A stretch of 63,974 bases of DNA, filler included, from Octopus bimaculoides (Eukaryota), in NCBI RefSeq assembly GCF_001194135.2. It is 7 parts of 6 records of this genome, joined end to end, with 100 filler letters (N's around TTAATTAATTAA, not from the genome) between each part and the next. Parts side by side here need not be neighbours in the genome. Positions count along the whole stretch, not along the records: positions 5,396 to 36,216 come from NC_068981.1; 6 more parts are not named here. One strand, 5' to 3'. The translations under genes were made by a program, and so were the position numbers. The notes below the pieces were generated by a model that had not been told where the DNA came from, ran no database searches, and saw only the letters and a program-made list of their open reading frames with translations. Below, in pieces: positions 1 to 63,974 of the stretch (the stretch's first letter is position 1; the number at the start of each line of letters is the position of its first letter).

Positions 1-31
<31 letters not shown>

Positions 32-704
32 CATATATATATATGTATGTATGTATGTATATGTATGTATGTATATGTATGTACGCCATATATATGTTTA
101 TTTCTATATCTGTGTAATAAATATGCGTGTGTTGTGAATACAAACATATATATGTATACATATGTGCACATGTGATGTATGTATGTACGTATGTATGTAT
201 GCATGTATGTATGACTCTGCGCGTGTGTATATGCGTGTGTGATATGTACATCAGCCAAAATATCTTTCAAATACCTCTATTAAAATGTTTAAAAAATTTT
301 TTGTCAACAGCGTATAAAACTCAAATAAAATACAACGATGTATATGATAAAGTTTTCAAACTTTACTTGAAATATCCTCAAAGCGTCACATAAATGGTTT
401 TGTGTCGATGAATAAAAGTCGTTTCTATGAAAATTAATAACCAGAAATTGCTTCGTTATATAAACGTTATCATTTGTTATTATTGAAAAGGGAAAAAAAA
501 TTATCGTGGCCGCGCACATATTCTAGTTTGTTCCCTTCGCTTTAATCACATATTGATGCTCATACACAAATAAAGATACTCACAGGTACATACACGCACA
601 CACACGAAGAAATAGGAGGACGCAGGCACAGGCAAGCACGGAAGCACGCAAGCAAATACGCGAATACAAGATCGTGCGAGACTGGCAGATGAAAAACTAA
701 ATGC

Positions 705-762
705 ACAGGTTGATAGAGAGAGTGAAACAGAGAGTGAGAGAGAGAGAGAGAGNNNNNNNNNN

Positions 763-817
<55 letters not shown>

Positions 818-829
818 GGCAGGATAGGG

Positions 830-860
<31 letters not shown>
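705..860. repeat. (GA)n microsatellite
   Basis: Direct reading. Confidence 0.95.
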
Positions 861-1451
861 ATACACAGACACATGAAGACAACTAAACAGATAATTTGGC
901 AATAGGTAGGTAAATGTGTTAATACAGGTAGATAAATACATGTAAGCATGAGTGCATACATACATAGATATCCATAAACACACACAAGCATATACACGCA
1001 CACACGTAATGACAAATCGATACATCTAAAGATACTAGTTATAAATACATACATATATGTGTCTGCATATATATATANNNNNNNNNNNNNNNNNNNNNNN
1101 NNNNNNNNNNNNNNNNNNNNNNNNNNNNNNNNNNNNNNNNNNNNNNNNNNNNNNNNNNNNNNNNNNNNNNNNNNNNNNNNNNNNNNNNNNNNNNNNNNNN
1201 NNNNNNNNNNNNNNNNNNNNNNNNNNNNNNNNNNNNNNNNNNNNNNNNNNNNNNNNNNNNNNNNNNNNNNNNNNNNNNNNNNNNNNNNNNNNNNNNNNNN
1301 NNNNNNNNNNNNNNNNNNNNNNNNNNNNNNNNNNNNNNNNNNNNNNNNNNNNNNNTATAAATTTTCATATTCCTTAAGGAATCTAGTTAATGATCTCCTA
1401 AGGTAAGTTCTTATGCTATATTGGTAACGGTTGCTACATCCTCTGGAAAAA

Positions 1452-1483
<32 letters not shown>

Positions 1484-3446
1484 GATAGATAGATAGATAT
1501 ACATTCATACATACATACATACATACATGCATATACGTAATCATGTATATGCATGTGTATATTTATATATATGTATATATAAATGTATGTATGTATAGTC
1601 ACATACACACACACATACACACACACACACACACACGCGCGCGCAAATAAGAAAATTAGCGCGGTCGGAAAAAACAAAAAAGTAAGTCCATTAATAAAAT
1701 TATTTCTATTTACATTGTTTCAGTATTTTTCGGCTTTCATGATGTTTATGTTTTTTCTCTATCTCGAAACAATATCAAAACAAATTGTCAAACAGAAATT
1801 TCTCAGACTTACCTCAGATATTTGTTTCGAAGCAGTCAGTATTTGAAGAAATGCTACTATCAGGCGTTTAAATCAAATATATATATGTATGTATGTATAT
1901 CTTTTTTTTTTTTGCGTTTCTGTTTGCGAGTTTCTTCACTAATCAAAAAGTCTCGGAAGATTTTCTGCAATAAATAGTGCTAACTGCTGCCCACACGTTA
2001 GATTAACCAGCCCAGAACCTGTTGCATTTCTTGTAGTTCTCTGTCAATCTATAAACGAAGAGCAATATTCCGTTCATTTTGTCACAAGCATTATTTATAT
2101 TAAGAACTGTGTGAGGGCTGCAAGGGGCGGGGCTTGTCACTACCGCCTATCAATCAGATGCGCTTACGCACAAGGTTTATTTTTATCATAAGAAATTAAG
2201 GGCTGAATATGATTGTACATTGACGAAGGGGTTAGTTGTCGATATACACATATTTTTTGCATTATATTTATATATTTTTGTTTTCTTTCTTTCATATTTT
2301 TTTTAATATTTTCATTTATTTTAACATGATCCTACGTACTCTCCTAAGTTGATTGGAAATAATAGTAAAGTTATCACATCATTAGAAAAAAAGTGAAGAA
2401 CTCATTCCGTGGTAATTCTTCATACACCTACACTAACAGGCACACAGCATAAGAACTTACGTAGTATTTCGTTTATACATACATACATTTTATGTATTAT
2501 GTGAATAGGTATATATATGAATATATATCTCTCTATATATGCGTATCTCTCTCCCACTCCCACTCTCTTTCTCTCTATATAGTAATATAAAATGTAAATA
2601 TATATATGTATATATACATATACATATACCTGTATATATACATACGTACATACACAGACACATATATATAATATATNNNNNNNNNNNNNNNNNNNNNNNN
2701 NNNNNNNNNNNNNNNNNNNNNNNNNNNNNNNNNNNNNNNNNNNNNNNNNNNNNNNNNNNNNNNNNNNNNNNNNNNNNNNNNNNNNNNNNNNNNNNNNNNN
2801 NNNNNNNNNNNNNNNNNNNNNNNNNNNNNNNNNNNNNNNNNNNNNNNNNNNNNNNNNNNNNNNNNNNNNNNNNNNNNNNNNNNNNNNNNNNNNNNNNNNN
2901 NNNNNNNNNNNNNNNNNNNNNNNNNNNNNNNNNNNNNNNNNNNNNNNNNNNNNNNNNNNNNNNNNNNNNNNNNNNNNNNNNNNNNNNNNNNNNNNNNNNN
3001 NNNNNNNNNNNNNNNNNNNNNNNNNNNNNNNNNNNNNNNNNNNNNNNNNNNNNNNNNNNNNNNNNNNNNNNNNNNNNNNNNNNNNNNNNNNNNNNNNNNN
3101 NNNNNNNNNNNNNNNNNNNNNNNNNNNNNNNNNNNNNNNNNNNNNNNNNNNNNNNNNNNNNNNNNNNNNNNNNNNNNNNNNNNNNNNNNNNNNNNNNNNN
3201 NNNNNNNNNNNNNNNNNNNNNNNNNNNNNNNNNNNNNNNNNNNNNNNNNNNNNNNNNNNNNNNNNNNNNNNNNNNNNNNNNNNNNNNNNNNNNNNNNNNN
3301 NNNNNNNNNNNNNNNNNNNNNNNNNNNNNNNNNNNNNNNNNNNNNNNNNNNNNNNNNNNNNNNNNNNNNNNNNNNNNNNNNNNNNNNNNNNNNNNNNNNN
3401 NNNNNNNNTATATATATATATATATACAGAGGAGAGAAAGAGAGAA

Positions 3447-3481
<35 letters not shown>

Positions 3482-4218
3482 GAGAGAGAGAGATCGGAAC
3501 GGAAAATAATGGGAAAATATATATTATAAAGAACTGAGGATGTTAGAAAAATTTTACATTTTACTTTGTATTAAGTATTTAGCTTTATTGAAACTTATGA
3601 TACTTAATGCATATATGAATGAATGAATAACTGAATGAGTGTATGTATGTATGTATTTATGTATGTATGTATATGCATATATATATACATATACACATAT
3701 ATATATGTATGTGTATATATATATATGTATATAATGTATATATATGTATATAAATGTATATATATATGTATATAAATGTACATGTATACATGCGTATTAC
3801 ATTATGTATAAGTATACATATATGTTTGTGGGTGTATGTGTTTGCATATACATTTATATATACATAATGTGTCTTTGTGCGCGTTTATGTATATGTATAC
3901 ACACGCATTTGTATATACTTTAAATAGATTAAAGAATAAAATGATAAATATACGTAAGAATTCTAGAATGCCTTATTACACACATGGATATGCAGAGTCA
4001 AGAATTTTAACATACAAGTATTCACACATTTATATAATCACATGGGATATCGGTGATGAATACCACACAATATTGAATATAGGAAAGAAACAAAAAACTT
4101 TGCGATTACACCCACACATAGACATTACCTGTACATATGCTGCCAACCAAAATACAAGTACACCGCACGTACACACACACACACACACCCCGCAAATACG
4201 CACATACACACCTCATGT

Positions 4219-4250
<32 letters not shown>

Positions 4251-4270
4251 ACACACACACNNNNNNNNNN

Positions 4271-4334
<64 letters not shown>

Positions 4335-4900
4335 ACACACACACACACACACACACTGAAATAGAAATGTTTAATTCCTAGCTTCACATTTGGCTGATCT
4401 GTTTCTCTGTATCTCTCTCTCCACCTCTCTCTCTCTCTGTAAATACAATGTCTCTTTCTCTTTCTATATATATATATATACACACACACACACATATATC
4501 AGATTTGGGGAATATACGCGCGCTTTACCTCTATCCCCACGTAAATAAATATACTTAAACCGAAACTATACATATTCATATACATAATATACATAGATCT
4601 CGGCAAATTATCTAAACACATAGTAAGTGGGCGGTCGATATAAAGATTGGTTTGGGAACTTCAGGAAAATACCTGTACACGTGCGTATGGATATTCTCCG
4701 AAACACACGTATTCATAGAAAAGTACACTAGAAACAAAGACAGCCCACACAAATATTGGTCAATGTTCGTGATTTGAAAGCATTGGATTGCTATCCGTGC
4801 GTCTGCGTGTGTGTATGTATAGATGAATGTATGAATGCATGTATGTATGGATATATGTACGCATATAAAAAGTTTCGTATATTCGATTCCATGTAGGAAC

Positions 4901-4901
4901 G

Positions 4902-4980
<79 letters not shown>
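4901..4980. repeat. (ATCT)n microsatellite
   Basis: Direct reading. Confidence 0.95.
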
Positions 4981-4982
<2 letters not shown>

Positions 4983-5020
4983 ATCTTACTTGTTACAGTT
5001 ATATATATATATATCCTATA

Positions 5021-5231
5021 TTCTTTTATTCTTTTATTTGTTTCAGTCATTTTGACTGTGGCCATGCTGAAGCACCGCCTTTAGTCGAATGAATCGACCC
5101 TAGGCCTTATTCTTTATAAGCCTAGTACTTATTCTATCGGTGTTTTGTTGCCGAACCTCTAGATTACGGGGACGTAAACACACCAACATCGGTTGTCGAG
5201 TGATGGTGGGTGGAACAAACACAGTCACACC

Positions 5232-5235
<4 letters not shown>
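5021..5235 (-). mobile_element. SINE family A, 3' half
   Basis: Reverse complement of the tail and body of 49846-50194; runs into (CA)n and then a gap. Confidence 0.9.
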
Positions 5236-5295
<60 letters not shown>

Positions 5296-5395
5296 NNNNN
5301 NNNNNNNNNNNNNNNNNNNNNNNNNNNNNNNNNNNNNNNTTAATTAATTAANNNNNNNNNNNNNNNNNNNNNNNNNNNNNNNNNNNNNNNNNNNN
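5296..5395. other. Artificial 100-bp gap spacer N44-TTAATTAATTAA-N44 (also centred at 36261, 46063, 50311, 52697, 61185)
   Basis: The same self-complementary 12-mer, with TAA stops in all six frames, sits in the middle of six 100-bp N blocks. Confidence 0.95.
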
Positions 5396-5434
<39 letters not shown>

Positions 5435-5459
5435 CATACATACATACATACATACGTGT

Positions 5460-5840
5460 ATCTAAATAGGAATGTGTATATAAAGATTTAATTTTCGTAA
5501 GGAGATAAGGAAACAACGCTGTGTAGATTTTAGAACATCTATAAATAGAAGGTCTTACAGTTGTTTCCAGGATATCTATTATATCCCTTCATCTTAGGCG
5601 TTATGGGAAGATGGTTAAGCAACAGTTAATTTAAATAAGATACGAAATAGAGTGTGAATTAGTGGAACGAAAATAGATGTGAGATATGCAGGGGTATTGT
5701 ATTTGTAAATCTATTATTTAGGCAGAATGGTATACATATAAGATTCCAATACCTTATGAGTAAAATCCAATAGTCTTTAAAATTGGTCATTCCGAGTTTA
5801 GAATTTGTACACAGGGTTATTGAATCAAGAGTTTTATTTA
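5460..5840 (-). mobile_element. Probable PLE terminal segment containing a decayed type I hammerhead
   Basis: Contains the HHR-like motif at 5551-5600, with the strand-asymmetric purine/pyrimidine composition often seen around PLE ends. Boundaries approximate. Confidence 0.5.
5551..5600 (-). ncRNA. Decayed minimal type I hammerhead ribozyme
   Basis: Minus: aAGAUGA-AG-GGAUAU-aauag-AUAUCC-UG-GAAAC-AACU-GUA-AGACC. Stem II is a perfect 6 bp, but the core CU is mutated to AA and the stem I 5' strand is lost. Confidence 0.55.
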
Positions 5841-8615
5841 AAGTGACCTAAAAGTAGCGCATGTACTACTAAGGTCAAATCGAAAACAGGAAGAGAGGAA
5901 TAAAGAATGAGAGAAAGAAAAGAAAAAGGGGAAGAGAAATACAAGAAAACGGAAGAAGAAGAATAATAAGAGGAAGGAAGAAAAGAAAGCAAAAGGAATA
6001 CAAAGATAGAGATAAATGAAAGTGTACCAGATAGTGGTCAGTCGATATAGTTTGAAAGTAGAAATGGGGAGATAAGGGTGATAGGGAGAGAAAGGTATTA
6101 GAGGGTATAGAGCTAGAAGGAATGGGAGTAATGGAGAGATAGGTGTAAAACGTAAAGGAGCGTCAAATGTGTGGCGATGGAGTCTAAGTGATGCTGCAGA
6201 GAAATGGGTTGTAGTATGGAATGAAGAATTTTGGAATTTAGATGGTTGGACAGGTAGTGATAGTAGTAGAACAAAATATATGTGAAGATGTATACACATG
6301 TATATATTAGACATGTATATATGTATTTATTTATACATGTATTTATACATATCAACATCAACATATACAACTCGTACTCATTTGTATATGCACAAATGCA
6401 CACTCACATATATGTGTATCTGTATGTATTATCGCCCCTGTATAGGTAGGTATATATACCTTGCATACATGCATTCACACATACACACGGACATACATAC
6501 AGGCATACACACACATACATATACACGCACATATGCCTAGATGAACACACACACGAATATACTTACATGGTTGTGAAATTCGAGCATGAGTGAGGGATTA
6601 GATAGGGATTAAAAGTTAAAATGTAGATTTATAATGTTATTGGGATTACCTAAGGGGTATTGTGGAAACGTACTGTTTGGTCGTTTAGGAATTTCAATTT
6701 TTGGTAGAATTTGAACGTGTGAAAAAATCGGTGGTTGCATGTGCTTAGTGCCTCATTATGTTTATTTAGCAGTGCTGGAGAGTTGTGTTTTCATATGTGT
6801 AGTGTATAAATATATTTGTGTATATATATATATATATATATACATACATACATACATACACACATACAAATATTGTTTACGTGTCAGTGTCAATTTAATT
6901 CTTCTGTAGCATGCATGATAATCATGATGTTATGTGTATTAAAGCAAATTAAATGGTTAACCATATTTAAGCTTTGTTTGGAAATGCTAACATATATCCA
7001 TTAAGGAAGTAAAAAAATCTACACTGAGTAGGTGATTATACTATATCAAAATTTTCCAACGAAATCGCTGTAGCTCTGGATTATTGAGGAGGATGGAAAT
7101 TATCATTAAAGCCACCCTTCTCTAGTGCATCTTTTGAATAAAGTTTTCTCTCATTACACACCAGTGATCTATTATTACTCATAGATCGGTTATTGCCGCG
7201 CTTATATCAGTGACTATGTTTCAAAATTCAGCTGTAAGAGTCAGTATCGATATAATTACATTCTACATTGTTCTTTTCTGTAGCACGTGCTTGTCACGAA
7301 GTCTAGTTGTAATTGCAGACATTCAAACAATGTTAATATGGTAGTAATATTCACAGCGAAGCTGAATTCATAATTCAACATGACAAGTTGATGAAAACAG
7401 TATCAGACTATAAAGAAAGAGAAAATCTCTAATAAAGATCAAAGGGAACAGAACCAAAGATATTTACGAACTAAAATATTAGCCATATCTTCATGCTGTC
7501 CGCAGCAATGACAGAGTTAAATACCAAAAGAAAACGTATGATTTCCAGACCAGCGTGTGTCCTATTATTACTACTATTAATAATGGAGTGCCGAGGATAA
7601 CAGAGACAATTAAGAACCCAAAGAATCATGTTCCTTTGCGAAAGTTTCTGAGCCGCTGCATTATCCAACTCCATAATAATTTGTGCAAATGCCATTCTTC
7701 AGAATGTTGCCAATGAAATTTTGAAGTTTCTACAGCTGCAATAACTGTGTGGTTGACTGTATGCATGAAGTAAATGCTCAATATGTATTCCATGAATTAC
7801 GTTTCCGCACCCGGACATCATATCGATAATGAATTATACCGAAGAAAATTTAAATGCATGTTCTGGTAGTTTACTTGCTAATTACCGAAATATTTGTTGA
7901 CTTCAACTTGCTCTTCTTTCAGATGATCTTTCCAAGATATCATATCATCGGACACTAGTTATATATTTGTAGATTTTCACTACCTGGCTGTCATTTTAGA
8001 TTTCTAGTCGAAAATAATTTATTTGCAGTCACTTACAGGTTCATCTCAAAAGCTTCTTATATGAATATATTAGTATATTAAGCTAAAATAGATTATAACC
8101 TATATGTTGCATATATATTAAAACACGTTTGGTATTTCGAAATGCATATTGATGGAAAATAAATTAATATCTCCAAACAAATTTAGTTTGGCTGGGGATA
8201 TTATTTGCGTTCACAAAATAGTATCATGGGATCAGAGATTGGGAGAGTATTTCAATTGCAAATGTCTGACAACTTAAAATTTCTAGTCATTAGTTTTCTC
8301 TAAGGAAAATACAATAACAGATGAACTCCGTCTGAGATATTGGCAACGGTAATCTAAGTTTATTACGTTAACACGTCCTTTTTCAGGAGATATTTGGTGT
8401 TACAAGTAAGAGCTTTTGGCTCAAAACTCATTACCATGGAAAAAAAGTAATTATTTTCGACAGCTTTGTACGCTAATTATTTTAACCAATCAGCAAAACT
8501 GTAAAGTTTATTATACTTATATTTGCCTTAGAGAGATACAGAGAGAGATAGAGTGAGAGAGTAAATAAATTGAAATAGGAATTCGCTTTCGGAATCTCTC
8601 TATCTCACACACACA

Positions 8616-8656
<41 letters not shown>

Positions 8657-9708
8657 ACACATATGCATAGAGAGAGACAGTGACCATGAGAGAGACAGTC
8701 AGACATGCATACACATGTGTGTATGAGTGTGTGTGTGAGTGTGTGTGTGTGTGTGTATGTGTGTGTGTTTGTATGTGTCTTTATATATGCATATCATGCA
8801 CCACGACTAAATATAATATGTACGATGGCCACAATCGAAAATAAGTTAGAAGAATATATTAAAATGAATGTATTTAAAAAGAAGCTCATGCTGTGCTGTA
8901 CACACGTGTATATATATATATATATATATATAGAAATATATATATATATATATATATATGGTTTGCATGCTCAATTATATATATATGCAGTTGAAGTTGC
9001 GGTCTTGAACTTTCCCATATAACGTTGCTGCCTTAACTACAGCAGTTACAATATGTTTCTATTATAGATAAAAAAATTTTAAAATTACAAATCCAAAACA
9101 TCTGCTTTTGGTACAGCGCCATTAGGCGTTGCCTTAAACGACTTATATGTTTATTGTATGCAATCTATGACACTTCTTCTTTACTATCACTGTTCTGTTT
9201 GAATTTTAATTTCTACCCAACACAACATATGCATATTATCCCTCATATTTCGGAGAATCCATCCTGAAATACTTATTTTGCAGAAAGAATATCAAAATAT
9301 ATATTTAACAATAAACATACATAAAATCTGGACACCTTGAAACAACTGAAAAAAGAAAAGCCAAATATAAAGAAAAAGAGGAATACAGAAAGTGTTTAAT
9401 GTTTATGTTTTAAAAATAAGCGACAATAGTCACATCAGACGAAATATACGGCTTCCGCTATAATGATAATGGAGGCTTCCTAATGGTTAGAATTCAAATG
9501 TACAGTTGTTTGTTACTTTATTATTGCTAATTACTGAGAAGCTAAATGTGATTTTCTTCGTTAGCAGGCAAAATTACATCACTTTAGAAAATTTGAAGAA
9601 CATCTATGGTGTGAAAGAAGCTATTAAGATCCCATTTGTGTTATATATTTAGTATTCTCACTGATGTATAATGAGAATGATATTTGCATATGTAAAAACA
9701 TACACAAG

Positions 9709-9796
<88 letters not shown>

Positions 9797-10504
9797 TGTG
9801 TGTGTACGTGTCTGTGTTTGCATATATATGTGTGTGTGTGTGTTTCCCAATATACAATTCAAAATTATTCCTATAGGCAGTACAAGTTAGGTAGAGTTAT
9901 GAGATTGTTACATCGGTTCCACCCTCAACACCCCTCTCCCAGCCTCGTGGATAGAGAATCCTCATAATTCCAGATACGTTTGTCGGGGTCTGCCCGATCT
10001 TTATAGAAGAGAAAAACAGAGGGCGAAATCGGTATTATTATTTTATACACATTTCACGTGTTTCAAAAGATTGGCAAACATCAATTACAGGAGAATTATA
10101 CTCAGTGAGGTGACGCACGCCTCCGGTTCCAGTCAGAAGAATAAAGCAGCAAACATAGACCAGAAATAAATACGGATGACTTTATGTCGACATTTATATA
10201 AATAGGTGTAGTTAAAGTATCATAAGATAATAGAAATAAGAGCAGAGTACGAGAGGTTAAGAGAGACTGAAAGAAGAATGTGGTGGAATTTGAAAAATAA
10301 GATCTCCAGGCCACGCTGGAGGTATAATGGAAGAACTTTCCAAGGAACCAGACAATGAGTCTGATCCCACAAATATATGGTTGGGAAGCAATTTCGTACC
10401 ACACATCCACGCTAATGCCTATATTGTTATGGGTATATTGAGCTGCTTATATTTGCACCAGTGTCACTTCCAATGGATGTATTGCTCTCTCACGCAATCA
10501 CAAA

Positions 10505-10506
<2 letters not shown>

Positions 10507-10555
<49 letters not shown>

Positions 10556-10586
10556 GATGCTACTACTACTACTACTACTACTACTG

Positions 10587-10632
<46 letters not shown>

Positions 10633-10730
10633 AATAATAATAATCATATGAAATATTAACATTGAAAAATAGTTAAAAAATCAAAATAATAATATCCGTG
10701 ATGATGATGATGATAATAATGATGATAATG

Positions 10731-10779
<49 letters not shown>

Positions 10780-10790
10780 TAATAATACTT
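10507..10790. repeat. Compound (ACT)n then (AAT/GAT)n microsatellite
   Basis: Direct reading. Confidence 0.95.
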
Positions 10791-11591
10791 CTCGTAAATA
10801 TTAAGAAAAAGAAAAAAAACAGCATTAACAACAATTTTTTACTTTAAGGATAATAAGAATCTGTTTATTTAGCCTCCCGTTACATTGTGTAGTTAAGTTA
10901 CGGGCCTAAGTGTAAAATATGGATAGTTGCCTACACAATGAGCAATGATTTCTGTGCAAACAATAAATATACATTTCGCCATATTGCAATTGTAATTATT
11001 CGACATTAAATACCGATTTCATTTAGTATTGAAGATTTGCACATCTTAACCAAATGCATCGGGATTTAATTGAATAAGTATATACTTGTTACATATCGAA
11101 TAATGTGTTCAAGCATTTAAATATATTTAGTAAAATGTACACGCCAAGTAGAGCGTGATTGTATAATATTTTGTGGCGCACAATATTATAACATATGCAA
11201 ACTCAAAATAAGGAAATATAGTTTATCTTTTATATGTCTCTGAATGACAACGGAAATAGTTATAATTTATCTAACAACTGAATCGTAAACTTATTTCCTA
11301 GCAGATTACCAACTGCTCTTCAGAGATCATCATCGAGTTTACATATGGATTTATTGATTACTATATTGACTTGAGGTGATAAATGTTCAGTAGTAAATAT
11401 TCGACTAAATCGATTTCATTACTGTTTTACGTATTACCAGATTCAATTACTACACTGATATACTGCGATATAACCTGCAGTGAGGAAATCGAGTTCTAAT
11501 TCAACAGAATTTTAAGTGAAGATTCATAAGGATAGACTTATACAGGAAAATATTTTTTTATTCTACTTGCATATTAATTCTGTTATTCAGC

Positions 11592-11592
<1 letters not shown>

Positions 11593-11665
<73 letters not shown>
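11593..11665. repeat. (AGT)n microsatellite (tail of the 11666-11895 repeat)
   Basis: Direct reading. Confidence 0.95.
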
Positions 11666-11895
11666 TTGTTTGCATGCAGTGTTACACTGCGTCCTGCATC
11701 CACTGTTAGTGTATCCCTTAATCCTGATGGATGACACTTTTGTTCTACTTAGGCGACAACCCTTCATCCTATGGGTTTGTTTGAGTAGTATTTCTTGAGG
11801 GTTTTACGTGTTTGAGGTGCAGATCCTTTATCAAACTCTTTTATTCGCTTCTTAAGACACGCACCGGAAATATTGGGTCTGTTCATTGATACACC
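11666..11895 (-). mobile_element. Unclassified (ACT)n-tailed repeat, copy 2
   Basis: Shares ctgcatccac, ggatgacac.tttg, gcgacaac, atggg.ttgttt, gaggg..ttacg and ggaaat.ttgggt with the reverse complement of 38740-38983. Interrupted at about 11895 by a SINE. Confidence 0.75.
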
Positions 11896-12012
11896 ACTAG
11901 ATCAAATGTAATGAAGTGGTTTGCTGAAGGACACAAGGCAACCAGTCCGGAAATCAAAACACGATATGTGGATCATGAGCACAACGTCCAGTCCACTAGC
12001 CCACAGGCCTTC
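11895..12012 (-). mobile_element. SINE family C head, decayed
   Basis: Minus: gaaggcctgtgggctagtgg..gttttgatttccggactgg..ttgtgtccttcagcaaaccacttcatt. Confidence 0.65.
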
Positions 12013-13429
12013 TGGTACAGTTCAGCAAATATTGTTTGGACATATGAACATTCTGTTTTATTATCCTATATATCAGAAAGTGGCATTGTTCGGTATTGAG
12101 AGGGTGCTGAAAATCAAAGATACTCAAACCAAACATTTTCTTTGGTGCTATTTGTATTTAACTGCAACACCATCAAACACGAATCCAGCGATTAAACAAT
12201 CCAGCTGTAAAATTTGCTTCTTTACTTCTTTACCATTATATTTCTATGTATATACTATTCAATGATATATATGGTGAATTTTTGATGAAATGTGGCTACC
12301 ATATCTTGCAAATAATATGTTGTCTACGCTCTGTATTCACGCAAAAAGATGTTCATCTCGATAGTTGATCTCTCGTTGTCTCCTCTTACTTGTAATGGTA
12401 TGAATGCAGACGCACAACTCATTTTCCTCACCTCACCGTAAATTTTGCAGTAACTACTTGAGCCAATATAAATCATATTTGGTTATAATGTTTACGCAAT
12501 AACATAAGCAAGTCTTTTGTTGGATAGCACAGCTGAGTTCAATACTATCTGTTGTAGCATCACTTATGATAATAATGTCTTCCTATTCATCTTTTAAAGT
12601 TGTGAACATCAATATGGACTAGATGTCCTCTTCAAACCTTTCGTGAATATCCGATCATATGGGATTGGTGTACCATTGTTACTATTATTCCCACAAAATT
12701 TCCCCTTTTTAAGCTTCTCACAATATAGACAGATACAGGTCAGTGAACAAATAGATGTGCTAGGAACTTTAAGCCGAACTTCCTAATTTTCCCTTTATAT
12801 GAATGTTCCCAGAACACCTTAGTGCAGCGAAGGTTAAATAGAGAGGCGACATTCATTAATAAATATCAACCACAACATAACATGAACACCACACTTAATA
12901 CAGGGCACTACTACCTTTAACAATACCAATTATCCCCCTAACACTCACACATCCCATAAACCATTCATACTGTATTAATCAAATTACACTAATTACATCA
13001 CTACTTATCTCCCTTGCACGTAATCTTTTTCCTCAAGTGCTATTAGACTGTTTAGAAATCGGTGTTGAGTCAAAGTCACTGAACAGCCATGACTAGACCG
13101 GTACGACTTGCTATATTGACTCATAATAATGAGTTCTATACATCTTAATTCTGCCTCAAATCATTTATTTGTATGTATAGATCTGCTTTTATTTAAAAAA
13201 AGCCACTACTTTGATACTTTATTTGTTTCTTTTCAGTTTGCCCCATTTATACCGCGTGTAGCTTTTTTTCTCTGAAACCTGTTTCTATTATATGTGTGTA
13301 TATATATATATATGTACATACCTACATATATATGTATATATAATACATATATGGGTACAGGACATCAAAAAAAGAAAAAACATGGACAGAATAAGAAACG
13401 AGAGCATAAAAAACAAAAACAAACGAACT

Positions 13430-13820
13430 TTTTTCGAACAATGAAAAAAAATCAAACAGAGAAACGAGAGATGCATCATAAAGAACATTCCTTTCATCAG
13501 TTGTCCCCTGTTTTATCTACTCCGAGTTTCGAAGGTAAGGACAAGACGCGTCTTCGTTAAAGCAGTCCTTCCTGCAAAGCAAATTAAATAAAATTTGGGA
13601 TTATTTGCGGACGGTGAAAGTGGTAACAAAAGCAGGACTGATAACAAAATAGTAAAAACAAACGGTGAGGGCTATTAAATGAAGACGATGTGAAGTGCTG
13701 AACGCTGGAAAAACGGGCTTTGAGAAGAGACAGATAAAAGTACGTTTTGTCATTAGGAAGGAGGTGGCAGAAAGAGAGAATGGCCGTTAGTCACGTGTGA
13801 TCAACAAGATGTACAAAATA
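13430..13820 (-). mobile_element. Repeat family carrying a rearranged hammerhead motif (probable PLE-derived segment), copy 1
   Basis: About 400 bp of colinear similarity to 52800-53175 (ttcatcag, tttcgaag, caaattaaat, gtgaagtg..tgaacgctg, aagtacgt, cacgtg). The PLE assignment is inferred from the known HHR-PLE association. Confidence 0.65.
13486..13552 (-). ncRNA. Candidate non-circularly permuted hammerhead ribozyme, copy 1
   Basis: Minus strand: GACGCGUC-UUGUCC-UUA-CCUUC-GAAACUCG-(16 nt)-GGACAA-CUGAUGA-AAGG. Contains CUGAUGA, GAAA and GUC, plus stem I (6 bp), stem II (4 bp) and stem III (4 of 5 bp). Confidence 0.6.
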
Positions 13821-14019
13821 TGGGGGTTTCGTTCACAAGGATGTAAACGATTAGGTACGCTAGGTAAATGTTGTAACGGATTACTAGGGCTCCAAGGTTA
13901 TAGTTATGGAGCAATTGCAAATTTCCGATATAGCGGATATATAATTTTTAAAGCGAGCAACAAACGTTAAGGTAAGGCAAACATATCAAATCATATACAT
14001 CATTTTTATTGGAAAAAAC

Positions 14020-14960
14020 TCCAAGACTTACTGCTGTTCCTGGGATATCCCGGAATATGAGATATTTTGTCATCGGTGACAAATAGAGAAAATGAGAAGG
14101 GTATAGATTAATGAAATGACAACATATAACAGGTTCTCTCATGGTAAACATGGTAAACATAACAACCTCCATATAAGAGGTTTCTCGTGGTAAACAACAT
14201 AGCATCTTATGTTCCATCTCAACATTCACTTTAATAACTATTACTTCATAAAATATTTAACATACAATTTGTAGAATTTTCACATTACACTGCAACGTAT
14301 TTTGTCTTGTTTCTTTCGGTAAATTAATATTTGGTAACTTCAAGTATGTCCTTCTCTGATTTTGGTTGTCTACAAATACGAGGATTTATAATTTTCAGTT
14401 TATAACTGAAACCGAGATATATGTTCAGCATTCAAGTAGTGAGCTAAATTAATTGATAAATTAACGCGGTCCCGAATCATTAAAACATCTGGAATGCAAT
14501 ATAAGTAAAATAATAAAGCTGTATTGAGGAATAAAACAACATTGCCCACAGAATGAGAAGGGTATAGATTAATGAAGTAATGATATAGAGGACAGGAGTA
14601 AAGGAGTAAGGAGATGAATATAAAAGTGCGGAAAAATTTGTGCTTAGACGTTGTGAAGGCATCGTTGTGTTTATTAAATAATTGTGATGGGTTACGTGTT
14701 AAAATTCTGAGACAGTCTTTTACGATACTGCAAATCGAGTGCTGGCAATGATATGAGATGCTAGAGTGTATTATAGACTAGGAAAGTCCAGATTGTATTT
14801 TTCTATTATTTTTTCTTCTCTTCCTTCATCTCCTTATTGGTTTACTGCTGTTCTCTATATCATCACTTCAATAATCTAAACCCTTCTCATTTTCCCTATT
14901 TTAACTGTTAACGGAATTTTCCATACTCTGGGATATCTCAGAAACAATAGTAAGAACTTT
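14020..14960. repeat. Inverted repeat pair (about 145-bp arms), each with an HHR relic at its outer end; PLE inverted pLTR-like
   Basis: The reverse complement of 14815-14960 aligns with 14020-14115 joined to 14577-14630; the left arm is split by an insertion. Confidence 0.8.
14116..14551 (+). repeat. 436-bp insertion flanked by a 25-bp direct repeat; homologous to 15990-16393
   Basis: aatgagaagggtatagattaatgaa occurs at 14091-14115 and 14552-14576. The body aligns with 15990-16393 with scattered substitutions. Confidence 0.9.
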
Positions 14961-15989
14961 TTGTTTCGAAAGATAATATTGTATACGACTTGAGATGTTT
15001 GTCTTGCCTTAACGTCTGTGGTCCTCTTTAACAATTATATATATAGATCACCGTGTTTGTACTGTTCTTTGCGAGCCACATGCCGTTTCTGAAGCTAATA
15101 TATGCGGCTCCAAAACAAAATATCAAATGTAAGTGCTACTTGTGAAACATTATTTTTAGGAATTTCATTGATGGCAACTTAGGAATATATTCTACGCACA
15201 TTTCTCTTTCACGTTGCTTCTACATATGCACAAATATCGCGCGCGCATGCACATATATACAAACGCATATGTACAAACACTTACACAGAAACCCACTTAC
15301 ACACACACATGCTTCAATTTCATGTATGTTTTAACTTCCATTAACTGTACAACACTAAAATTGTTCCATTTGAGAAGCTTAATACAGCACTTTGAAAGTT
15401 GTTGAAAAATTCAACACCATAAATGATATTGGTATAAAAATAACACCATGGACGCAAGGAAAATATTAGTGCTTTATAAACACGTTGGAGAGATAACGAT
15501 TTATATAAATAGTGATCTTGGAAAAAATAGGTTTTCATTCGGCTGCACTGGATGTTAGTAACGTTCGAAATGCTAATCATTCTGCATCATCGTCATACCA
15601 TGCTACTCAAAGGCTGAAAAGTTATTTAGCATTAGATAAATTGAACTCTTATTTGCTTTCTCACACTTTTCGTTTGTTTATGAGTTTTTCATGTGATTGA
15701 TATATATTAAATATAACATAGACTGTTTTACCGTTTCATGAATCTTCGAATTTAGACATTATTAAATATATATGCAATTACCCGCTAACCTACTAGCTTG
15801 TTACGATGCAAGTATCTGTAAAGCCATTGAGTTTCTTTATGTCGCTTCCGAGGGAATTCGACTGCTGTTTCTTGCTGGACGTCTGTCATTAACAATCACT
15901 AGAAATGTCGAACTCAAGGAACCTGGCAGTTCTCAAGGTTGCAGCGGATGCTTTCCAGTCATCAGCGATATAAATGCAATTAATTATAG

Positions 15990-16393
15990 GCATCACAAGT
16001 CCATATCAGAGGTTGTCTCATGGTAAATAACATAGTATCTTATGTTCCAATGCAACATTCACTTTAGTAACTATTACTTAATAAAATATTTAACATACTA
16101 ATTGTAGATTTTTTTGCATTACACTGCAACGTGTTTTGTCTTGTTTCTTTCGGTAAATTAATATTTGGTGCCTTCAAGTATTTCGTTCTCGGATTTTGAA
16201 TGTCTACAAATAGGAGGATTTATAATTTTCAGTTTGTAACTGAAACCGAGATATGCGTTCTGTATTCAAGTAGTAAGCTAAATTAAATGTTCAATTAACG
16301 CAGTCCCGAATCATTAAAACATCTGGAATGCAATATAAGTAAAATAATAAAGTTGTATTGAGGAATAAAACAACATTGCCGACAGAATGAGAA
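15990..16393 (+). repeat. Direct-repeat partner of 14160-14559
   Basis: Long shared runs, e.g. gtcccgaatcattaaaacatctggaatgcaatataagtaaaataataaag. Confidence 0.95.
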
Positions 16394-17030
16394 TTAAACT
16401 TGATGTTCTATTTGCCCAAGCATTTCTTCGTTCAATGCTATGTCCCACATATATGAAGTTTTAGTCGTCATACATGAATACTTCCTTATTGTACATATAT
16501 GTCTGAAATTATTGAATAGGGACAATATTGAGGTTAAGTTTAGTTCTACTTGATGCATGAAGAACATTTGGTATAGAAAATAGGATAATGCATGTAAACA
16601 TTACGGATCTGCAAATAACATCAAACTTTTAATTAAATCGGTATGACAGAAGATACATATCAGAAAAGCTACAGCAATCTTACTTCATTATTCAGAAATA
16701 AAGTGAAAAGTAATTGTTGTACGTCTCTGCAGGTATATAAATGTAATTTCAATGTTAATGACATTGATATCTTCAGATTGCATGAGGAAAGTAGGGAACT
16801 CAATACATGAATTACAAACAAATAATCATTCGAATGTTAACAGAAGTTAAAACAAATGCCAAAGAATTTACGAAGTACAAACATTGATTTTCATTAAGTG
16901 TAACTCTTTAATAACCTGTCATCCAAGATCTATTTTCTGATATTTACATAAATTTAATCAAATATAGATCTATATATTATATATCTTATTGGTAAATTAT
17001 CAAAGCATATATTATATGAAAAGTTAAGTG

Positions 17031-17160
17031 ACTGAGCGATGAGAATATCAGATAGAAAGGACTACTCCATTTGTCCGACTCACCTCAATTGTAGTTCAAA
17101 TCACACTGAATTCCATGTCGTTTCAATCTTATCGGGGTCCATAAAATAGTAGTAGTTTAA
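17031..17160 (+). mobile_element. SINE family B, old decayed copy
   Basis: gtagttcaaatcacactga..tttcaatcttatcggggtccataaaatag resembles the family B B-box and central block. Confidence 0.5.
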
Positions 17161-20100
17161 TTAGAACATTCTTAGAACATGAGGCAGAATGTCTTAAGGC
17201 ATCTCTTCCATAATTTTACGTTCTGTTACCAAACATTACCAAAACCTGGATGGAAAAATTACCGGATCTTCTCTTGCCTTCATTTGAAGAGTATCGGCTA
17301 AGTAGAGAGGAGAAACTTGCATGCATCTGCAACAGGTGGTCCTTCAAACAAAAATGTCATCCTGGATTAGACATAAACCACAGGTACATGCAAGTACAGA
17401 CTGAGCAAACAGTTACATATACGTATCCGGCAGAAATATCTAATCTTAAGTAACATGTGCAAAAATAATGATAATTTTTTTGTCATTAAAATAATAACGT
17501 TAAATCTAACGATGTTGTGCATATGGCTTAATTAGAAAATTGCATGGAAATTCAATATTTTTACAGCCTGTTTTCAGATTTAACAATTGATATTTATAAT
17601 ATTACCTCCTAACGACCACCGAACTAATGAAGCTAATTTCTTTAAAGTGCATAGAATTGTTATGAAAAATGCGCGTCTTTTGTTTGCGCTAAATACGTTG
17701 CTCTACAATTACTGGTATAGTAAATTAATATTTTATTCTCGTCATCCGTGCAACTTTCGATGCGTGGTTACACAATAACATTATTATGAAATAACAGGAC
17801 CATCAAAAATTATCAATAATGGAGGAACAGTGCTTTCGTTAGCGATGTTTAGTCCTTATATAAATATTAAAGTGCCAAATTACAAAGAATGTATTTGCCG
17901 TAACTAAATATATCATATGATATCATTAATAATATTCTTATTTTAGAAAATATGCAAGCATCTTAATACTAACAACGTAGTTATGCATGATCCATGGAAT
18001 GTCACTTGGCAAATATTGAACTAGTGAAATGTTGGTTATATTATTGTATGTTTTCCTCAAATGCTTAGCATATTTTGCATGGAGACATGTTAGACATTAT
18101 CTACAATTATCTGGAGTAAACATAAAAGGAAAGTTTGCATCTAATCCAAATGTCGTTACTTCGATTAGCAATCGAAAGCAAGAGACACACATGCTCATAT
18201 ATATATATAACCCACATACTCGATATCTAGTCAAAATGAACGATATATTCCGCTTATATACACACGCTCATTAGTTTACAATTATTGCAAATAATCAGAT
18301 TATATCGGGTAATATCTACAAAAGATCATGCTTAAGTATTATGTCAGCAAAACTCGAGAAGTAACTAGTAAGAAGTCTATCCAACTACAATACGTATCAT
18401 GTACACAATTCTTCTTTGGTCATATTCTTAAGCTGCAATTAGGATTTGTATTCTACACCCTTTGATCGTATCAAACTAAAAGAAAGAGAAATATCATTGT
18501 TTTCCATTCACGTGTAGACTGGTTGTACATTAACCTTAACTTAGAAATGCGACAATTTATTTCTCGCTTTTGTTTTCTCTTTCAACGTTGATTTAATCAG
18601 AGCATATTTGCGCAAGCATTTGGTTTTAGAAGTGCTGTTTTCGCTTTTTACATTCTTTCAGGTAAGAATCGAATATTATTTCCTATACAACTCACACATT
18701 ATTAAAAGCAATAAACTGTAAAACACACGATACCAAATTACTACCAGCGTAAAAGTTTGGTGAATAAGCTAAAAGAGAAACAATATTCTATGAACTCCTT
18801 TAACAGACTGTTTGATGTGTAATGAGTACGATTATTATGTTATTACATCTCACAATGCGATTACGTGATTTCATAGGAGCTGTCTTCGACAAGAAGAGAA
18901 GTAGTCAATCATAACTTACGAAAAGAGTAGAAATTTGTCGATATGTATGCTTACAAGCACACGTAGACATACACGTTATATACTCAAATAGATGTCTAAA
19001 TATATATGTTTGTGTGTGTGTGTGTGTGTATGTATGTACATATATATACATGTGTGTATATATATATANNNNNNNNNNNNNNNNNNNNNNNNNNNNNNNN
19101 NNNNNNNNNNNNNNNNNNNNNNNNNNNNNNNNNNNNNNNNNNNNNNNNNNNNNNNNNNNNNNNNNNNNNNNNNNNNNNNNNNNNNNNNNNNNNNNNNNNN
19201 NNNNNNNNNNNNNNNNNNNNNNNNNNNNNNNNNNNNNNNNNNNNNNNNNNNNNNNNNNNNNNNNNNNNNNNNNNNNNNNNNNNNNNNNNNNNNNNNNNNN
19301 NNNNNNNNNNNNNNNNNNNNNNNNNNNNNNNNNNNNNNNNNNNNNNNNNNNNNNNNNNNNNNNNNNNNNNNNNNNNNNNNNNNNNNNNNNNNNNNNNNNN
19401 NNNNNNNNNNNNNNNNNNNNNNNNNNNNNNNNNNNNNNNNNNNNNNNNNNNNNNNNNNNNNNNNNNNNNNNNNNNNNNNNNNNNNNNNNNNNNNNNNNNN
19501 NNNNNNNNNNNNNNNNNNNNNNNNNNNNNNNNNNNNNNNNNNNNNNNNNNNNNNNNNNNNNNNNNNNNNNNNNNNNNNNNNNNNNNNNNNNNNNNNNNNN
19601 NNNNNNNNNNNNNNNNNNNNNNNNNNNNNNNNNNNNNNNNNNNNNNNNNNNNNNNNNNNNNNNNNNNNNNNNNNNNNNNNNNNNNNNNNNNNNNNNNNNN
19701 NNNNNNNNNNNNNNNNNNNNNNNNNNNNNNNNNNNNNNNNNNNNNNNNNNNNNNNNNNNNNNNNNNNNNNNNNNNNNNNNNNNNNNNNNNNNNNNNNNNN
19801 ATATATATGTATGTGTGTGTGTATGCGTGTGCCTATATTTATACCATTCATTTAGTCGTGCGTAGATGTGCGGTCAAACACTACTAAAATCAATATTCAA
19901 AACAAAATATTTTCACGCGTGTACTCGGGCTAGATTATTTCTAAGTACATCTTAATGCATGATCTTTATAGTTCCCTGTTATTCACATACATAGCAACTA
20001 TGGTTGCAATGTATGTGAATAACAATCCAAATTGAGGGAACCGAGCAGGTAAAATCCAGTCTAAGTATGTTTCCTGACAATCAGAACCTCAGAAGTAATA

Positions 20101-21393
20101 ATTACTCAACGAGGAGTACTCCACTAACCATTCATCAGGCAAGATGGTTACAATGCTGACAATGGATCCTGAGTTAATTAGCATAAGAGTTGATCAAATC
20201 ACCTTCTTATGAAGTGCAGAGTTCACATCATACAACGTCTATTTATGTGATTGTCACAAAGTATTCATTATTTATTTTGATAAGGTAATTGTGAAACGGG
20301 TATATATACAAGTACCATAGTGTACACAAATATATCGACAAACATAAGTACCACTTAATAACACATACTATGTAGAAGTTTTCTTTTAACGAAAGCAGAC
20401 AAATTTATAGAGTGTCAACGGATAATTGATTCGCTGAAATCCATAGGGTGGGTGAAAAATATAGTATTAACCTTTATCTAAAGAAAGTGCGAATTTCGTT
20501 TTGATGTCTTCTACGAAATATTGAATTGCTCGAAGGTATATGAAGAAATCTATAAATCTTTTTATGTACATATTAATGTGCCCATATATGCAAGTATATT
20601 GATATGGGTGTCTGAGTTGCAAGTGCATGCAAGAATATATATGGATATACAGATGATCATATGCATGATACGCTCGCGAACACACACAAACGTCTCAATG
20701 TAGTATCAATATAAACAAACACCATTTGTCCTCTTTGATGCAATAGAAAACCTGATGCAATTCTATAAGTAACTAGTAATATTATAGTTTATTAACTAAA
20801 TCCTCATCAAACACGCTATCAGTGATGATCAAAAACACAAAATATAGCTTATATGTCCAATGTAATCTCCTTTATTGCAAATTACCAACAGCACCAGTGA
20901 AGTGACGTAACACACTGTGACAGGGTTGTAAATGTTATCAAATAGACTTGTCTGAGTCAAGGCTATGTCCTGTAAGTAGATACAAAGCAGCAGCAGCATT
21001 AGCATCATAGCAAAGAGGAAAATGAATTGTTTTTAGAAATGATTCTATACTAATGCATATCACTTGAGCAGAGCAAAATGTGATAAATTCAGAATTATTT
21101 ATTCGTGAAGCACCATTTATCCTGAAAGAAGAAATAACGAAGAAAATTTGGGCATCGTTGAATGTTAGTTGGTACACTTAAATATCAGTGCAATTTAAAT
21201 GAGGGCCCATTGTTACGCAATGATTTCCTAAAGCTTATATTGTTTATTTTCATTATGGTATAATTTACAAATAGCGCAAAAATATTTCCGCTCTCTAAAA
21301 TTAATTAATGCTTCTGAGCAGTTATTTTGACATACTTTTCTTTCAATATTAACTTACTTGCATTGAGTGTGTTGCAAGCTATGTCTCTGCATC

Positions 21394-21489
<96 letters not shown>

Positions 21490-22823
21490 TACTTGCACAT
21501 ATAATATACAATATATATATTTATATATATTTGCAAGCAGTGTTTGCATGACGAGAGATACATCATTAAAGCATATGACTTGACGTTATACGCAGAAATA
21601 TATAAACAGTAGTTCCTAAGAAGATCCAAATAAATGGAATTTCCATTTATCTTATTTACTTTAGATTTGATTCCTGATTCTACTTTTGGTTTAAAACATA
21701 AAAACTGAACGGAATTATTATTTCTGAGACATTGTAGTTCCTGCGTTATCTTAGTTGAAGTTATGGATTAGGCGATATCTTTGCATACAATCATATACAG
21801 GCTGTACTATAATGTAAGCATTACTTTATTAGTCATCTTTCCAAATCAATAGTCTTTTAACAAGTTTCATGTGTAGAACATACTCCCATTATACTTTTGT
21901 TTAATATTTTCCAAGCCTCATAAATACTTTTGTATTTCTCTCATATATCACACTATTATCTGATTGTATACACGAAATTTCTTATCAGTGCCTTTGCTAC
22001 ATTAGTTTTAGGCATGTCAAAAATTGTAGTTTGAACGTAACAATATTCACCAAAGGTTTTCAACTGACTCCAGTAGATGTCATGCGATAAAGCTTGGTGT
22101 GAAATACAATTTTATTTTTTATGACAATCTTTTCAACGGATGAAACGTGCAACATTCAAGCCCTTATAAAATTCCTCTTATTTTATCTTTTTTCCTTTAA
22201 TACGTGCATGCCTAATTCTCCGCTTTCAAAAATTTCCCTCTCGTAAAAGTTTTTTCTGTATAATGGTTTTTATTGAATTACCTTTGAAATTTTGTTTGTT
22301 TGTTGCTGTTCGGTGCATTGCGTATCACTAAGTACACTATATTATACAAGCCGGTTGATGCCTTCAAAACATATCTTTTTTCTAAGTTGCTGATTCGACA
22401 GAGTGCAAAATAATCTTCCACTTTTATTCTCCTTCGAGTTCCAGAACTTGTCATATATCTAATAATTTGCTTCTCTATACCTTGCGAATATTTGTGCATT
22501 TATTTTTTCCTATAACTGTCCTTTTTCTTCCCGAAAGCTTCTTGAAAACTACCATTTGAAAAGCCTTCGAATTTTATTTCATGGCCATGCAAACATAGCT
22601 TCCTTTTGTCCCACTTCGAGATACTGTTTGTATGTGATTTATTGTGGTAATAGATCAGTTCTCGGATATTAATGAATCCGTAAGAGGTGTTTCAAACATT
22701 TTGCATCTGATTTTGATCTCCTTTCATGCGTTCCTGTCGCCATATTCTGCTTCATTTGGTACCGCCTTTGCATGCACACAGATGCACTTGGATAAGTAAA
22801 CAAATTAGGTGTAATGTGATGGA

Positions 22824-23317
22824 TATTTCTGAAACAGATGTTGTAGCGTTAAGTTCGGATGATGAGCTTAAGTATGATTTTTCATACGGAAAGCGAAATT
22901 AATTTACACGTTTCTTACTTCTGCATTCCATGCAAGGTAGACCTGTTTCTGTTATGCTTTTTGCATTAGCCGTGTGTATTTTAACTGTGAGTAAATTGTG
23001 GTTTTAGAGTGATGGGACTGTTTATACCAAGTGTTATTTTAAATAACCTATTGTATTTTGAATGCTGTGTGTATTTTGCCTGAAAAGGTGCCATCTTGCT
23101 AGACACTTTATTATTATCATGGTTATTATTAATACGGTAATAATACTAATTTGATTTAAAGTTATACAGGCTCACGATAATTTCGTTTTGAATGTCGCAA
23201 GGGCATTCAAATGTAAGGACTCACACGGACCAATGTAATGAATATTTCAGAAATAGATATATCGTTAAGTTCGGCTGATGAACTTAAGTATGATTTGTCA
23301 TACAGAAAGAGAAATCA
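22824..23317 (+). repeat. Two ~75-bp direct copies (22824-22900, 23242-23317) with a hammerhead-like core
   Basis: atatttc.gaaa.agat..cgttaagttcgg.tgatga.cttaagtatgattt.tcatac.gaaag.gaaat, offset 418 bp. Confidence 0.8.
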
Positions 23318-25344
23318 GTAATGTCTCCTAAGATTTACTTACAGTGTGTTCATCTATAAGATGCTTCAATAATTTATATTTTTCTAAATTGTCATTCACC
23401 AAATGCCAGACGTTTACGGCACAAAAGAAAAACACTTTCCTGGATGATACTTATCTGCTAATTATAAAAGTAAGTATACTTGAACATTAATTTTGTATCT
23501 TCTCTAGTATCCATTCTGTGATGTATATGATTTGTATAAAAGAAATCCATTCGACTTTCACGTTTATTGTTGCTACACAATGTGAATTAATATTTGTATA
23601 TCTAGATATAATTTTGCAAACATTTGCATTCGTTAGTAACATCCCGCTAAAATTCCATCAGTATTTACGCTTATACAAAATCCTTCTTTCATGGTTCTTG
23701 TTTTCATGTTTCTAAAATTTCGATCTGAAGCACTGTGTCAAGTTTATTATAACTTTATCACCTAGCAAAATGTTGTATTGATACTGTGTCAAACATTGCG
23801 GGCGAAAATGTTTCAATGCGAAATACATAAAATATTCAATAAACAAGAAATGACGACGAGGGTCAAATTTTAACACAAATGGTTAGTGAAGATGGCGATT
23901 TAGGAGTGCTATTATTGCTATGTAGATGTATGAAAAGAGAACTAGAGAAGTATGTTTCCATTTGTAACTGTAATTGTTCTGTTTTTGCTATCTAATCTCG
24001 TTACTGAAAACTGAAGCAGAATAATGAGTCAAATTTAGTTACATTTTATAATATGTTTCATATTCTTTCACTGATTCTACATCTCATTATTTTCATTCTG
24101 TTTTATCTTTATGAAATATAAATATCAGAGTCCATAAATGTTATCTCTTAGCTNNNNNNNNNNNNNNNNNNNNNNNNNNNNNNNNNNNNNNNNNNNNNNN
24201 NNNNNNNNNNNNNNNNNNNNNNNNNNNNNNNNNNNNNNNNNNNNNNNNNNNNNNNNNNNNNNNNNNNNNNNNNNNNNNNNNNNNNNNNNNNNNNNNNNNN
24301 NNNNNNNNNNNNNNNNNNNNNNNNNNNNNNNNNNNNNNNNNNNNNNNNNNNNNNNNNNNNNNNNNNNNNNNNNNNNNNNNNNNNNNNNNNNNNTATATAT
24401 ATATGAGTATGTGGATGTGTGTGGGCTTTTATTTGTATACTACTTTTTTGTGTATTTGTGTGTATGTATGCACGTATTTTTGTATGTATTTGGCCATTAG
24501 TTTTATGAATCTCACTACAGTGTATAATTCGTATTTGGAACTTTTGCTTATGATATAGGCTATATACACCTTATTTTATTCATATATCAATTTAATGATA
24601 GCAACTTCACTTCTGCCCCCTTTCCACTTATTTGGAGATTTGATGTGAGGAAAGGAGGCGGTGGCAACTTGAAACAACAGAGAATATATAAATAGTTATG
24701 AGTTACAGTTGTTATTTCTACAGTTTAATTCGTGTGATAAAATTCAACATGCCATTATTTCCATTAATATAAAGCGTGAGTTGAGCATTAAAGTAACATT
24801 GCAGAAACACAGATACAATGATTTTGCCATATTTATCTTTTTGGTGTATCATTTTATTTCGATTCTTTAACACGTAATATATTTGAGGGTTTTAATGTAA
24901 ATATTTGCAATAGCATTCAAATAAGATTCAGCATGTTATTCTTAATTGAAATAGTACTTTTGTTTTGACATTTGTAAAATTATCCGTTACTTCAACTTAA
25001 TTTCTGAATATAGGGACTCATGTACTTTTATCGAAATTGTTTTGTCAACTAGTAATAATATTCTATTTCAGATTTCTTAAGGTATTTCGTCATTTTGGTT
25101 TTTGAAAAATACTCTTGTTGAAAGTTACTTCTACCACTGTATCTTTATAGGAATTTCTACATCTTATTTGAGAAACACAATGTATTTTCTTTAATTTATA
25201 ACAAATCTTCGAACAGCGTAACGGTCGTATGTTCGCTTAAACTTGTCCATTTAGTCTGATAGAATACAATTTCAAGTTAGCCCTACCAAATATGTTTGAA
25301 ATATAGGATGCAATGTCACATTATGTACCTAATAAAACCACAAA

Positions 25345-26205
25345 ATGAAAAATGGAATACGCATTGCTACTGATATTAATAAGTATAGGTCTAATTCTAG
25401 AGATACTAAATATGTGGTTGTTATGAATAATAAGTTGCGGGAGAAAATAGATGGGATTAAGAAACGAACACTAAAAAAAGAGACTGAGAGCACTATACTT
25501 GAAGCGCAAGACCAAGCTTCGGCCACAAACTGGAGTGTCAACCTTAGGAATGAGCAAGTGTCTCCGCTGTGCCGCATCTGTAACAGAATGGATGACCCAT
25601 TGCCCTTAGCATGCCCAAGACTACTACAAGTTGTGGCAAGAAGGTCATGTAGCGAAAGAGTTCCATTGCAAAATGTGTGGAAATTGGGGGCCAGAGGGGC
25701 ATACGTGGTATGAACACAAACTGCAGATAATAATGGAGTGCGAGACTGGCAAAATCGTCTGGGATTTCCCAATCCAAGCAGATCAGGTCGGAACATCGGA
25801 CCTAGTGGTGGTCGACACGATACACCACATATGCTATATGGTTGAAGCTGCATGCCAATTTGACCTTCGAATAGTCAAGAAGGAAGTCTAAAAATCAAAT
25901 ATATATAACATTCCTAAGTATGAATTATCCGGGCTATCGAAAAAAAAGTGAGTGAAAATAGTGCTAATTATTGTTTGGTCCTTCGGTCAGTATCAGAATG
26001 CATCAAAAAGAATATAAAAGAAATTCGAATAGAGTGCCCAGTAGAGCTGTTTACAAAAACTTTTGCCTCCATCGCACGACCATAATAATCAGGTAAGTAT
26101 TCGATAGATGAAAGGAAGTAATAGCATGGTACAGTAGGCTGCAGGTAGCAAGCCCGCTACGCATGCAAGACTCCAGGAGTTACAACAAAACTTGTGATAA
26201 AAAGA
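25345..26205 (+). mobile_element. RLE non-LTR retrotransposon relic (R4/Dong-like), CCHC finger plus endonuclease region
   Basis: LKKETESTILEAQDQA, CRICN (zinc knuckle), WYEHKLQIIMECETGKIVWDFPIQAD..SDLVVVD..ACQFDLRIVKKE, spread across frameshifts. Followed by an AAT-rich tract at about 26207-26250. Confidence 0.8.
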
Positions 26206-29200
26206 AATATTAATGATAATAACGACAATAAATTTAGGAATAATAATTGCGTTAGGAAGAACATCCAATCTTAATAACGTAATACTATCAAAAATATGTA
26301 GACAAATAATAAAAAGAATGGATAAAAGATTTTATGTGATATTATGCACCATTATCATTTTCAATAGCTTCGAATATCTCACGTAAATTCTTTGCTGCAC
26401 AAGGTAGGTGTTTCCCACCTTGAAGTAAATATTGGAAATTATATAATCGACATAGCGTAAAGTTTTGTATTCAGCCACTGGAAATTTAGTTGAAATCATA
26501 ACCGCACACAATAAACAGAGAATTAGGGAATATCTAAATTCTAAATCTTTAAACAAAAGTGGGACAGATAATGTGTATTACTCTTTTTGAACAAGTTTTT
26601 GATTCTATAAATAATCACGATTCTGATAATACAATTAGGTTATCCTCTAATCTGAATATTAATTGTAATAATAATCTCACCTTAAGAGCTAATTTCCTCA
26701 GGAGTACTAGAGGAAATACTTTTAACTATGACTACCGAATCTAAGTGAATAAATGCCAGTATAATTGTAAAAACAAAATTTTATATCCTTTCGAAAATCA
26801 GTTCTTAAAGAAAAAAATATATTATTGTAAGGCAATTGCTGGAGGTCGTATGTATTCGTTCATCTTCTAAAATTTTGAAATCTAGGTTTCGTAATCATTC
26901 TCATTTATTTATGTTTAGGAAAAAGTGTTTCTACAAATGCATTTAGAGTTTAAAGGATAATAACATTAAGTATGATTTAAAGTGATCCATCATTGGTTAT
27001 GCACCATCGCACAATATTGATAATTCTAAATGTGATATTTGCCTTGAAGAAATCCATTATATAATTACTTCTAAGTTAATATCATTGAATTTTCATGGTA
27101 ATTTTAAAATAAGTTTTCACCATACATTTAGAAAGTCATTAAGGGTAATTCTTAAAAATATGTTTGATATGATGATTAAATAGGCAACTAATTGTTATGA
27201 CGTACACTATGAAAGTTTCTATTAATAATGACGTCAAGCAATTATTAATTTTTTTTTTAGTTATCCAAGACTTCATCAGTAGACTTCATCCTCTTTTAGA
27301 TTATAATTCTGTATCCACTGACGCCGCCGATAGTTGCGTACTAAAATGACTTTTCTTAAATTTGTTTAATTTCATTTTCATAAAACCTTTTCGACATCCA
27401 ATGACGTCACGATTTCTTGAATGAAGGAACGTCTTAGGTTGAATTCTTTTTAGCGTTTATTTTTTTTATTTTTTGGTTTGTTAGCGTTTATCAAATGATA
27501 AAATTTCAGATGTTTGATANNNNNNNNNNNNNNNNNNNNNNNNNNNNNNNNNNNNNNNNNNNNNNNNNNNNNNNNNNNNNNNNNNNNNNNNNNNNNNNNN
27601 NNNNNNNNNNNNNNNNNNNNNNNNNNNNNNNNNNNNNNNNNNNNNNNNNNNNNNNNNNNNNNNNNNNNNNNNNNNNNNNNNNNNNNNNNNNNNNNNNNNN
27701 NNNNNNNNNNNNNNNNNNNNNNNNNNNNNNNNNNNNNNNNNNNNNNNNNNNNNNNNNNNNNNNNNNNNNNNNNNNNNNNNNNNNNNNNNNNNNNNNNNNN
27801 NNNNNNNNNNNNNNNNNNNNNNNNNNNNNNNNNNNNNNNNNNNNNNNNNNNNNNNNNNNNNNNNNNNNNNNNNNNNNNNNNNNNNNNNNNNNNNNNNNNN
27901 NNNNNNNNNNNNNNNNNNNNNNNNNNNNNNNNNNNNNNNNNNNNNNNNNNNNNNNNNNNNNNNNNNNNNNNNNNNNNNNNNNNNNNNNNNNNNNNNNNNN
28001 NNNNNNNNNNNNNNNNNNNNNNNNNNNNNNNNNNNNNNNNNNNNNNNNNNNNNNNNNNNNNNNNNNNNNNNNNNNNNNNNNNTATATATATATATATATA
28101 TATGCATCAGTATACATATAGGTATATATGTCTGTGTATTCTTTTATTCTTTTACTTTTTGCATTTATTTCACTGTGGCAATACTGGAGAACCACCGTAA
28201 GACATTTTGTGTGCAATGCAATAGAAACAATAGTCGTACGTATAAGGTGAGATCTGTAATAAAACTATAACTCTCTCTATGCGTATGTTGTGATATATAT
28301 ATGTGTGTGTGTGTGTGCTTGTGTGTGTGCGTATGCAGGTGTGTGTGTGTTTTGTGTTCGTAAATTTACATTCATATACGTATGGATATATGCAGGCATA
28401 TATAGAACTTGCTTCCCCGTGATCACTTCCAAACTTAATCCATTTTTGCTTCATTATTATAAATTTTGACGTGATTTTAGACATTAAGCTCCAGTCGAAA
28501 TGGCGCCATTTCAGAGCGATTAACTACATTAAATTATCCTTTATACAATGAAAGCAAAGTGATAATTTAAAGGCAATACCAAACGTTACACATTTATGCG
28601 CACTTTTTTCCTTATATCTTTGTACTAAACTGTCTTGAAGAAGGTTACGGAACGCATAGTATTTTCATTCACCCTTTTGTCGAATTAAACAAAATCGAAG
28701 AAAATATATTACTTCGTAATAATTACATCTGTGGTTTTCCCCTTCGTTTCTATTACATCTTCGAAAGATCTTTCCTTCGACGAATTTTCTATTTTAGTAT
28801 CTCGAAATGTTGCTGAGCACATTTGAATGTGATCAAAATTTGAATCAGCAAACGATTGAAGGAATAGTAAAAAAAAAAATAAATAAATTAAAAAAAAAAA
28901 CTGAATTGAAAGATGAACGGAAAAGTCGGCTGCGCAGCAGTTTTCAGTTCTCAATGTCTGCTTATAGAAAGCTCTAATGAAACTGTGTCAACAATGGTAT
29001 TGATTTATCATATACTTTCGCATTATTATATCGAAAACTATCCCAAAGAATTGCGAAGCAATTTTTAAACTCATCACCTTAAAATATATATGAAAGGTAC
29101 TTAGAAGTGATTTGAGCATATGTGTACGAGGTCTTGATGCAATATTGTTTTCTTCTTTATCGCGTTAAAATGTTCGACTCTTTGATAGACATTGTAATAT

Positions 29201-29568
29201 ATATGTTAACTTTGTGAGGCCGTGTCTCCGATATAGCTGGAATAGCTTAAAGGCTATATCTGCCTGATTCCTGCTAAATCAATAATGAAGAAATCATGAA
29301 AAAAAGTGATTATACTATAATTAGACAACTGATTAGGCTGCAGATTTTTGTTAACTGAGTTCATGACTCAATGTATTGTGTGAAAACTAAAACTGTTTTT
29401 ACTTCCGGCTTTAATCGAAAAAACTAAATATTTTGTGATGAAATGAGATTAAGGTGAACAAATGATCAAATCCTGCAGATAATAAAAGGAAAGACGTTGT
29501 TTTTAGACCAGCTATATGAGTTCATTTTCTGAATATGTACATATGTTTCCTTATACAACACACAAACA

Positions 29569-29603
<35 letters not shown>

Positions 29604-29751
29604 ACGCATATGTATGAAAGGATGTATGTAAATGTATATTTACACATACATACAAACATATATACATATATCCGCACACATATATATGCATATATGTATA
29701 TATGTACGTATGTCTGTATTATTCCCCTTTGTTGAAAAAATATTTCATATT

Positions 29752-29952
29752 TGTTGCAGGAAATTAGAAATAATGATACATCCATCACCCGTAACGAGTG
29801 ATTAACCTAATCACAATAAGTAAAGAGAAGTTCATGAAGTACCAGAGTACGTAGTAGGTTACCAGAGATTGTCATGTCTTTAGCAGTTTTACTAAATATA
29901 CTGTATATCGAAGCGGGCATTATAACAATCCAACATTTTAATCATTATAACA
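29752..29952 (+). repeat. 5' LTR of the Gypsy element
   Basis: Starts TGTTGCAGG and ends ..TTATAACA. Followed by PBS-like attgtgacgatga. Aligns by eye to 32478-32640. The exact 3' boundary is uncertain. Confidence 0.7.
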
Positions 29953-30219
29953 ATTGTGACGATGATTTTAACAACTGATGAGGAGTTAACAAACTCACAA
30001 AACTTTTGTTGTGTGAATTGTACGAAAAAGAAATTGTAAAAATATGGGAAATTTGTTGGTCGGTCTGCTCGAGTTGCAAAAACAGGAACAATAACAAAGG
30101 AAATTACTACAACGGCAAGAACAAGAATTGAAGCAACAACACTAACAAGAACTGATAGAACAACAACAGTAGCAGATGCATCAGGAAGAACAACAACCCG
30201 AAGCAACAGCAAAATAGAA

Positions 30220-31050
30220 ATGATATTACAGCAACAAATGTTGCAATTACTGAAATCGTCAGGAAAATCAGAAGAAGTGTTCCTGAAAGATTATGTCGTG
30301 AACTCCATAACAGAGTTCAAATACGAACCTGACTTAAATTGGAAGCAATATACAGAAGATTATGAGCAAATCTTCGAGAAAGAATTTAAAGATTGGGACA
30401 AGAAATTGAAAACGCGCTTAATCGTGAGAAAACTGCCTGCAACAGAACATGAATGATACAACAATTATGTGCTCCCAAGAAAAGCTTCATAAACATTAAT
30501 GACACAATAGATATATTGTGTAAAATTTTCAGTGGAAAAAGTTCATTGTTCAACAGAGTTTGGAAGTGTTTGAATATAGAGCAACAAAAAAAAAAAAGAC
30601 TAAGGCTACATTACATATGCTGGCAGAGTTAACAGGGAATGCGAGAAGTTCAAGCTGAACGAATTAACGCCTTATACGTTCAAATGCCTGATTTTTACAC
30701 AGTGGATAACTACCGAAAAGGAGGCATAAGTTAGAACTAGAATTCTCGCAAAAGCTGGAGAAAACCAGGATGTAACCCTCTACAAAGTATCAGAAGAATG
30801 TGAAAAGATAGTCAAATTAACACACGACACAGAGCAAATCCAACGGAAAGATTCTTTTTCCAAGTACATGTGCGGAAAAGTCAGAATAAAGATTTTTTTT
30901 TTCTTTCTAAAAACACGACAAACACGACAAACACGACATGGAAATAAACCCTTCCTTTGTATGTGGAGATATACACATGGAGAAAAATTGTTCATCTAAG
31001 AAAGTGGAGTGATTTTGTTGCAGAAATATAGGAGCTGTAAATAAGCACTG
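30220..31050 (+). pseudogene. Gypsy gag remnant with zinc knuckle
   Basis: ORF 30220-30456 (..VVNSITEFKYEPD..FEKEFKDWDKKLKTRLIVRKL). Broken frames continue: YAGRVNRECEKFKLNEL..FKCLIF, then VCGDIHMEKNCSSKKVE*FCC..HC. Several stops and frameshifts. Confidence 0.75.
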
Positions 31051-31129
31051 TAGAACGAAGATGACAAAATGTCAGAACAAAGGAAAAAGATTAAATAGCA
31101 TGTCATCGGTAGAAACACTGAGTAAAACC

Positions 31130-31400
31130 ATGAAGGTGAAAATCAGAAATACAAGTGTTAAACTGCAACTAGACACTGGTAGTAACATTGCCATTATAAA
31201 CGAAAGAACGTAGAAATATATCGGTAAGCCGGAATTAATTAAATGAAAAAAAAAAAAAGGTAGCCCATTGTGTTAAGGGAAAAAAGATTATATTTTTTCG
31301 GGGAATTTGTATGTAATGTAAACTTTCGAGTCGAACGAAAAAGGGCAAATATATATTTATTAAAATGTTCGCTTAATTTATTCGGCACATTCAAAGTATG
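31130..31400 (+). pseudogene. Gypsy aspartic protease remnant
   Basis: VKLQLDTGSNIAIINERT*KYIGKP (D-T-G active-site motif), then FFGEFVCNVNF..IYLLKCSLNLFG. Confidence 0.8.
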
Positions 31401-31589
31401 TCACACGCCCGTAAGTGTTTTGCGTAGAAATAGAGTTGATTCAGTCGAAGATGCAAATGCGGCTGACGGATTGAAACAAAAAATTGCAGTAAAACAGAGT
31501 GGAACACATCTGTGTAAGTCTAAATGATATGAAAAATAGATTACAATAAAAAGTGAAGATTTATCCAAAAGTAGTTGCTACGCGATCGA

Positions 31590-32390
31590 GAATACACATC
31601 GATATTACTGGGCCTTTAAATGGTTCTTACCGTAGTTGATATCATTTAGAAATGGCCTGCGATTTATAAGCGTACAATGCAACCTCTTCAACTGTAATAA
31701 ATGTCTGACATGAATTGTTTGCAGACAATGGAACGTAAATTGTGTCTAGTAATTTTTTTAGAAATATGTGAACCGTTCGCAGTAGAACACATAACTACGG
31801 CTACATACCATCCCAGATCTAATGGACAAGCAGAATGCTTTGTCAATACCTTCACAAGAACCCTTTGAAATTTGAATGAGTAAGTTTCGGATGAGATGGC
31901 TCAATAACAATGTCCTAGAGTGTACCGTCTGACTGACACCAAATCCGAATACACCAGCACGTAGTTCAGCATCGGAGCATCGGAGTAAAATCTATCTTTG
32001 ATAAATTGCTACCTGACAAGAAAAGGAAAAATGCCAGGTAATGGATAGCAAGATTCTCTGCGAAAAGACATAGCAAGCTGGTGAAAAGTTATATACGAGG
32101 ACATAGAAAAATGGAAAGCAGATTTGGGAAGATGAACTAATTACCAAATGCATAGAAAAAATGATGTATTGGGTAAATGTAGAAAAGGCATACAAAAGAG
32201 ACACAGGAGCCAACTGATTGGTGGAAAGCAGACCAAAGATGCTAGAGGAACCAATACAATGGTTGTACGATACGTTCCAAGTACCTACGCCATTACAGTT
32301 GATTGAACCCAGTCGAGCAAGTGAGAGGAAAAGAAAACATACAGATATCCTGAAAATAGATGCCGAGTGCAAAAATTATTACATTAGACG
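31590..32390 (+). pseudogene. Gypsy integrase remnant
   Basis: HIDITGPLNGSY, a DNGT-like segment, VEHITTATYHPRSNGQAECFVNTF and VYR..TPNPNTP; C-terminal EEPIQWLYDTFQVPTP..RASERKRK. Confidence 0.8.
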
Positions 32391-32477
32391 AAAGAATAAA
32401 CTCAAAATGGGAGGTGGGGTGAATAAAATAATTATTGCTAAATGCAATGACACTTCTTAAGAAATTTAAGAGGGGAG

Positions 32478-32640
32478 TTATAGGAATTTGTTATAGCGTT
32501 ACACCCCTCTCACGTGACGAATAGGATAACTTAGTCGCTATAAGTAAAGAGTACGTAGGATCAGAGATAGTCTTGTCTTTGTTGGTTTTACTAAGTATCC
32601 TGTATATAGAAGTCGGTGTTATAACAATCCAACATTTTAA
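32478..32640 (+). repeat. 3' LTR of the Gypsy element (3' end apparently truncated)
   Basis: Directly follows the PPT. Similarity to the 5' LTR stops after aacattttaa. Confidence 0.75.
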
Positions 32641-33782
32641 GGATGGCAAGAGCATCTTTATTTATTTTCCACCCAATTCAAAAGATTAACGCAAAATTTT
32701 ATAAAATTGACATGCAATAATGTAATTAAGATAACCTATATCTTAGAGATAACACAATTTCGCACAGTTCACGAACCACTCATACAGGTAATTATCGTCT
32801 ATATATCTGTAAGCTTTATTCTCATAACAATAAAACTCGAGTGATTTTGAATTGTAATATTTAAGAACAACTAACTGAACAAAATTTAACGATATGTACA
32901 CTGATAGACTGGATGATATTGATCTAATATTCGATGTCTAGCCCTTGCAGTCAAACATGTAATTTAAAAGCTAACGCTGAATGGCTGAGGTAACTTCAAA
33001 GTTGGGATTGCTAAATATTTTGAAACAAAAACTGCAGTGCATTTCATAAGAAGCTGGTAAAATAGATTCTCTTTATGAATGTATAAAACGTATTTAATGT
33101 TCATTCCTGTAACTGCATTCAATTTATGAGTAATTCAAAGAAAATAGAAGATATATCATTCTACAAAATCTGTGCATTCACCTGTCAATGTTATCGATAA
33201 GCATATGCATTGACATTACAAATCTATGTGATCAAACGAAATAATTCATGAAAATGTAGTCAACAAAGTATGTAGGAAATAATGACATTTAAAATGATGT
33301 CATCAGATATAATGGAATGCTGATATTGGTATCGAAAATATACTTTCAGTTGCGGTTATATATCTCTCTACGGGTCTTGTCATTAGGAAATAATGTAAAC
33401 CAAAATAGTATGAAATGTAACATGTTTTGTTTTATACAGACATAAACAGAGAGAAAAAAAAAGTATACAGAAGCAACTGGGCGTATGTTTTCGCACGTAG
33501 ACATACGTACACACTTCAGCAAACATGAACAATACTCATAACCCAATAAATACACATTCATACAACAATGCACACGAAGCTCAGTACTATTCATATGAAG
33601 AAAATTATTGAAATATGAGAATAAAACTCAAATATACCACATTACATTAGATTGTCTCGAACCAAATCCATTAAACATGATATTTCTAGATACATTCCAT
33701 GATATCACTTATTTCCTCTATTTTAGCAATAATGGACTATATGTGTGCGTGTGTCTGCACGCCTGTATATAAATATACATAC

Positions 33783-33860
<78 letters not shown>

Positions 33861-36132
33861 GTGTATGTTCGTATGAAAGTATATGTGTGTGTATATATGT
33901 GTAAGGAAAGAGAGAGGGAAAGAGAAATATTTATGTGTATCTATGTTCACCTGTCCTCTGTGAATTTGTGTGTACATCGTTTTTTATTCGTGTTTATCAG
34001 CAGTGAAATACAATATCACACGCAACGGTCAAGTTGGTAAAGTATGTCTATTGCTTTATATTGATATCAACATATCAAACATTGTTCAAGAATAACACTA
34101 CATTAATATAACTTAAAATAGGTTCATGGCAACATAAATAATTGGCAAACTTAATTATGTGTCTTTAGAACGATGTTGCCAACCAATTTGAAATGTAGTA
34201 TATATATACAAAATCTACGATGTAATTGTAATAGCTTTGAAAGTCCCTTGACAATAACACCAAGTGATAGTTTACAAGACAAATCTCAACTGTCATAGCT
34301 TTGTGCTACTCTAAAAGAAAATATTCCACCTCTCTCGAATTAAATTACTATCTGCCGTTCATTCTTTAGTAAAATTCAGACCAAATTTATTTTCCATTAA
34401 GATTAGATGGAGCAAAGTAGAACGCAATAGCAAAGAACACACTATGAACTAAGAACATTTATCTTTCGCCAAAGTGGATTATCATAATAGAAATTCTTAA
34501 CTTGGTATTCTCTTACTTACAGGATAATAGCTGTTAATAGCTTTTCAAAATAGGCAATATTGGTCTATTCAATAATACAGTAATTCTGTTAGCTGCAATA
34601 ATAATCTACATTCGCCATCAGTGAACGCCTCAACGAGCTGTTGTAATCAGCATAAGTACATTATTACTGGTGTTCTGTAGATGAACGATTATTATAACAC
34701 TTGATTGAATTCGCTTCTGTGTAGACGACTTTCAAACGAAAAACAAAGGGAATCTTTACATATATATATATATATATATANNNNNNNNNNNNNNNNNNNN
34801 NNNNNNNNNNNNNNNNNNNNNNNNNNNNNNNNNNNNNNNNNNNNNNNNNNNNNNNNNNNNNNNNNNNNNNNNNNNNNNNNNNNNNNNNNNNNNNNNNNNN
34901 NNNNNNNNNNNNNNNNNNNNNNNNNNNNNNNNNNNNNNNNNNNNNNNNNNNNNNNNNNNNNNNNNNNNNNNNNNNNNNNNNNNNNNNNNNNNNNNNNNNN
35001 NNNNNNNNNNNNNNNNNNNNNNNNNNNNNNNNNNNNNNNNNNNNNNNNNNNNNNNNNNNNNNNNNNNNNNNNNNNNNNNNNNNNNNNNNNNNNNNNNNNN
35101 NNNNNNNNNNNNNNNNNNNNNNNNNNNNNNNNNNNNNNNNNNNNNNNNNNNNNNNNNNNNNNNNNNNNNNNNNNNNNNNNNNNNNNNNNNNNNNNNNNNN
35201 NNNNNNNNNNNNNNNNNNNNNNNNNNNNNNNNNNNNNNNNNNNNNNNNNNNNNNNNATATATATATATATTTATATATATATATATATATATGCCTGCAT
35301 GGTACGTAACTATACTATATGTATCTTCGCACTCGCAATGAGTTTCGAATATTGTGCAAATTCTGTTATATTGATATTGTTACTACCGCTGAAGTATCCG
35401 CGCATGATATACATTCACATATGACCTCTCAAATATTGCGCCTTCAAATTTTGAAAGAATTGGATTTACAGCATCATACTCAAGGAAAGAGATTCTATAT
35501 ACCGGAGATCATTTTTCTCATGTTATTTCAGTAACCGAAATGTCTGGTTCAATGGATGACTCAGTACCACAAGGACATTGAAGTATTTTAAGACACTCAT
35601 CAGAGTGAATGCAAAACTCATTACTGCCTAAGTTATAGTGTGGGTTTTGGCTGCTGAGTGCGTTAGCCAATTTCGCCGACCTCTTAACTGCAATATATGA
35701 TTGACTACAACAAACTCATGTACTGAAATTACCAGCACTGAGATATCCGCACTCGCTGCACAACACACACATAATAGGTTTAATTAATTCACCGCAATTA
35801 GTTTCATTTACTACTAAACGCAGAATTGTCTATCAACCATACTTATGTTCCTATAGTTTATTCACTGTCAGTAACATTGTTGATAAATATATATATATAT
35901 ATATATATATACAACTACCGACAGTTTTATTGATGGCGGAATATAGAGTAGCAAAGGCATGTAAAAACATTTGGTTAAATGTCAGCAATCGAGTAAATAT
36001 ACGTATACTTACTGAATGAAAGCACACGAAGAATGTGATACGAATAAAACGGCTTGGTTTTAAAATGTACTCCACATAACGTACACACACATGTACAGAG
36101 ATAAATTTATATATAAACTGTATATATATATA

Positions 36133-36163
<31 letters not shown>

Positions 36164-36177
36164 CTATATGTATATAA

Positions 36178-36216
<39 letters not shown>

Positions 36217-36894
36217 NNNNNNNNNNNNNNNNNNNNNNNNNNNNNNNNNNNNNNNNNNNNTTAATTAATTAANNNNNNNNNNNNNNNNNNNNNNNNNNNN
36301 NNNNNNNNNNNNNNNNATGTAATAACATGAAATTAGTTACCCGATAGTAAAAATTCAAATAAAGTAGTCCCGAAAAGGGCGTTATGCGTTCCCAGAGTCT
36401 ATAGAACTTAGGAGGAAATACTGATAAGGTATGTATATTAAAATCGTGAAACATGTTACGTAATAACAGGCTAATCAGATATGAGATAATAACAATTCAA
36501 AGTAAATAACTCTTAAAGGGCTTTTGTGCGTTCCCAGAGAATATTACCCTCAGTGGCGCTAGTGTTGGTATATTCGTGAATAAGACACAAACCGAAATAA
36601 GTGGATCTATTGTTTAGGAAAATACTATTTACTTGTTTAAGGGATCTACTCGATAAATTGCGAAAATAGCTCTAACAGTACAAATAGTAAGAAATAAACA
36701 CAGTCAATTTGTTTTATACCAAATGATTTAGGAAAATGAATAGGTTATTTCCTTTGGCTGTTCCAATCTGTCTGAATGGGTTATTCCCCTTGGCTGTTAA
36801 AATGAAATATATTAGATATATATAAGGATCTCTTCCAGGAGCCCTATTATCGATTTTTTTCAACAACCTGAGTATGCCAAACAATCTGAGTATG

Positions 36895-37015
36895 CCATGA
36901 GGTTCCCAGATATGAGTTCTACTCACGTGTCAAGTTTCATCAAAATCGACAATACGATATAGGAGGAGTTAACTAACAACTCCACAAACACACCCACAGA
37001 CAGAAATTCCCACAT
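36895..37015 (+). mobile_element. Possible non-autonomous Helitron/Helentron-like (Lep1/DINE-type) 3' region
   Basis: gtgtcaagtttcatcaaaatcg..ataggaggagtt..acagacagaaattccc resembles the recurrent 3' block of such elements. Short tandem duplications lie upstream (36750-36805, 36862-36898). Confidence 0.45.
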
Positions 37016-37529
37016 ATGTTGCATACATATATATATATATATANNNNNNNNNNNNNNNNNNNNNNNNNNNNNNNNNNNNNNNNNNNNNNNNNNNNNNNNN
37101 NNNNNNNNNNNNNNNNNNNNNNNNNNNNNNNNNNNNNNNNNNNNNNNNNNNNNNNNNNNNNNNNNNNNNNNNNNNNNNNNNNNNNNNNNNNNNNNNNNNN
37201 NNNNNNNNNNNNNNNNNNNNNNNNNNNNNNNNNNNNNNNNNNNNNNNNNNNNNNNNNNNNNNNNNNNNNNNNNNNNNNNNNNNNNNNNNNNNNNNNNNNN
37301 NNNNNNNNNNNNNNNNNNNNNNNNNNNNNNNNNNNNNNNNNNNNNNNNNNNNNNNNNNNNNNNNNNNNNNNNNNNNNNNNNNNNNNNNNNNNNNNNNNNN
37401 NNNNNNNNNNNNNNNNNNNNNNNNNNNNNNNNNNNNNNNNNNNNNNNNNNNNNNNNNNNNNNNNNNNNNNNNNNNNNNNNNNNNNNNNNNNNNNNNGTGT
37501 GTGTGTGTGTGTGTGTGTGTGTGCCACTC

Positions 37530-38400
37530 TAATTTTGTCGAACTATTTGAAAGAGGATTGTTCAGCAGAAACAGTAGACCAAATGATTTATTGTAACAGA
37601 ATATTTTCTAGGTGGCTCATGTTTCAAGTCAATGGAATGAAAATGAAGATCTATAACCTGGATATAAGAGATGTAGATTTCTCATTAATTCTCCATAGAA
37701 ATTCTCTTTTGCCCAAACTTTTGTCGAGACATTCACATCCAACCGGCAGTTGATCGCGTACGGCATTGCATGACTTTTACACTCTGTACCAACGGCAAAT
37801 CTGACATTATTGGAATTTTCCACCAGTTGTCTATATTTTGAAAGATGTTAGTACTTCTTGGTTCTGGTGTACTTTAGATATGTCTGTCAGGACAACCCTT
37901 TCTCTGTATATCACTGTGGGCAGTCTTAGCAACAATGCCATATCTCATGATCTGGTACTATCGTATCAAGCACTGAGTTTTGGACAGTTGTTGATGATAT
38001 GGGTGATAATTAATATGCTTCAGTCGATAATTTCTGTCAAAGCTTGGATGCTTAGAAGCATTCTTTTCTCTTTTGTTGATCAGATATTTAGTCATTATCT
38101 TCTGTTCTTGGATAGCAAAGGTATAGACATATAGGTTATATATCGGTGCAGGAAAGTCTACTGTTCCAGTTAATGGTGTTACAATTCTTTAGATAGCGAG
38201 TTATGTACCCATACGTGACTTTCTGTTGCAATGATAAGCATTTCTCTTGCAAGTCTCCTTTTACGTAGGCCATTCTAGGAATCATTGTTTCATTCCAATG
38301 GAACAGCTGTACATTTAGAGTACCTGAAATGACGAAAGGAAGCGCCAACATGACTTTTTGCGACACAAATCAACACACCATTTTTCAATCACTTCAGTCC
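37530..38400 (-). mobile_element. Second, distinct RLE non-LTR retrotransposon relic (clade uncertain: NeSL/CRE/R4-like)
   Basis: Minus-strand frames: KVTYGYITRYL, YTFAIQEQKIMTKYLINKRE, YGIVAKT, DNWWKIPI, INCRLDVNVSTKVWAKENFYGELMRNLHLLYPGYR, FIP. These match the C-terminal knuckle/RLE region of site-specific LINEs. Confidence 0.7.
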
Positions 38401-38739
38401 GTGCTGGAGCCGAAACACCAAGGAAACGTTGATTAACTAGTGTATTCATTGTCGCCATCATTCTGATCCAGATATTAGTATAACTATAAACACGCCATCA
38501 TAAATTTAGTGCCGGACAGATGTTATACGTAGGTATGTATTACAATTAATTTTGGGTGCTCCACTTGTTCTGTTGTGCTTGGCTTCTATTTCGAAACACA
38601 TCACACTGTGCTAATATTGGCTTCAAAAGATCTCACTTTCTTCATTGATGATTGTATAGTATATGAAGTCTTGAGATATTAAATATAGAATTTTATAAGG
38701 TATACACATTATAGTGTCTCAACAGTACCATTGCTGTAT

Positions 38740-38983
38740 GGAGGGTGGCTCGTCAAAGAATACACCCAACATTTCCTCCGCGCGTCGTAAAACGCAACTA
38801 AAAGAGATTGAGGTAGGATTTGCACTCCGACCTCGTAAGACCCTCGCTAGCAACGACTACCTAAAACAAGCCCATGGTTTGGAGAGTTGTCGCTTGGGTG
38901 GGGCAAAGGTGTCATCCGCCATTTGTAGAGAATCACCAACAAATGGTGGATGCAGCGACGCGCTGTTACAGCACATGCTCCAT
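38740..38983 (+). mobile_element. Unclassified interspersed repeat ending in an (ACT)n tail, copy 1
   Basis: About 240 bp aligns to the reverse complement of 11666-11895. Both copies abut an ACT/AGT array at the same end. Confidence 0.75.
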
Positions 38984-39057
38984 ACTACTACTACTACTAC
39001 TACTACCACAACCACCACCACCACCACCACCACTAATACCACTACTACCACCACTAT

Positions 39058-39091
<34 letters not shown>

Positions 39092-39115
39092 GCTAATACT
39101 ACCACCACCACCACC

Positions 39116-39180
<65 letters not shown>

Positions 39181-39210
39181 GACTACTACTGCTACTACTG
39201 CTACTACTAT
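38984..39210. repeat. Compound (ACT)n/(ACC)n microsatellite (tail of the 38740-38983 repeat)
   Basis: Direct reading. Confidence 0.95.
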
Positions 39211-40210
39211 TTATAGTTTCCAGAATATTAACATGTTTATTTGTACGCATATTTTAATTATCACATATTTCAATTGTTGATTTCAAATTTTGTCACTCGA
39301 CCAGCAATTTNNNNNNNNNNNNNNNNNNNNNNNNNNNNNNNNNNNNNNNNNNNNNNNNNNNNNNNNNNNNNNNNNNNNNNNNNNNNNNNNNNNNNNNNNN
39401 NNNNNNNNNNNNNNNNNNNNNNNNNNNNNNNNNNNNNNNNNNNNNNNNNNNNNNNNNNNNNNNNNNNNNNNNNNNNNNNNNNNNNNNNNNNNNNNNNNNN
39501 NNNNNNNNNNNNNNNNNNNNNNNNNNNNNNNNNNNNNNNNNNNNNNNNNNNNNNNNNNNNNNNNNNNNNNNNNNNNNNNNNNNNNNNNNNNNNNNNNNNN
39601 NNNNNNNNNNNNNNNNNNNNNNNNNNNNNNNNNNNNNNNNNNNNNNNNNNNNNNNNNNNNNNNNNNNNNNNNNNNNNNNNNNNNNNNNNNNNNNNNNNNN
39701 NNNNNNNNNNNNNNNNNNNNNNNNNNNNNNNNNNNNNNNNNNNNNNNNNNNNNNNNNNNNNNNNNNNNNNNNNNNNNNNNNNNNNNNNNNNNNNNNNNNN
39801 NNNNNNNNNNNNNNNNNNNNNNNNNNNNNNNNNNNNNNNNNNNNNNNNNNNNNNNNNNNNNNNNNNNNNNNNNNNNNNNNNNNNNNNNNNNNNNNNNNNN
39901 NNNNNNNNNNNNNNNNNNNNNNNNNNNNNNNNNNNNNNNNNNNNNNNNNNNNNNNNNNNNNNNNNNNNNNNNNNNNNNNNNNNNNNNNNNNNNNNNNNNN
40001 NNNNNNNNNNNNNNNNNNNNNNNNNNNNNNNNNNNNNNNNNNNNNNNNNNNNNNNNNNNNNNNNNNNNNNNNNNNNNNNNNNNNNNNNNNNNNNNNNNNN
40101 NNNNNNNNNNNNNNNNNNNNNNNNNNNNNNNNNNNNNNNNNNNNNNNNNNNNNNNNNNNNNNNNNNNNNNNNNNNNNNNNNNNNNNNNNNNNNNNNNNNN
40201 NNNNNNNNNN

Positions 40211-40600
40211 ATTAAGTGCCGACTACATAAACAAACGATTCTGAAACAATTAACCTTAACGCTAACCCTAACCCTAACCCTAACCCTAGGGTTAGGGTTA
40301 GGGTTAGGGTTAGGGTTAAAGCAAATTTAAAATGAAAAAAGCAAATAAAACGAAGGTATGGAGATTAAATACGCTTTACATCGCTTAATCAGCCAAAGGA
40401 GTAAATGTAAACAACTGAATACTTGTCAGTGATTGGTTGAAATTATCGAAATAAGACAATTTTTTACATGAAATAAATTCGAATACAAAAATATTTTTCT
40501 GTTCTATAACACAAAATAGATAAGTATACGAAGTTTGAAAGTCTTTCCGTACCAAAAACACTACGTAAAACATTAATGAAAAATGTGGCCCCGTTTTAAA
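40211..40600 (+). mobile_element. Unclassified interspersed repeat with telomere-like repeats at one end
   Basis: 40400-40575 aligns with 56320-56480 (gaaattatcgaaataagacaattttt..gtatacgaagtttgaaagt..gtaccaaaaacactac). Confidence 0.8.
40263..40312. repeat. Perfect 50-bp palindrome of telomeric repeats, (TAACCC)4T|A(GGGTTA)4
   Basis: Read directly; the centre lies between 40287 and 40288. Imperfect arms extend to about 40248-40327. Confidence 0.95.
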
Positions 40601-41683
40601 ATAGATCCGAGATATCTAAGAATGAATGCATAAATGTATGTATGTATGGATGGATGGATTTACTTGTACGCTTGAATGCTTTTTAGTTCAAAAACGCGAA
40701 GTGATCAATACAAACATGTGATAGAAGTTCAGAGAATCGGATTGATTATGTTGGAAACTAAAGATTTCGTAAAGTTAACGGACCGAGCTTTCAAGAAGTA
40801 ATCCAGTTTACCAGCATACGATTCATATTTGTACGTGGCTATTCGGGGGGTACGTGCGTGTTTGTATTCAGGTATGTATATGCGCATACAGACGTGTGTT
40901 TGTGTGTGTACTTGCGTTAGTATATGTACACGTATATTCGGCACAGGATGTATGTGGGTATAAAGAACTTATTTATCTCTATATATATGTCCGATGATGG
41001 ATTAGTTGGTCAAACCTTCGAAGTCACTTTCAATACTTTTCTTATCAAAGGATATTAATTTATACTCTACGAAATATATTGAGTAATCCTTCTAGTTAAT
41101 GTAAAAAATAATTTATAACATAAAAACAAACTAACCTATATATATATATATNNNNNNNNNNNNNNNNNNNNNNNNNNNNNNNNNNNNNNNNNNNNNNNNN
41201 NNNNNNNNNNNNNNNNNNNNNNNNNNNNNNNNNNNNNNNNNNNNNNNNNNNNNNNNNNNNNNNNNNNNNNNNNNNNNNNNNNNNNNNNNNNNNNNNNNNN
41301 NNNNNNNNNNNNNNNNNNNNNNNNNNNNNNNNNNNNNNNNNNNNNNNNNNNNNNNNNNNNNNNNNNNNNNNNNNNNNNNNNNNNNNNNNNNNNNNNNNNN
41401 NNNNNNNNNNNNNNNNNNNNNNNNNNNNNNNNNNNNNNNNNNNNNNNNNNNNNNNNNNNNNNNNNNNNNNNNNNNNNNNNNNNNNNNNNNNNNNNNNNNN
41501 NNNNNNNNNNNNNNNNNNNNNNNNNNNNNNNNNNNNNNNNNNNNNNNNNNNNNNNNNNNNNNNNNNNNNNNNNNNNNNNNNNNNNNNNNNNNNNNNNNNN
41601 NNNNNNNNNNNNNNNNNNNNNNNNNNNNNNNNNNNNNNNNNNNNNNNNNNNNNNNNNNNNNNNNNNNNNNNNNNNNNNNNNNN

Positions 41684-41732
<49 letters not shown>

Positions 41733-42398
41733 GTATGATATACACATACGTACATACATACATATGTGTGTGTGTGTGTATGTGTATGTGTGTGTATGTG
41801 TATATCATAGGTGTGCATATGTGTGTTTGTGTGTGCGTGTGAAAGTATGAATGTATGCATGTATAAAGTTTCCATGTACATAAGACAAGCATACGCGAAG
41901 CAAATATTTCATACATTGACAGGTACGTTGTTTGCAACACCTGAGGCCAGTAATTTTGCTGACACCTAACTGACACCTTTAATTTTACATTGATGGGATC
42001 CCCCACGCAACAATACCGATCATATCATAATCATTACTATGACCACCACACCAGCCACGAGCGATGCCACTACAAGCCACCCACAAGTCCACCACGAAAA
42101 GCTTAGCCTACACCTCCCCTTCTCCAAATATTATTACTACTACTACTGCTGCTGCTACTGAAGATAGTTGAAGCTATCTATATATACATGTGTGTGTGTT
42201 TATTTATATATGTCTGTATGCATGGACGTGTATATATAGTTTGAAATTAAATGGCTAAAAAAGAGGAAATTATGCAATGAATTTCATTGGTTTACAGGTG
42301 TTTCTGCTGTAAGAAGCCATGCACTGAAAACTGAGTAGTTATGCATCACTTTATTACTTCCTCGAAACTTCTAATAAACGCACACACACACACACATA

Positions 42399-42442
<44 letters not shown>

Positions 42443-42455
42443 TATATGTATGCAT

Positions 42456-42531
<76 letters not shown>

Positions 42532-42967
42532 ATACATATATATATAAGTATATATATAAATATATATATACATGCGCATTCATATATAAATTGGGGTATA
42601 TATATTCATACGTATACATGCATATATAAACTAATAGTTCACTTTAGTTAAATACGCATTTATAATATTTTGTATCCATTTTTTATACGCTTTAATACTT
42701 AGTGATTATGCACGCATGTCAGGTTGGTCCCTCTTACTATTGGTGATATGTATTCTAGTACAACCTTTGTCACCTCTGATGTAGTGGCCTACATCTACAC
42801 CGCCGGCACCCTACATTGTTTACTGTACAAAAAGGGTGTGTTCGTACTAGGTAGAATTGAAATATATCCTGCGAAAATGAAAGAGTTCATTTCCAGAGAA
42901 AGCGTCAGTTCAAATAAACCTGAGGAGGAGAGCTATCTTGTTGGTTTTTGTATTTGTAAAGATCTTT

Positions 42968-43266
42968 AATCTTTTAATACGGCCATGCTGGGGCACCGCC
43001 TTGAAGAACTTTTAGTCGATTGAATCGACCCTAGTTCTTATTTTCTGCCTTTTTTAATGCCTGGTACTTATTCTATCGGTCTCTTTTTGACGTACAGCTC
43101 GATTACGAGATCGTAAGCACAATTTGCCCGCTGACGAATTTAACCGCAAATTTAGACGCTAAATAGCTAATTGAACAACTACGTGTATATAAATATAAAC
43201 AAACATTCGTTATTTTGTTGTTCTTGTTGTTTTTATAAAGGTCGGGACGTAAACACACCAGCATCC
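42968..43266 (-). mobile_element. SINE family A, decayed and interrupted 3' half
   Basis: ggccatgctggggcaccgcc, tacttattctatcggtctc, gggacgtaaacacaccagcatc. Confidence 0.8.
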
Positions 43267-43600
43267 TATAAAGGTTCTTATTTGTAACATATGTTACAAA
43301 TAAGAAGATGATTTTTTTTCCAAACGCAGAAATACTGGTTAAATTACCCTTACAAAGAGGAAAAATTTGTCAGCAAATAGCCATGGAACTCTTTTATTAG
43401 TTTCAGTTCGACGGCTGCGGTCGATACTGCAGTACCACCTATGCAATTGGTACTTCTTCAATAGAGCTTCAGCTATCGTGAATAAGGGAGTTTCATGCTG
43501 CTGCTTTTAATTGCATTACTTGGTTTTTGACGTTGATTTGTCTTGAAGTTTTCATTTTCTTTAGCAATGTTGTGAAAAACTGTAGGCCTTTTGAACTTAC

Positions 43601-43721
43601 CTTGTTGCAGGATGCGTCCTGATGATTGTCGATAAGGTATGTGAGACCTTTTGGACTGCTCAGTGAGAACAAGTTCGCGGAAAGGTAGAGGTCTCAGTGC
43701 GGACATTTATGATATTTATAA
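43601..43721 (-). other. Candidate spliced exon of an unidentified minus-strand gene
   Basis: Acceptor-like attctttaccacacag|, an ATG at 43706 opening MSALRPLPFRELVLTEQSKRSHIPYRQSSGRILQQ, and a consensus donor AAG|GTAAGT. No protein recognised. Confidence 0.25.
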
Positions 43722-43782
43722 CTGTGTGGTAAAGAATCTTTCTTTCCAACTTAGTGGTAGTCCTATCGAGTGATACTTAGAG

Positions 43783-43960
43783 CCAGTGTTGTCTGTTATA
43801 GCCCCGAGTCGACCAAAGCCTTGACAGTGGGTTTGGTTGAAGGAAACTGAAAAGAAGCTCGCTTTACAAATGAGTACAGGAGGTGATTTTGCATGACTGC
43901 TCCCTTCAAGGCATTGCCCCAGCATGGCCGCATTCCAAAGACTGAAACAAGTAAAAAGAG
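43783..43960 (+). mobile_element. SINE family A, internally deleted copy
   Basis: tatagccccgagtcgaccaaagccttg..ggaaactgaaagaagc, joined to cagcatggccgca..gactgaaacaagtaaaaagag. Confidence 0.85.
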
Positions 43961-43996
43961 ATATATGCGAGTACCTTTAAAGGTATATATATATAT

Positions 43997-44178
43997 ACTC
44001 TTTTTTACTCTTTTACTTGTTTCAGTCATTTGACTGTGGCCATGCTGGAGCACCGCCTTTAGTCGTTCAAATTGACCCCAGGATTATTCTTTGTAAGCCT
44101 AGTACTTATTCTCTCGTTCCCTTTTGCCGAACCGCTAATTTTAGGGGACGTAAACACACCAGCATCGGATGTCAAGCG
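43997..44178 (-). mobile_element. SINE family A, 3' half (tail-to-tail with the previous copy)
   Basis: cttttacttgtttcagtcatttgactgtggccatgctggagcaccgcc..gggacgtaaacacaccagcatcgg; ends at a gap. Confidence 0.9.
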
Positions 44179-44834
44179 NNNNNNNNNNNNNNNNNNNNNN
44201 NNNNNNNNNNNNNNNNNNNNNNNNNNNNNNNNNNNNNNNNNNNNNNNNNNNNNNNNNNNNNNNNNNNNNNNNNNNNNNNNNNNNNNNNNNNNNNNNNNNN
44301 NNNNNNNNNNNNNNNNNNNNNNNNNNNNNNNNNNNNNNNNNNNNNNNNNNNNNNNNNNNNNNNNNNNNNNNNNNNNNNNNNNNNNNNNNNNNNNNNNNNN
44401 NNNNNNNNNNNNNNNNNNNNNNNNNNNNNNNNNNNNNNNNNNNNNNNNNNNNNNNNNNNNNNNNNNNNNNNNNNNNNNNNNNNNNNNNNNNNNNNNNNNN
44501 NNNNNNNNNNNNNNNNNNNNNNNNNNNNNNNNNNNNNNNNNNNNNNNNNNNNNNNNNNNNNNNNNNNNNNNNNNNNNNNNNNNNNNNNNNNNNNNNNNNN
44601 NNNNNNNNNNNNNNNNNNNNNNNNNNNNNNNNNNNNNNNNNNNNNNNNNNNNNNNNNNNNNNNNNNNNNNNNNNNNNNNNNNNNNNNNNNNNNNNNNNNN
44701 NNNNNNATATATATATACATATACATATATACATATATACATAGATATATGTGTGTGTGTGTATGAAATATACGTATGTATGCATAACTATAGGCGTATG
44801 TGTGTGTTTGTGTACGTTATCTATATGCGTTAAT

Positions 44835-45110
44835 ATATGTATTTACATGTCAAACCTTGCTCTCTGGTCTCCTGGCAGTGTCAACTCTATAGCCTACGTT
44901 CTTCTCTTTCCAACACTTAACTCTATGCCACCACCCAAACACAACAAGCATTGCACATTTAGACTCTCTAATTAGTATGGAAAGCTGACCTTGTGACCAC
45001 GACCCATGCTTCTCGATTACATGTCTCAGAAATTGCCAACCAGATTCACAAACTTGCTCATTGTCTATTCTGTCCTTACACCTTTAGCACCTCTTCCCCT
45101 TGTCACATAG
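44835..45110 (-). mobile_element. Possible heavily decayed RLE LINE fragment
   Basis: Minus strand reads KRC*RCK..ESG, then ESKCAMLVVF and KRRT*AIELTLPGDQR, in the same order as the knuckle / KILWDF / IDxAVPGD motifs. Very degenerate. Confidence 0.35.
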
Positions 45111-46836
45111 ATTGGGCGATGTTTTGAAATACAAACACACACATACACACACACGCACACGCACACACATTTTCTCTCGCACATACACATGCTCAGGCAC
45201 ACATGCATGCGCCTAGGAAAAAAGGAAGAGAGAAAGAAATTGAGTGAGAGAGAGAGAGAAAACAAAGGAAGAAAAGAGGGAAGCCTGCTAGAGAGGTTAG
45301 CATGGAGAAAATGGTGGCTGCATAGATGGATGGATTGTTGAAAAGTTGGATAGATAGATAGATAGATAGATAGGCTGACAGACAGAGACATATATATGCG
45401 TGTGTGTATATGCACATACATACATGCATGCATACATATATACACACAAATATATACATATATTTACACACGCGCGCGCACACACACGCACACATATTCA
45501 CACATACACACAAGTGTGTTTGCTTCCTAATATGCATATATGCATGTCAAGCTGAATGTTAGCCGTCAACAACTTGTTTTTGTAAATTTTCGGATTTAGT
45601 TTACCCATTAATGTTTTCTACTCTGTTTATGTCTAAGTCTCACATCTGCTAGAATCAAGGTGAAACAATTGCTGTACTGATGACGACCGTTCATGCAGAA
45701 ACGAATACACAAGGAACATATGTGTGTGTATTTGTATTTTTGCGTATGTCTGTTTAGAGAGAAAGAGGGAAAAGAAGACAAACAAGAAGATGACAGACAC
45801 ATGGACAAGCAGACTGATAGATAGACAGTTAGATAGATAGATAGATACATTTCTTTTATTAGCCACACAGGGCTCAACGAAGATGGGACAAATACAATGT
45901 AGAGCTTTTCTTTTTGGGAGGGGAAAAAAAAAAAAAAAATTGCTGGTGTCGATCAAAAGGGAGAAAAAGGAAGGGAAAAAGGGGGAGTTCGATGAAAAGG
46001 GATCGAAAAAAAAAAAAANNNNNNNNNNNNNNNNNNNNNNNNNNNNNNNNNNNNNNNNNNNNTTAATTAATTAANNNNNNNNNNNNNNNNNNNNNNNNNN
46101 NNNNNNNNNNNNNNNNNNTATATATATATAAAAATACATGAGGGCGGGCGTGGCTGTGTGGTATATGCATATATGTATATTTACAAATTACACGCGCACA
46201 CACACGCACATACATGCACATACGTGTGCTAAGGTCCTTCGCAGAAATCTGGTTTAGCAAACCCCTCAATCACAACTCACCAAAATAGAAGACATATGTC
46301 CCAAAGTTGGTAAGTAGAACGTTCGCCCACATAACCACCACTCCAGCCACCAGATGGTGCACACACATTCCTCTTTATAGTTTTAAGATTGTATACTCCC
46401 TTTTTTTTACTTTCCTATGCATCACACTATTTCTGTATATTCCATGAAATTGAATCCATAGCTTGTATCATTATTGATATTAACTGGCATTAACTCAAGT
46501 CTTTCATAGACAAGTAAATCTCATTTTCCCGAATATTTCCTCTTGGGGATTAACTGAGGTGAACGATATTTTTAAAGGTAATTTCATGCATAAAACAATG
46601 ACATAAGAATAGAGGGGAAGGGACACATATTACATGCGCTGAAAGGTTAAAACTGCAGTTATATTATGAATAGTATGGATTCTTACGTGCGCATACGCAC
46701 AAATATACGTAGAATCTGGCATATGCCATTCCATCCATGTATAGACGTTTGTGTATATCTATATGTATACACACACACATACACACACACACAATACACA
46801 CACACACATATATATATTAACGCACACACATTGAGC

Positions 46837-46902
<66 letters not shown>

Positions 46903-48300
46903 AAGGGAGAGATACATGTATACGTTGTAGCCATTGATGAAATTCAGGGATGAATTGATAAAAACTGTAGTTGCAAGACATCAACTCTTAATAAATACGA
47001 ATATCGATTCTGCTATTCAGAGTTATTGAATACTCCTTCATCGAGATATCACGAAAACACTCTCAGAGACAGAGAAACATACAGTTACACACTTAAACAT
47101 TCTCCTCTTTCACAGTATGTATGAGGGGGAATGTGTTTGTGTGTGCGTGTGTGTGAAAGGGAGAGAGTGAGAAAAAGAGAGAAAGAAGGAGAGAGAGAAA
47201 TAAAGAGAGAGTGAGACAGAGAGAGAGAGAGAGAAACTTTGTTTAAAGAATGTAAAGCAAATTATTGAAAGGAAACACATTCATGCGTGCTGAATGGTTA
47301 GAATGTTAATTAATATACATGAAAACATGCAGTAAAAAATATTTCGTCAGCCTTTGCGTCGTGAAAATTGTCAAGTACAAGAAGAATACATTACATTCAT
47401 GTTTGGAATACTTAAGCAATGATATAATTGATTTTATAATCAACGTAAAACATCTCAAATGTCATAAGCTATCGACATCTCCCAATCGCATGAATACAAA
47501 TTCTTTAGCGAAAGTATCCACCCAAACCATAGCGACCGTAACCTATGTAGAATATGTTGCATACCTTATGTAATAAATTGCCTATCTTATAAAATCATTA
47601 AAATGAAGAAAGTGCACTTGTGTAATAATAGGACAGGAAGCATCAAAAGTGGACTTTCATTTTGTTTCACTCTAATCATAGATCTTTCATTGTAATCGTT
47701 TCCCTCACTTAATTGGCAATTGACCCACAAGTTAATCATAATGGAATGAAAAGCAGCTTCAAAAAATTTGACAGATATGCAACTGTTCAAAGGATAGAAA
47801 TCGTTTTCCAAAGAGTAAATAATATCAGCAATGAATATATTCCCTGGTAATATAATTCCAATTAATTCATCGCCCACCAAAGAAAAGATCAGTGCGATGG
47901 TTATAATTAATATTGCGTTCATTAATTATAAGTTCTAAAATGCTTCTTTTTTATTATTTTATCACAAATCTTGGAAAAATTTTGAAATTCTATTCTATAA
48001 TTATAAAAATTTTGGAAAATAGCATCCTTAAATATGAAAAAAAAAAATATCATACAGGTAGGACACGTGTGTGATATCAAATTACATTTATAAAAGAAAA
48101 GACCTCGTTTATATCCATTAAAACAATGTCCTGAAATTATTTTTCTAATGATTTTCTAGTGCATGTTCAAGACACTGGAGCGAGTAGCATCGATACTGAA
48201 TTTTCATCGTATTTTAGTTAATAGACAACCGTATATTTCTAGCTAAAAACCCTGTCATACATAAACTACATGGTGACGGGAGAAATGCTTAGCTCATATA

Positions 48301-48517
48301 AGGCGGTGAGCAGGCAGAAAAGTTAGCACGCTGGGCGAAATGCTTTGCGGTATTTCGTCTGTCCTAATGCTCTGAGTTCAAATTCCGCCGAGTCGACTTT
48401 ACCTTTCATCCTTTCTGGGTCGATAAATTAAGTACCGGTTGAGTTCTAGGTCGATATAATCGACTGCTCCCCCCCCAAAAAAAAAATTCGGGCCTTGTGC
48501 CTAAAGTAGAAAAGAAT
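48301..48517 (+). mobile_element. SINE family B (tRNA-derived), full length
   Basis: ggcggtgagcaggcagaa (A box), gagttcaaattcc (B box), cctttcatcctttctgggtcgataaattaagtacc, ggccttgtgcctaaagtagaaaagaata. Confidence 0.92.
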
Positions 48518-48642
48518 ACTTAGCTTACAGTGATAGACAAAATTTGGACATTGTGTAAAATTACTAGAAATGATTTTAAAATATCAATACAGAAAATGCT
48601 AAGAGATTAAACTCTTTAAGTTTTTAAAGTAATTTACTTTGG

Positions 48643-48836
48643 AATACTTTTGAAATGAAAAGCAAGGAACAGAATTTTAATTACGTAAGGACTTGTGGTG
48701 CATACAAGTAGTCGTTTTTACATCGTTGACGAGTGATAACCCGCAGCGGTTCGCGAAACAACCATATTATGTAGTTTGATCCACAAGTCATTACAAGAAT
48801 TTTCATCTTGGTAAATAACTCAGTATNNNNNNNNNN

Positions 48837-48869
<33 letters not shown>

Positions 48870-49102
48870 CATATATATATATATATACGGATGATATATA
48901 TCTAAAATAAAAATTCATAATACTTTTGAAATGAAAAGCAAGGAACAGAATTTTAATTACGTAAGGACTTGTGGTGCATACAAGTAGTCGTTTTTACATC
49001 GTTGACGAGTGATAACCCGCAGCGGTTCGCGAAACAACCATATTATGTAGTTTGATCCACAAGTCATTACAAGAATTTTCATCTTGGTAAATAACTCAGT
49101 AT
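48643..49102 (+). repeat. Identical 184-bp duplication flanking a 10-N gap (48643-48826, 48919-49102); probable assembly artefact
   Basis: The copies are identical by eye, and the first ends exactly at the gap. Confidence 0.85.
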
Positions 49103-49845
49103 TCCATATTTCTAACCCATCCACTTTTAAGTGGGGATAAATATTACATTTTGGTATAGATACTACGTCTGTCGCTATTAATTATTTCTTAATAAATATC
49201 CTAATTATTGCCTCAATTATTGCACTGTCTAGCCGGACGGCTGCCATTGCGAGGTCCAAGATAAGGCGAAATCACGTGAATTGGCAGTTCTGGAGGGTGC
49301 AGCGGAAGATTATTTTCCGTCACCGAGTGCTGAAATGCATGCAGAAATTCATGCAAGAAGTTCTACCGTTGTAAATAACGCAGCATTCTGTTTTCTAATA
49401 AAACACTCACTTTTAATGGAAGATAGTACTTTTAATGGAAGATAGTTACCACGGTAGGATTTTGCGATAATGTAATAGATATACTACAATAAGACAAAAT
49501 TGAAATTCGTCAATGGAAAATTAGAGCAAACAGGATATGATAAAAGTACTAAACAGTTCAATCAATATTTGTACTGAAAAAGACATTTGAAGAACACAAA
49601 CCTGGGAAACAAAATAGTGACTATCAAAATGTAATTCTCACCCAAAAGCATAAGTTGTAACCATATTTATATTCTAGTTATTAATAAAATAGTAATTTAA
49701 AAAAGTTAATAGTAATGAAGTTTCTGTATCACATGTAGGCATTCCCATTTGAACGCATATAACATACATCTACAAATGCGCGCGCATACACACACAAACA
49801 TACATATACATACATACACATACACACACATACATATAAATATAT

Positions 49846-50194
49846 GTGGCTGCATGTTCAGAAGCTTGCTTCCCAACCACATGGTTCTGGATTCAGTCCC
49901 ACTTCATGGCACTTTGGGCAAGTGTCTTCTTTTATAGCTTTGGGCCGATCAAAACCTATATATATATATTTGTATGTGTCTGTGTTTTTCTCCACACCAT
50001 TGCTGGACAACCGATGAAATGGTGTGTCTATATCCTCGAAATTAGCGGTCGGCAAAAAAGGCGATAGAATAAGTACTAGGCTTAGAGAGAATAAGTCCTG
50101 GAAACGATTTCTTCGACTAACACACTTTAAGGCGGTGCTCCAGCATGGCCGCTGTCAAATGACTGAAACAAATAAAAGCACAATAGAATAAAAG
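49846..50194 (+). mobile_element. SINE family A (tRNA head, CORE-like block, internal microsatellite), near full length
   Basis: Head gtggctg..gaagcttgcttcccaaccacatggttctggattcagtccc (A/B-box-like), CORE-like ggcactttgggcaagtgtcttc, internal (TA)n, tail ggcggtgctccagcatggccgctgtcaaatgactgaaacaaataaaag. Confidence 0.9.
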
Positions 50195-50234
50195 GATATC
50201 GATGTGAGTGTGTGTATGTGTGTCTGTCTTGATG

Positions 50235-50266
<32 letters not shown>

Positions 50267-50366
50267 NNNNNNNNNNNNNNNNNNNNNNNNNNNNNNNNNN
50301 NNNNNNNNNNTTAATTAATTAANNNNNNNNNNNNNNNNNNNNNNNNNNNNNNNNNNNNNNNNNNNN

Positions 50367-51281
50367 TACAGTGAAGAATTCCGGGTGGAGGTAGGGGTCC
50401 ACCAAGGTTCTGTCCTCAGCCCCCTCTTATTTATCATAGTCCTCCAGGCTATAACAGAGGAATTCAAGACAGGATGCCCCTGGGAGCTCCTCTATGCTGA
50501 TGACCTTGCACTAATTGCTGAGTCATTATCAGAACTAGAGAAGTTTCAGGTGTGGAAGCAAGGACTAGAATCGAAGGGCCTTAGAGTCAACCTAGCTAAA
50601 ACCAAAGTCCTAATAAGTAGGAAGGCAGACAAAACACAAACCCCTTCGGGTTGATGGCCCTGCTCGATCTGTAGAAAAGGAGTGGGTAGTAACTCAATAA
50701 GATGCACCCAGTGCAAGCTATGGACACAGAAGAGGTGCAGCAATATCAAAGGAAGGTTAACTAGGAAGTTAGTTTTTGTATGTAGCAGATGTTCAGGAGC
50801 TATAAACACTGTGAATGCGCAGAAAACAACTTCTGCCACATTCCAGGGAGAAAAACTAGAAGTGGTTGAGAGCTTCCGCTATCTCGGTGACCAAATTAGC
50901 AGTGGGGGTGGGTGCGCTGAAAGCGTAGCTGCTAGAATTAGAATAGCCTGGGCAAAGTTCAGAGAGCTCTTACCTCTGCTGGCGACAAAGGGTCTCTCTC
51001 TCAGAGTAAAAGGTAGATTGTATGATTCATGTGTATGAACAGCCATGTTTCATGGCAGTGAAACATGGGCCATGACTGCTGAGGACATGCGTAGGCTCGC
51101 AAGAAATGAAGCCAGTATGCTCCGATGGATGTGTAATGTCAGTGTGCATACTAGACAGAGTATCAGTACCTTGAGAGAAAAGTTGAACTTACGAAGCATC
51201 AGTTGTGGTGTGCAAGAGAGACGATTGCGCTGGTATGGTCATGTAGCGAGAATGGATGAGGATAGATGTGTGAAAAAGTGA
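50367..51281 (+). pseudogene. RTE reverse transcriptase ORF, C-terminal part, disrupted
   Basis: ORF-track entries 50385-50654, 50682-51038 and 51045-51281 share one frame and are separated by two in-frame TGA codons. The C-terminus is cut by an internal deletion at about 51280. Confidence 0.9.
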
Positions 51282-51352
51282 GAAGACCCGGCAAGCCAAG
51301 TGAGACCTAAATCTATGGCCTTAGCCAGTCCATTTATGCGTACCTTCCTTCA

Positions 51353-63974: not shown

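What the first reader, a model, noticed from the sequence alone, without database searches (positions are those of the whole stretch)
13486..13552. Candidate hammerhead ribozyme with a non-circular permutation (pseudoknotted strand order), copy 1
Seen: the minus strand reads GACGCGUC | UUGUCC | UUA | CCUUC GAAA CUCG | 16 nt | GGACAA CUGAUGA AAGG. Stem I (UUGUCC/GGACAA) is a perfect 6 bp placed exactly between the GUC triplet and CUGAUGA. Stem II is AAGG/CCUU, with one extra C before GAAA. Stem III is ACUCG/CGCGU with one mismatch. Established: in type I, II and III hammerheads the strands follow the circular order CUGAUGA, GAAA, NUH. Here the order is NUH, GAAA, CUGAUGA, which no circular permutation can give. 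Inference: stem I joins stem II by a 3-nt linker, and their distal ends are neighbours in the active fold; stem III joins stem I by a long linker. That is the asymmetry the 3D fold would require. Predicted cleavage lies between 13545 and 13544. This genomic copy is probably partly decayed. I recall rearranged hammerheads being reported from computational screens, so novelty needs a literature check.
Basis: partly seen in the sequence, partly recalled or inferred. Interest (0 to 1): 0.9.

Follow-up and report, generated by a model that had tools for sequence, protein, structure and literature searches.

The report
Lone imperfect look-alike of rearranged hammerhead
The sequence really does carry the three hammerhead-ribozyme blocks in a rearranged order, but that order was already published in 2023 as the "type-SGC" hammerhead. 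This single, imperfect and thermodynamically weak copy is most likely a chance look-alike, not a working or once-working ribozyme.

Summary
The minus strand 13552-13490 reads GACGCGUC|UUGUCC|UUA|CCUUC GAAA CUCG|16 nt|GGACAA CUGAUGA AAGG, in the order cleavage site, GAAA, CUGAUGA.

This order is not new. It is the "type-SGC" hammerhead of Eckert et al., NAR 2023 (583 examples, cleavage shown). Those also join stem I to stem II by about 3 nt.

As a ribozyme the locus does poorly:
- **Core junction:** stem II needs either an inserted C next to G12 or an A10.1.C11.1 mispair. All 23 validated SGC sequences I parsed have G10.1-C11.1 flush with GAAA.
- **Weak stems:** stems II and III are worth -1.7 and 0.0 kcal/mol, against -6.9+-1.3 and -2.9+-1.1 in the validated set.
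- **Competing fold:** the predicted fold buries GAAA, GUC and GAUG in other helices, and overall stability is no better than shuffles (z = -0.12).
- **No database match:** Rfam finds nothing, and a model built from validated SGC sequences does not find it.
- **No second copy:** none exists in the 30.8-kb piece or in any reachable collection, so covariation is untestable.

Chance gives about 0.02-0.03 equally good SGC matches per Mb. That is about 1e-3 for this piece but tens per gigabase.

Verdict: most likely a chance or degenerate motif. About 15% chance of a real or decayed genomic type-SGC hammerhead.

The parts
13545..13552 (-). Block S, 5' part: GACGCGUC. This is the stem III 3' strand (CGCGU, 16.5-16.1) plus C17 at 13545. 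Predicted cleavage is 3' of 13545. The octamer is itself a palindrome.
   Evidence: sequence; pair list
13539..13544 (-). Stem I 3' strand, UUGUCC (positions 1.1-1.6).
   Evidence: perfect 6-bp Watson-Crick pairing with 13501-13506; duplex -6.4 kcal/mol, or -8.7 for the 8-nt strands that add two G.U pairs
13536..13538 (-). 3-nt linker UUA between stem I and stem II. The two U can instead extend stem I as G.U pairs.
   Evidence: same length, and in many HRIMA-1 sequences the same letters, as the validated type-SGC linker
13531..13535 (-). Stem II 3' strand CCUU (13535-13532) plus the extra C (13531) lying between stem II and G12.
   Evidence: a 4-bp stem of -1.7 kcal/mol. If C13531 is taken as 11.1 instead, it faces A10.1 (mispair).
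13527..13530 (-). GAAA (G12 A13 A14 A15.1).
13523..13526 (-). Stem III 5' strand CUCG (15.2-15.5). U15.3 faces C16.3 (mismatch).
   Evidence: duplex energy 0.0 kcal/mol
13507..13522 (-). 16-nt linker GAGUAGAUAAAACAGG between stem III and stem I. It would have to supply the 5' strand of the stem I/II-joining helix seen in type-SGC ribozymes.
   Evidence: only an A/U-rich pairing with UGUUCUUUAU is possible, -0.8 to -1.8 kcal/mol
13501..13506 (-). Stem I 5' strand, GGACAA (2.6-2.1).
13494..13500 (-). CUGAUGA (C3-A9).
13490..13493 (-). Stem II 5' strand, AAGG. Position 10.1 is A, not the usual G.
13520..13534 (-). Competing local hairpin CUUCGA-AAC-UCGGAG. It sequesters G12/A13, the stem II 3' strand and the stem III 5' strand.
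   Evidence: -4.8 kcal/mol on its own; present in both the minimum-energy and centroid structures; G12 pairing probability 0.99

Best explanation
This is a chance, or at most degenerate and non-functional, match to the hammerhead pattern in the block order S-G-C. It lies in a single-copy, AT-rich, non-coding stretch of a eukaryote-like draft genome.

The only strong element is the 6-bp complement UUGUCC/GGACAA, placed next to GUC on one side and CUGAUGA on the other. The GAAA between them, with its two flanking 4-nt complements, is weak enough to be coincidental.

An RNA of this sequence is predicted to fold into an extended stem I that also pairs CGUC with GAUG, enclosing a hairpin that buries GAAA. 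It would therefore not be expected to self-cleave efficiently.

- **Shown:** the sequence, the chance rates, the energies, and the failures to match models or find copies.
- **Inferred:** lack of catalytic activity and lack of function.
For: 1. **Chance rate.** Matches at least this good occur at 0.018-0.032 per Mb for SGC and 0.14 per Mb for any of the six orders. That is tens to hundreds per gigabase-scale genome.
2. **Empirical check of the chance rate.** A 23-base gapped pattern taken from the candidate gave 7 unrelated hits in 596 Gb of prokaryote genomes. About 4 were expected by my own arithmetic assuming equal base frequencies.
3. **Core junction defect.** Either a C is inserted between stem II and G12, or A10.1.C11.1 is mispaired. 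All 23 validated type-SGC sequences I parsed have G10.1-C11.1. One parse placed a base before G12; I read that parse as an artefact of my script. Perreault et al. reject hits with a mispair next to the core or with bulges in short stems.
4. **Helix strength.** Stem II is -1.7 and stem III 0.0 kcal/mol. Validated SGC sequences give -6.9+-1.3 (weakest -3.8) and -2.9+-1.1 (weakest -1.0).
5. **Folding.** The minimum free energy of the 96-nt RNA is -17.7 kcal/mol, z = -0.12 against shuffles. In the 67-nt RNA, G12 is paired with probability 0.99, and G5-G8 of CUGAUGA with 0.96-0.98, in non-hammerhead helices.
6. **No database match.** No Rfam family reaches its gathering score anywhere in the piece, and there is no hammerhead hit at E<=10 around the locus. 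A covariance model from 22 validated SGC sequences, run with filters off, does not list the locus at E<=10.
7. **No second copy.** None in the piece by pattern search, blastn or nhmmer. None in the viral, metagenome or prokaryote collections. Nothing via translated-ORF searches.
8. **Published caution.** The literature says explicitly that sequences fitting the hammerhead consensus arise by chance in large databases.
Against: - For one 30-kb piece the match is improbable (about 1e-3; about 7e-5 to 2e-4 if compactness and the short linker are also required).
- The geometry closely resembles validated type-SGC ribozymes such as SGC-3. By the paper's helices as I read them from the oligo sequences, SGC-3 has stem I 6 bp, a 3-nt linker, stem II 4 bp and stem III 5 bp.
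- The core letters CUGAUGA, GAAA, A15.1-U16.1 and C17 are all intact.
- No eukaryotic genome could be searched, so absence of homologues is not shown for the source genome.
- Nearest-neighbour energies do not model pseudoknots or tertiary contacts.
Confidence: 0.7

Rival explanations
1. This is a genuine DNA-encoded type-SGC hammerhead. It is either a weakly active ribozyme or a mutated copy from a dispersed repeat family whose consensus is active. It would act like other genomic hammerheads in processing repeat-derived transcripts.
For: - The block order, the 3-nt linker and the stem lengths fit the validated class.
- All strictly conserved core letters are present.
- The match is about 1e-3 improbable within one piece.
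- Canonical hammerheads are common in animal genomes, including 235 Rfam Hammerhead_1 hits in the giant squid.
Against: - Eckert et al. searched RefSeq and found no such RNA in genomes of known organisms, apart from one type-GCS candidate in a bacterium.
- There is a core-junction defect, very weak stems II and III, and no convincing stem I/II-joining helix. That helix was required for SGC-3 activity.
- A dominant competing fold is predicted.
- The segment is single-copy in 30.8 kb, whereas animal hammerheads typically sit in tandem or abundant repeats.
- There is no similarity to the HRIMA-1 family.
Confidence: 0.15
2. This is the debris of ordinary metazoan type-I (minimal or dimeric, Penelope-like-element or retrozyme type) hammerhead units. 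The 3' half of one unit (C GAA[G] ACGCGU C / UUGUCCUU) and the 5' half of a neighbouring unit (GGACAA CUGAUGA) were brought together by deletions. In that case the S-G-C order is an accident of decay.
For: - Upstream of the cleavage site the RNA reads CGAAGACGCGUC. One inserted G apart, that is the C-GAA-A-CGCG-U-C arrangement with a short palindromic helix III described for metazoan type-I hammerheads.
- AAGGAC at 13583-13578 can pair with GUCCUU (13542-13537), as a type-I stem I would.
- Helix I of 6 bp and helix II of 4 bp are the typical metazoan dimensions.
- The locus lies about 135 nt from a (TA)n tract, and some Penelope-like elements prefer such targets.
Against: - No Hammerhead_1 or other hammerhead hit even at E<=10.
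- No CUGAUGA or helix II hairpin lies between AAGGAC and CGAAG.
- There is no tandem periodicity and no second unit.
- I saw no long open frame, and so no recognisable reverse-transcriptase or endonuclease remnant, in my own reading of the six-frame translation of 13553-18500.
- The GAA before the palindrome has a few-percent chance expectation on its own (my estimate).
Confidence: 0.1
3. The motif acts in trans or as a dimer. The palindrome GACGCGUC would pair two transcripts and build a hammerhead from blocks supplied by different molecules.
For: - GACGCGUC is self-complementary.
- Dimeric activity through a palindromic helix III is established for metazoan hammerheads.
Against: - A dimer through the full 8-nt palindrome would pair C17, which must stay unpaired (inference from the hammerhead core).
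- Dimerising does not cure the stem II defect.
- There is no second copy nearby to supply a partner.
Confidence: 0.03

Closest known systems
[quoted passage not shown]
   Same: - Identical block order: cleavage-site block, GAAA block, CUGAnGA block.
- All three stems cross each other.
- A linker of about 3 nt (often UUA) joins stem I to stem II, and a longer variable linker joins stem III to stem I.
- Stem lengths are like SGC-3.
   Different: - The validated members come from metatranscriptomes and metagenomes and were not found in genomes of known organisms.
- All parsed members have G10.1-C11.1 next to GAAA, usually with one extra U after A9. They have a GC-rich 4-6-bp stem II and a 5-bp stem III.
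[quoted passage not shown]
- They show covariation.
- The candidate lacks or fails each of these, and a model built from them does not detect it.
Metazoan type-I hammerheads of Penelope-like elements, non-LTR retrozymes and satellites (Cervera & de la Pena 2014, PMC4209133)
   Same: - Animal-genome setting.
- Helix I of 6 bp and helix II of 4 bp.
- A palindromic ACGCGU at the helix III position.
- Such motifs have low or dimer-dependent activity.
   Different: - The order there is C-G-S with hairpin-capped helices II and III.
[quoted passage not shown]
- They occur in large families with covariation, usually in tandem or in flanking repeats.
- None of this is seen here.
Chance 'hammerhead-like' motifs in large sequence databases (discussed in Perreault et al. 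2011, PMC3088659)
   Same: - A simple motif that fits the consensus letters.
[quoted passage not shown] Hits of that kind were rejected there.
   Different: Those were screened for types I-III. This one is in the SGC order, for which I estimated the chance rate myself.

Membership tests
Hammerhead ribozyme (any type) | Conserved core C3 U4 G5 A6 N7 G8 A9 | tested here: met
   CUGAUGA at 13500-13494, minus strand
Hammerhead ribozyme (any type) | G12 A13 A14, the A15.1-U16.1 pair, and H17 at the cleavage site | tested here: met
   GAAA at 13530-13527; A13527 can pair with U13546; C17 = 13545
Hammerhead ribozyme (any type) | [quoted passage not shown] 2011) | tested here: not met
   Either C13531 is inserted between 11.1 and G12, or A10.1.C11.1 is a mispair. 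In addition there is a U.C mismatch in the 5-bp stem III.
Hammerhead ribozyme (any type) | G10.1-C11.1 closing pair of stem II (quasi-invariant) | tested here: not met
   Position 10.1 is A. All 23 validated SGC sequences parsed have G-C. It is also listed as highly conserved in metazoan minimal hammerheads.
Hammerhead ribozyme (any type) | Site-specific, Mg2+-dependent self-cleavage, abolished by a G5 mutation | not testable with these tools
   Needs in vitro transcription and mapping of the cleavage site.
Type-SGC hammerhead (Eckert et al. 2023) | 5'-to-3' block order S (cleavage site), G (GAAA), C (CUGAnGA) | tested here: met
   Order 13552 > 13530 > 13500 on the minus strand. My descriptor returns it as the only SGC hit in the piece.
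Type-SGC hammerhead (Eckert et al. 2023) | Short linker (typically 3 nt) joining stem I directly to stem II | tested here: met
   UUA, 13538-13536, compared with the text and alignment of the paper.
Type-SGC hammerhead (Eckert et al. 2023) | A helix joining the other sides of stems I and II (needed for SGC-3 activity) | tested here: inconclusive
   Only A/U-rich pairings are possible: AACA/UGUU and AUAA/UUAU separated by a 2-nt bulge. Best duplex is -0.8 to -1.8 kcal/mol. My crude windows give a wide range for natural examples (mean -4.4, sd 3.5).
Type-SGC hammerhead (Eckert et al. 2023) | Stable stems II and III | tested here: not met
   -1.7 and 0.0 kcal/mol, against -6.9+-1.3 and -2.9+-1.1 in the validated set; weaker than the weakest validated example for both stems.
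Type-SGC hammerhead (Eckert et al. 2023) | Covariation supporting stems I-III among homologues | not testable with these tools
   No homologue could be retrieved, whether by DNA pattern scans, by protein or ORF searches over the locus or within the piece. No eukaryotic genome collection is searchable here.
HRIMA-1 motif (sequence family) | Detectable similarity to the family model, including the invariant stem I AUGUU/AACAU | tested here: not met
   Model R1, built from 21 HRIMA-1 sequences plus SGC-3, gives 22 background hits at E<=10 with filters off. None is at 13486-13552. Stem I here is UUGUCC/GGACAA.
Rfam hammerhead families (types I, II, III, HH9, HH10) | Match to a curated covariance model | tested here: not met
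   No match at gathering score in the piece. No hammerhead family at E<=10 in 13200-13900. This is expected for a non-circular permutation, but it also rules out a canonical hammerhead overlapping the site.
Metazoan genomic hammerheads (Penelope-like-element, retrozyme or satellite type) | Occurrence in tandem or dispersed repeat families | tested here: not met
   Within the 30.8-kb piece the segment 13353-13937 is single-copy and non-tandem. The genome-wide copy number could not be tested.

The most novel reading that the evidence does not exclude
The locus is a mutated member of a so-far undescribed repeat family in an animal (possibly cephalopod) genome whose consensus encodes an active type-SGC hammerhead. 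That would be the first DNA-encoded, eukaryote-genomic example of a non-circularly permuted ribozyme. It would show that this topology arose or spread outside the RNA replicons where it was discovered.
Probability: 0.12. Interest if true: 0.7.

Novelty: not a real feature. Interest (0 to 1): 0.2.

Why it matters
If the locus were a real ribozyme, it would move non-circularly permuted hammerheads from uncultured RNA replicons into an animal genome. It would also tie them to retroelement or repeat biology, and give a handle on how such permutations evolve (for example by rearrangement of tandem type-I units).

As it stands, the value of the finding is mainly cautionary:
- The permuted descriptor is loose enough that matches with intact core letters and one good stem are expected tens of times per gigabase.
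- The 'new topology' is already in the literature.

Tried and rejected
1. **A second copy in the piece.** Pattern search with 3 mismatches, blastn at word sizes 9 and 7, and nhmmer all found none. The seven other CUGAUGA sites have no hammerhead context.

2. **Copies elsewhere.**
   - The 17-mer GGACAACTGATGAAAGG in viral contigs gave 16 hits. Fourteen are copies of one conserved phage segment that looks like coding sequence, and two are unrelated. None has S or G blocks upstream.
   - A gapped 26-base pattern and a 23-mer across the S-G blocks gave nothing in metagenome contigs.
   - A gapped 23-base pattern in prokaryote genomes gave 7 chance hits with no UH before the stem I strand and no full motif.

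3. **Reaching other genomic copies through spurious ORFs.**
   - Word-indexed protein searches found nothing for the ORF over the motif or for the neighbouring repeat ORF.
   - Exact-product look-ups of three ORFs over or next to the motif and one LINE-region ORF found nothing.

4. **Identifying the organism.**
   - The word-indexed protein search with the LINE-like fragment found nothing.
   - The same LINE-like fragment has 101 HMMER hits, but those looked up are unnamed Logan, ENA or JGI proteins.
   - 'Cephalopod' could therefore be neither confirmed nor refuted.

5. **Penelope-like or Naiad element context** (suggested by the adjacent (TA)n tract).
   - I saw no long open frames in the six-frame translation of 13553-18500.
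Pfam on the ORFs found nothing relevant.

6. **tRNA-derived SINE head.** No tRNA was found.

7. **Other identities for the locus.** Rfam at E<=10 gives only (TA)n-driven miRNA look-alikes at 13277-13366 and a snoZ5 hit at E=7.4. I took these as noise.

Full report
**What is there.**
GACGCGUC | UUGUCC | UUA | CCUUC GAAA CUCG | GAGUAGAUAAAACAGG | GGACAA CUGAUGA AAGG.
- C17 is base 13545, so a hammerhead would cut between 13545 and 13544.
- Stem I (UUGUCC/GGACAA) is a perfect 6 bp flush against GUC and CUGAUGA. It can grow to 8 bp with two G.U pairs.
- Stem II is AAGG/CCUU with a C left over before GAAA.
- Stem III is ACUCG/CGCGU with a U.C mismatch.
- The order is cleavage site, then GAAA, then CUGAUGA. 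All three helices cross one another.

**Setting.**
- The piece is AT-rich (about 32% G+C) and full of (TA)n, (CA)n and (GTA)n tracts and N gaps.
- It has no tRNA genes and no Rfam family at gathering score.
- It has only decayed retroelement fragments. It looks like a draft animal genome, but I could not name the organism.
- The motif lies between a (TA)n tract (13289-13352) and an interspersed repeat. That ~400-bp repeat is at 14123-14587 and 16002-16393 and does not include the motif.
- The segment 13353-13937 has no other copy in the piece by pattern search, blastn or nhmmer. It is not tandem.

**Is the topology new?**
No. Eckert, Friedrich, Weinberg and Weinberg (NAR 2023, PMC10085705) divided the hammerhead into blocks S, G and C. 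They described natural 'type-SGC' hammerheads, exactly this order.
- They report 583 predicted sequences, with R-scape-supported covariation.
- They note that stem I is joined to stem II by 'typically three nucleotides'. In their alignment this stretch is very often UUA, as here.
- They also state that no such RNAs were found in genomes of known organisms, apart from one type-GCS candidate in a bacterium.
- I found no later paper reporting a genomic type-SGC hammerhead.

**Does this locus qualify?**
The strictly conserved letters are all present. The problems are beside them.
In the alternative register C11.1 faces A10.1.
- *Comparison with validated sequences.* I parsed 23 validated SGC sequences from the paper's supplement with my descriptor. 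All have G10.1-C11.1, and all carry one extra base after A9. One parse placed a base before G12; I read that as an artefact of my script.
- *Curation rules.* Perreault et al. (2011) rejected hits with a mispair directly next to the core or with bulges or mispairs in short stems. Cervera and de la Pena list G10.1-C11.1 among the features that separate real metazoan hammerheads from random hits.
- *Energies.* Stem I is strong (-8.7 kcal/mol). Stem II is -1.7 and stem III 0.0, against -6.9+-1.3 and -2.9+-1.1 in the validated set. Both are weaker than the weakest validated example.
- *Fourth helix.* It could only be an A/U-rich, bulged pairing of about -1 to -2 kcal/mol.
- *Folding.* The 96-nt RNA is no more stable than its shuffles (z = -0.12).
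- *Competing structure.* The favoured nested structure of the 67-nt RNA (-14.0 kcal/mol) extends stem I by pairing CGUC with GAUG. It encloses the hairpin CUUCGA-AAC-UCGGAG (-4.8 kcal/mol). G12 is then paired with probability 0.99, and G5-G8 with 0.96-0.98.
- *Control.* For two validated SGC sequences the same calculation keeps native helices: stem III and the joining helix.
- *Models.* A covariance model built from 22 validated SGC sequences, run without filters over the whole piece, returns 22 background hits at E<=10. The locus is not among them. Rfam gives no hammerhead hit at E<=10 either.

**Chance.**
I used a first-order Markov model of the piece and conditioned on CUGAnGA.
- SGC matches at least as good as this one have stem I >= 6 Watson-Crick pairs, stem III >= 4 of 5, stem II >= 4 with at most one inserted base, and span <= 160 nt. 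They occur at 0.018-0.032 per Mb of DNA.
- Requiring span <= 80 gives 0.007 per Mb. Requiring a linker <= 5 nt gives 0.0026 per Mb.
- All six block orders together give 0.14 per Mb.
For a gigabase-scale genome it means tens to hundreds of such accidents.
- As a sanity check, a 23-base gapped pattern taken from the candidate found 7 unrelated places in 596 Gb of prokaryote genomes. About 4 were expected by my arithmetic assuming equal base frequencies.
- The literature makes the same point about hammerhead consensus matches.

**Conservation.**
This would be the decisive evidence, and I could not obtain it.
- No eukaryotic genome collection is searchable with these tools.
- Scans of viral, metagenome and prokaryote contigs found nothing related.
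- Attempts to reach other copies through spurious ORFs failed.
Within the piece they are not borne out.

**Alternatives considered.**
- *Debris of ordinary type-I units.* The bases just upstream read CGAAGACGCGUC. One inserted G apart, this is the GAAA plus short palindromic helix III plus C17 of metazoan type-I hammerheads. AAGGAC further upstream can pair with GUCCUU. The S-G-C order could then be debris of neighbouring ordinary units. Against this, no CUGAUGA or helix II lies in the right place, there is no periodicity, and there is no model hit.
- *Penelope-like element context.* The nearby (TA)n tract prompted this idea. It found no support from my reading of the translated frames; no profile search of those frames could be run.

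**Verdict.**
The topological interpretation is correct but already published. The claim that this locus is, or was, a ribozyme is not supported by any test I could run and is contradicted by several.
- Chance or degenerate look-alike: about 0.7.
- Real or decayed genomic type-SGC hammerhead: about 0.15.
- Debris of type-I units: about 0.1.

A genome-wide copy search with covariation analysis, and a simple in vitro cleavage assay, would settle it.

Noticed in passing
window 14123-14587 and 16002-16393; partial inverted copies at 14825-14901; 13937-14119 matches 14863-15042 in inverted orientation: An interspersed repeat of about 400-460 bp is present in two direct copies (89-92% identical), with inverted fragments between them. 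It does not contain the hammerhead-like motif.
   Followed up: partly
window 25336-25888 (+): Two overlapping open frames, offset by a frameshift, resemble the C-terminal part of a non-LTR retrotransposon protein (CxxC...H...C-like stretch, then ...IVWDFPIQAD...). The 93-aa fragment has 101 HMMER hits (best 1.8e-19). All ten that I looked up are unnamed or 'hypothetical' proteins from Logan, ENA or JGI. There is no Pfam hit.
   Followed up: partly
window 30040-30453 (+): A 138-aa open frame has a weak, sub-threshold Pfam hit to DUF7083 (E=2.7e-4, 21.4 bits against a cut-off of 27). It may be a decayed retroelement gag-like region.
   Followed up: no
window 13289-13352, and flanks of the N gaps (e.g. 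19003-19068, 28083-28131, 35257-35324, 36107-36216): (TA)n/(TG)n microsatellites are frequent and sit at several assembly-gap edges. The one at 13289-13352 produces spurious sub-threshold Rfam miRNA hits (mir-466, mir-297, mir-568).
   Followed up: yes
window 11592-11665: A perfect (GTA) x 24.7 trinucleotide repeat.
   Followed up: no
window 13545-13565 (-): CGAAGACGCGUC contains the palindrome GACGCGUC. One inserted G apart, it resembles the GAAA + palindromic helix III + C17 half of metazoan type-I hammerheads. It is treated as a rival explanation and is not resolvable here.
   Followed up: partly
window 29924-29995 (+): The best CUGAUGA-containing hit of my type-SGC model (11.3 bits, E=0.2) surrounds the CUGAUGA at 29975, but it has no GAAA block. 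I judged it chance.
   Followed up: yes
L020 6178-6226 (-) and L021 723-771 (+): A Desulfobacteraceae MAG and a SAR324 MAG share a nearly identical ~70-nt stretch (TTGTCCAC.CA.GAAAAATGATTGT...GGGGGACAACTGATGACCGGATG). It was picked up by my gapped pattern. It is not preceded by UH and is not a hammerhead; it is probably a conserved gene segment.
   Followed up: no
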